Shown here piece by piece: positions 1 through 49,055 of a stretch of DNA of 49,055 bases (position 1 is its first letter; every line of letters begins with the position of its first letter). This stretch comes from a virus. Taxonomy: Duplodnaviria > Caudoviricetes. The position numbers and the translations under genes are program-made. The stretch is taken from IMG/VR virus record IMGVR_UViG_3300046779_001940, positions 1 to 49,055 of that record; one strand, given 5' to 3'. The notes under the pieces were generated by a model. The model was not told the origin of the DNA. It was given only the letters and a program-made list of their open reading frames with translations, and did no database searches.

Positions 1-1157
1 TTTTCTCCTGTACCAATGATTTCACCCACAAGTACAAATGACTGCTCACTTGCTTTAGGTCTTGACACAGTAAGAACTCTTGATGCAGGATTTGATTTTA
101 AAGCTTCTACTTGCGTAGAGTTTTCAAAGGTCTCATGATTTCTGTTAGATAACCCTGAATATTTAGGATTGTTTTGAGCAATCTCTCTGATTCTTTCAAC
201 ACGTCTATCTCCAATATCACTAATTCTTACAGCATGAATTTTAATTCCTGCCTGTGGATCAGACATTGCTGCAAGTTTCTTTTCAATTGTAAACTGCTCA
301 GCAGCATCAATAGCCTTAATTGAAAAACTAGACATCAAAGCATCTTCAGAAAATACTTGTTGTCCAGCGTTACTTTTTGAAGTATCAGATACACGAGCAT
401 CTTTTGCAGAAACAATTGTTTCAGGATCAATAGGTACTAGTGTATTATCATCTGTAATAAGCATGAATCTTTCATCTTTTCTTACAGCTTCTACCATCTG
501 ACCACTAGTAAGAGTTACCAGAACATTGTTTAATTCTGCAATGTCACTAATATCCGTCAATGGTATAAATGAAGAAGTTTTTCTCAAAGACCCTAAAGCT
601 GTATCAACTTGTTTCTTTAAAAAATCTTTATGAGTACCACTTGAGTCATGCTTATCAATAGCTTCTTTAATTGCATTTGAAATCTGATCTATTGTTGATT
701 CTCTTTCTTCGTTTGTAGGAAATGATGTAATACTCATGTAGTTTCTAACAAGAGTAAGAACGCCTTCTGGAGAAGTTAAGTCTTGGCGCATAATATTCTT
801 CTTTTCAAGAAGTTTATCAATTGCTTTAGATACAGATTCAATAGATAATTTAGTTGGTGTTTTTAAACCAAGTATTTCTCCAACATCTGATAAGTATTTG
901 GAAACATCTCCTTCTAATCCGTATGCTGTAATTACTGCATCTGCTTTTCCTGCATTGTAATATTCAGAATCAATTCCAGCAAGACCTGCATAAATGTATG
1001 CAATGTTGTGGAGCGACATCATTTTCTGCTCAGGAGTAAGACTACTCTTGAAAATAAACTCTGCACTATTGTCAAAGTTATTGTAGACAGATGGATTTAA
1101 TTTTATCAGATTAAGTACAACTGATGTGTACTTGTCAGTTTGTATTTGACATGCCAT
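1..1157 (-). CDS. N-terminal part of a giant virion cargo protein (candidate virion RNA polymerase-associated protein), truncated at the window edge
   Basis: Not in the ORF track. I translated it by hand from the ATG at 1157 (MACQIQTDKYTSVVLNLIKLNP...) and it stays open to position 1. It follows the 1477-aa cargo gene, where crAss-like phages place their giant RNAP/cargo genes. No DxDxD catalytic motif is visible in this part. Confidence 0.7.
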   Translation of the reverse strand, partial: MACQIQTDKYTSVVLNLIKLNPSVYNNFDNSAEFIFKSSLTPEQKMMSLHNIAYIYAGLAGIDSEYYNAGKADAVITAYGLEGDVSKYLSDVGEILGLKTPTKLSIESVSKAIDKLLEKKNIMRQDLTSPEGVLTLVRNYMSITSFPTNEERESTIDQISNAIKEAIDKHDSSGTHKDFLKKQVDTALGSLRKTSSFIPLTDISDIAELNNVLVTLTSGQMVEAVRKDERFMLITDDNTLVPIDPETIVSAKDARVSDTSKSNAGQQVFSEDALMSSFSIKAIDAAEQFTIEKKLAAMSDPQAGIKIHAVRISDIGDRRVERIREIAQNNPKYSGLSNRNHETFENSTQVEALKSNPASRVLTVSRPKASEQSFVLVGEIIGTGE

Positions 1158-1188
1158 ACTTTTATAGTCTTAGATTTGCAAAGAGTCC

Positions 1189-4100
1189 TTAAGAGAAACA
1201 ACTAGTAATCTTTTGTAACTCTTCAATTATAGAAGATTCAGAAACAGTACCCTCATTAACAAATTTACTACTTTTTTCTGAATTATCCTTAAGTTGAGCT
1301 TTAAATTCTTCAACTTTAGAATTTAGTAATTTTAAACTTTCAAGAGTTAAACTTGCTGAGGTTGAAGGAGTTGTAGTTGTACTAAACAACGTAGGTTGAT
1401 CCTCAACTTGAAGTGTTGTCACTACAGCCTTTGGCTTAGTATATTTGACAGGTTTACCTGTAAGAACAGATTCTCTAATTGCTTCTAGTAATTCTCTACC
1501 TTTAGGTGTTGCGTAGTACTCTTCTAAAGTTTTAAACTCAGTATTGTTTCTACTATTGTAACGTGACATTGATCTACTACCACGTTGCTCCATTTCAACA
1601 ATTTTTGAAGTATCAGAAGGATCTTGCAACATTGGTCCAATAAACTTTTGTACAAAATCTGTATTTGCTCTTGTAACATTTAAACTGTCAGCTTGCTCTT
1701 GTGCTTTTTCTTCATTAACAAAAGGTTCAGGATTCACAATATTATTGTTTCTGTCAACAATGTTAATAGCACCATCCTCAGTTGCTTCAACTTCAAACGC
1801 TTCTTCTCTCTCAGGAGTAAGCCCTAACATTCTACTTAACTGATCTGAGCTGTCAATACCTTCTCCTGGTTCTTGCACAACAGGAGGTTGTTCAATAGGA
1901 GTTAAAGTTTCTATTTCAGTACCTACTTCTTCAATTGTCTCATTGCCATTTTCGTCAACAACAATTACAATGTTATCTGGAGTTACTTCAGGAACTTCTT
2001 CCACTGGAACTTCTTCAATTGTAGTTTCTTCTACAGGAGCTTCTGGAGAAATAATCTCACCATCTGGTCCAACCACAGGAATATTTTCAACTGCTTCTTC
2101 TTCAGTTGCCAAATTAGCTTTTCTTGTTTTCTCTTCAGCAGCTTGCTTGTCTAACTCTTCTTTGAATTTTTCATAAACCTTTTTCTCGTTAGGCAATAAA
2201 GTTTCTCCTTTAACAAGTTTATCAACAATACTAATTCTTCTAATACTCAAATACTCAAGACTGCCTTCTGCAAAAATTTCATCTAGTTCTTGTGTAGTTA
2301 TATCATCAAAACCTTCAGACTTATATTCAGATATTACATCTCTTAATCCTGAAACAGTAAGTTCTTGAATTTCAGTTTGTAACTTTATTGCATAGTCTTG
2401 GTTGTCAATGCCAAGATTAGGATCAATTGCTAAAGCAAGCAAGTTTTTATATGACTCACTATTTGTAACATTTTCAACAACTTTCATTGTAAACTCTGCT
2501 GCAGTCTCTGGGCTCAACCCTGATTCAAGTGCATATTTAGCAGCAATACTCGTTGTTTGTCTTATGACTCCTTCAGTGTATGTTATAACACTGAACTTAA
2601 ACTTACCATTTGTCATTCTCAATAATGCAACCTGGAAGTTTTCTGGATTCATTAGCGTATCCACAGAACGCATATAATCTCTTGTGTCTGTGTCAAGACG
2701 CATGTAGTCATAAATCTTTTCAAAACTTTCTCTTAGAGTTTGTTCTGAAACTTCTGTTTTATTACCTGCTTGTTTATTTTTTAAATTGATAAGTTTTCTA
2801 AATGTGTCAATTACTTCAGGATGGTCCAAACTAAACAAGTCTTGTTCAATTTCTGCATCGTTCCCGTCTTCATCTTTTTCAGTAACTTTTTCAACTACTC
2901 TTTTACCTGTAAAGACATATGTTTCGTCATCTGTAAAATTGTCTTCATCTTGAGTCTTACCTGCAATATCTTTTCTTGTATTCCAGAAGTTAGTCCATTG
3001 TTGCATTAACAAAAGTTCTTCTTCTTTATTTTTTATTTGTTCTTGCAAATCTTTTTTAGTGTCAGGATCTAATCCTTCAGCTTGTAAATTTTGCTTAAGT
3101 ATTTTTAACTCAGAACCAATTACTCCAATTTCACCAAATGAGTTTTCATAACCTGTAAGAATTCTTAAAGCATAATCAGCAGATGGTCCCATTTGAGGCA
3201 TTGCTAAAATGTCACTAGCAACTTGCTTAGCTCTTTTAGAAGACATCTCTCCCTTGATAGAGTTTAAGGCAATAAGCTGAATAGCATCTTCTTGAGCTTG
3301 TCTTGTTAAACCTGCAACTAGTTGACTACCAGATCCTTTGGCGTATCTATTTGGATCAGCCAGTTTGTTTTTTGCAAACTCCCTAACTTTATCTATTGTC
3401 TCAGAATATTTTTTAAGATCTGCAGCAACTTCTTCTGAAAATTCTTTAGGGCTACTATATTTAGTAGCATCTAAACTAACACCAAAAGACTTTTCAAACT
3501 CTTCAGCTGTCATTTCATTACCCATATTCTTAACAACACTATACAGTGCGTCAATAGAATTAGTACGTTTAGCTGTAGCTACTGCTGATAATAACGCATT
3601 ATCTTTAGCGTTTTCAAATTCATATTTATTACCTCTTGCTGCAGCTTCTGTTTGTTCTTGTGCAGCATTCATTTGAGCATTGAAGTTAAATACCTTTTGT
3701 TCAAACTTACCTTCCTTGGCTTGTTTAAATAAAGTATTTAACGTTTTAAGATCATCGTCTAATTGTTTTTCAGCTTTTAGAACAGGATTGTTTGCTTCAT
3801 CACCTTTATATTGTCTGCTAATTGCAGCGGCATTTGCTTTGTCCAATGTTCTTGTTGCAACAGCAGTTGGGAGCCTAATGATAGAACCAGTAAGAGCACC
3901 CATTAAGAATGTCTTTAAACCTTGTTTTGAGAACTGTTCTTCAGCACCTTTACCAAATGCTTGTGATAGCGTATACTTTGTACCATTCATTTGGCCAGAA
4001 TAATAATCACGCCATCCAGCAGCAGTTGTTTCTTGTAAGTTTTCTTGCAAACCTTCAACTACTTCAAATTTTAATGCGTCTTTAAAGAATGCTTTACCAA

Positions 4101-5622
4101 ATTGATAAGCAGCTTCTTTTTTACCAAAGTCTCTTGCAACTTGTGCAGTAAGCCCATACGCACCAGTAAATCCTTTCTTATATAATTGTGTAAGTCCTTT
4201 AGCTTCAACTTTTAAAATGTTTTCAGCTGTTTCTCCTACAACCATACTTGCTGGTAGGAACTTATTAAACAATGTGCCAAACTGCAACTTGTTTGTTGCA
4301 AGCAATATGGCCATGTTTGTATTATAGTTAGACGAACTTGCTTCCATAGCAAGTCCTCTCATTTTTTCAAATTCTTGTGATGTTGGAACTTTACCATCGT
4401 TGTCTTGCTTATATTGCTGAACCATTTTGTCAAGTGTGTCACCATATGATGTCACAGCTTCAAAACTTGCTTCAGTAGCTGACATGTTAAGTTCCTGAGC
4501 AACTCTTCTTACGCCTTGTAATCCAAGACCTGTAAGTTGTCCTGCGGTAGCACCACCTTTTGCAGCAGCAGCAACACGCTCACCATATCTTATACCTGTA
4601 CCTAATAATGGAGTTCCTTTTAAAATATTCTCTGCAGCTTGTGCAAAGTTTTTAGATTTACCAATATTCAACATGTTATTGGTAAAAATGTTTAAGTTTT
4701 CACTTATAGCAGATCTTAAAGCTGATGGAGTTGCATTTGCAATACTAGCTGCCTCATCAATCTTATTCAGCACTTTTAGTTCATCAACACTTTTTGCCCC
4801 AAACTTAGCAAATCCTTGAGCTACATCACTACCAAAATTTGCAACTTTACCAAGCATGGAAGTTTTAGATGCTGCTCTAGCAGCTGTTCTTGCTGCCTGA
4901 TTTGCTGCAGTAAGAGCAAATGTTTCAGCACCTGCACCTCCTGTTAAGGCAGTAATTGCAACGTCTGCTGCAATTTCTAAACCAAGACCAGCAAATGTAC
5001 CTAATGCAAAACCAGCGTTACCAACAAACTCTGACATTGTTCTTTTGGAAAAGATGCTATCCTCATTCTCAGGTTGTTCAAACACAAAGTTTTTCTTCAT
5101 GTCAATTTGATCCTGATAATATTGATTCATCATTGTTTCTTCATCAGGACGTAGTTTATCCCAATCCATGGTAAACAATGCTTCAGCCATACGGCCATAT
5201 CCTTTCCAGTAATCTGTAAAGGTGTTTCCAAACTTGTAACCAAATGAATCAAAACCTTTTCCTAATGCTGAACCCCAAGTTTCTTTGTCAGCAAATTTCT
5301 GATAGTTAGAAGTATCAAATGGATTAAAGTATTTACCTTCAAATCCTTCTTGATACATGTATTGATCTGTTAAAGACTCAGGTGCATATATAACAGAAGA
5401 AGGACCTACTGGTGCTCTCATCTTATCTAAGATTCCCATAGGTCTTCCTGAACCATAAACGTCTACATTAGTGTTGGCGTTCAATGCACTAAAATTTCTC
5501 ATAAAGTCATCACCAGGACCTCCTTGAATTTTAGGAGACTGTGGACTTTCCAAAGGAGATAGTCTATTGTCAATTGGTTGGTCACTTGTTTGACCAAAAT
5601 CAAATGTTGGATTTTCTGCCAT
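1189..5622 (-). CDS. Large virion cargo/ejection protein (1477 aa)
   Basis: Long helical ORF with Gly/Ala-rich hydrophobic segments (GNAGFALGTFAGLGLEIAADVAITALTGGAG; FLMGALTGSII), an EGLQENLQE motif typical of podoviral ejection proteins and an acidic Glu/Pro-rich linker. It lies downstream of the tail muzzle gene. Confidence 0.65.
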   Translation of the reverse strand: MAENPTFDFGQTSDQPIDNRLSPLESPQSPKIQGGPGDDFMRNFSALNANTNVDVYGSGRPMGILDKMRAPVGPSSVIYAPESLTDQYMYQEGFEGKYFNPFDTSNYQKFADKETWGSALGKGFDSFGYKFGNTFTDYWKGYGRMAEALFTMDWDKLRPDEETMMNQYYQDQIDMKKNFVFEQPENEDSIFSKRTMSEFVGNAGFALGTFAGLGLEIAADVAITALTGGAGAETFALTAANQAARTAARAASKTSMLGKVANFGSDVAQGFAKFGAKSVDELKVLNKIDEAASIANATPSALRSAISENLNIFTNNMLNIGKSKNFAQAAENILKGTPLLGTGIRYGERVAAAAKGGATAGQLTGLGLQGVRRVAQELNMSATEASFEAVTSYGDTLDKMVQQYKQDNDGKVPTSQEFEKMRGLAMEASSSNYNTNMAILLATNKLQFGTLFNKFLPASMVVGETAENILKVEAKGLTQLYKKGFTGAYGLTAQVARDFGKKEAAYQFGKAFFKDALKFEVVEGLQENLQETTAAGWRDYYSGQMNGTKYTLSQAFGKGAEEQFSKQGLKTFLMGALTGSIIRLPTAVATRTLDKANAAAISRQYKGDEANNPVLKAEKQLDDDLKTLNTLFKQAKEGKFEQKVFNFNAQMNAAQEQTEAAARGNKYEFENAKDNALLSAVATAKRTNSIDALYSVVKNMGNEMTAEEFEKSFGVSLDATKYSSPKEFSEEVAADLKKYSETIDKVREFAKNKLADPNRYAKGSGSQLVAGLTRQAQEDAIQLIALNSIKGEMSSKRAKQVASDILAMPQMGPSADYALRILTGYENSFGEIGVIGSELKILKQNLQAEGLDPDTKKDLQEQIKNKEEELLLMQQWTNFWNTRKDIAGKTQDEDNFTDDETYVFTGKRVVEKVTEKDEDGNDAEIEQDLFSLDHPEVIDTFRKLINLKNKQAGNKTEVSEQTLRESFEKIYDYMRLDTDTRDYMRSVDTLMNPENFQVALLRMTNGKFKFSVITYTEGVIRQTTSIAAKYALESGLSPETAAEFTMKVVENVTNSESYKNLLALAIDPNLGIDNQDYAIKLQTEIQELTVSGLRDVISEYKSEGFDDITTQELDEIFAEGSLEYLSIRRISIVDKLVKGETLLPNEKKVYEKFKEELDKQAAEEKTRKANLATEEEAVENIPVVGPDGEIISPEAPVEETTIEEVPVEEVPEVTPDNIVIVVDENGNETIEEVGTEIETLTPIEQPPVVQEPGEGIDSSDQLSRMLGLTPEREEAFEVEATEDGAINIVDRNNNIVNPEPFVNEEKAQEQADSLNVTRANTDFVQKFIGPMLQDPSDTSKIVEMEQRGSRSMSRYNSRNNTEFKTLEEYYATPKGRELLEAIRESVLTGKPVKYTKPKAVVTTLQVEDQPTLFSTTTTPSTSASLTLESLKLLNSKVEEFKAQLKDNSEKSSKFVNEGTVSESSIIEELQKITSCFS

Positions 5623-5635
5623 TACAATGCTTTTG

Positions 5636-8263
5636 TTATTTTTGATTTTGTTCGTATCCTATTCTTGATTGAATATAGTTGTCAAATACTCCATTAATAT
5701 ACTGATTTGCTTCAATTAAACTATTTGCATCACCAGGAGTAAAACTTCTTAACTGAGTCATTGACTCATTCTTTTTTGTAGCAGGATTGTAAAAGTCCAT
5801 AGTAAACATTAAAGCTGGTCTACCTTGAGCGTCTTTGGTTCCTGTTACACTATAATCAAAACCATATCCTAAGTGAGAGTCTTGTCCTAAAACCCTAGCT
5901 GAAGGATTACTCAAGAAATCATCAAGAACACCTAATGACTGAGATGAAACTGAATTTGGTCCTACGTATTTTGCAAATCTAGTTAAAGCTGAATTTGAAG
6001 TAATAGATTCATATGGTAAGTCAAATGTCAATGTTCCAGCACCCTTGATTCCTAATTTTTTACTTATCTCTGTTTTCTGAGACAAGTTCAACTGTACTTG
6101 AGCACTTTTACCATCATAAAAAACTCTAGCTTGATCACCAAATAAATCAGCAAGATCTGAAGCATTTAAGTTTTTTAACATGTTTACATCAATGCTTGTA
6201 CCATCTGACGCTGTAATAGATTTTACAGCATAAGGATTCTTAATAAGAACATCAACTTCTGCAGCACTAAGTTTGCTGAAGTTATAATTGTTTGTAACAG
6301 GTCTAGTTCTTGAAGAATATTCTGAAGTTACAAGTTGATCCAGTCTTGCTTTAGCAGCAGGACTAACTCTTGAATAATCAATGTCATACCCACCTGTGGC
6401 AAGTCTACCTCTAATTACAGCTCCATTATATGCTGATTTTACATTACCATTTGCGTCAACTACTTCTTGAGAAAGTCTTAACATGTTTTTATTTAAGTTT
6501 TCTCTTTCAGAAGTAAGTCCTTTAAACGCATTAGACGCATCAGTAAATGCTTGAACAAACTTTTGAGAGTCTGCTGTTTTATGCATTCTAGAATATTCTG
6601 CTAACTTTTTAGTGGCAGTATTATAAGTAGCACCAGCCAGTTGATCTAAAAATGCTGTTGCTGCCCCTTTACCTTTAGGGATTGTTGCGTTAATACCAAC
6701 TTGTCTTGCATAATTATTAATTGCTTGCCACTCAGCTCCACTTAATTGTTTATTACTACCTCCTGCAAAAGCTTGAAGTTTTGAAATAGCTCCTTGCAAT
6801 TCACCATATTTTTTAGCATCTTCATTTAAAACAAGAAGTGCTAAACCATTTTGAGCATTAAATGCAGTAAGTTGTGCTTTCTCTCTGTTTTGTTGCATAC
6901 CTTTAGAAACAAGTTCTGCTCCACTTTGAGGAGTTCCTAAACCTGAACCAAGATATTCTTCTGAAGGAATATAACCTTTTCCTTTAAGAGCAATTGTTTT
7001 TAACTCAGTCTCAACAGCAAATTTTTGTTCTCTAAATGCTAAGTCTTTGTATTTAAACTGCAAGTTAGCAGCAGCAACCCTTTCTCTAGATGCAATGTTT
7101 GCTTTAGTTGCCCATGTTGTATCAGGTCTGTACTCTACAGATTGTTTTGTAGTAGCAAAAGTATTACCAAAAGATACAGCAGCTCTATCACGTGCTTCAT
7201 TTGTAAACACAGAATACAAATTTGAAGCAATGTATTGAGGACCTTCTTGTTGCATTTTAGCAACTTCTCCTCTTGAGTTTTCAAGAGTTCCTTTGCGTTG
7301 TTCTCTTTGTTCTAAAAGTTTCTGATAGTTTTCTTTAATTTGAGGTTCACTTGGAGGAAATCCATTTGGATATTTCTTTTCGTAAAGTTCAATGCTACTA
7401 TCTAGTCTTTTAATTTCAGCATCTGCTTCAATACCTTCTGTAGATACTTTTTCATTAAGTGTTGGTAACAACTTCTGAGAAATCTTTTGAATTGCTTCTT
7501 CTCTAGAAATTTTATTCTCACCCATTTCATTTCTAATTGCTGACTCTGCAGCAACTCTACCCATAACTTGAAATTGTCTATCAAATCTATTACCCATAGT
7601 TGCTCTTGCCCATTCACTAAAAATTGGAGCAACTCCCGCACCATTTACAGTTTTGATAATGTAACCTTTACCATCAGGACCAGACTGTGTAATTTCAAGA
7701 CCTTGTTCTTTTGCAGCTTTTCTTAAATACTCCATTGTATCTTCAAAAGGTACAAACTCTCTTGGTTGTACTTTTTGAACAGAACCATCTCCTCTTTTAG
7801 CATTACGTAAATCTTCTTCTGCAAATGCAATATCCATTTTTGAATAATCATTATACATAGCACGCATTTTAGGATCTGTACTGTTTTTGTACTGATCCAT
7901 TTTTTGTTTTTGTGCTTGATGAAATTTAGTAACGGCCATATCATACGCTAAATCCTGATCCTGAGAAATTGGATCAATAAGACTTTGGGCACGCATAATG
8001 TTTGTCTGATTTGACAAATCTACATTGGATACACTTTTAAGTGCTCCTTGCAATTTCTTAAATGCTTCTTGTCTAAAGGTTTGATTATCACCATTAGTCA
8101 ATGAGCTATTCAAAACTGAATTGTAAAGATTTCTGACCATGTTAAACCCACGATCATACTCAGCCTGTCTTGTGCCATATACCTGAGTCAGAAACTGATA
8201 GTCAGGTCTGTACAACTGCATTGGGCCAAATTGGTCAGTAAGTCCTTTTATAAATGTTGCCAT
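5636..8263 (-). CDS. Virion cargo/internal protein (875 aa)
   Basis: Long ORF with a helical/coiled-coil N-terminus (MATFIKGLTDQFGPMQLYRPDYQFL...), located in the crAss-like cargo gene cluster. Confidence 0.6.
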   Translation of the reverse strand: MATFIKGLTDQFGPMQLYRPDYQFLTQVYGTRQAEYDRGFNMVRNLYNSVLNSSLTNGDNQTFRQEAFKKLQGALKSVSNVDLSNQTNIMRAQSLIDPISQDQDLAYDMAVTKFHQAQKQKMDQYKNSTDPKMRAMYNDYSKMDIAFAEEDLRNAKRGDGSVQKVQPREFVPFEDTMEYLRKAAKEQGLEITQSGPDGKGYIIKTVNGAGVAPIFSEWARATMGNRFDRQFQVMGRVAAESAIRNEMGENKISREEAIQKISQKLLPTLNEKVSTEGIEADAEIKRLDSSIELYEKKYPNGFPPSEPQIKENYQKLLEQREQRKGTLENSRGEVAKMQQEGPQYIASNLYSVFTNEARDRAAVSFGNTFATTKQSVEYRPDTTWATKANIASRERVAAANLQFKYKDLAFREQKFAVETELKTIALKGKGYIPSEEYLGSGLGTPQSGAELVSKGMQQNREKAQLTAFNAQNGLALLVLNEDAKKYGELQGAISKLQAFAGGSNKQLSGAEWQAINNYARQVGINATIPKGKGAATAFLDQLAGATYNTATKKLAEYSRMHKTADSQKFVQAFTDASNAFKGLTSERENLNKNMLRLSQEVVDANGNVKSAYNGAVIRGRLATGGYDIDYSRVSPAAKARLDQLVTSEYSSRTRPVTNNYNFSKLSAAEVDVLIKNPYAVKSITASDGTSIDVNMLKNLNASDLADLFGDQARVFYDGKSAQVQLNLSQKTEISKKLGIKGAGTLTFDLPYESITSNSALTRFAKYVGPNSVSSQSLGVLDDFLSNPSARVLGQDSHLGYGFDYSVTGTKDAQGRPALMFTMDFYNPATKKNESMTQLRSFTPGDANSLIEANQYINGVFDNYIQSRIGYEQNQK

Positions 8264-8293
8264 GTGATATTTCTACTTTACTTTTTAATTAAT

Positions 8294-11200
8294 TTATTCG
8301 CCATCATCCCAAGGTGTAGCATTGAATGCTCCAGGCATTGTCATACCAGACATATAAGCATTCTGGAAACCTTGTTGCCAAGTTGGTGATTGTCTTGCTG
8401 TTTGTAAATAAGTATTAGCTACTTGATCTGCATATTTTCTTGCACTTTCTTCACCTCTAGTACCTACAGCTTCATCGTATGCTTGTTTCCATGCTGCGTT
8501 TGCTGTTTGAGTCATTGCTGCTGGATTATATCCTGGGTTTACAGAACCTCTTCCACCACCAAAGGCAGGATTTTGATAAACATCAGGAGCCAAGCCTGTA
8601 CCATCTTCTTCAAGAATTTGACGTCCTTGTCCAGAAAAATCAACATCTCCTAAAATAGGATCAATGTAAACTTGTGGAAACAATACATTTTCCATTTGTT
8701 TCTTTCTAAACCAGTTGGTTGTACCATTATTGAATGCAGCAATTTGTCTCCATTTTCTTTGTTGTAGAGAATTGTCGTATTGTTGATTCAATGTTGCCAT
8801 GTCCTCTACATATTTTTGACGTGCATTTTCATTTGCAAGAATCTCTTGATTTTGCATTTGAGCATTTACACCATATGCTTGATTGACAATTCCAATATTC
8901 GCTGCTTCAGTTGCATCTAAAACATTTGCAGCATTTGCAAATCCTTCTCCAGTTGCTCCTAGTGTAGTTGCCAAACCAACATTCCCATCAGCTGTATTTT
9001 CAATCTGTGATTGAAATCTAGCCATTTGTTCTTGATTGGCAGCAAGCTTTCTAGTAGGATCTAGCAAATCATAACCTGGTGTAACTAAATCAACCTTACC
9101 TTGTGATGGTGCGTAACGATTAACCTCATCAGTCATTGTACCAACGTAGTTAACAATATCTTGCAACCACCATGGTCCTTCTTTTTTAGGTTGTTTTACA
9201 AATTCTTTTTGAGGTGTGCTAATACACTGACCTTCTGTAACAGCTCTATCTTTTGAAGCTGCACTTACAGCTTTAACATTTCCTCCAGATGGAGCTACAG
9301 GAGCTTCACCAGTTTTATGAGAAACAGAAACAACATTTTTAGAACCGTCTGTATATTCAACACAGAAGTAAGACATTTCTTGTCCAGGCTCTTCTGGTGG
9401 CTTTGGACCATCAAAAAATCTAGGTACAGAATATGTTACTTGTCCAAATTTAGAATCTCTAAAGTATGGGTTAGTTTCTTTGTTAGAACCAAGAGGTGCA
9501 AAATAAGGTACGCCAAATTGTTTCATTGACTTCTCATTCACCGCGTCTTGGAACCAAGCTGCAGCTTTATCACCAGTTGCCTTATCAGTTCTTAAATCTT
9601 TTTGGAACTGTGCAAAGCCACCTGTGTACTGTGTTTCAATCCAATCACCATGTCTTTTTTGAAAGTCTGCCCATTCTTCAGGAGAGAGATCTCCACTTTT
9701 TCTAGCAGCAGCGTTTCCTGATGATAAATAAATACCAGTACCTTTTACATTAGGCTGGCGAGCAAATGAACCAAAGTTTGTTTCTGTGTAAAGTACATTA
9801 TCAGCTTTAGATAAAATCTGATTAATGTTACCAGAACCATATTGCTCAAAGTTTGTATCTGTTCTTGTAGCTGAAGCCAGAATTGTACCATTGGCATCCT
9901 TAACATATTTTTGATTTCCTTTATAGTAAGCTTTAACAACAGTGCCATCTTCTAAGGTAATATCACCAACAAAGATTTCTTTATTAGGATCTACTCTTTG
10001 ATTTCCAGCAGCTTGTGCTTGCTGTTGACTTCCAACTGTAGTGTTTAATGTTCCATTTTTTGGAGGATCTCCAGGACCACCTGTTTGTCCAGCTTCTTCA
10101 TACTCTTGTAAAACAGAACCACCTTTAGCAAAATAGTTTAATGCTTCTTGTGCAGTTTTAGGTTTACTTCCTGCTGCAGGTCTAGGGGCTGTGTTTGTTC
10201 TCGGAGGAGTGCTTGCTGGAGGATTAACTCTTGGTGTAGTAGTAGCATTACCAGATTGTTTATTCAAGTTTGCTAAACTTGTCTCGTTTGTGACAACTCC
10301 CGTCATTCCTGTACTTTTCTGATAATATTTCCATTGATTACCATCCTTTACATATTCAAAATCAGTTCTTCCAGGAATAGTAACTTTTGTCCCTTGAAGA
10401 GGATTTGCTGCTACTTTAGGATTACCATAAGCATCTACATCTTGAACTGCTGCATTAGAAGGAACTCTTGATTTTTGTGAAGCGCCTGTAAAATCAAATG
10501 TATTATTTGAAATAGCATTTATAATAATTGCAGGATCAAGAACAAAACTATTACCTACAGGTTGACCTTTAGAATCAAGTTTTTGAACTTTAATACTTGG
10601 AACATCATAAGCAGCACCACCACTAGAAGGAATTCCTGTTGTTGGACTTGCACCGTATGAAGAAGTACGACCTTGAAATGCAGCATTAGCATCTATAACT
10701 TTGTATTGCTGCCCTTTTGCATAAAAAGTATCATCAGGTTTAAAAGTTTGACCTTTTATTTTTGAAGTTGTGTTTCTTGAATAATAGTCTGGTGAATTTG
10801 CAGCAGTTGTGCCTACATAAAACCTTTTATATTTATCACCAGCAACTCCTGTCTCAGCATATTTGCCTTGACTAGATTTATCAAGAATTTCACCAAGTTT
10901 CTCAGAGTTAACAACGTATGTTCTTCCGGCCCCTTCTTTACCTTCTCCTTTAAAAGTAATCTTATCACCTGTTCCCCATCCCCAGTTATCTTCATGTTTT
11001 ACATATCTAAAAGGAACACCATTGAGATAAATAACTGTGTTAGGTGTATATTTTACAGGACCTCCATCTGGATACTTTTTCTTTGAACCACCATACTTAG
11101 CTGTTGGTTGTTCCATTGGTTGTGCTTCTTGTTCTTGTTGTCCTTGCATTAAGTCAGGATTCATTCCAGCCATGACAGATTCTGCAATAGCAGGAATACC

Positions 11201-11737
11201 ATCAGGAAAACCTTTAATTGATTCTTGCACTAATGCAAGCATACCTAATTTCTCAGTGTTCTTTTTAAGCATTTCAGCTGCAGAACGTTTTTGTATTGCG
11301 TCTGTATCTTCGCTTTTTAAATCTTGAACATACTGATTGATTTGGTATTTTTTTGCAATTTCAGCAGGAGTATATCCACCTTTCTTTTCTTTAAGACCAA
11401 ATACTCCTTCAAGAATTTCTTTGTCTTTAATTCTAAGTTTTTTTGTATCAGAAAAGATAAAAGAACCTTCAGGTATATTTACAGGCATTCCTCCTTTTGA
11501 ATGGCGTTTGCCAACAAAAGTAAAATGTTCTAAGAAACCATCTCTGTTGACATCGCCAACAACAGTCTCTCCACCTTCTACTTCAATATTTGCATTCTCT
11601 TCTGTAGTTGCCCCCATAGTATTTTTAACATTACTAGTGGTAGCACCTTCACCTGTAAACATCACATTTCTCCCAACTACTCCATAGTCAAGTTGATCTC
11701 CAGGTTTTGGTGTTTTTTTGATTCTTATCTTTTGCAT
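8294..11737 (-). CDS. crAss-like cargo protein (1147 aa)
   Basis: N-terminal ANIEVEGGETV...HSKGGMPV...FIFSD motif of the kind seen in crAss-like cargo proteins. Internal AKYGG/YPDGG/FAKGG motifs, Pro/Thr linkers and a Gln/Asn-rich coiled-coil C-terminus. Confidence 0.65.
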   Translation of the reverse strand: MQKIRIKKTPKPGDQLDYGVVGRNVMFTGEGATTSNVKNTMGATTEENANIEVEGGETVVGDVNRDGFLEHFTFVGKRHSKGGMPVNIPEGSFIFSDTKKLRIKDKEILEGVFGLKEKKGGYTPAEIAKKYQINQYVQDLKSEDTDAIQKRSAAEMLKKNTEKLGMLALVQESIKGFPDGIPAIAESVMAGMNPDLMQGQQEQEAQPMEQPTAKYGGSKKKYPDGGPVKYTPNTVIYLNGVPFRYVKHEDNWGWGTGDKITFKGEGKEGAGRTYVVNSEKLGEILDKSSQGKYAETGVAGDKYKRFYVGTTAANSPDYYSRNTTSKIKGQTFKPDDTFYAKGQQYKVIDANAAFQGRTSSYGASPTTGIPSSGGAAYDVPSIKVQKLDSKGQPVGNSFVLDPAIIINAISNNTFDFTGASQKSRVPSNAAVQDVDAYGNPKVAANPLQGTKVTIPGRTDFEYVKDGNQWKYYQKSTGMTGVVTNETSLANLNKQSGNATTTPRVNPPASTPPRTNTAPRPAAGSKPKTAQEALNYFAKGGSVLQEYEEAGQTGGPGDPPKNGTLNTTVGSQQQAQAAGNQRVDPNKEIFVGDITLEDGTVVKAYYKGNQKYVKDANGTILASATRTDTNFEQYGSGNINQILSKADNVLYTETNFGSFARQPNVKGTGIYLSSGNAAARKSGDLSPEEWADFQKRHGDWIETQYTGGFAQFQKDLRTDKATGDKAAAWFQDAVNEKSMKQFGVPYFAPLGSNKETNPYFRDSKFGQVTYSVPRFFDGPKPPEEPGQEMSYFCVEYTDGSKNVVSVSHKTGEAPVAPSGGNVKAVSAASKDRAVTEGQCISTPQKEFVKQPKKEGPWWLQDIVNYVGTMTDEVNRYAPSQGKVDLVTPGYDLLDPTRKLAANQEQMARFQSQIENTADGNVGLATTLGATGEGFANAANVLDATEAANIGIVNQAYGVNAQMQNQEILANENARQKYVEDMATLNQQYDNSLQQRKWRQIAAFNNGTTNWFRKKQMENVLFPQVYIDPILGDVDFSGQGRQILEEDGTGLAPDVYQNPAFGGGRGSVNPGYNPAAMTQTANAAWKQAYDEAVGTRGEESARKYADQVANTYLQTARQSPTWQQGFQNAYMSGMTMPGAFNATPWDDGE

Positions 11738-11779
11738 AATAAACTTATGAAGTTTAAACTTTAGTTGATGATAAACCTC

Positions 11780-11799
11780 CTACATTTAGAATTTACAAA
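11780..11799 (-). promoter_or_regulatory. Putative phage late-promoter motif
   Basis: TTTGTAAATTCTAAATGTAG on the minus strand, upstream of the 11737 start. Near-identical copies at 23041-23060 and 29481-29499, weaker copy at 36181-36200. Confidence 0.55.
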
Positions 11800-11841
11800 T
11801 TTAATTTGATTTTTCCAATTTTAGAAGGGTTTTTGTAATTA

Positions 11842-14439
11842 TTAATCAATGAATTCTATCTCTCCACCCATTGCTAGAATGCGTTTAATTTCATCTTCAT
11901 CTGCATAATATTCACCGCCTTCTTGATAGCCACGCGTTGCTGGAATGAAAGGTATCAATCCTCCAAATTTTGCAGAAGACATTTTTGTTCCAAAATCTTG
12001 AATAGGTGTGTTAGCAACTAATCCAAAATTTGAAGCAGGTCCTGCGTTCAATGTGTAGTTTCCAAAAGGATTCACAGCATTTTGAGGATTGTATCTTGCC
12101 ATAGTATTACCTACCTCTCTCATTCTTTGCTCATATTCTTTTTGATAATCTTTTGCGTCAAGAACTTGATTAACCATTCCTAGACCAGCAAGAGCATTAT
12201 TAGCTGCCACAATACCAATAGAATCCCCTCTATTAGAATAAGAAAACTTATTAGCTGAAGGAGAAGTCTGTCCTGGAGGATTTGAACCACCTGGAGTTTG
12301 CGCTACCTCAGTATTGCCAACACTTGTTGCTACTTCAGCAGGCCCTGCACTGTTTGTTACAACTGAAGGTTGTTGTTGAGCTGTTTCAGCTTTCCACATT
12401 TCTTCAAGTTTAGCTTGATCAGCTACGTTCTGCATTACATCAGGACGCATTGAGTTTTTAATAAACCAATCTTTAAACGTTGGACCACCTTCTTCATAAC
12501 TTCTTTTCATTGATCCCCCATACTTTGCCATTGTTTCAAAGTTTCTGTTTGTAGGCATGGTTCCATCATTAAAACCAGGAATTGCAGGAAGCATGTTATT
12601 TTTTCTATTCATCTCGTCAATTGGAGAATCTTGATAAAACTCAGGTGATGAATATTGTTTCATGAGATTGTTTTCTCTTCTTCTTTCTAAAACATCTTCC
12701 ATCTTACCAGATTCTTTTGTTTCTGCGTTAGTGATATAATCAGTTGATTTACCTTGTGAAAAAAGTTTTTCATATCCTAATGCTGCACCAGATAAAGCAG
12801 CAGCTGCACCAGCTACTCCCTTAATTTTACCAAGTATTCCTTTGTTTGGTAAAGCCCACATCATTGTTCTAGGATCTCCTAGTGTATTGGCCATTGCAAG
12901 CCCTCTGTTGACAGCATTATTCTCAAGTGAACTGATTGTACCTTTTTCAGTCTTATTCGTTCTTACATCGCCTGTAACGTAATCTGCGTAGTTATACATT
13001 GATTCTCCACCATCATCATATTTCATATTCTCAAGAATCTTTGCTTTAACAGCATCAGGAAGTGCTTGGAATCCAGCATTCTGAGGTTCTCCACCTTCAG
13101 CCCAAGTTCCAAATTTCTTATGCCAATATAATGGTGAAAATGGATCATTTGCTTTTGCAGAATCTTTACCACCCATTCTATCCCAAAATCTGTCTTTACG
13201 TTTCTCAGAACCATGTTGTTTAAAATCTTGCATTCCTTTCCAGCCACCATGTACTACTTTGTACTTATCACCTTTTTTAGCAAGAACCATCCATTTTTTT
13301 CCAGGACGTGTTGATTGTTTTTTAACACCAACTTTTGTAAAGCCCATGTTTTTATATCTTTCAGGAACTGTTCCTCCTGCAGCCATTTCATACATGTGAC
13401 CTCCAAGCTCTTTAGCAAAGTTTTTAGCAAAGTTTGCTTTCTTTACCATTGCTGGTGAATACTCTTCTTTGTTTTCTAAAATGTGTTGAGCTGCTTCTTG
13501 GACACTCATTCCCATTCTAGTAGCCTGAGCTTTAAATGTGCCTTTTTTTGCAGGATTGATTTTAATTCCTCCATACTTCATTTCACCAGCATCATCATCA
13601 AAAAACAAAGCATCATCTTCTTGAGAATTCTCTTCTTCTACTGCATCGTCTGGTTCAATATCTTCTTCATCTAAATCTGCATCTTCTTCCTCTAAATCAG
13701 CTTCTTCAATTTCTGTCATTGCAGAATTTATAATAGAAGATGCTTCTTCTTCTGATACACCTTGTTCTACAAGCATAGACATGATTTCATTAGGATCAGT
13801 ACCTCCTTCAATCATCATTGAAATTTCTCCTAAAGCATCTGTAATATTTGGTCCTTGTTGAACTGGTGCTTGTTCACCACCTTCTTCCATTTGACCACCA
13901 CATTCCATACAACCGCCCATTTCAGCTTTTTTTCTCCAGCCTCCACCGCGTTCTTTGTACCATTTTGCAGCAAATCCATTAGCATATGCAGAAGGATAAA
14001 CATCATATTTAGCTTTTGCAGCAGATTTTGCTCTACTCCAAAGTTCAGGGTTGGTAGGTACATTACCACCTTCTCTCATAAATTCCATGTCTGTGTATTC
14101 CATATTGTTATAAATTATACCTCCTTGATCTTTACGCTTATGTTGATAAGGTATTCTTTCACTTGAGGTTTTTGTTTTTTTAAATTTTTCTTTTTCAGCA
14201 CTGCTTAATTCTGATGCTGTTTTAGGAGTTTTGCTAGACACTCTTTTAGAAGGTCTGCATGCTGGATAACTTGCACGTTTTTCTCCTTCTTGTCTTCCAC
14301 ATTCTTTACCTGTTTTTACATCAACCCATTTCTCAGCAAACCATCTATCAAGACCTCCATGCTGACCTCCATTTTTCATAGAGAACTGCTCTTCTTGAGA
14401 GTTGATAAATTTTAAAAGAATATTATTAGCACCTTCCAT
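11842..14439 (-). CDS. Modular virion cargo protein (865 aa) made of small basic and acidic modules separated by xxxGG motifs
   Basis: About 15 xxxGG motifs (MKNGG, MREGG, MEEGG, MKYGG, MAAGG, WAEGG, YDDGG, AKYGG, YEEGG, AKFGG, YQEGG...). They flank Lys/Arg/Trp-rich modules and an Asp/Glu tract. Confidence 0.7.
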   Translation of the reverse strand: MEGANNILLKFINSQEEQFSMKNGGQHGGLDRWFAEKWVDVKTGKECGRQEGEKRASYPACRPSKRVSSKTPKTASELSSAEKEKFKKTKTSSERIPYQHKRKDQGGIIYNNMEYTDMEFMREGGNVPTNPELWSRAKSAAKAKYDVYPSAYANGFAAKWYKERGGGWRKKAEMGGCMECGGQMEEGGEQAPVQQGPNITDALGEISMMIEGGTDPNEIMSMLVEQGVSEEEASSIINSAMTEIEEADLEEEDADLDEEDIEPDDAVEEENSQEDDALFFDDDAGEMKYGGIKINPAKKGTFKAQATRMGMSVQEAAQHILENKEEYSPAMVKKANFAKNFAKELGGHMYEMAAGGTVPERYKNMGFTKVGVKKQSTRPGKKWMVLAKKGDKYKVVHGGWKGMQDFKQHGSEKRKDRFWDRMGGKDSAKANDPFSPLYWHKKFGTWAEGGEPQNAGFQALPDAVKAKILENMKYDDGGESMYNYADYVTGDVRTNKTEKGTISSLENNAVNRGLAMANTLGDPRTMMWALPNKGILGKIKGVAGAAAALSGAALGYEKLFSQGKSTDYITNAETKESGKMEDVLERRRENNLMKQYSSPEFYQDSPIDEMNRKNNMLPAIPGFNDGTMPTNRNFETMAKYGGSMKRSYEEGGPTFKDWFIKNSMRPDVMQNVADQAKLEEMWKAETAQQQPSVVTNSAGPAEVATSVGNTEVAQTPGGSNPPGQTSPSANKFSYSNRGDSIGIVAANNALAGLGMVNQVLDAKDYQKEYEQRMREVGNTMARYNPQNAVNPFGNYTLNAGPASNFGLVANTPIQDFGTKMSSAKFGGLIPFIPATRGYQEGGEYYADEDEIKRILAMGGEIEFID

Positions 14440-17400
14440 TATCTAGAACTATTTAGATGTTTTGAATTTGTCAACTTGAGAATCATTTTTTTATCTCCAC
14501 TTACATTTTTACGCAAGATAATTTTGTTACCATAATGTCTAAATTTCTTATGCTCAACTGGAGTTTTAAAATAATTCACATAGTTAGGATTAATTGATCT
14601 CTGATATCCAGAACATTTTGTAACCCACATAGGATCATCATTTCCTGTAAACTCACCTCTATCTTTTGTGACATCCCAGAATTGATTGAATCTAAACTTA
14701 TTCTCTTCCTTAGAGTAAAGAATATCAATTCCATTTGGACTTATCTGAGGATAGTTAACTAGATCTAAAGGATTGTTTTTTCCTTTAAGTTTCAATCTTA
14801 ACAATCCTGACATTTGCTCAGAGTTATGAATAATAGCTCTGTCAAAATTTTCATCTAAGATATGATTAAAATCTTTACCATCATTAAAGAATTTGTAAAC
14901 ATCTAATGTATACTCAACGCTTCTCAATGTTGTTACATTATTAGGAGTTACAATAGGATATTCAATTTCCCATGGATAGTCCTGCCCATAATAATTTGCA
15001 TAGCTGTCCCAACGTGAATTGTGTTTCCAAATACCTTTTCCTTTTACAGTATAGAAATGCTCATGTGAAGGCATAAGTAATTCAGGATGCCAATCATGAA
15101 AACTAATCCACAATTTCTGTTTTGGATCATAACTCACAGTCCAGTTGCAAGGTTCAAAACACTTAGGGTCATCATATGCACAAGGACATTTTATTGTAGA
15201 TGGTTGATTAACTATTACAGTTACTTCACACACATCTGTCAAGCCGTCTCTTTCAATTACTAACATGTATGTAGTAGTTGCTATTGGAGAAACAGTAATG
15301 TTTCCAATTGCTGATACTGATATGTTATTTGGTAATAACTGAACACTTGTAGGATTTCCTGTAACATTCCATGAAATGACAACTTCCTGACCAAGATTTA
15401 TAGTTGACAAGTTTGACGTAATGTTACAAACCATTTCTAATGGTGTAACTTCAACAGTAACTTCACATGTACTTGTATTTGTTCCATTTGTAGCTATTAA
15501 AATATATGTAGTATTTACAGCAGGATATACAGTAATACTTCCTGAAGTTGCTACAGTTCCAACTCCTTGATCAATTGATACAGAGTTTGCGCCAGTTGTT
15601 GTCCACGTAAGAACTAAAGCATCTCCTTGAACAATATTAGTATTGTCTGCAGAAAATTCACAGTTTACTGGGCAAGGCACATTTAAAATTTCATCAGAGA
15701 TAATGTTAGAAACAATACCTGTTGCTGAAATATTAGCAACACCTCCTGATATATTTGCATATACATCATGCAATGCTTGTATTGAAGTTGCACTTGGTCC
15801 TGTAACACCAACCCCTGTTGCAATAGGATATATGCGTACATCTTGGGAAGCAGCTTGATTAGCTAGTGCTGTGACAAATACATCGTCAGTTCCTACAGTA
15901 TACTGATCATTACCACCTGAAGGCAACGCATCTGTAATCATGACAATCATTTTGATTGCATTATTTCTAAATGCTCCAAGCTGTCCATTAAGTACACTTT
16001 GGATACCAAGATCTGTAGGCTCAGGTAATCCTACTCCTCCTCCTAATGTTACTGCGTTTAATGCTGCTTGGAAAGCTGTAAGATTATTTTGTGAAAATGT
16101 TTGTCTTATCACATTTAGTGGTCCTGAACCATTTTCATCAACAGTAATTAAAGAAAGTCTGTAATCATTGTTAGATTTTATAACAGCATCTGCTGCAATT
16201 GCTGCAATACTAGTTTTCAGATTTGTCAAGACACTTCCCATACTTCCAGTAATGTCAAGAACAAATGCCAAATCCAAAGGTGCTTTACATTCACTTGGAG
16301 TTTCTGAAAATAAAGAAACCATTTCAGAAGACATCATCATAGGATTCACATCTGAAGAAGGTGTGTCTGTATCAAAAGTATTACCACATATGTAATAAGG
16401 AACACCTGATGGATCATCAAAGTGTAAATCATCTCTTAAAGGAATGTAATCTTTTTTAGTAAAATATACTAACTCATACTGAGGGTCATAAATTGCCTGA
16501 ACACCAATACCTGCAACAGGGTTGTCATAAAGCGGATAATCAGGATACGCACGTAAAAGTTTAGATGGTAAGTTTTCAGCAAACCAAAACTTCATACCAT
16601 TTCTTGATATTTCGTCAAGACCACCTGAGTAATGCATAACTTTACCAGACTTCTGAGAAGCATAGAATAAACCAAAAGGAGTATTTACTGCAGACCTAGA
16701 AGAAATGCAAGATGCGTACTCAATAGTGTCATCAGCATTTGCAAGACTTTGCATGTTTTGCTGAAATAATCCACCATCACCAATGGTAACTTTTACTCCG
16801 CCTTTTGTTTGAAGTTGATCTACACCTACAAATTGTGTTGGTTCAGCATCTTCAAATAAAATAATTGCACCTGTACCATTTAGTGATTTTATTGTACTGA
16901 TTTTTCCTCCAAAATCTTTATAGTTAAGAGGTAAGAAGTTTCTCCAGTTATCTCGTTTAAGACCTGACTGTTGCTGAAGAGAGTACACGGCACGATTAGG
17001 GTAGTACTCAAAACATGTTGTGTATAAGGTTGGGTCATAGTCCCTTGGAAGTATCTGTCCCCAGGTTGCAAAGTTGTTGAACAACTTGGATGTGCTAAGT
17101 GATAAATCATATTTATTATAGATTGGTTTTGTTATCAAATCAGATCTAAACATAGTTTGCTCATCATTGAATGAGTTACCATATACGTCATAGAACTTCT
17201 GAAAATCTTCTTCACCGTAATCTCTAAACGCCATGTTTAATTCAGACTCAGTATAAAAGTCTCTAATTCCATTATGAAATAAATAAGCAAAGCAATTTCT
17301 TAGTGTCCACGTTCCTGTACCGCCAGCTCTATCCATTCTGTGAAAATCACTTGGTGTTGTAAAATTTACACCACTGGAAAGACTAATGCTTACATCAAAA

Positions 17401-20285
17401 TCTGTAACATCAAATTTGTCAAAATTAATCCAATATCTAGGCACAGGACCATTTACATAATTTCTATAATCATAGTCTGTTCCATTAGGCATGTCGTACA
17501 TCCACGTGTTAAAAAACATGAATGGATTTTTCTCAGTATACCTGTTTATGTAAACATCACCTCCAAATATTGAAGATGTGCTGTATGGAGTATCAATTTG
17601 AGGTTGAGTACTGTAAATACATGAATCTGTAGGAAGCTGCACAATTGAAGACAATTGTCCATATTGATTTTGAAAATCAACCTTTAAGGCTCCATAATAA
17701 GCAACAGTATTTGTCTTAATAGAATTTGCAGTAGGATTTGAACGACTAATGCCACCATCTTGAACTCTGTGTTTTGTATTATCAGTAGTTGATGAAGGAT
17801 TAGGCAAATCTGCTGTAAGTTTTATTGCTACGTACTTGTTTCTATTTAAGTTATTAATTCTGTACGTTGCGTCAAAATCATGTATTCCTGATCCAATATA
17901 TTTAGATCCACTACTTGCAACCTTTCTTCTAAATGCTTGAGCATATCCACCTGGGACTGCAGAGTTTGAAACATTTGAGTAACTATCATAAAAACCATGA
18001 CTATTATACTGAAGCATGTACTGTCTTTCTTTACCAAGCTTTCTGAATATATCCAATGCTTGATCAGTACCTTGTCCCCAATAGTAAGCACCATTTGCTA
18101 TCATTAACGCAATTCCCGCAATTGATGCTGCAGCGTTACCTGCTCCAAAACCTGAAGCACCTGATGTAACACTGTACGCTGTCAAATCTCCAATAATTGA
18201 AGCAGGACCTGATTCTTTATGAACTTGAGTACCTCCATAGTACGCGCCACTTCCTAAAGCTAAAACCCAAGGAGCAATTTCTGAAGTCAATGTTGTTTTA
18301 CCAACAGAGGCAACAAGAGCAATACCTAATCCAATTACACCTGCTGCAATAAAAGCACCATCTGTAAGAATTACATGTTTAGGATGTTTATGTGGAAACT
18401 CAAATTTACCAATTACAGTCCCTCTTTCTTCAGTATAAACTTTTACATAATTGGAACCTAAGTAAGGTTTTACAAAGTTTGTTTCTACAGAGTGGAATGA
18501 AAAGTAATTCTTTTTGTGAGTATTAAGTTTAGATGCAGATTCCACACCAGACTGACTTCCTTTACCTTCATCTAGAATAGAGAAATCATTACTCAAAAAG
18601 TTATCAGGTCTAATATCGTTATAAGGATAGTTTTGAAACAATCCTTTTCTTCCTGTACTACCTTGAATATCAAACTCAAACATGTTGTTAAAAAGTCCTT
18701 TGGCAACAATAGATCTGTTACCTTCTCTAGAACCTCTTAAAATTTCATATCCAACAATGTCAGCAATAGGTACAAGATTCTCATCTACAGGATGTTGAAT
18801 ATTTAAAAATTCAACTCCTAAGTTGATTATGCGATCACCACCTTGATTGTGAATATGAATTGTTTCATTTGAAGGCATTTTGTGGTGTCTAATTTTTTTA
18901 CCACACAATGTGCCCCATACTTCTGGTTTGTCATCAGGATATTCTTCAGTTGATTCCCAATATGCCATATCACCTTTGGCAATAATAACTCCTCCATCTG
19001 TTGCTGTACCTGACGCTAAATATTTATTTGAAGTATCATATACCTGCCATGCTTGTGTTTCTGTAGCATACACAACATCTGTTCCAGAAACAGGTGCTAA
19101 ATCTGATGCTGTTGCTACTCTACCAGGTATATGGAAAGAAGCACTTCTTGCTCCTGTTTTGTAAACCCATCTAATAAAGAACGCATACACTTCATCACGC
19201 ATGTATCCTGTAACATTTCCTCCTCCATAATAATAATCTGAAGGATACTCTGCAGCAACCCATTGTACTTTAATATCATTAGCTTGTTGCTGATAGTTAA
19301 AATATGGTTGCGTTCTTAATCCTGTTCTAATTAAATATTTATTTACTGAGTGCATTTTTTCACTCACATCATAAACAACTGACTTTAAAGGAATTACAGC
19401 AAGTTCTACAGTTGGTAAGCTTTGGTTGTAAATATCAAGATGAACATTTTTCTGACGAATTGAATAATTACCAATTTTCTTAGCAATTGTTTGCTGATTG
19501 ATTACAGCAATAATAACTAACTCATATTCTTCAAAATCCTGATCAAGGTTCTCAACAGTTATGTCAAGCGAACCTCCAATACCAGTATGATCCCACAGTG
19601 CTTGTGGTGAACTTGGAATTGAGTAATCTGTAAGTCTTATTCCATTTTCAGAATAAGCAACAGTAGCCATGTAACTACCATTATTTAATTGACCAGCACC
19701 TTGTGCTTTTTTTACTGTAACACATGGTTGAGTAACAAGAGGGTGCAATCTTAATGCATCACAGTCTAACTCATTAGTATATTCAGGAATAAAACAATCA
19801 GGATCTTGCGATAAGTTATTACCTGTTGTTTTATATGGTACATTGTTTAAGTTTAAAACTCTGTCAGGATTAAGACCATCTGCAAAATATACAGAATCAG
19901 TGCAATCATAATTTCCTTTTACAATTGCTGATATAAGATGTGTTTTTCTAAAACCTAAGCAAGGATCATTTACAGTTTTTTTGTAACTGCAATCTTTCTC
20001 ATCAAATACTCCTATCTCAGAAGAAATATTATCTGTAGAAAAAACAACCCAGTTTGTCTCACCTATGTGAGCAAAACCTATAATTTCATATGTAGCCTCT
20101 GCACAAAACTTGTTTGAAGGTTCATTTCCAATTGAACCTGTTTCACCATAGTGTGCATTGTTTATAGCATTTACAGCATTTGTCCACAAACCTTCAGAAA
20201 TGTAGATATCAGTATAGTCTTTGACCATACCTTTGTTGAAAGCGTTAACTTTCGCTGTACTAGTATTTGTAAAGTTTTGGCTCAT
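14439..20285 (-). CDS. Tail stabilization/muzzle protein (P22 gp10-like, crAss-type) with an inserted VWA domain and two Ig-like repeats
   Basis: N-terminus (FNKGMVKD...AVNA...GSIGNEPSNK) and the YMRDEVYAF, GYEILRG, FGGDVYI and WTVSYDPK...WISFHDW motifs fit the crAss muzzle family. The insertion carries LDLAFVLDITGSM...ITDA (VWA/MIDAS) and two LTWTT/ISWNV...TTYxL beta-sandwich repeats. Confidence 0.8.
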   Translation of the reverse strand: MSQNFTNTSTAKVNAFNKGMVKDYTDIYISEGLWTNAVNAINNAHYGETGSIGNEPSNKFCAEATYEIIGFAHIGETNWVVFSTDNISSEIGVFDEKDCSYKKTVNDPCLGFRKTHLISAIVKGNYDCTDSVYFADGLNPDRVLNLNNVPYKTTGNNLSQDPDCFIPEYTNELDCDALRLHPLVTQPCVTVKKAQGAGQLNNGSYMATVAYSENGIRLTDYSIPSSPQALWDHTGIGGSLDITVENLDQDFEEYELVIIAVINQQTIAKKIGNYSIRQKNVHLDIYNQSLPTVELAVIPLKSVVYDVSEKMHSVNKYLIRTGLRTQPYFNYQQQANDIKVQWVAAEYPSDYYYGGGNVTGYMRDEVYAFFIRWVYKTGARSASFHIPGRVATASDLAPVSGTDVVYATETQAWQVYDTSNKYLASGTATDGGVIIAKGDMAYWESTEEYPDDKPEVWGTLCGKKIRHHKMPSNETIHIHNQGGDRIINLGVEFLNIQHPVDENLVPIADIVGYEILRGSREGNRSIVAKGLFNNMFEFDIQGSTGRKGLFQNYPYNDIRPDNFLSNDFSILDEGKGSQSGVESASKLNTHKKNYFSFHSVETNFVKPYLGSNYVKVYTEERGTVIGKFEFPHKHPKHVILTDGAFIAAGVIGLGIALVASVGKTTLTSEIAPWVLALGSGAYYGGTQVHKESGPASIIGDLTAYSVTSGASGFGAGNAAASIAGIALMIANGAYYWGQGTDQALDIFRKLGKERQYMLQYNSHGFYDSYSNVSNSAVPGGYAQAFRRKVASSGSKYIGSGIHDFDATYRINNLNRNKYVAIKLTADLPNPSSTTDNTKHRVQDGGISRSNPTANSIKTNTVAYYGALKVDFQNQYGQLSSIVQLPTDSCIYSTQPQIDTPYSTSSIFGGDVYINRYTEKNPFMFFNTWMYDMPNGTDYDYRNYVNGPVPRYWINFDKFDVTDFDVSISLSSGVNFTTPSDFHRMDRAGGTGTWTLRNCFAYLFHNGIRDFYTESELNMAFRDYGEEDFQKFYDVYGNSFNDEQTMFRSDLITKPIYNKYDLSLSTSKLFNNFATWGQILPRDYDPTLYTTCFEYYPNRAVYSLQQQSGLKRDNWRNFLPLNYKDFGGKISTIKSLNGTGAIILFEDAEPTQFVGVDQLQTKGGVKVTIGDGGLFQQNMQSLANADDTIEYASCISSRSAVNTPFGLFYASQKSGKVMHYSGGLDEISRNGMKFWFAENLPSKLLRAYPDYPLYDNPVAGIGVQAIYDPQYELVYFTKKDYIPLRDDLHFDDPSGVPYYICGNTFDTDTPSSDVNPMMMSSEMVSLFSETPSECKAPLDLAFVLDITGSMGSVLTNLKTSIAAIAADAVIKSNNDYRLSLITVDENGSGPLNVIRQTFSQNNLTAFQAALNAVTLGGGVGLPEPTDLGIQSVLNGQLGAFRNNAIKMIVMITDALPSGGNDQYTVGTDDVFVTALANQAASQDVRIYPIATGVGVTGPSATSIQALHDVYANISGGVANISATGIVSNIISDEILNVPCPVNCEFSADNTNIVQGDALVLTWTTTGANSVSIDQGVGTVATSGSITVYPAVNTTYILIATNGTNTSTCEVTVEVTPLEMVCNITSNLSTINLGQEVVISWNVTGNPTSVQLLPNNISVSAIGNITVSPIATTTYMLVIERDGLTDVCEVTVIVNQPSTIKCPCAYDDPKCFEPCNWTVSYDPKQKLWISFHDWHPELLMPSHEHFYTVKGKGIWKHNSRWDSYANYYGQDYPWEIEYPIVTPNNVTTLRSVEYTLDVYKFFNDGKDFNHILDENFDRAIIHNSEQMSGLLRLKLKGKNNPLDLVNYPQISPNGIDILYSKEENKFRFNQFWDVTKDRGEFTGNDDPMWVTKCSGYQRSINPNYVNYFKTPVEHKKFRHYGNKIILRKNVSGDKKMILKLTNSKHLNSSR

Positions 20286-20644
20286 TACTCTTTAATGTTG
20301 TATTTTTTCTGACGTAATACTCTGTATATTTTTTCAGTTAAATGTCCTACCAACCATGCAGTTGATTCTTCATCTTTGATATTAATATCTGTCAATATGT
20401 TAGTTGCCAAGTGGTATATCTCATGAGAAATTAGATTAGTACTTAACTTATCTTCTACATATACAATATAATACTCAGCCCCTTTTGGACCATTCAAACT
20501 AAAGACACACCCATAACTATCAGTAACATCAACAAACGCGTTTGCTTTTTTGTCCAAATACGCCTGCATGTGATCTATTGTAGGTACTACAAATAGATTA
20601 ATTACTGTTTCATAAATGGGAAGTGATATCCTTTTCTTAAACAT
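20285..20644 (-). CDS. Small HExxH zincin-like protein
   Basis: ISHEIYHLA motif plus a downstream EESTAW third-ligand-like Glu; 119 aa. Confidence 0.55.
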   Translation of the reverse strand: MFKKRISLPIYETVINLFVVPTIDHMQAYLDKKANAFVDVTDSYGCVFSLNGPKGAEYYIVYVEDKLSTNLISHEIYHLATNILTDINIKDEESTAWLVGHLTEKIYRVLRQKKYNIKE

Positions 20645-20658
20645 ATCTCCACTTATTA

Positions 20659-21759
20659 TTATATTCTACTCTTGAACATGTTATAATAATTGTGATATTG
20701 TGCTTTTCTATTCATCTCCCATGTCTTTTTCAATTCTCTAAAATCTGGAGTATTAATAAAAGATAAGGCATTGTTTCGCGCAGCTCTCAGCTTTTGTTCA
20801 ACAAGTTGTAAATAGTTAAGAACATTTTCACCACTCATATACAAGTTCTCATATATTCTCTGTTTAAGAGCATACTCATAATATTCATTCACCAATGGGT
20901 GTTCCATCACAAGTAAGTTACCCTTGTCATCTTCCATAAGACTTTGATAGTTTATATAAACAACACCTTCATCAAAGTTTGTAACAAGAAATCCATTTTT
21001 AATGTATGCAACTCTTGGGTCATGACTGTTTACATTAAAACAATCAGCTGAAACAGATTTGCTTTTTTCAATTCTCAAAGGAATTAAATGATTATGTTCA
21101 TATCTTCTACCATTGATATTATATGACACAGCTTTTTTTCCACTAGCGTCACTGACAATTTCAGCGCTAACCCCACCACTTGTTGTAGCAATAGTATTTC
21201 CACCCATAACAACAATTCTTACTTCAGTAATAACTTCTTCAGACTCTGAAATAAGTTCAAAACTGTTGTTATCAATATGATGAATTTCAAATGTCAAAAG
21301 ATTTCCATCAATTCCTAATGCTTGCACAATTACGTTTGGTGTACCAACATTATGTGTAATTACATTAATTCCAGGAGTAATATTTCTTATAACACTATAT
21401 TGTCTTACATTACTACCTCCAGTTAACTTGAACATTTTTTGAGCAAGTAACACTCCTTCAAGCATTCCTTCAGTATAAGTTTTGGAACGCTCTTGAATCT
21501 GATATGTATTGTGACCCTCACAAACTAATGCAAAATTCAATACATAAAAATCCAAAGGAAGTTTTCCTTTACCTTTATGAATCTCAATTGCTTTTGAGCG
21601 TGATGGATTTACTTTTAAACCTAGATCATAATTTACCTTAATAGCAACTTTGATCAACTGCTGAGGATCAATTGAACTCTCTAAGTCGTATGTGCGCATG
21701 TCTATCTTGACACTTTCTAGTAGTTCATCAAAATCTTTATATTGTACTTCTGTCAACAT
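20659..21759 (-). CDS. Tail ring/tubular protein with a beta-rich insertion
   Basis: GKGKLPLDF and IKNGFLVTNFDEGVVYINY...DDKGNLLV motifs as in crAss ring proteins; immediately upstream of the muzzle gene. Confidence 0.65.
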   Translation of the reverse strand: MLTEVQYKDFDELLESVKIDMRTYDLESSIDPQQLIKVAIKVNYDLGLKVNPSRSKAIEIHKGKGKLPLDFYVLNFALVCEGHNTYQIQERSKTYTEGMLEGVLLAQKMFKLTGGSNVRQYSVIRNITPGINVITHNVGTPNVIVQALGIDGNLLTFEIHHIDNNSFELISESEEVITEVRIVVMGGNTIATTSGGVSAEIVSDASGKKAVSYNINGRRYEHNHLIPLRIEKSKSVSADCFNVNSHDPRVAYIKNGFLVTNFDEGVVYINYQSLMEDDKGNLLVMEHPLVNEYYEYALKQRIYENLYMSGENVLNYLQLVEQKLRAARNNALSFINTPDFRELKKTWEMNRKAQYHNYYNMFKSRI

Positions 21760-21777
21760 AGCGTTTTAAATTATAAG

Positions 21778-22449
21778 TTATCGTACTACGTGTTTTAAAT
21801 CTTGTGCAGCATCTTGAGGAATTTGTAACATAACACCTAAATCTCTCATTACAAATTGCTCAATTTCTGGGAACAAGTATTCAGGCACATTGAAAGAAGC
21901 ATCTTGTACATATTGACAATCATCTGCAGGATCACAATTGTATTTAGAAACATCACCTTCAAAAACACCTTCAAGTCTTATAGCATCCCATTCTAAATTT
22001 GGAAAATACAAGTAACCATCTAAATACCAGTAGTACTTTTTCTTATTGTATTTAAAAGTTCTTTGTCTTTCCATTTGCTGAAAAGTAGTAGGATAAGTAC
22101 TTGTAAGATCTTCTGATAAATCAATTGACGTAACAGCTCTAATCAAAGGTCCCCAATATCCATCATACATTTCAGGAAGTTTGTCTTTAGTTCTTTTAAA
22201 GTAACATCCTGTTTCAATACCATGACATTGAGCTTGTGCTCTATCAACTTCAATTAATTCAACAAAGTCTAGTGTTTGGAACACAGACTGATATTTCATA
22301 ATGCGATTCAAGTTGTCTTGTCTTCGCATCATAAGTTTTGCATGTTTGTTTACCAAGGAGTATAAAAAACGATCAGTCAGAAAAGCATCTTGCTTTACTG
22401 CCTTCACTTGGTTACGCACCCTTGATAATACTTCACCTATTGTAATCAT
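21778..22449 (-). CDS. Tail ring protein (crAss tail tubular-like)
   Basis: 223 aa with a YYWYLDGYLYF motif and Cys pairs; sits between the IHF-like gene and the ring/muzzle genes, as in crAss-like gene order. Confidence 0.6.
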   Translation of the reverse strand: MITIGEVLSRVRNQVKAVKQDAFLTDRFLYSLVNKHAKLMMRRQDNLNRIMKYQSVFQTLDFVELIEVDRAQAQCHGIETGCYFKRTKDKLPEMYDGYWGPLIRAVTSIDLSEDLTSTYPTTFQQMERQRTFKYNKKKYYWYLDGYLYFPNLEWDAIRLEGVFEGDVSKYNCDPADDCQYVQDASFNVPEYLFPEIEQFVMRDLGVMLQIPQDAAQDLKHVVR

Positions 22450-22451
22450 TT

Positions 22452-23033
22452 TTATATATCAAATTCGTTATACAATGCTATGTTTTTCTCAGCATCTTCA
22501 GCTTTTTTCATCTCATTAAGATTGTTTCTGAACATGCTTGATATTTTAATTTTAGGGTCAACCTCAACATATTGCTTCCATTTTTCAGGATATGTTTTGC
22601 CAACTGTTCTTTTGAAGGCTCTTGTTGCAACAAATCCCCAGAGCTCATGATTTTTAAACCTATACTTTGTACCATAAGTTGTATAAAAAATCTTTGCTAG
22701 GTATTGGTCACTTTCCCAATTGCGATGTTGAATTACTTTCAAGTACTCAGCACTTGTTTTAAAGTCAACGTTTGGTTTACGTTTGGGAGGACAAGTTCCT
22801 ATGAATAGATGACCAATTTGTTCAGGTATCTCTACACCATCTCTACTTTCTATAGCAGTCATCCAAAGATTTCCATTAAAAGTGTTGATGATTTCTTTAA
22901 TCTGTTCAGCACTAAGATCTTTGGCAGAAGGAACCTTTTGCTTTAACAACTCTATAAATTCAGAGTTTAAAGTTCCTTGAGCACTGCGTCTAAAACGAGG
23001 AGCATTGAGATTTGGCTTTTTGGCGTCTTTCAT
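22452..23033 (-). CDS. crAss-type IHF/HU-like DNA-binding protein
   Basis: Helix-helix followed by GVEIPEQIGHLFI (HU-like beta arm), and FVATRAFKRTV. IHF-like genes next to the tail genes are a crAss hallmark. Confidence 0.65.
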   Translation of the reverse strand: MKDAKKPNLNAPRFRRSAQGTLNSEFIELLKQKVPSAKDLSAEQIKEIINTFNGNLWMTAIESRDGVEIPEQIGHLFIGTCPPKRKPNVDFKTSAEYLKVIQHRNWESDQYLAKIFYTTYGTKYRFKNHELWGFVATRAFKRTVGKTYPEKWKQYVEVDPKIKISSMFRNNLNEMKKAEDAEKNIALYNEFDI

Positions 23034-23040
23034 ATGTTAC

Positions 23041-23060
23041 CTACAATAAGAATTTACTAA
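23041..23060 (-). promoter_or_regulatory. Putative phage late-promoter motif
   Basis: TTAGTAAATTCTTATTGTAG on the minus strand, just upstream of the ATG at 23033. Confidence 0.45.
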
Positions 23061-23096
23061 ATTTTTGCGACATTTTAAAGAAGTTCCTTGATTAAA

Positions 23097-24449
23097 TTAG
23101 ACTGTGTATGTAAATTCACTTATCAATCCTTTCTCAGAATCATGAAGATGTATTAATGCAGAACGTTTGTTTCCCACGTATTTGTTATGATAGTGGTAAT
23201 AGTCTGATGAGGTTAACGCTGGAATAATTCTTGTTACAAAACCATTCTGTTCATTTTCTGTAATAAACTGTGTTGTTTTTCTACCGTGATAGTGACCTGT
23301 ATACAACATTCTAAATTCTGAGTTACCCCATTCAACAGGAAATTCCACAGCATAAACTAAAGGATTATTTTTTGCTGTTACATCACCATGCTCAAAACAT
23401 AACATATTTTGACCATACATAACTACCTTTCTCTCAGCGTAGTTTACATTAAATTCTATGCCGTCCCAACCTTTGAATGCTTGAGACACAGCATGCAATA
23501 AATGAAAAGAGCTAAGTCTATCATGATTACCAGGAATAAACAGAATCTCTAAGTTCTCACAAAATTGTTTAGCTGTTCCTATTGCTTGACAAATTGCATC
23601 AAACGCTTTTACATAAGCTTCAGTTGCCATTTCTGAGTTTTCTACTGGAGTTCCTTTAGTAGTTGTTCCACCAAAAGTATCCATGTTCAGCGTATCTGGG
23701 CCTATTACAAACACTATCTTCTCTAAAAGGTAGTTCTTGTTAGCCTTCTCAATTAAATAGCTTACAGCGTCATTTAATATGACACCCATGTCTTCATTGT
23801 TAACTTTTCCAAAATGAAGATCTTGTAATGAAAGAACCCCACATACTTTTTCTTGAGAACTAGTGTTCTGCCAAAAAGCTGCAGGGTCTAAAGGCGTTAT
23901 TTGAGGAACTTGATATGTTTCAAGTAACTCTAAAAAACTGTGTTGTATTTTTTCTTCTTGAGGTATTCTACTAACAAGAGCAGACACCAACCACTTTGTT
24001 CCTTTCTCTTTATTCCAATACTGAGAAAGTTTCCATTTTTTTGTGTCAATTTTAAGAAGCTCAATAATTTCTTCAGCACTTCGCGGTTCTGTAGAAGATA
24101 CTCCTGTAATTTTACTTGTACCTGAATCAAGATCTTCATGAATTTCAATTCTTTTTGAATCTTCCTCTTTGTTGTAGTATCTGTCTTTAAAGTCAATGCC
24201 TAACTCTTGTTCTAATTCAAATAAAATTTCTTCATTTGATTTTGATTTAGATTTTTTAGTTAAATTTGCTTCAACCATTTGAATGATGACAGAGTCAATT
24301 TTATTGCCTGCATCATTTAACACTTTAATCACCTCTTCTTTTATCTTCTGATAATGTGAGAGTGAAATACCAATTCTTTGTGATTCAGCTTCTGCTGATT
24401 TTTTACGTTTTAAGCTGTGGTAAACTGCTTCTATAACATTCATAAGCAA
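23097..24449 (-). CDS. Calcineurin-like metallophosphoesterase with an N-terminal extension
   Basis: All metal-binding motifs are present in order: DLHFG, GPD, GNHD, HGD, GHYH. Confidence 0.85.
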   Translation of the reverse strand: MLMNVIEAVYHSLKRKKSAEAESQRIGISLSHYQKIKEEVIKVLNDAGNKIDSVIIQMVEANLTKKSKSKSNEEILFELEQELGIDFKDRYYNKEEDSKRIEIHEDLDSGTSKITGVSSTEPRSAEEIIELLKIDTKKWKLSQYWNKEKGTKWLVSALVSRIPQEEKIQHSFLELLETYQVPQITPLDPAAFWQNTSSQEKVCGVLSLQDLHFGKVNNEDMGVILNDAVSYLIEKANKNYLLEKIVFVIGPDTLNMDTFGGTTTKGTPVENSEMATEAYVKAFDAICQAIGTAKQFCENLEILFIPGNHDRLSSFHLLHAVSQAFKGWDGIEFNVNYAERKVVMYGQNMLCFEHGDVTAKNNPLVYAVEFPVEWGNSEFRMLYTGHYHGRKTTQFITENEQNGFVTRIIPALTSSDYYHYHNKYVGNKRSALIHLHDSEKGLISEFTYTV

Positions 24450-24472
24450 GGATTTACAAGGTTTGAATTTAA

Positions 24473-24480
24473 CAAATGTA
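24473..24480 (-). promoter_or_regulatory. Bacteroidota sigma-ABfr -7 element
   Basis: TACATTTG (TAnnTTTG) about 24 nt upstream of the phosphoesterase gene and downstream of a terminator. The -33 box is imperfect. Confidence 0.5.
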
Positions 24481-24520
24481 GTAAATTTTTAAAAAAAAAT
24501 ACTGAAAAGATTTGGTTTTT

Positions 24521-24551
24521 AAAAAAGATACCCCCAGCTTTCGCCAGGGGC
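24521..24551 (-). terminator. Intrinsic terminator
   Basis: GCCCCTGGC-GAAA-GCTGGGGGT hairpin followed by ATCTTTTTT, after the Cys-rich fibre gene cluster. Confidence 0.8.
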
Positions 24552-24597
24552 ACTTCTCTAATGGGCAGGAAAACCAACAAACCTACTCATCAAAATT

Positions 24598-25368
24598 TTA
24601 TAGAATAATGTTATCTACAGTGTTATCATGACCAGTTACAGCAGCTCCACAAATGTCAGCTCCTGAAGGGAAGTATGCCCCGCTTACGCAAGGATCAATA
24701 TCACCATTAGTATTACCTGCCAGTACTGTAATTGTAAAACCTTGTGTAAATGGTGATGCACATCCAGCACCTGGTTGAGACCAATAAACATCTACGTTAA
24801 AGTTTGTGTCAACAGACACAGGAGTATCTAAAGCTATAGATGCACCCATGTAGTCATCAATTGTGCCCCCAATACATGGTTGCATAACTCCACTAACAGA
24901 AGAAACAGTTACATTTGTAGGTTCTGTACAAGGACCATTTGATACTACTTGTACTTCTCCTCCTGCACTTACACTTCCTTCAAGTGCACAGAATGTATTT
25001 GCGTCATATCCGTTTACACCACCTATCTGTAAAGTCTGAGGTGTTCCATCACAAGCAATATAATCAACACTTTGGGCATTAGTTGCACTTGTAGCAGCTG
25101 TATAAGACAAACAAGCGGTTGGCTCAGGACAAGGAATTCCTGTTACAGTTGCTGTTACAGGAACACTTTCTGTAGAAAGAAATTCTCCTGGAGGACAATT
25201 TGTTGTAACTGAAATTTCATAATCAACACCACAATCAACATTGTTTACAACAACAGGTGATGATGATTCTTCAATGCAAACAAAAGATGGGGCACCAACA
25301 GGCTTATAGCAAACATTATAGCTTGCTATGCCTGGAACTGGTGTAAAATTTATAGTTAATGTTGCCAT
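24598..25368 (-). CDS. Cys-rich beta-sandwich (FN3/Ig-like) virion decoration or fibre protein
   Basis: N-terminal FN3-like pattern (LTINFTPVPGIASYNVCYK...YEISVTTNC); Cys/Thr/Pro/Gly-rich. Confidence 0.55.
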   Translation of the reverse strand: MATLTINFTPVPGIASYNVCYKPVGAPSFVCIEESSSPVVVNNVDCGVDYEISVTTNCPPGEFLSTESVPVTATVTGIPCPEPTACLSYTAATSATNAQSVDYIACDGTPQTLQIGGVNGYDANTFCALEGSVSAGGEVQVVSNGPCTEPTNVTVSSVSGVMQPCIGGTIDDYMGASIALDTPVSVDTNFNVDVYWSQPGAGCASPFTQGFTITVLAGNTNGDIDPCVSGAYFPSGADICGAAVTGHDNTVDNIIL

Positions 25369-25383
25369 ATGACTTTTTATTTA

Positions 25384-26835
25384 TTATGTTAAAATATCTG
25401 TAATTGTTCCTGAAACATTAGTTGGAGAAGGACAAGCTGATAAGCATGTTTCTACAACAATGTTAGCTGTTGATACTGGATCACAGATTGAACGATCTGA
25501 TGTTTTGAAAATTTTTGCAAAATAAGTTCCACCTGAAAGACCTGTAAATGTATGGGTATATGCTCCAGGATTTCCTGTTGGAGTCCAGTTATGTGTTAGC
25601 ACAGGAACTGTAGGATTTGATGCATTATATAATGTTACATACAAATCTGTTGCTTCACCATTATCAGTAGCAGAAACACTTAAAGTTTCACAAGTATTTG
25701 AAACTCCACTAACATCTGTCACTGGAATGCAAGGCATATCACAAGGTTGAGTTTCCACTAAAACAGGACAAGGTGTTCCACCATTAGATGCTGGTGTTAA
25801 AATTGTTCTTGTTCTAGTTTGAGTACCTTCCACACACTCAGACCACGCTGACCATTCTGAAACTACACAGTCTACAGGGCATCCTGTCACAGCAACAACT
25901 GTTGTTAAAATTGTATCACATTTTACAGTACCTGCATCTTTGTAAATTTTCACAAAATAATTTCCAGCAACCAATCCTGTGAAAGTATGACTATAAACAG
26001 TAGGAGATCCTAGCGGAGTCCATATTTTAGTTGCAACCACCACAGTTGGTGCATTATTGTTAAACAACTCTGCATATAATACTGTAGCATTTCCATCATC
26101 AGTTGCTGATACTTGTAAAGTTTCACAATTATCAGATAACACTGTCACATCTGTCAAAGGTACACATGGCATGTCGCAAGGAGATGTTTCTGTTAAAACA
26201 GGGCAAGGAGCACCACCACATGAAGCAGGTGTAACAACTGTTCTTGTTCTGGTTCTAAAACCATCAACACATTCTGACCATGCACCCCATTCAGACACAA
26301 CACAGTCAACAGGTAAACAACAAGCTCTTGTTTCTTCTAATTCAGGACAAGGTTGACCACCGCATTCAGCAGGACTCACAATTGTTCTAGTTCTAGTTTG
26401 AATGCCATCTATACATTCAGACCACTCGCTCCAAGCAGAAACAACACAATCAATAGGTTCTGAACAACATTCTCTAGTTTCTACTAAAGGAGGACATTCT
26501 GCACCACCATTTATTGGAGATTGAATAACAGTTCTTTCTCTTGTTTGAACTCCGTCAATACATTCACCCCATGGTCCCCATTCAGATACTTCACAATCTA
26601 CAACAGGAGGAGTTCCATCACAGCAATCACAAAGTCTTGCTGCAATTATTTGAATTACGTCATTTAAGTTAGCACCTGTCTCAATACCAAGACATTCAAT
26701 AGTAGGACCAGTATATCTAACACATGTGTCTAAAACTATTTCATCACATGGTTCACCAATACAATCTGGTGGTGCTGGAACCTCTATACAAGGTTCTGGT
26801 TGGTTGCAAGGTTTGCAATATTGATTAGGATACAT
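25384..26835 (-). CDS. Thrombospondin type-1 (spondin-like TSR) repeat fibre protein
   Basis: Four repeats of DCxVSxWxxWxEC...TRxRTxxxPxxxGGxxCPxLxETxxC, plus two duplicated Ig/FN3-like domains (HTFTGL...YFxKIxK). Confidence 0.85.
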   Translation of the reverse strand: MYPNQYCKPCNQPEPCIEVPAPPDCIGEPCDEIVLDTCVRYTGPTIECLGIETGANLNDVIQIIAARLCDCCDGTPPVVDCEVSEWGPWGECIDGVQTRERTVIQSPINGGAECPPLVETRECCSEPIDCVVSAWSEWSECIDGIQTRTRTIVSPAECGGQPCPELEETRACCLPVDCVVSEWGAWSECVDGFRTRTRTVVTPASCGGAPCPVLTETSPCDMPCVPLTDVTVLSDNCETLQVSATDDGNATVLYAELFNNNAPTVVVATKIWTPLGSPTVYSHTFTGLVAGNYFVKIYKDAGTVKCDTILTTVVAVTGCPVDCVVSEWSAWSECVEGTQTRTRTILTPASNGGTPCPVLVETQPCDMPCIPVTDVSGVSNTCETLSVSATDNGEATDLYVTLYNASNPTVPVLTHNWTPTGNPGAYTHTFTGLSGGTYFAKIFKTSDRSICDPVSTANIVVETCLSACPSPTNVSGTITDILT

Positions 26836-26854
26836 CTTTATATAATTTTTTTAT

Positions 26855-28417
26855 TTATGTTAAACATGTGTTTTCACCAGGACATGCTACAGCTCTATCT
26901 CCTGTAATTTCTTGAATACAACTGTACAATCTTGTTTCAGGAGCGCATGGATCAGCACCACATTGAACATATCTTTCAGAGTAGTAAATATGCTCTACAA
27001 CAGACATTCCTGTACTAAACGTTTTAGTAATTGTTTCTATAGAAGCGCCTGAACAACTTCCATTAAGATCATAATTAAATGAAATATTGAATGGTGCATA
27101 ACCATTTCCAACAGTTGCGTTTGTATTAATATCTTTTAGTGTAAATGTTGTTTTTCTACGTCTATTTACAAAAGACTCACCGCCACAGAGTTCAGTAACT
27201 TCATCATAGTTTGTATCAACAACATCAACACAGTACAATACAGATGTTAATGCAAGCTTATTTACACTTGTTGCTACAGGAGCATTATCACAACTATATT
27301 CAGCAATAACTTGAACTTGATAGTTTTTAGCAGGATCTGGTACAACTGTTACATTGTACGATGTTGCAGGATAAGCAACATTTGCATTAAAAATTGGAGA
27401 ACCTACAATTGTTGTTCCATTCCATTCGTAAGCTTTTACGTTATATTGAATTGGATTTTCATTAGCACCAACAACTGGAGCATCCCAAATAATTGTAGAA
27501 CCAGATACAGAAAGATTTGTAACAGCCACATTTGACACAGGTACAGGCACACAACCAGTAGTTGTTCCAGAACAACATGCTTGAATAGCTGTTCTCATAT
27601 CACAGATTGTAAGCCACATGTTTACAATAGTTTCTGACAACGTAGATGGACTTGAAACCCATCCTGGAATTTCAGACATTAATTGTTCTGAATCAGTAAG
27701 TTGAGGTGCTGAATCTAAACCAGCACATTCTTTTCCAATTGCTGTAGATAGTGCAGCATTTGTTCCAAGCAAAGATGTCAATTGACAAAATTTTCCTTCA
27801 AAAGAAGAAAAAGCTTGGGCAATTGGTACAACAGTTCCAGGGACAGGGCTACTTGCACATTGAGATACAACAGAAATTGCACCTGCTGAACCTCCTCCAG
27901 TAGATGCATTTTCAAGTACTGTAACTCTTCCTTGCAAGTTTGAAATTGCAGAGTTAATACTTGTAATGTTTGTTATAATTTCACAAATCTTAGATGCCAA
28001 GTACTGACTGTATTGAGCTGGCAAAAGAGATGTTATTTCATCTCCATCTTCAGTATAATACAAACAAGCTGGTAAAGATATAGGTGTTATAACACTGCCT
28101 CCAGAACCATCTGAACAACAATTTTCTTCAAAGAAACATTGTTTATCAATTATAGCTTGTAATGTTGCAATAAGTGTAGTAGGTTCTGCAATGCCTTCAT
28201 CAATGATGCATTTGAAATCTAAACCACTAATATCCACAACACCTTCTGTGATATCACAAAGTACTGTAGCAAGATTATAGACAACATCAGTCACAGTATC
28301 ACCCTTGCACAAATTAATACAAGGAATATCTGGACCTTGCCAGATAACGCAAGAAGAGGATATTTTAGTACATCCTTCCTCTGGTTTCAAATGCATATTG
28401 CTATTTAATGGTTTCAT
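26855..28417 (-). CDS. Cys-rich fibre protein with a coiled coil and an FN3 domain
   Basis: Cys-rich N-terminus (SSCVIWQGPDIPCI), heptad segment ITSINSAISNLQGRVTVLE and an FN3 pattern (PVSNVAVTNLSVSGSTIIWDAP...YQVQVIAEY). Confidence 0.65.
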   Translation of the reverse strand: MKPLNSNMHLKPEEGCTKISSSCVIWQGPDIPCINLCKGDTVTDVVYNLATVLCDITEGVVDISGLDFKCIIDEGIAEPTTLIATLQAIIDKQCFFEENCCSDGSGGSVITPISLPACLYYTEDGDEITSLLPAQYSQYLASKICEIITNITSINSAISNLQGRVTVLENASTGGGSAGAISVVSQCASSPVPGTVVPIAQAFSSFEGKFCQLTSLLGTNAALSTAIGKECAGLDSAPQLTDSEQLMSEIPGWVSSPSTLSETIVNMWLTICDMRTAIQACCSGTTTGCVPVPVSNVAVTNLSVSGSTIIWDAPVVGANENPIQYNVKAYEWNGTTIVGSPIFNANVAYPATSYNVTVVPDPAKNYQVQVIAEYSCDNAPVATSVNKLALTSVLYCVDVVDTNYDEVTELCGGESFVNRRRKTTFTLKDINTNATVGNGYAPFNISFNYDLNGSCSGASIETITKTFSTGMSVVEHIYYSERYVQCGADPCAPETRLYSCIQEITGDRAVACPGENTCLT

Positions 28418-28644
28418 TATAATGTCTTGATTTTTTCTTCAATACTCAGTTTACTACAACCTCCTCCAAATGTCAAACCACAAGTGTTCATTTCTGAAGA
28501 TCTTTTGTAAAGCTCCATAAGATCATGAGCAAAGTCAGGATCTACTTTAGCTTTACAGCTCTTGATGCCGTATCTCTGTTTTCTATAGGAAATAAATACA
28601 GAGTCAGCAAACAATTCACTTATGTGTTCTAATGGAGTAGGCAT
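28417..28644 (-). CDS. Small structural-module protein (75 aa)
   Basis: Clean ORF with stop/start coupling to its neighbours; RYGIKSC motif. Confidence 0.55.
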   Translation of the reverse strand: MPTPLEHISELFADSVFISYRKQRYGIKSCKAKVDPDFAHDLMELYKRSSEMNTCGLTFGGGCSKLSIEEKIKTL

Positions 28645-28645
28645 C

Positions 28646-28831
28646 TTACTTGTTATTTTGAGAAGCAGCGTTCATTGCAGCAAGTTTTAATTGCTCATCT
28701 ACTGCTTGTTTTTTCTTGATTAATGAGTTTTCATAAGTAGTAACACAAGAGCTACATACTTCTCTACCATCTGTGGCAATTCGCTTTTGGCATCCACAAG
28801 ACAATTTTGATTGGCAATTTTGGCAATTCAT
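28646..28831 (-). CDS. Small Cys-rich Zn-binding protein (61 aa)
   Basis: Start moved to the ATG at 28831 (MNCQNCQSKLSCGCQ...CSSC), which removes the overlap with the upstream gene. Confidence 0.6.
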   Translation of the reverse strand: MNCQNCQSKLSCGCQKRIATDGREVCSSCVTTYENSLIKKKQAVDEQLKLAAMNAASQNNK

Positions 28832-28853
28832 ATCACTATTGGTTTTATAATTA

Positions 28854-29456
28854 TTAATTACATGTGCTACAATTTCCATAATGTGTGTTTGCAGTAGTGC
28901 AAGTAACACAACATCCAGTCATATATTTTTTCAAAAGTTTGTCAGCATAAGCCAACATTTCAACTCCTTGTTTAGGAGCATGACAATATTCAGTTTTTGC
29001 TTTTGCTGCGTCAATGTACATTTTAATGTAACGCAAGTCATGCAATTTCTGATGTTGTTCAGGAGAAGGCTCACAAGGTTCAAGTTGCACTTTGCAAAGT
29101 TCCTTATAGTAAGCATTCATGATACTAGTGGTTCTTAAATGATAATATTCAACAAATACTTTATCATTTGGAGATACACTGTATTTAATTGTGTAGAGGC
29201 CGTCTGGTAATGGCAATAAGTTTTCAGCTTGTTGGTGTTGTAAACTAAAATCTTTGGCCGTCAAGTTTAATGCAAAACCTGGGGTCAAAGTTGGTTCAGT
29301 GATATACAAAGGTGCAGCAAAGCCTGGTAAGAATATGTCTAACCTTGGGCAGTCAACAGGAAGACTAGCAGCATAGTCTGAACTATCCCAAATTTTTAGG
29401 ACAGTGTCACATGCTGTGTCTGGGATGTCTAACGCCAGAATATGTTTTATAGCCAT
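28854..29456 (-). CDS. Putative tail hub/fibre-docking structural protein
   Basis: Ig-like N-terminal half with an LPDGLYTIKYSV motif and a helical Cys-containing C-terminal half. First gene of the fibre operon. Confidence 0.5.
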   Translation of the reverse strand: MAIKHILALDIPDTACDTVLKIWDSSDYAASLPVDCPRLDIFLPGFAAPLYITEPTLTPGFALNLTAKDFSLQHQQAENLLPLPDGLYTIKYSVSPNDKVFVEYYHLRTTSIMNAYYKELCKVQLEPCEPSPEQHQKLHDLRYIKMYIDAAKAKTEYCHAPKQGVEMLAYADKLLKKYMTGCCVTCTTANTHYGNCSTCN

Positions 29457-29480
29457 TTTATTATTTTATTACAATTACCT

Positions 29481-29499
29481 CTACATTAGAATTTACAAA
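29481..29499 (-). promoter_or_regulatory. Putative phage late-promoter motif
   Basis: TTTGTAAATTCTAATGTAG, directly after a terminator and about 25 nt before the ATG at 29456. Confidence 0.55.
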
Positions 29500-29510
29500 A
29501 AATATCCAAT

Positions 29511-29559
29511 AAAAGCAAAAAAAGGAGGGAAGAGTTGTCCCCTTCTCCTCCTTCTTTGC
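29511..29559 (-). terminator. Intrinsic terminator
   Basis: AAGGAGGAGAAGGG...CTCTTCCCTCCTT stem followed by a T tract, downstream of the 384-aa structural gene. Confidence 0.8.
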
Positions 29560-29584
29560 AGTGTATGGAAAGCAAGGTCAGTTA

Positions 29585-30739
29585 TTACAACTGAACTTGA
29601 AGTTGTACATGGTTGCCAGAGCTTGCCAATAAAGCATCAATGTATGCTTCAAAAGCAGCGTCACGAGCGTCAACTACAATTTTTACCAAGTATTGGTCTG
29701 CGTCCATCATACCTGTAGGGTTGCTCTTACGAGGAACACTGTGAAGGATGTGGTATGCAAAGTACTTAGATCCACGATTCAACTCAGAAAGAGTAGTATC
29801 ATCTAATACTTCACGCAAACGTGAATCTTGAGTCCAAGGCTCTTGTTGATATCTCTTAGATAAGATCAATTCTCTTACCAAAGTTTCACCATAACCTTTT
29901 CCTTGGTATGCAGCTGTTACCTCAGCAACAAAGAAGCAAGACTCAGAACAAGGATCACCTGTAGAATCAACAGCAGAAGCGTAGATGTAAACTGGCTCAA
30001 TTTCAAAATGATCTTTAGGATCAAAAGAGCAGTTACCAAATTTAGTGTCTACATAAGCACCAGTTAATTTTAATTGTACCCATTTCTCGTCAAGAGCAAT
30101 AGTATCCCAGTTAGCAGGTTTTGTAGTAGTAACTACAGGAGATGCACCAGAATTGTCAGTGTACAATAAAGAAGGAGCAATGAATTTACCTAAGATTGGA
30201 TCTTCAGCAATTGCAGCAGCCCATGCTTCATAAACAATAGCTGAATCAACTAATGTTCCATCAACATCACCAGCGCAACATCCTGTGAAAGCATCAACAG
30301 TTTTGTAAGCGTTGTGAGTTAAGAAACGCAATGCAGGAGAACCTTTAACATCAACACGCAAACGGTAAGTTGTGTTACATTTGATATCACAAGGAGCAGC
30401 AGCACCTACAGTGATTACATGGTTTACAGCATTAGCTGGTTCAGTTACGTAGAATGCACTAACGTACTTTGGATTGATACCTTTTGACTTTACAGTCTCT
30501 TTGTATCCACCGTGAAAAGGACCAATCTTGTCATTAGCGTGGAAGCTACCTTGAGCAAGATAAATTAATGGTGTAGCAGCATAAGTAGGTGTAGCTGTCA
30601 AATCTTGGATCAAGTTGTCTTGTGCAGACACTACACCAATTTCACCAGCAACCAATGCTAACGTGTTTTGCCCGTCTTTAGTAGAGAAACCATCAGTTCC
30701 TACTAAGAGTTTTTGGAAGGCATGTGGAAAGTAAGCCAT
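29585..30739 (-). CDS. Conserved crAss-like structural protein (auxiliary capsid protein-like)
   Basis: 384-aa beta-rich ORF downstream of the MCP module, followed by a strong terminator. Codon choice resembles the MCP gene, consistent with high expression. Confidence 0.55.
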   Translation of the reverse strand: MAYFPHAFQKLLVGTDGFSTKDGQNTLALVAGEIGVVSAQDNLIQDLTATPTYAATPLIYLAQGSFHANDKIGPFHGGYKETVKSKGINPKYVSAFYVTEPANAVNHVITVGAAAPCDIKCNTTYRLRVDVKGSPALRFLTHNAYKTVDAFTGCCAGDVDGTLVDSAIVYEAWAAAIAEDPILGKFIAPSLLYTDNSGASPVVTTTKPANWDTIALDEKWVQLKLTGAYVDTKFGNCSFDPKDHFEIEPVYIYASAVDSTGDPCSESCFFVAEVTAAYQGKGYGETLVRELILSKRYQQEPWTQDSRLREVLDDTTLSELNRGSKYFAYHILHSVPRKSNPTGMMDADQYLVKIVVDARDAAFEAYIDALLASSGNHVQLQVQL

Positions 30740-30779
30740 AATGTTTAAAATATTTAAGGGTTAAAAAAATGTTTTTTGT

Positions 30780-31238
30780 TTATTGTAAGAACAGCAATTT
30801 ATACTTTGCAGAATTAAGTGCGCTCTTAACATTGTCAAGGTCATTTACAACTTCAGAATAAGGAACTTTACCTTGAAGCTCTGTAATCATAGATGATAGC
30901 TCTCGTATATAAGATACAGCTTCTTCTTTAGAATACAAACTTTTTGGTGAATTTTCTGTACATTTTAATAGTTTTTCACTTGCTCCTTGATATCCTTCAG
31001 CAATTGAATCTATCATGTCAGGTAATGTTTCATACAATTCATTTAATGCTTTGTGTACAGAATAAGAACCCTCACCTGTAATTTTCAAATGCAATTTATG
31101 AAAAGTTGTAACTGCATTCATTAATTCACTGACGCATGCTCCTACAGCAAGATCTGTCAAACTTGCATCTGATGAATAAGATGCTTGTGTACTTGTAGCC
31201 ATAGGTTTTTTCAATTTATATGATCCAGCAAAGTCCAT
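30780..31238 (-). CDS. Ferritin/Dps-like four-helix-bundle protein
   Basis: FHKLHL...SVHKALNELYE...IDSIAE matches the Dps ferroxidase H/H/E/D/E spacing. Confidence 0.7.
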   Translation of the reverse strand: MDFAGSYKLKKPMATSTQASYSSDASLTDLAVGACVSELMNAVTTFHKLHLKITGEGSYSVHKALNELYETLPDMIDSIAEGYQGASEKLLKCTENSPKSLYSKEEAVSYIRELSSMITELQGKVPYSEVVNDLDNVKSALNSAKYKLLFLQ

Positions 31239-31240
31239 AT

Positions 31241-31939
31241 TTAATTATTTAAAGTTGCTTGTTGTTTTGTTCTAGAATACTGATTGAACAGTTCCATGTC
31301 ACCTGCTAAAATTGAACATGCCTCATCAATTACCATTTCAATAATGTCATCTTTAAGTTCACATTCAACATCTACATCTGCAGTACCAGTTGAGGGATTA
31401 ATGCAGCCTAAAAAAGATACATTTCTAGGTTTTCTATAGTACACTAGTTTTGGTGTACTAAGATCAAACTCCCCATTAGTGTAGATTCTAATTCTATCAC
31501 TTTGCATTGTAGCAAATGTTTCACCCCATTTAGCACTAGGTTTTCTAAAATCATCTCCTAATAACGCATCAACATCTGCTACTTGAGCCAGATAAACAAT
31601 CAAAGGTCTTTCTGGGCAACAGTCTGTAATAGCATTTACAGAGATTCTTTTATAAAATAAGTAATCAGAAGGAAGAGTAGCTGTTTCATAATACAGTGGA
31701 AACTCAGTTGCCGTAATATTATTTTCAACAATTAAGATTTGCAAATCATCAATATTCATGATTGTTTGCTCACTACCCTCTTTCCCTTGATTGTGACCAT
31801 GAACTTGCCTACGTACCCATTCTAGCTGAGCTTTATTAAACGCCTCAACAATCTGCCAACATTCAATGTTGTCATAGTCCTGAGAAGACAGTTTATTCAG
31901 TCTTTCTCTAACTTTAATTTGTAGTAGGTTGTTGTTCAT
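31241..31939 (-). CDS. Head-tail connector ring protein (crAss gene 74-like)
   Basis: AFNKAQLEW, LPSDYLFY, YYRKP and CEL...IIEMVIDEA motifs; two genes downstream of MCP. Confidence 0.65.
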   Translation of the reverse strand: MNNNLLQIKVRERLNKLSSQDYDNIECWQIVEAFNKAQLEWVRRQVHGHNQGKEGSEQTIMNIDDLQILIVENNITATEFPLYYETATLPSDYLFYKRISVNAITDCCPERPLIVYLAQVADVDALLGDDFRKPSAKWGETFATMQSDRIRIYTNGEFDLSTPKLVYYRKPRNVSFLGCINPSTGTADVDVECELKDDIIEMVIDEACSILAGDMELFNQYSRTKQQATLNN

Positions 31940-32955
31940 TAGTTATTCCAATATTTTTCTACGTTCTTAGTAATGTCTACTAACACTTCTTCATTCAATG
32001 GATTCTTCAAATATTCTACAACATCTGATGAATTCTTACCCATTAAACTGCTACTCTTCATGTGATAGATAAATCCATCTCCTCTAGTTGCAATAATCTT
32101 GTAGAAGTTTGCGTCTTTTACAAGTGATCTCAACTTAAGAGTTTCCATGTCAAGTGATGCAACCTCTAAGAAACGTTGTGCAGTTTTGCGCTTGTCCTTA
32201 TCAACTGTTTCACCATTAACATATTTATCCATGTTGTCATAAAGAATATCAAGTGGAGTTGACTTTTTGTATTGTGTTGAATTTGCGTCAACCACTTTAC
32301 ATACATAGAACAACTTGTTAGTATTCTTTTCAAATAATTTTTGCAATTCAGCCAATGCTTTGTTGCGTAATTTTTTAACTTCTGTTCTAATAGAAGCTGT
32401 TTCTTCATACTTATCTAAGTAAAACTTAGGAGGAACAGGAAGTTGTCTAGCTTCTTCTAAGCTTTTAGAGACAATTGAAAATCCTCCAGCTTCAATAGCT
32501 TTAAGTTTAATAAGATCATAAGGATCATTTGCAGGATCTAAATAGATTGGTTCATTACCAAATCTCATGATAATCTTACCCCAGAACTCATCATTGTCTG
32601 GTCTTAGTAATTTTACTTTGTTCCAGAAATCAGCATCGTTAGGATCAATTACATTTGAAGCCAGTTCTTTTTCAAGTTGTGCAACAGTTGCACGAATCTG
32701 TTTAATTGCTGCTTCTCTGTCATCTTCATCAAGTTGTTTGATCTCAGGAGCAAATTCATTTAATCCTGTAACATACCTCTTGATACCATTGTTCTCAAGA
32801 CAAGCAAGTTGTTCTTCGTGGAACACTCCTTCAAAAAGTACCATTTGATACTTCTCAAGACCCATGTTAGAGTTTAATGTGTCAATGAACGGGCGTACTG
32901 CTAATGTACTTGACCTTTTCAAGGTCTGATGTTTTTCAATCATCGTTACTTCCAT
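31939..32955 (-). CDS. Conserved capsid-module protein (crAss gene 75-like)
   Basis: Directly downstream of MCP. The ATG at 32955 (MEVTMIEK) behind an A-rich leader is preferred over the TTG at 33009. Confidence 0.65.
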   Translation of the reverse strand: MEVTMIEKHQTLKRSSTLAVRPFIDTLNSNMGLEKYQMVLFEGVFHEEQLACLENNGIKRYVTGLNEFAPEIKQLDEDDREAAIKQIRATVAQLEKELASNVIDPNDADFWNKVKLLRPDNDEFWGKIIMRFGNEPIYLDPANDPYDLIKLKAIEAGGFSIVSKSLEEARQLPVPPKFYLDKYEETASIRTEVKKLRNKALAELQKLFEKNTNKLFYVCKVVDANSTQYKKSTPLDILYDNMDKYVNGETVDKDKRKTAQRFLEVASLDMETLKLRSLVKDANFYKIIATRGDGFIYHMKSSSLMGKNSSDVVEYLKNPLNEEVLVDITKNVEKYWNN

Positions 32956-33004
32956 AATTTGTTTTTTTTGTTGGTTGAATTGTTTTCTTCTGTTTTCTTC
33001 TTTT

Positions 33005-33112
33005 AGCAACTTCTAGTTTAAAGCTCCTGAACCACGTCAAGGTAGTTGCTTCTCAGGAGAACCTGGGATAAACCCAGGCATGTATTGTCAAGTTTAACCC
33101 TGACGTGAGGAG
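33005..33112 (-). ncRNA. Structured cis-RNA between MCP and the gene 75-like ORF
   Basis: 11-bp stem 33097-33107/33033-33043, inner hairpin 33062-33078, and alternative stems 33053-33059/33024-33030 and 33044-33050/33005-33011. Confidence 0.5.
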
Positions 33113-33125
33113 GTGGAGTCTTGTT

Positions 33126-33166
33126 AAAAGCAGGGACCTGGGGGAATGATACCCCCAGGTTTGCTT
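33126..33166 (-). terminator. Terminator/stability hairpin after MCP
   Basis: AAGCAAACCTGGGGG-TATCATT-CCCCCAGGTCCCTGCTTTT on the minus strand. Confidence 0.65.
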
Positions 33167-33184
33167 AGTTACCTTCTTGGATCC

Positions 33185-34834
33185 TTAGAATGATCCACCA
33201 GTGATAGGATTTCTCATAACAATTTTGAGAACTTTAGTAGGGTCTTTAACCCAGATAGAAGGCATAGTCTGAGTCATGAATACTCTATAACCATTGAAAT
33301 TACCTGAAGATGCAAAACCTTGAGTTCTTCCCATGTAATCCATAGTTCCATTTTGGTAGAACCATTTCATTTCACTATCCCACTTCAATTTCAACAAGTA
33401 AATGTTGTCATTGGTGTTGTCAGTGATGTCAAACACGATGAAGTTATAAGAAGATAATGGGAAACCATCAATGATAGGGTTCTCAATATCATTAGTGTGT
33501 ACGTTGTCAAACGCAGGGTTCAATACAAACTTAACGTTTGCCAAGAACGGAATAGTGTAGCTAGTGAAAGCAAAACCAAAGTTCAAGTCCATCGCGTTGT
33601 TACCAGAGATAGCACCTAAACCAGATTTGCTCATATCAGCAAACAATGAAGTACCAGAACCAGCAGTGCTGAATGCTTCTTTCTTGATTGCTTCGTTAAC
33701 CATCTTCATACCAGCCATACCAGTTTGAACAATGATTTGACGATTAGGATCTGGACCTTTGAAGTCAACTTTACCATTGTAGAAGTTGAAGATCTCAGAA
33801 CGGAACAACTCTAAGTTGAAGCTAGATTTGTTGTAGATTCTCTTGAATGAGTTATCCAACTGAGCCCAAAGACCTGTAGACAATCTGATATCATCTGGAC
33901 CATCTTGCTTAATACGACCACCTTGTCCCCACATTAAGTAAGTTTCAATGTCGTTAGCAATTTTGCTCAAGTGTGCAGATTCCATTTTAGTAACAAATGA
34001 ACGAGTCAAAGTACCATTGTCATAAGCTTTCTTGATGTAGTCTTTACCCATTTTAGCTACCATTGCGTCAATGTTAGTTAAAGAAGGATCTTTTGCGATG
34101 TTAGCGTCAAATGATTTCCAGATCTCAGTTACAGGAACTGTACCATCTGCATTCATTCCACCTTTCATCATCATCTCAGCACGAGAAGACACAGAGTAGT
34201 GTACGTGAGCCTCAGCACCACCAACGTAGTTGTAGTACTCACGGAAACCTGCGCTCAATTCTCCAATGTCAGAGAAACGCTCACCGTATTCACCACGAGC
34301 AGAACCTTTTCTGAAGAACTTAGTACCTGGTTTCAAATACTTTTTGTCAAGAGCCTTAGTGTTGTCATTGTTCACTAATTGAACAGTGTACACAAAACCA
34401 TCACCTGAAGGAAGAATATCCTCAGCAGTGATGTAAAGTTCAGCTCCTTTGTACTTGTCATAAGTGATGATATCACCGTGACCAAATACACGCTTGTTAA
34501 TTTTGATTTTGAAGGTAGTACCATCTTGACCAAGAACTGCTACGCCTGGCTCAACATCTTCTACAACGTAAGGAAGATCCTGTACGATAGGAGTTTGCCA
34601 TTTGTACTCACCTCTAGGGTTATCTACAAGAATAGTGTTTTTACCACCAAAAGATGCCATCTGATAAAGAGGCATTTCTACCTTTTGGGTTTGTGCCCAT
34701 AAGTCAACTGGTCCTAAATCCATAGGGTCAGTACTCTTAAGCATGTTTACCAAATGGTAAGAGTCTACGTGTGATCCAACTTTATAGTTGGTGTCACGCA
34801 AGAACAATCCATTGTTTAATACGGGTGTGCTCAT
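33185..34834 (-). CDS. Major capsid protein (crAss-like HK97 fold)
   Basis: 549 aa in the order terminase-portal-acidic protein-MCP. Motifs include YLMWGQGG...STGLWAQL, QTGMAGM and FVLNPAFD, with the C-terminus WVKDPTKVLKIVMRNPITG. Confidence 0.85.
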   Translation of the reverse strand: MSTPVLNNGLFLRDTNYKVGSHVDSYHLVNMLKSTDPMDLGPVDLWAQTQKVEMPLYQMASFGGKNTILVDNPRGEYKWQTPIVQDLPYVVEDVEPGVAVLGQDGTTFKIKINKRVFGHGDIITYDKYKGAELYITAEDILPSGDGFVYTVQLVNNDNTKALDKKYLKPGTKFFRKGSARGEYGERFSDIGELSAGFREYYNYVGGAEAHVHYSVSSRAEMMMKGGMNADGTVPVTEIWKSFDANIAKDPSLTNIDAMVAKMGKDYIKKAYDNGTLTRSFVTKMESAHLSKIANDIETYLMWGQGGRIKQDGPDDIRLSTGLWAQLDNSFKRIYNKSSFNLELFRSEIFNFYNGKVDFKGPDPNRQIIVQTGMAGMKMVNEAIKKEAFSTAGSGTSLFADMSKSGLGAISGNNAMDLNFGFAFTSYTIPFLANVKFVLNPAFDNVHTNDIENPIIDGFPLSSYNFIVFDITDNTNDNIYLLKLKWDSEMKWFYQNGTMDYMGRTQGFASSGNFNGYRVFMTQTMPSIWVKDPTKVLKIVMRNPITGGSF

Positions 34835-34872
34835 TTTGTTTAGATTAAAGTTTAAAAGTTGTTGTTAAAAAT

Positions 34873-36144
34873 TTATTGTCGTTTAAAAATATTTGCCGCT
34901 GGGCGAGGTATCTTTCTACTGGTAGGTTTTTCTTCCTCATCATCTTTGACAGTTGATGCAATTTTACGTGCCTCTTCTGTTTTCAGTTTTCTTACAGTAT
35001 CTTGAGTTACCTCATTCTTTGCTTGTTTTCTGATGTTCTCCTTGTAATCATCAGGATCAGATAGCAACCAAAGTGTTTCTGCAATCAAGTCATAGCGTGG
35101 AGATTTTCCAAACTGGTGATCTTCTAATAACTTACCAAGTAAGTTTGTAGGGCGACCAGTCATGCTTTCATACTTGACAGTTGTCAATTCATCCCATAAG
35201 AACTTTTGACGCTTGCTATCAATTTTTACACCGTTCAACTCTGCAGGTTTCAAAGTATTATAGATGTTCTCCATATACTCTTCTTTTTTCTGTTGTTGTT
35301 GAGCACGGAATTCTTCCTGTTGCGCAAGTTTTGATTGAACTACTTCTTCCTGCATTTGATCCAATTTTGGTTTGAACTGTTGTGCTTTTTTAGCAATCAC
35401 ACCTGATTCAATCCATTCTTGTAACTGATCTTCAATAAGCTCATTGTCACCATTACCAAAGTTTGTAGCTTGTAGGTATTGACGAGCAATTAATTCTTGA
35501 TGCTCATCATTTCTTGGATCTAATGATCTTACTTCCTCAGTTTGAGAAAGTGCACGAAATAATCCTTTCATGTCAGTTCCGCCTTTTGCAACATATTCTG
35601 CTGCATATTGCAGTTCTTGTGGAAGTGATTCAAAGAACTCTTTTGGAGTTTGCTCTCTTAAAGCTTTTTCTCTCTCTTCAAAGTTTGCTTGGATTAATTC
35701 CTTCCAATCTTTTACAGAGTATTCCTCCAATGATTTATCATCTTCAAAAGGGACAATTAAACCTTCCTCAATCAATTTTGAGAATGTTTCAACCATTCCA
35801 CTTTTGTCAATTTTTTTGCGTCCTGGTTTTTTTTCTTCTGCATCATCTGCATCATCACCTTCCAGTTCCGCGTCTAACTCAGCAAATGCAGAAGCTACGT
35901 CTGCTGAAGTTGTTTTCTTTTTCTTACCAGCATCATCTGAAGAATCATCATCTGAATCATCAGCGTCTTCCTCAAGGAAAGACATATCTACTGATTTGTT
36001 TTTTGAGAAGACTGTTGGCTTCTCATCTTCCTCATCTGCTGTAACGATGCTTTCAGCACCTGGCATTGGTAAAAAATCATCAATACTTTCAATGCTCACA
36101 TTAGATACAGAAGTTTGTTGGTTGTTTTCTGCTGTTGAACTCAT
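34873..36144 (-). CDS. Acidic scaffolding-like protein (crAss gene 77-like)
   Basis: Asp/Glu-rich disordered N-terminus and coiled coils; lies between portal and MCP. Confidence 0.7.
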   Translation of the reverse strand: MSSTAENNQQTSVSNVSIESIDDFLPMPGAESIVTADEEDEKPTVFSKNKSVDMSFLEEDADDSDDDSSDDAGKKKKTTSADVASAFAELDAELEGDDADDAEEKKPGRKKIDKSGMVETFSKLIEEGLIVPFEDDKSLEEYSVKDWKELIQANFEEREKALREQTPKEFFESLPQELQYAAEYVAKGGTDMKGLFRALSQTEEVRSLDPRNDEHQELIARQYLQATNFGNGDNELIEDQLQEWIESGVIAKKAQQFKPKLDQMQEEVVQSKLAQQEEFRAQQQQKKEEYMENIYNTLKPAELNGVKIDSKRQKFLWDELTTVKYESMTGRPTNLLGKLLEDHQFGKSPRYDLIAETLWLLSDPDDYKENIRKQAKNEVTQDTVRKLKTEEARKIASTVKDDEEEKPTSRKIPRPAANIFKRQ

Positions 36145-36180
36145 ACTTTTTTTTGTTTAGTTGGTATTTTTTCTCTTCTT

Positions 36181-36200
36181 CTTCATATATAATCTACAAA
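36181..36200 (-). promoter_or_regulatory. Degenerate copy of the putative late-promoter motif
   Basis: TTTGTAGATTATATATGAAG upstream of the scaffold/MCP operon. Confidence 0.35.
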
Positions 36201-36272
36201 TAAACTTTGAAGATTTACACCCTATGAATGTAATTATCAAACTTTTTCTGTACTATATAGCTATGACAGCTG

Positions 36273-38999
36273 TTACTTGTCATATTTATTTTTATTTGTT
36301 TTTGCAATTTGCAATTCTTTCTGTGCAATTCTTTCTTTTGAAAGAAGTTCCTGACGTTTTATTTCAAGTTTTGATTGTTCTGTAGCTTGTTTATTCAAAT
36401 CTCTTTGTCTAGCTATAGACTGATCAGTTTCTTTTGCATTCTTTTTGTCAAGATACTCAAGTGTGTCAATGTAATCATTCTGAGCATTTGCATCACGGTC
36501 CTGCATTGCAGTGTAACCTGCAGAGCGAATTTCAGCAACTCGCTCATCAGATTCTCTATCAAGTGCTTTCTGCTCAGCATCAAATCTAAGTTTAGCTTCA
36601 AGTCTTTTGCTTTCGCCTTCTTGACGCATTTTCTCAGTTTCTTGCATTGCTTGCATTTCTTGTTGTTTAGCTGCAGATGTTTTCTCTTCAATACCTTTCA
36701 TAACATGTGTAATTTCAGCCATTGAGTCAGCTTTAATAATGTTACCTAAGTCATAGATAGAAGCACCTGAAGTATTATTAGAAACTGCAAGTGAGCGAAT
36801 TTGCTCAATAACTTGTCTCTGATTAACCTTTGTTGTGATAAAAATATTCAAGTCTCTAGCTAATAATTCTGTACCATTGATTTCAAAGTTAACCTTTTCA
36901 TCCATAGTAGTCAAATATTGTAGCCTTAAACTTGGTTTTGTTGAGTGATAATATTGTGACAAGTCTGTACGCATCTGATGTACACGTGGCATTAAGTATT
37001 CTGAATGCTGTGTGAAATAAGGCTCAGTTTGAGAATAACTCATGTTGATTGCTTGTTCAATACCTTGAGCTGTTTCTTGTGCGTTAACAGCACCCATACG
37101 CTGAGGTGATAAACCAATTGCTTCAAAACACTGATTCTTGAAATAATTAGAAAGTTGAATACGTGACATCAAACGATTTGTTTGTTCAAGATTCAATACT
37201 TGGTAATGCTGGAAGTTTAAAGCATTTTCTGTATTTGTAATAGAAGTATCCAATGGTAACATCTGGAAGTTCTTCATTGCAACATACGCTTTAGAAAAAT
37301 TATCCTTACCCCAATCTTCACCCATAGAGTGACGAGGTAGCGCATTTTGATCAAGCATGATCACAGTACCTAATTCATCCACAAGAATGTCTGCAATCTG
37401 ATTGTTTACAAGATTGTAACCTACTTGATAAGGCTTCATCTTATCTACAAGAGACATTGATTTTGTATTTCTATCTGAGAAGACAGCGCCTTCTACTGGA
37501 AGTTTACAACCATAAAGTGTAAAATCTCCTTTGAATTGGAAACGTAAAGGTTTGACATTCAAGTACATTGGAGCAAATCCAAAGATATCATGATTGCCAT
37601 AGTAAGCTGGTCTGTTGGGACCAATCTTGACACCTCCCCAAGTTTCATTAATCCATATCCAATCAATGTGTTCACCATATACTAAAGTTTCTCTATTTTT
37701 GTTTTTAATGACAGTTGTGTCATAAACAGGTTTATCAGTGACTTTATAAGTCTCATCAACAATCATGTCTACTAAAACACCTGTGTTGTCTATTTTGGAC
37801 AAATGTCCAACCATTCTTTGTGATTTCCAATACACAGTTGTTACACGCAACATACCCATGTCCTTAAATTCTTGTAAATCTTCAGACTCATTAAGAATTT
37901 GGAATATGATGTCGTCACCTGTATTCATGTGCATTTCACTAGCACTTAAGAATTGACGCATTCCTAAAGAAGGGCCATTTGTGTTCCAATCATAAGATCT
38001 TGTTCCATCATAGAAAGAACCATCATTTTGAACACCTGGTAAATTGTAACCTGCTGATTTTACAGGATAAATGGCTTCTAAACTATGAAGCTGATCTTCA
38101 TCCATCATGTAACCATACTTGTCAATTACATCAGCCAGAGTCAATAAATCAACTCTGCCTACCCAGTTAGATTGAGATATGTATCTTGCTTCAGGAGATT
38201 TGTGATAGAATGTAAGCAATGGATTCCAAAGCTCTACTTCATAATCATCCTCATTCATCTTAAAATGCCAGAACTCTCTGTCTGTAATAAGCATATCTCT
38301 AAAGGCCATGTTCTCTAACTCTTTCATAGAGAATCTTTCTTCATCCACATTATGCTGGTGTGTAGCCCATTCTTCTACAAGAGAGCGATAGTCTTTTTTA
38401 AAGAACTCTTCAATTTCAGGAAGACTTTTAATTCTCTCAGGAGCCATAAGTTGTTGAGCCTGAGCAGCTTGTTCTTCATCTTCAAGATTAAGACCCATTT
38501 TTTCAATGGTCTCCATCATTTTCTTTTCAGCTCTTGAAACAAGAACTTCTTCTACCATAGCGCGTTTTGCCTCAATCATTTCATTGTATGAAAGATCATC
38601 AACAGCTCTATATGTAATTTTATCATTTCTTTTCGCAAACTCTCCTGTCAAAACATTGATGACGTTTGGAACAATAGGAAAGAATTTTAATTCAAATGCA
38701 CTTTGGTCTTCTTTAGTAAGTACATCTATAAGTTCAGCAACTTCATTATCTTCTTCAACAATGTAGTCACTCTTGTCAATAATACCATTGGCAAGCTTGT
38801 AATTTTTCAACAATCTTCTAGCATTTCTGCGTATTTGCTTGAGTCCTTGCATTTCAAACCAGTCAAGGTTCCACGCACCCCAAGCTTCATCTTTATCTTT
38901 TCTGCGCAAAAACTGAATAGGTTGAGTTAGAGTACCCATTTTATTGTTCTCTACCTTAGCCCCATTCTTGATTTGCATTGCATTTACTATTGTTGGCAT
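36273..38999 (-). CDS. Portal protein
   Basis: 908 aa directly after terL. Motifs FFPIVPNVINVLTGE, WIWINETWGG, KLPVEG, SLVDKMKPYQ and GLSPQRMG, with a coiled-coil C-terminal barrel. Confidence 0.9.
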   Translation of the reverse strand: MPTIVNAMQIKNGAKVENNKMGTLTQPIQFLRRKDKDEAWGAWNLDWFEMQGLKQIRRNARRLLKNYKLANGIIDKSDYIVEEDNEVAELIDVLTKEDQSAFELKFFPIVPNVINVLTGEFAKRNDKITYRAVDDLSYNEMIEAKRAMVEEVLVSRAEKKMMETIEKMGLNLEDEEQAAQAQQLMAPERIKSLPEIEEFFKKDYRSLVEEWATHQHNVDEERFSMKELENMAFRDMLITDREFWHFKMNEDDYEVELWNPLLTFYHKSPEARYISQSNWVGRVDLLTLADVIDKYGYMMDEDQLHSLEAIYPVKSAGYNLPGVQNDGSFYDGTRSYDWNTNGPSLGMRQFLSASEMHMNTGDDIIFQILNESEDLQEFKDMGMLRVTTVYWKSQRMVGHLSKIDNTGVLVDMIVDETYKVTDKPVYDTTVIKNKNRETLVYGEHIDWIWINETWGGVKIGPNRPAYYGNHDIFGFAPMYLNVKPLRFQFKGDFTLYGCKLPVEGAVFSDRNTKSMSLVDKMKPYQVGYNLVNNQIADILVDELGTVIMLDQNALPRHSMGEDWGKDNFSKAYVAMKNFQMLPLDTSITNTENALNFQHYQVLNLEQTNRLMSRIQLSNYFKNQCFEAIGLSPQRMGAVNAQETAQGIEQAINMSYSQTEPYFTQHSEYLMPRVHQMRTDLSQYYHSTKPSLRLQYLTTMDEKVNFEINGTELLARDLNIFITTKVNQRQVIEQIRSLAVSNNTSGASIYDLGNIIKADSMAEITHVMKGIEEKTSAAKQQEMQAMQETEKMRQEGESKRLEAKLRFDAEQKALDRESDERVAEIRSAGYTAMQDRDANAQNDYIDTLEYLDKKNAKETDQSIARQRDLNKQATEQSKLEIKRQELLSKERIAQKELQIAKTNKNKYDK

Positions 39000-39023
39000 A
39001 ATCTAGCTTATTTACTTTTGTTA

Positions 39024-41222
39024 TTATCTCATGTTTTTGAAAGGATTTCTTGGCTTTCTCAACGCTGTAGATGAAGAACTTTCGTTACCCATATGGCGGA
39101 AAGGACTCACTCTTAATTTAGCATTTTTATTTGATTTATCCAAATTACCTTCTTCACGTTCAACACGTTTTGAATAGCCTCTATTTGACTCCTGAACTTT
39201 TGCAAATGCTACTAGAGCACAGAACGCAACAAGTCTATCCACGTTAAGTCCTTCTCTGTATGCTGCCATCTCTTTAAGTAGCATGATATCAGGAATTCTT
39301 TCAATACCAAATGTTGTTTTTACAATTGTACCATCTGTCATTGTTTCTGTATCAAGTTCTTCCTCAAGAAATTGTATTGCATATGATATCAAATTAGTCT
39401 TGAAAAGAGTACCAACGTTTCTCCAACCATATTCTTGGTAAACGTTTGTATTACTAGACAGTTCTTTGAGAAACAAGATTTGACTTTTGGGTACAAGATA
39501 CTTTTGTTTTCTTCTGGAAATCATGTATTGAATAAACAATGAAATGTTATTCTCAACAATTGTCCAAGCATTGTACCATTCTATGATCATTTCAAGACGC
39601 TCGTGTGTTTTGTTTAAATCATCAAAACGTCCACACCATGCTGCAACAATTTTATCTCTTTCAATATGCTGTTCTATTGATCCATCTGCCTTATGTTTTG
39701 TGACTTCCTGTGCAGTTTTGTAAACAAATATGGAACACAATGAATCTGATGTTGTTGTTTTACCTTCAGAAACAGGGTCAATTGATGCGTAATACATTCC
39801 AAATTGTGGATCTTTTACAGGTCTTTCATAAACAACAATTACTCCTTCTTTATCAACTGTCTTAGGTGATATAGGAAATTCAGATATTGGAAGTTTACGT
39901 GACTCTTTTGCTATAATTTTACCAGACTCATCTCTATGCAAATCGACAAATTCTCTGTAATATTCACCATCTTCAATACGTCTTACTTGTTTTGTAACAA
40001 GATGCAGTGGAAACTTAGATACTTTTCTATATGCAAAAGCTTCTTCAATGTTAATAGGTTTCTGAGAAATACGTAATTGGTAGTCTTCAGGTTTAAGATT
40101 TTTCTTCCAATCAAGACGTTCTTCATGAATCATCTCTAAAGCCTTCTCTACCAATGAGTTACCATATTCATCAATGCAAGGAATCATTGACCATTGCTCT
40201 GGAATAAACAATCCACATTTACCAATTTCACCATCAGCATTGATCAAGTTTGTTTCTACTGCAAGAACATCTTTTGCAATGGGATTCATGATCATTTCTT
40301 TCAATGGTTCGCATTGTTCCAAATCACCCACAGATCCTGCAGCAACAAACATACCTGTGTAAGTCATACCTGATTTCATTGCAGGTAGCAAGTACTCTAT
40401 TGTTTCATTCATTTTTGGGGCAATTCCAGCCTCCTCATGGAAGAATAATGTACAAGGTCCCCCTACACCATTCGTAGGGTCTTTTTCAAGCGCTAGGCCA
40501 AAGATTACAGACTTTAAACCAACGTCTCTTTTCTTACCTCCCTGGTTAACTTCAATACGTTGTTCCCAGTTTAAAACCTTATCAGGATTACATGGTCTAT
40601 ACCATGCAGTGTGGGTATTCAAAAAGTTTCTATATTCTTCTAGAAAACGCCATGTTCCTTTCTCGTTAATGTAGTCTTTTAGTGATCCTGCCATTTTACT
40701 AACAGAACCTTCTTCAAAATAGAACATGTTAATCATCTTTCCTGCATGGAAATATGAAGATGCAATCTGACGTTTTTTAAGAATAGCAGCGTGTTTAGAA
40801 GAATGCTTTGCAATCTCCTCATACAAAGCCATGTGATACTGAGCATCACGCACATCAGGGAATGTAAATCTTGCAACCTCTTTGTTATAGATAGGTAAAA
40901 AGTTTACCCACATGTAGTAATCTCTTGTCAAAAACCACGTCTTTTTGCCATTCTTATAAATAGCACCTTTTCTACATTTGATTTTTTGATCATCCCAATA
41001 AGCTACATAATCCTTTGATCTAAAAGGAGCTACACAAAAAACTTTAGATTTATTGAAAGCTCTGGCCTCTTTGTTAAAAATCAAAGAAGTCTCATCAAAT
41101 TCATACTTGCCTGGCTCTTTAAACACAGACCAAAGAAATTCTACGTACTCTTCTTTTGTTTCAAAGCTAGTAGTAGACCATTCTTTTGTTACTGCATCAT
41201 ATGTAGGTACTTCTAAATACAT
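39024..41222 (-). CDS. terL: Terminase large subunit
   Basis: Walker A variant LKKRQIASSY, Walker B FFHEEAG, RNase H-like nuclease motifs YASIDPV, IVENN and NVDRLVA. Confidence 0.92.
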   Translation of the reverse strand: MYLEVPTYDAVTKEWSTTSFETKEEYVEFLWSVFKEPGKYEFDETSLIFNKEARAFNKSKVFCVAPFRSKDYVAYWDDQKIKCRKGAIYKNGKKTWFLTRDYYMWVNFLPIYNKEVARFTFPDVRDAQYHMALYEEIAKHSSKHAAILKKRQIASSYFHAGKMINMFYFEEGSVSKMAGSLKDYINEKGTWRFLEEYRNFLNTHTAWYRPCNPDKVLNWEQRIEVNQGGKKRDVGLKSVIFGLALEKDPTNGVGGPCTLFFHEEAGIAPKMNETIEYLLPAMKSGMTYTGMFVAAGSVGDLEQCEPLKEMIMNPIAKDVLAVETNLINADGEIGKCGLFIPEQWSMIPCIDEYGNSLVEKALEMIHEERLDWKKNLKPEDYQLRISQKPINIEEAFAYRKVSKFPLHLVTKQVRRIEDGEYYREFVDLHRDESGKIIAKESRKLPISEFPISPKTVDKEGVIVVYERPVKDPQFGMYYASIDPVSEGKTTTSDSLCSIFVYKTAQEVTKHKADGSIEQHIERDKIVAAWCGRFDDLNKTHERLEMIIEWYNAWTIVENNISLFIQYMISRRKQKYLVPKSQILFLKELSSNTNVYQEYGWRNVGTLFKTNLISYAIQFLEEELDTETMTDGTIVKTTFGIERIPDIMLLKEMAAYREGLNVDRLVAFCALVAFAKVQESNRGYSKRVEREEGNLDKSNKNAKLRVSPFRHMGNESSSSTALRKPRNPFKNMR

Positions 41223-41224
41223 GT

Positions 41225-41446
41225 TTATTCTTTAGGGTCATCAACCATTACTGTTACTGAACGAGCATCTGCATAGTTCCAAATTACAAGATTCACAACA
41301 TAAGTGTCTTCTCCAAGAGAAATCCATTCTCCTTTTCTAGGGACATTGTTCATCAATCTTGTTATAATAAAACCATCAGAAACGTGAACAACATTTACTA
41401 CGTTGTTAAACACCTCTCTACTTTTCAACTCTTCGTGTAAGCTCAT
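41225..41446 (-). CDS. Hypothetical protein (73 aa)
   Basis: Clean ORF abutting terL; VPRKGEWI...YVVNLVIW small beta domain. Confidence 0.55.
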   Translation of the reverse strand: MSLHEELKSREVFNNVVNVVHVSDGFIITRLMNNVPRKGEWISLGEDTYVVNLVIWNYADARSVTVMVDDPKE

Positions 41447-41639
41447 CTAGTTTTTCTTTTTCACCACCAGTTTTGTTGATGATTTCTTTTATAATATCAA
41501 TGTCTTTTGATCTTAAAATTGCATATTTAGGTTCTTTACCATTCCAATACGCATTGTAGTCTTCTCTGTGAAAACCATTCCATACTTCTGTATGAGGGTT
41601 GTAGTGAAACAACCAATTATATAATTCGCTCTTTTTCAT
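41418..41639 (-). CDS. Hypothetical protein (73 aa; MKKSELYNWLFHYNPH...)
   Basis: Real start probably the ATG at 41639. The longer called ORF overlaps 41650-42165 in another frame. Confidence 0.6.
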   Translation of the reverse strand: MKKSELYNWLFHYNPHTEVWNGFHREDYNAYWNGKEPKYAILRSKDIDIIKEIINKTGGEKEKLDELTRRVEK

Positions 41640-41649
41640 TTGTAGTTGT

Positions 41650-42165
41650 TTAGCTCTGGTCATACGCAAGGTGTTGGCCTCCTCTAACTTGGCTCTTCTG
41701 CTCTTCCATAAGATCTTTGTACGCCCCTTTGAACGATATACGTATTTGCTCAAACTTTGCCGCAGCATTAACCAGAGAATTAATGTTACCATCCCTACCG
41801 TGCTCAATTGTAGTCGTTTCCATATATTTTGCCAAGCGGTCAAGCATGTGTTTGATACCCATAAACGCCCTGTATGTAGGGGTTTCATAAAGTTTTTTAC
41901 ATAACTCAAGAGCTGCCAAAATTGCGTCATCTTCAGTAGAAAAGTCAACGTTAAGTTGCGAAATAATAAGTTCTTCTTTTTCATTTTCTGGTGTATCAAA
42001 AAAGGGGTTCATGTCAGGATTAGGACATGTCATATAAAAGAGATACATGTAAACATTCATGTAGTTCTCAGGATACTCATCCATAATCCTTTTTAAAAAA
42101 TTTAGTGTATAGCAATGCTCTGTAGGAACCACAACACCATTCTGTAAATCAAAAATCTTTACCAT
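41650..42165 (-). CDS. Conserved helical protein upstream of terL (candidate terminase small subunit)
   Basis: 171 aa with YLFYMTCP...NPF and a C-terminal coiled coil ending in VRGG. The functional call rests on position only. Confidence 0.45.
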   Translation of the reverse strand: MVKIFDLQNGVVVPTEHCYTLNFLKRIMDEYPENYMNVYMYLFYMTCPNPDMNPFFDTPENEKEELIISQLNVDFSTEDDAILAALELCKKLYETPTYRAFMGIKHMLDRLAKYMETTTIEHGRDGNINSLVNAAAKFEQIRISFKGAYKDLMEEQKSQVRGGQHLAYDQS

Positions 42166-43010
42166 TAGTTCTTCTTTTTAAAAAATTTAGAAGGGTTGTC
42201 TTTGTAAAATGTCATAATAGCAAGAACTTCATCTTTTAAATATGGCATCTCATAAGGAATAATTTCCTTAATAATAGGTTCACCTTCTTCGTTTAGTTTA
42301 GAGATTGGATATCCAAACTCATCTTTTTCTTCTTCTTCTTCAAACATGATATGATGAATCACAAGCTTTCCTGGTTTTAACTGAGGATTATGCTTTAATA
42401 TCATGTACATGTAAATTGACAACTGCAGATTGTAATGATTTAAGTTACAGTCATCTAAGTGAGAAACAGGAGCATTCATCTTCTGAGAAACTCCTTCCCA
42501 ATTTTTGAAAGATTCTGTTTTAATTTCTTTATTTGTTTTGTAGTCTGTAATGTGAACATGCCCGTCAGCTACCTCTACAAGGTCACTTTGTCCACAAATA
42601 CCAGCAGATCTTAAATAGACCATGTGTTCTGGATAGATACCATCCATAAGTTTTTGAGAAGGTGCTACTTTAAGACCATTCTCATCATGCATTGGTCTAA
42701 TTACAGGTAGTGTTTTATCATAGCGAACTATTGTTTCACAGTTTGTAATGTCTTGTTCTCTTTGGTCGTGATACCAGTTTCCTAATGTACACGCTCTATC
42801 AGACTCTTTTTTCCAAACATTTTGTATTTCATCAACACTCATACCGTACCACTTACTTCTTTTGTTTGTGGCAGACTTTTTGGCAATATTGTTTGAGTCA
42901 AAAGGTTGTTTTAAACCACCAATTAAAGTGGTTACACTAATCCATTTTGTATTGTCAGCAGGGTCTACTGATGTATAACTGTGTGTTTTTGGTTCAAATA
43001 CTAAACTCAT
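42165..43010 (-). CDS. PD-(D/E)XK nuclease
   Basis: SVTT, GNWYH, ICGQSDLV...ITDYKTNK and YNLQLSIY motifs. Confidence 0.85.
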   Translation of the reverse strand: MSLVFEPKTHSYTSVDPADNTKWISVTTLIGGLKQPFDSNNIAKKSATNKRSKWYGMSVDEIQNVWKKESDRACTLGNWYHDQREQDITNCETIVRYDKTLPVIRPMHDENGLKVAPSQKLMDGIYPEHMVYLRSAGICGQSDLVEVADGHVHITDYKTNKEIKTESFKNWEGVSQKMNAPVSHLDDCNLNHYNLQLSIYMYMILKHNPQLKPGKLVIHHIMFEEEEEKDEFGYPISKLNEEGEPIIKEIIPYEMPYLKDEVLAIMTFYKDNPSKFFKKKN

Positions 43011-43015
43011 AGCTC

Positions 43016-43330
43016 TTATTTTTGGTTTATACTAGCTCTAATCAAATCTTCTTCTTCCTGAGTAGTCACTGCTTTCCAATAACCTTTAGGACAGTCTGAA
43101 GCTAATGATCTGGTTTTCAGCTTTAAAGAACATCCACATTCTGAACAACAAGGTTGTGTCTTAGGAACAGCACACTTATCACCCTTGAGATCTATGAGAG
43201 GGCATTTTATGCATATCTCATTTCTGTAGTATGCAATCTCCTCAATGTGTTCTTTTTTGAACATGTTATTTCTGACTCCCTCAAAAATTTTACCACGTTC
43301 TTTCCAAATTTTAATTGCGTTATTCAACAT
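43016..43330 (-). CDS. Zn-finger protein
   Basis: CIKC...C...CCSECGC...KTRS...CPKGYW. Confidence 0.7.
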   Translation of the reverse strand: MLNNAIKIWKERGKIFEGVRNNMFKKEHIEEIAYYRNEICIKCPLIDLKGDKCAVPKTQPCCSECGCSLKLKTRSLASDCPKGYWKAVTTQEEEDLIRASINQK

Positions 43331-43703
43331 TGTCTAGATATTTTTCTTTTAGTTTTTCTACTGTTTTCTTTCTGTCTGCCTCTTGATCCATTACAGAGAG
43401 TATTCTCTCGTATTTTTCAACGTCAGCTTTCACATCCACACTGGTTTCATACATTCTAATTGATTCAGACGCATCAATTCTATTTAAGAATGAATTGTAC
43501 TTTTCCAGTTTCTTTTCTACACGCTGCCTTTTAAGCACAAAAGTTCCCATATTGGGAACATTCACAGAACAGTGCTCCATAGAACTTAGCTTTTTTTGAA
43601 CTGTTCTATAAAAAAAAGCAACTACATCATCCACCATTAGATGATCTAGCCCCAAAGATTCAGCTGTTATCTTTGATATTTCCTTACGCTTTGTTGGATT
43701 CAA
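43320..43703 (-). CDS. HU/IHF-like DNA-binding protein
   Basis: ITAESLGL...VDDVVAFF...SVNVPNMGTFVLK matches the HU fold. Confidence 0.7.
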   Translation of the reverse strand: MNPTKRKEISKITAESLGLDHLMVDDVVAFFYRTVQKKLSSMEHCSVNVPNMGTFVLKRQRVEKKLEKYNSFLNRIDASESIRMYETSVDVKADVEKYERILSVMDQEADRKKTVEKLKEKYLDNVE

Positions 43704-44079
43704 CGGCTAAGATGTTATAGTCTAACAATACGTTTCCTTTACCATAAATGTTAAGAGACTTACTAATTTGTATTTGTCTCTTGCCATTGTTAATTTTCTG
43801 TACAATTCCACGTTTTTCAAGCTTAGCCATTCTATTACGTACATTTTGTGCACGTACAGAAAACTCTTCCATTTCAATGTTTTTGTACAGTTTCTTAGCT
43901 GCAGCATTACAGAATTTACCTAGTTCAATAGGTCCCCATAATGCAAGTAAAGTCAATAGCTCAATATCAGAAGGAATCAAATGTTCTTTTTGAAAGAATA
44001 TTAATTCTGTAATAATCTGATATTTCACCAAGTCGTAAGAGCTAACTCTAATCTTTTTTTGAACTCTGTTTACTTCCAT
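43684..44079 (-). CDS. Winged helix-turn-helix protein
   Basis: SDIELLTLL...AQNVRNRMAKLEKRGIVQK pattern. Confidence 0.6.
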   Translation of the reverse strand: MEVNRVQKKIRVSSYDLVKYQIITELIFFQKEHLIPSDIELLTLLALWGPIELGKFCNAAAKKLYKNIEMEEFSVRAQNVRNRMAKLEKRGIVQKINNGKRQIQISKSLNIYGKGNVLLDYNILAVESNKA

Positions 44080-44101
44080 GGTTTTTAATGTTTATTAATT
44101 T

Positions 44102-44224
44102 TGGTACCATTCACTCAGGAGTTTCACCTGAACTTCCAATCACAATACACCTTTGCGAGATGCCTGTGAGCTGTTCCACCTAACAGCATTTGTCGTGCTT
44201 TTTTTACGCTTACACTAGTGTGGT
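44102..44224 (-). ncRNA. tRNA-like RNA with encoded CCA and the anticodon loop replaced by two hairpins
   Basis: ACCACAC-TA-GTGT(loop)GCAC ... TCAGG-TGAAACT-CCTGA-GTG(AA)TGGT-A-CCA, 31 nt downstream of tRNA-Met. Confidence 0.6.
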
Positions 44225-44255
44225 ACTGGCGACATATGCAAAATGCATTTCTTTG

Positions 44256-44330
44256 TTGCGGGGGTGAGACTCGAACTCACGTGGTTTGGCTTATGAGACC
44301 AAGCTGGAACCTCCTCCAGTCTACCCCGCA
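44256..44330 (-). tRNA. tRNA-Met (CAT)
   Basis: Acceptor TGCGGGG/CCCCGCA, anticodon arm TTGGT-CTCATAA-GCCAA, T arm GTGAG-TTCGAGT-CTCAC. Atypical D arm; CCA not encoded. Confidence 0.85.
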
Positions 44331-44336
44331 TTACCT

Positions 44337-44594
44337 TTAATCCAGAATATTCTGAATCTTTGAAATGGTCTTCTGAGTGCTATTAAGAATTTTCTTAGTG
44401 CGTTCAGATTCTAACATCAAATTATTAATTTGATTATTGACCATGTCAATGTGTTTTTCCTGTTCTTCTTCCAAAGATTGTAAACTGTGTAATGTAGTTA
44501 CAAATCCAGAAAGAATTGCGTCTTTTCTCTCCTGAAACATTGTAGAAGATGCAGATGACGTGCCTGATAACTTGTTAATGATGGTTTTTAACAT
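44337..44594 (-). CDS. Small coiled-coil protein (85 aa)
   Basis: Clean ORF with a heptad pattern between GroES and tRNA-Met. Confidence 0.6.
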   Translation of the reverse strand: MLKTIINKLSGTSSASSTMFQERKDAILSGFVTTLHSLQSLEEEQEKHIDMVNNQINNLMLESERTKKILNSTQKTISKIQNILD

Positions 44595-44612
44595 AGCTTT
44601 AGTTTTTAAGGT

Positions 44613-44900
44613 TTACCATACGATTGCAATGTCTCGCTCTGCAATCATCAATTTAAGATCGTCTTCTATTGAAACAACACCTGCATTCTGTAAAGAGTAT
44701 GTTTCTACAAACACTTTATCTCCAGGTTCAACAATAGTAACTTCGTCCCCAACAGCAAATACTTCTAATGCTGTCCATTTTGCCATCATCTCTGCTTCCA
44801 TTGCTGCTTCAGCTGCAGGATCAAGCATGATTTTAGATTCTGGCTTTTGAGGTTTAGTAAGCAACACTCTGGTTCCTACCAATTTTTTGAATTGTGTCAT
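44613..44900 (-). CDS. groES: GroES/Cpn10-like co-chaperonin
   Basis: KLVGTRVLL...EVFAVGDEVTIVEPGDKVFV...LMIAERDIAIVW matches Cpn10. Confidence 0.8.
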   Translation of the reverse strand: MTQFKKLVGTRVLLTKPQKPESKIMLDPAAEAAMEAEMMAKWTALEVFAVGDEVTIVEPGDKVFVETYSLQNAGVVSIEDDLKLMIAERDIAIVW

Positions 44901-44927
44901 TGTTTATTTATTTGGTTATTAAAATTG

Positions 44928-45000
44928 AGCCTTCTGTAGGAGTCGAACCCACAACCTGCTGAGTACAAATCAGCTGCTCTACCAGTTGAGCTAAGAAGGC
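44928..45000 (-). tRNA. tRNA-Thr (TGT)
   Basis: GCCTTCT-TAGCTCAACTGGTAGAGCA-GCTGA-TTTGTAC-TCAGC-AGGTT-GTGGG-TTCGACT-CCTAC-AGAAGGC-T, a canonical cloverleaf. Confidence 0.95.
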
Positions 45001-45007
45001 TTGTTTG

Positions 45008-45081
<74 letters not shown>

Positions 45082-45090
45082 TCATTGTAA

Positions 45091-45392
45091 TTGATTTGAA
45101 ATTCTAGTGGGGTTCCTGACTACCCACAAGTCCAACGCATGCCCCTTTTCACCCATAGTCCAAGTAAATGATCAGTTTACTTGTTAATGACTAGCTGGAT
45201 TGACTACCAGCACCTGCTGCGGAGATCAGTTATGTATATCTTCACAGGACCTCAGAGCTTATTGGTTACGCTACCTTTAAGATGAGTGGTTTTAACTCAC
45301 ATGCCTGACAACGTGCTTCCCAGTTCTTTTCAGAACGGTGACACTACTTTGACCCCTCTCAAGAGTCTATTCAGTCACAGAATACAAATCAA
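45091..45392 (-). ncRNA. Large (~300 nt) multi-stem structured RNA of unknown class
   Basis: No long ORF, GC-richer than the flanks, closed by the stem TTGATTTGTATTCT/AGAATTTCAAATCAA, with at least seven internal hairpins. Strand inferred from the adjacent tRNAs and G-U/GNRA patterns. Confidence 0.7.
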
Positions 45393-45441
45393 ATGTCAAA
45401 GAACGATTCAAGTTTAGTTTAAACTTGTAACGTTTGGTTTT

Positions 45442-45669
45442 TTACTCTGAAGTCTCAGCTCCACCTGGTCCGTCAGTATTTTTGTTTTCAGCATTATCAG
45501 GCGTTGTCATGTTTGCAATCATGATTGTAGCTTGAATACGCTTAGCTTCTTCAGTTACAGCCTTTGCTTGTAACTCTGCCAGCTGAGCACGTAATGAGGC
45601 TAGTTCAATCTGGCTTTTATACCAGGCAATAACCTCATCTCTTGTTGGTTCTTTTTCTTGTTCTGCCAT
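45442..45669 (-). CDS. Small coiled-coil protein (75 aa)
   Basis: First gene after the leftward promoter; heptads IELASLRAQLAELQA. Confidence 0.65.
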   Translation of the reverse strand: MAEQEKEPTRDEVIAWYKSQIELASLRAQLAELQAKAVTEEAKRIQATIMIANMTTPDNAENKNTDGPGGAETSE

Positions 45670-45711
45670 TATGTTAAGTTTTTTGTTAGAGTTTCATATG
45701 AAACCTCACTA

Positions 45712-45743
45712 CAAATATACTTTAAAAGTTTAAATTCTGCAAA
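45712..45743 (-). promoter_or_regulatory. Bacteroidota-type promoter (-33 TTTG, -7 TATATTTG)
   Basis: TTTG (45743-45740), a 20-nt spacer and TATATTTG (45719-45712): an exact match to TTTG-N19-21-TAnnTTTG. Confidence 0.75.
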
Positions 45744-45751
45744 TTTTTATT

Positions 45752-45759
45752 TACATTTG
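45752..45759 (+). promoter_or_regulatory. Bacteroidota-type -7 element of the divergent rightward promoter
   Basis: TACATTTG 26 nt upstream of the ATG at 45786. Confidence 0.6.
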
Positions 45760-45785
45760 TAAAGTTTAAATCTTATTTTGTTAAA

Positions 45786-46202
45786 ATGGAAGGCATGACC
45801 CTTATCACTACCCACCCTATTAAAAAGTCAGATCTTGGCTTTCATGGTAATCTTTTTGGAGGCAAACTTTTAGCATGGATGGATGCTGCTGCAGCTGGAT
45901 TTGCTATGGAAGTTTGTGATACACCACGCATGGTAACTCTTCTAATAGATAAGTGTGTGTTTAAAAAGTCAGCAAAAGAGGGACAACTGATTAAGATTTA
46001 CGGAAAGGTCATGCATGTAGGTACAACTTCCATTACACTGTACATGGAAGCTCGCGCTCATAACGTGTATAGTGGTACTCAAACTGTAGTTTTACATACA
46101 AACATGCGCTTTGTCAGAATAGATGAAGCAGGTGATCCTTTACCAATAGGAGAAAGAACACGTAAATTATATTCCAATGGAGAAAGCAATATTCAAGTTT
46201 AA
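45786..46202 (+). CDS. Acyl-CoA thioesterase (hotdog fold, YciA-like)
   Basis: DLGFHGNLFGGKLLAWMDAAA signature, VGTTSI and FVRIDEAGDPLPI. Confidence 0.88.
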   Translation: MEGMTLITTHPIKKSDLGFHGNLFGGKLLAWMDAAAAGFAMEVCDTPRMVTLLIDKCVFKKSAKEGQLIKIYGKVMHVGTTSITLYMEARAHNVYSGTQTVVLHTNMRFVRIDEAGDPLPIGERTRKLYSNGESNIQV

Positions 46203-46614
46203 CGGAGGATTAGGAGCATTGTTGTGCTCAAAATGTAGAACCATTATTAAAACAGGTTCTCAAATGACAGACCAAGAAAAGAATGCTATGAAAGGTCTTG
46301 AGTTATTACCTCCAGCGTTCTGTTCTAAATGCGCAACAGGAGTGCACTATGTTTTAACTCGTGTAGAAGATGGACTAATGTTTAATTCATGTTCTGTAAA
46401 ATGGGTTAAGTGGAAAGAAGATGGACGTTTTGAAAAACTATATGCACGTCCTAAAATAGGGTTTTCATGCATTGTTGATCCAGAGTACGGTTCTCAATAT
46501 ACATGGCTCACAACAACAATAGAGAGCATGACCAAAATATCTGCAAATGAATTGCAGTTTAAAACTAAAAACTCAACCTATATGCTAAACAAAATTAAAA
46601 ATGGAAAATCTTAA
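46177..46614 (+). CDS. Hypothetical protein with an N-terminal Zn ribbon
   Basis: KFNGGLGALLCSKC...FCSKC and a C-terminal WLTTTI...FKTKNSTYML domain. Confidence 0.65.
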   Translation: MEKAIFKFNGGLGALLCSKCRTIIKTGSQMTDQEKNAMKGLELLPPAFCSKCATGVHYVLTRVEDGLMFNSCSVKWVKWKEDGRFEKLYARPKIGFSCIVDPEYGSQYTWLTTTIESMTKISANELQFKTKNSTYMLNKIKNGKS

Positions 46615-47170
46615 CATCAGAAGTCTTTCTCAAGAAGAAAGACAAGCTCTCAAGCTTAAGCTTGCTAAAGAGATAATTGATATCTATCCTGATATGTTTA
46701 CGTTCTGTGTGCGTATTAACTGCAAACCAGATCCTTATGAGTCTTATGGCCATGGATTAGGTATTGGACTGGGATGGTATGGTATTATAAAGGACATTGT
46801 AGAAACTATAAAAGAAGAAGACGACAGAGTCAATCTTGAAAACAACTCTGAACACATCACAAAGGTCACTCAAATCAAAGAAAAATGGGGCGGTTTGCGT
46901 TTCTATTGCACAGGCACAACTGACAAAGGTTGGAGTGTAATTGAAAAAGCAGAGAAAGAATCCTATGAAGTTTGTGAGAACTGCGGTTCTAAGACTGATG
47001 TGGGTTGTTACAGTGACGGTTGGATCTCTACAAAATGTAAACCTTGTGCTGAAGACAGTTACAAGTTTGGTATGGACAAAGGCTATTTTAAACCAGAAGT
47101 TAAACTTTCAGATTTGTTCATGACAAGAGCAGAACGTATTAAAAAACAACAAGATGAAAAGCAAGATTAG
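46601..47170 (+). CDS. Conserved phage protein (QxKEKxGGLRFY family, CxxC...CxxC)
   Basis: GWYGII, QIKEKWGGLRFY and CENCG...CKPC motifs. Confidence 0.7.
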   Translation: MENLNIRSLSQEERQALKLKLAKEIIDIYPDMFTFCVRINCKPDPYESYGHGLGIGLGWYGIIKDIVETIKEEDDRVNLENNSEHITKVTQIKEKWGGLRFYCTGTTDKGWSVIEKAEKESYEVCENCGSKTDVGCYSDGWISTKCKPCAEDSYKFGMDKGYFKPEVKLSDLFMTRAERIKKQQDEKQD

Positions 47171-47417
47171 TTTATTTTTTACAGGAGTACTTCAAGTTTA
47201 CTTTGTTGCAATAAACACAGTATTCTTGGCAAAAGAATTATACATTGGAGTTTTATTTGCAGCTTTTTCAATCTCTATGATTTGGTCGTATAATATCAAG
47301 AAGATTGTATTTGGAACATTTTCTGAGAGGATTATTTATTCCCTTGGAGCAACAGTGGGTAGTCTATTGGGATTATACACCAGTTCATTCTTAATGAATT
47401 TCTTTAGCAACCTATAA
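47154..47417 (+). CDS. Small membrane protein (about 3 TM helices)
   Basis: Hydrophobic segments throughout; YSLGATVGSLLGL. Confidence 0.7.
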   Translation: MKSKISLFFTGVLQVYFVAINTVFLAKELYIGVLFAAFSISMIWSYNIKKIVFGTFSERIIYSLGATVGSLLGLYTSSFLMNFFSNL

Positions 47418-47425
47418 CAACCACT

Positions 47426-47629
47426 ATGATAGTAAACAACCTTTTTGAACTAGGGACCATTGTCTACCTTAAAACAGACTTGGAACAATTACCACGAATT
47501 ATTACAGGAATTCAAATTTGTGCAGATGGCGGAATGCTGTATAAACTTGCACAAGGACAAGATGTAGATTGGCACTATGAAGTGGAACTAGCAGATCATC
47601 CAGACATACTCCTTAAAACATCCCACTAA
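47426..47629 (+). CDS. Hypothetical protein (67 aa)
   Basis: FELGTIVYLKTDLEQLPRIITGI small SH3/KOW-like beta pattern; followed by a terminator. Confidence 0.65.
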   Translation: MIVNNLFELGTIVYLKTDLEQLPRIITGIQICADGGMLYKLAQGQDVDWHYEVELADHPDILLKTSH

Positions 47630-47632
47630 GAG

Positions 47633-47664
47633 AAGCCCAGGTCACAAGCCTGGGTTTTTTGTTT
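47633..47664 (+). terminator. Intrinsic terminator
   Basis: AAGCCCAGG-TCACAAG-CCTGGGTTT followed by TTTGTTT. Confidence 0.85.
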
Positions 47665-47737
47665 GCAGCTCAATCTTGCTAACGTTGCAGCTCATTACTT
47701 AGCGTATTTGAGCTAGAAGTGAATTGCGTTTGAGCTA
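47663..47737. repeat. Four AGCT-centred boxes at exact 22-bp spacing (2 direct + 2 inverted)
   Basis: TTGCAGCTCA at 47663 and 47685; TTTGAGCTA at 47707 and 47729. Confidence 0.7.
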
Positions 47738-47865
47738 TAACAGTGGCTACTGGAACTAGCCCCCTACTGTGTAGTAGAGAGGGTGTACCCCCTACCACAA
47801 CATCCCCCCGCCAACGCACGCAACACCTATACCCCCATGTGAACCAGCACATTAAATCAAAGCTT

Positions 47866-47967
47866 ATGTATCATTGGTATTTAATTGCAGGACATCAAAT
47901 CCTTGCCAAGTCCATGCGTGAAGCATACAAATACTTCATGGACTACTGCAAGGAGGACAGACACTGA
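47866..47967 (+). CDS. Putative 33-aa early peptide (MYHWYLIAGHQILAKSMREAY...)
   Basis: ATG behind an A-rich leader and a copy of the CAACA-CT leader motif. Short, so uncertain. Confidence 0.45.
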   Translation: MYHWYLIAGHQILAKSMREAYKYFMDYCKEDRH

Positions 47968-47989
47968 GAAGTGTCACCTGCACAGCACC

Positions 47990-48025
47990 AACACAGAGAT
48001 GTTCTAACAAGAGTGTCTCTGTGTT
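47990..48025 (+). other. 16-bp hairpin (terminator or RNA processing site)
   Basis: AACACAGAGATGTTCT-AACA-AGAGTGTCTCTGTGTT with G-U pairs on the + strand, followed by TATTATAT. Confidence 0.6.
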
Positions 48026-48102
48026 TATTATATATAAGCCTTGTCATTCAACAGCTAAACCCCTTAACAATTCAATATTAATAACTCTAAATTTAAACTC
48101 TC

Positions 48103-48330
48103 ATGAAGAATCTTAAAAGAATGGTACTACCTGTACAGATCATTGCATTGTTCGTATTGCCAATGATCATGATCACAATCATCACAGCTACATTAGCTAC
48201 ATGCTTGTCATTATTAACGCATCTGACATTCTCAGACGTTACGTCATCTACACCAATGTGGGTATTCAATTTCTTCACTGGAATTGCATTCTTCGTTGCT
48301 GTAGGTCAATGGATGTGGGAAGAGAAATAA
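48103..48330 (+). CDS. Small two-TM membrane protein (75 aa)
   Basis: Two hydrophobic stretches; A-rich leader. Confidence 0.65.
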   Translation: MKNLKRMVLPVQIIALFVLPMIMITIITATLATCLSLLTHLTFSDVTSSTPMWVFNFFTGIAFFVAVGQWMWEEK

Positions 48331-48394
48331 TCTTCCTACATCCTTCAACAACTTAAATCCTTAATAAATCAATAACAATTAAAAATCAAAAATC

Positions 48395-48889
48395 ATGAAC
48401 AAAGTACAAATTAAACCATCTGAAACTGGCGCAATCATTAACGCCTACAAAAACAATCCTGCTTACGGTTACATCACACTACAATCTGAAGAGATGAGTG
48501 TTGAAGGTGGCTGGGTGCGTAACAAAGTACGTAGTGCGCTATTGCGTGCTGAAGTTACATTGCTTGAAAAATTCGTTCAAGTATATGGTAAGTCTGGAGC
48601 TATTCCAGGACGTATTGTTGTAAAGGAATTTGTAGAGTCTGAAGTGCCTGAGAACTTTGCATCTCGCTTTAACAAGAACCTTGCATATGAGGACGCTATT
48701 GCGCCATATGTTAAGCGTGCTGGTAAAGACGGCATTGAGCTAACTTTAGGTGGTGAGCGTATCTTGCGTTTCACTGACTATGACGGATCTGGTAATGACC
48801 AAGACATCCGCGTAGCTCATGATAATGTTGGAGCTGTGGTAGAAGCACGTGCTAACGTGACAGCTACTGGCGCTGCATTACCTGCATAA
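48395..48889 (+). CDS. Conserved hypothetical early protein (164 aa), possibly nucleic-acid binding
   Basis: Strong A-rich leader, biased codon usage and a downstream terminator. No family recognised with confidence. Confidence 0.7.
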   Translation: MNKVQIKPSETGAIINAYKNNPAYGYITLQSEEMSVEGGWVRNKVRSALLRAEVTLLEKFVQVYGKSGAIPGRIVVKEFVESEVPENFASRFNKNLAYEDAIAPYVKRAGKDGIELTLGGERILRFTDYDGSGNDQDIRVAHDNVGAVVEARANVTATGAALPA

Positions 48890-48897
48890 CAAACCTG

Positions 48898-48936
48898 AAA
48901 CTGGGCTGGGGAGTAACATCCTCAGCCACAGTTTTT
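48898..48936 (+). terminator. Intrinsic terminator
   Basis: AAACTGGGCTGGGGA-GTAACA-TCCTCAGCCACAGTTTTTT. Confidence 0.8.
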
Positions 48937-49055
48937 TCAAATAAACAGGTTGGGGTGGTTGAGTATCCCAAAGACAAAAACAACAGAACAGTTTTTTCTC
49001 AAGCCAAACTCAACACCTTAATTACCCCTGAATACAACAACACCTAAACCCCCAA

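Follow-up and report, generated by a model that had tools for sequence, protein, structure and literature searches.

A manA-derived non-coding RNA with two cores beside the tRNA genes of a crAss-like lake phage

The RNA locus and its neighbouring genes

The window, which is the whole stretch of 49,055 nucleotides analysed in this study, is a 49-kb fragment of a virus record that is 41% complete and was found to carry genes for portal, terminase and major head proteins. Among the best 15 of 145 records, terminases of gut crAss-like and Flavobacterium phages share 24-26% identity with that of the window, and the stretch is present in 20 of the 24 sequencing runs listed, nineteen of these twenty being from freshwater. 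The source phage is a lake phage of the crAss-like type. All of the hairpin arms named in the initial annotation were found at 45091-45392 on the minus strand, where the RNA is placed between a 75-aa ORF and the genes for tRNA-Arg and tRNA-Thr (Table 1). Its 3' end lies nine nucleotides before tRNA-Arg (45007-45081), as had been described, and the RNA is about 3.9 kb upstream of the terminase and portal genes on the same strand. The 75-aa ORF gave no match in Pfam or PHROG and is probably on one transcript with the RNA.

Upstream of this ORF we found a TAnnTTTG motif which we take to be a Bacteroidetes-type -7 promoter box; a total of 62 such matches occur in the window. The RNA-library contigs of four studies stop at 45693-45696, two of them with adapter ends, the contig of a fifth RNA study stops at 45670, and in a sixth RNA run and in a DNA run the contigs go on past these positions. 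The ends at 45693-45696 are a weak hint that the transcript starts there, as the sequencing-run data are contigs, from which strand, level and processed ends are not readable. The contigs of runs X17, X18 and X19 stop at 45194-45217 and leave uncovered part of the 3' third, which is covered in X16 and X8. The X8 contig also bridges a gap shared by the other five RNA runs, and uncovered parts were given no weight. A 214-nt RNA-library contig of run X17 (record 6) matches two short pieces of the RNA and then has a different terminal hairpin; it is probably another family member in the same sample.

Several other features were observed around the RNA. A 95-aa ORF (44613-44900, minus strand), with counterparts at 41 related viral loci, looks GroES-like by eye, which is our presumption, and Pfam and PHROG searches give no support for this label. 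The tRNA-Met(CAU) gene (44255-44330, minus strand; 40 bits) has an unusual D arm, and a tRNA-like gene with an unreadable anticodon occurs at four related loci (L354, L355, L340 and L346). Between tRNA-Met and a 131-aa HTH-like ORF lies a GC-richer non-coding stretch with several short inverted repeats (44085-44255, minus strand), which may be another structured leader RNA and gave no convincing Rfam match at relaxed thresholds. A thioesterase-superfamily gene (45786-46202, plus strand; PF03061, E 6e-16) is transcribed away from the RNA operon, and a weak match to an HU/IHF-like DNA-binding protein was found at 43320-43703 on the minus strand (PF00216, E 0.026).

Table 1. Features of the RNA locus, in window positions.
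Feature	Position	Strand	Basis
Presumed -7 promoter box, TAnnTTTG	45712..45719	-	motif match
75-aa ORF, directly upstream of the RNA	45442..45669	-	
Two-core manA-like RNA, whole, 302 nt	45091..45392	-	relaxed manA match, relatives, covariation, structure fit
Closing stem (manA P2), 5' strand, pairs with 45106-45091	45378..45392	-	folding, structure fit, one significant covarying pair
Outer core 5' module: GUGACUGAAUA, short helix 45375-45373/45348-45346, P3 hairpin 45367-45351	45346..45378	-	manA match, covariation, weight matrices
L3 loop GAGA, putative kissing partner of 45225-45222	45357..45360	-	three significant pairs; 99% paired
Outer P4, single GNRA hairpin; manA L5 and L7 hairpins absent	45313..45344	-	Rfam consensus comparison, GNRA pattern
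Connector helix, 5' strand (putative outer P8 = inner P3), pairs with 45142-45130	45299..45309	-	pair counting, structure fit; shared P8/P3 identity from module order
Putative inner, circularly permuted manA core	45146..45294	-	weight matrices place modules twice; covarying columns 45289-45153, 45290-45152
Inner P4 with palindromic loop A (45272-45267)	45251..45286	-	covariation, self-complementarity
Inner P8, two-sided L8: CUGA 45229-45226 for L9, UCUC 45225-45222 for L3	45213..45248	-	covariation, complementarity, pair counting
Inner P9-like hairpin, GGUA loop	45194..45211	-	covariation, weight matrices, pair counting
Inner closing stem capped by hairpin B; loop UGAUCA 45174-45169	45156..45193	-	adjacent-base covariation; 48/52 self-complementary
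Outer P9 hairpin; L9 UCAG at 45119-45116	45107..45127	-	manA match, covariation
tRNA-Arg(UCU), 9 nt downstream of the RNA	45007..45081	-	
tRNA-Thr(UGU)	44927..45000	-	

Relation to manA and conservation among phages

At the curated Rfam cut-offs, the RNA locus yielded the two tRNAs and no other family. In a relaxed search, manA (RF01745) was found to match 45097-45396 end to end with 23.9 bits (E 0.0015), the 5' and 3' modules being exact with two large insertions between them. The Rfam search suggested in the initial annotation therefore gave no strong match and a sub-threshold one, the manA cut-off being 55.2 bits. The RNA had been called unclassified, which holds in that no family reaches its cut-off but not in view of the end-to-end manA match, and the proposal of a new class of phage structured RNA is abandoned, as the RNA derives from the manA motif and does not form an unrelated class. 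The relatives scanned (see below) score 19-35 bits on manA, compared to 80-196 bits for single-core manA controls. The gathering cut-off (55.2 bits) is reached neither by the window RNA nor by the relatives scanned, and because of these scores the family is missed by standard annotation. Above cut-off, the relatives scanned gave only tRNAs and one nearby group I intron, and when 50,697 annotated phage records were searched by BLAST with the window RNA, tRNA fragments alone were matched. The exclusion of GOLLD, ROOL, tmRNA and RNase P made from the sequence was upheld: no covariance-model match to GOLLD or ROOL was found in the window (E up to 10) or in 20 relatives (E up to 1), the RNA being too short for either, and no family-model match to tmRNA, RNase P RNA or known ribozymes and no ARAGORN tmRNA call was obtained in the window.

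The RNA shares with manA (RF01745; PMC2864571) the 5' GUGACUGAAUA module with its short helix (the manA feature UG-AC-UGAAUA, P3 hairpin and closing GU pair being present), the GNRA hairpin and the closing stem, within which the terminal P9 hairpin GGUA..CAG.AA.CC is also found. Complementarity of L8 to both L3 and L9 is present via the L8 of the inner core, and the location in phages near tRNAs is likewise shared. Unlike manA, which is under about 210 nt with a single core (173-207 nt in the first ten rows of the published alignment; PMC2864571, in part), the RNA is about 300 nt long (302 nt in the window) with doubled modules and two cores, and it scores below the family cut-off. No 5' P1 hairpin was found, P1 being poorly aligned, and the P4 junction with complementary L5 and L7 kissing hairpins is absent; the outer P4 is a GNRA hairpin only, the inner P4 is a palindromic hairpin, and there are two palindromic loops. 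The next feature is tRNA-Arg, whereas manA lies in the 5' UTR of metabolic genes, and the hosts of the RNA are a crAss-like phage and Prevotella Lak phages, whereas those of manA are cyanophages and Photobacterium. The two-core RNA thus seems to act like manA but fails manA membership on score, length, L5/L7 and the single core.

The RNA resembles GOLLD and ROOL in being a large ornate phage RNA near tRNA islands (PMC12286853, in part), whereas it is about half their length or less, has a different core and gives no Rfam match to them. GOLLD and ROOL form cages via kissing loops, some of them symmetric and palindromic (PMC12286853, in part), whereas for the two-core RNA a cage is only predicted. 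Single-core manA, under 200 nt, is described as assembling into 8-, 10- and 60-mers, the 10- and 60-mers being built from pentamers held by L5-L7', L8-L9', L3-L8' and GNRA contacts (10.64898/2026.07.01.735769, in part). Within the portions of the literature covered, no description of two-core or palindromic manA was found, and the supplement of this preprint may list longer variants. No motif match was obtained in the supplements of PMC10690425 and PMC8040213 outside files 1, 2 and 4, and 7 and 8, which may hold fragments of this RNA; PMC7266159 has 0 occurrences of manA, and the available parts of PMC7162821 and 10.1101/2020.02.04.933952 contain nothing on two-core RNA.

Relatives were collected with a 3'-hairpin pattern, which gave nine viral loci, and a looser pattern, which gave at least 120 (45 of 64 parts scanned); nineteen of twenty scanned loci from the looser pattern are ordinary manA above the cut-off. 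The distance between the 5' module and the hairpin is mostly 131-147 nt in ordinary manA and 247-259 nt in a second class. Viral, metagenome and genome contigs were then scanned further, which raised the number of loci to 387, and a profile of the first 32 members gave 150 matches, 77 of them distinct. A total of 62 distinct near-full-length relatives were retained (score of at least 100, model ends covered), so that the homologues sought by the initial annotation do exist. Fifty-two of them are below 95% identity, with a mean identity of 55%; the branch of the window comprises nine of the 52, and the window RNA is 38-49% identical to the others.

The relatives occur in the kin of the window phage, in jumbo-size phages and in Lak megaphages, on contigs of up to 554 kb. 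A full copy was found in all 15 Prevotella Lak phage records matched, together with a partial match in a 735-kb phage. Same-strand tRNAs are present in the fetched flanks of 29 of the 52 members and lie within about 130 nt in 21, while 23 have no tRNA there; an ORF of at least 50 aa starting within 120 nt with no tRNA before it was observed in ten. The hairpin pattern, which itself recovers only 22 of the 52 known members, found 29 stretches and no full-length member in 185,579 host genomes. A set of 151 genomes from a single host-like phylum, which contained no positive control, gave no member in a model search. With this distribution, manA-type RNAs are moved from an 'orphan riboswitch of cyanophages' to the tRNA islands of a crAss-like phage and the gut Lak megaphages. 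At one locus (L135:866-1077, plus strand) a group I intron match of 54.6 bits lies in a tRNA array beside a family member. A second type of single-core manA, with the L3/L8 pairing CGUGAG/UUCACG and about 80-93 bits where scanned, was found at L239 (genome_contigs, Cellvibrionales MAG), L014, L020, L036 and L173.

Covariation was assessed in a sequence-only MAFFT alignment of the 52 relatives with our own R-scape-like code, using 40 tree-based null alignments and an E of 0.05. In this test, which had been called for at the outset, 32 of 50,403 column pairs covary beyond the null. Twenty-nine of them are paired in 86-100% of the sequences, and the remaining three at 67, 79 and 83% because the branch of the window is misregistered. 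Pair counting in the 32-sequence alignment gave 82% of cells paired as compared with 63.5% when shuffled and 36-49% when slid, and the window sequence fits the derived structure in full. The folding energy of the window RNA does not stand out (z = -1.1, reached by 11 of 100 shuffles), the median z in 13 of the 52 members is -2.2, and single-sequence folding energy was dropped as evidence.

Two-sided changes were observed in most of the helices that had been named from the window, namely the first hairpin, the GNRA hairpin (GNRA loop in 50 of 52 members by pattern), CCUG/CAGG, both GGUA-loop hairpins, the UAGUC/GACUA stem with its capping hairpin and the long-range GCAUG/CAUGC helix. The closing stem is supported by one significant pair but aligns poorly outside the clade of the window, where it is 45% paired. 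The proposed UGACUG/UAGUCA pseudoknot was not confirmed, as its covariation with either loop is not above that of shuffles and the 5' bases pair locally with 45348-45346. The UGAGU/ACUCA hairpin, also proposed, is disfavoured: across 13 clade members its positions are 92% paired and show no two-sided change, whereas competing long-range pairs are 100% paired with one two-sided change, neither being significant alone. Covariation and relatives together bear out a conserved structured non-coding RNA heading the tRNA cluster, and the RNA can be regarded as real, highly structured and, from the comparisons above, manA-derived.

Arrangement of the cores and loop contacts

Judged from the alignments, the fold consists of two manA cores in one chain, the second being circularly permuted and inserted into the first with one helix shared by both. 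When weight matrices derived solely from 27 single-core manA loci were applied, each of three modules was located at two alignment positions, the inner site being among the two best in 43, 29 and 32 of the 52 members and the outer site in 31, 23 and 48. The order of the inner modules is permuted (UAAGGU, P4, P8 with L8, P9, the closing stem capped by hairpin B, and GUGACUGAAUAA) and the short helix beside the 5' module covaries in both cores; from these two observations, we infer that a single helix is at once P8 of the outer core and P3 of the inner core. The outer core carries L3 and L9 without L8, the inner core L8 and L9 without L3, and no partner of the inner L9 was found among the top covarying pairs. 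The inner 5' module of the window has drifted, with the inner site not among its two best, and the permuted inner core of the window reaches 0.4 bits with the manA profile. The permuted inner core is above the 99th shuffle percentile in only 24 of the 52 members, with medians of 3.05 bits permuted and 3.0 bits unpermuted. As these whole-profile scores are weak and show no gain over the unpermuted order, the duplication is argued from module order and helix geometry and not from profile scores. From the weight matrix for L8 no information was gained, 11 of 52 members being placed at the expected column. Loop numbers were mapped from the order of the Rfam consensus and not from the preprint figures; in that consensus L5/L7 and L8/L9 are complementary and L6 is GNRA, consistent with the names used in the preprint.

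The L3-L8 and L8-L9 kissing contacts of manA are retained and connect the two cores. L3 (45360-45357) and L8 (45225-45222) form four pairs in 50 of the 52 members through fifteen sequence combinations. Between L8 (45229-45226) and L9 (45119-45116), the pairing is CUGA/UCAG in 40 of 52 members, takes a compensated form in L317, L276 and L316, and ends in an A-G mismatch in nine of 52; for this count three rows were taken by eye and part of the set had been selected by a pattern that fixes UCAG. Both complementarities arise from one P8 end in single-core manA at 26 of 27 loci, L036 being mis-anchored. The covariation of these kissing pairs would fit pairing within a chain or between chains alike.

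Two further loops were found to be self-complementary, loop A in 51 of 52 members (7 of 8 types, p 0.007, at least 17 changes on the tree) and loop B in 48 of 52 (8 of 11 types, p 0.0003, at least 13 changes), as compared with 14% expected for a random 4-mer. The palindromes of loop A are GGCC, GUAC, GCGC, GAUC and wobble forms, and those of loop B are GAUC, AGCU, AAUU, CAUG, GCGC, GUAC and GGCC. Adjacent bases covary significantly in both loops, and as adjacent bases cannot pair within one chain this points to intermolecular pairing. Palindrome switching was taken as evidence of intermolecular bridges in OLE and GOLLD (PMC12286853, in part), and the loop core of the OLE L9.3 bridge switches between GGCC, GAUC and AGCU, the same set as in the two-core RNA (PMC12286853, in part). 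OLE, on the other hand, is a bacterial dimer of unrelated sequence, whereas the two-core RNA has two such loops on a manA scaffold. In the window, loop B is a perfect 6-mer, UGAUCA, and loop A is a weak wobble form, GCGU, whose 4-bp core has two G-U pairs. Pairing of loop A with loop B was rejected because their palindromes vary independently. The earlier suggestion of kissing loops, possibly intermolecular, is thus strengthened by the conserved L3-L8 and L8-L9 contacts and the two self-complementary loops, which are probably intermolecular. An extra stem is inserted in hairpin B at L176, L179, L201 and L161, and the palindromic core GCGC is retained in L176 and L179.

Possible assembly and alternative explanations

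Since single-core manA forms cages in the 2026 preprint, we consider it probable that the two-core RNA self-assembles into a closed RNA-only oligomer that would be an accessory stable scaffold or decoy particle for the phage, and the cage is likely to be of a shape not previously described. The RNA would be transcribed from the promoter at about 45715 together with the upstream ORF and the tRNAs and freed by excision of tRNA-Arg, with the closing stem shielding its ends. In single-core manA cages, L8 of one molecule binds L3 or L9 of the next molecule. As the outer P8 runs directly into the inner P3, one L8-L3' contact would now be a continuous helix, and the remaining inner L8 would hold L3 and L9 of the outer core of a neighbour, giving an even number of cores per ring as compared with five in manA. 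Loops A and B would each pair with the same loop of another molecule on two-fold axes; these contacts would stand in for the missing L5-L7 contact and tie the rings together as a cage, with loop B as the stronger self-contact in the window phage. The RNA may then be a natural covalent dimer of a cage-forming RNA, in which a kissing contact became a helix and two two-fold palindromic contacts were added, forming a cage or lattice of new symmetry (even-numbered rings) during infection by crAss-like, jumbo and Lak megaphages; we give this detailed picture slightly less than even confidence. More tentative still, and the least certain step, is the role, most plausibly that of a nuclease-resistant tRNA-island particle which, in the infected cell, would bind or divert host proteins of RNA handling or defence.

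The same two-core fold might instead close L3-L8 and L8-L9 in cis, the palindromes then giving dimers or open chains as in OLE or ARRPOF and no cage. In principle one fused core could fold back onto the other, covariation does not tell in which chain the partner lies, the L5-L7 contact that forms rings in manA is missing and loop A is weak in the window phage. We nevertheless regard closure in cis as unlikely, as the solved single-core manA has these contacts between molecules in rings of five, ring closure by the two-core RNA would presumably need a very different angle, and two independent self-pairing loops give a valency above that of a simple dimer. A cis-regulatory element or riboswitch controlling downstream expression, as first proposed for manA, which has been presented as a candidate riboswitch located in 5' UTRs (PMC2864571, in part), would be in line with a possible alternative hairpin at 45299-45283 that is kept in the clade of the window (92% paired). 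It is very improbable, as the next feature is a tRNA and not an ORF (a same-strand tRNA within about 130 nt in 21 of 52 members, only 10 of 52 being ORF-first), no terminator-like site was found near the 3' end of the RNA, and the palindromic loops would be left unexplained.

The end of the RNA nine nucleotides before a tRNA and its many invariant unpaired purines might also suit a self-cleaving or tRNA-processing ribozyme that frees the 5' end of tRNA-Arg. No ribozyme family was matched at E up to 10, however, tRNAs lie at very different distances and are missing from the fetched flanks at 23 of 52 loci, which makes a ribozyme highly unlikely; of the ribozyme, scaffold or decoy roles suggested by the initial annotation, it is the scaffold that gains support. 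A ring acting with the DNA packaging motor in the manner of phi29 pRNA would agree with the location upstream of terminase and portal noted above (about 3.9 kb, same strand) and with an architecture suited to head-to-tail loop contacts, yet the RNA is missing from three of five near-complete related genomes, one of them close, and is common to unrelated jumbo-size and Lak phages, where it lies among tRNAs. We consider this the most improbable of the readings.

Only a handful of families are known to form natural RNA-only cages. The family described here is a ready cryo-EM target, with contacts predictable beforehand from covariation. If the assembly reading is true, RNA quaternary structure would evolve by duplication, circular permutation and fusion as protein assemblies do.

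Among the five near-complete related genomes, the RNA is present in two and missing from three. One relative lacking it (L355), 88% identical to the RNA-bearing L350 over 330 nt upstream, is 322 nt shorter here and without the adjacent tRNAs; because a close relative has deleted the RNA, it is accessory, and this natural deletion offers a with/without comparison. The RNA occurs within 2.5 kb of the downstream 95-aa gene at 11 of 41 loci. In L354 and L355, a deletion scar in which the closing-stem ends form one long hairpin was observed about 97 nt upstream of the 95-aa gene (L355:2404-2470), with tRNA-Arg and tRNA-Thr missing as well.
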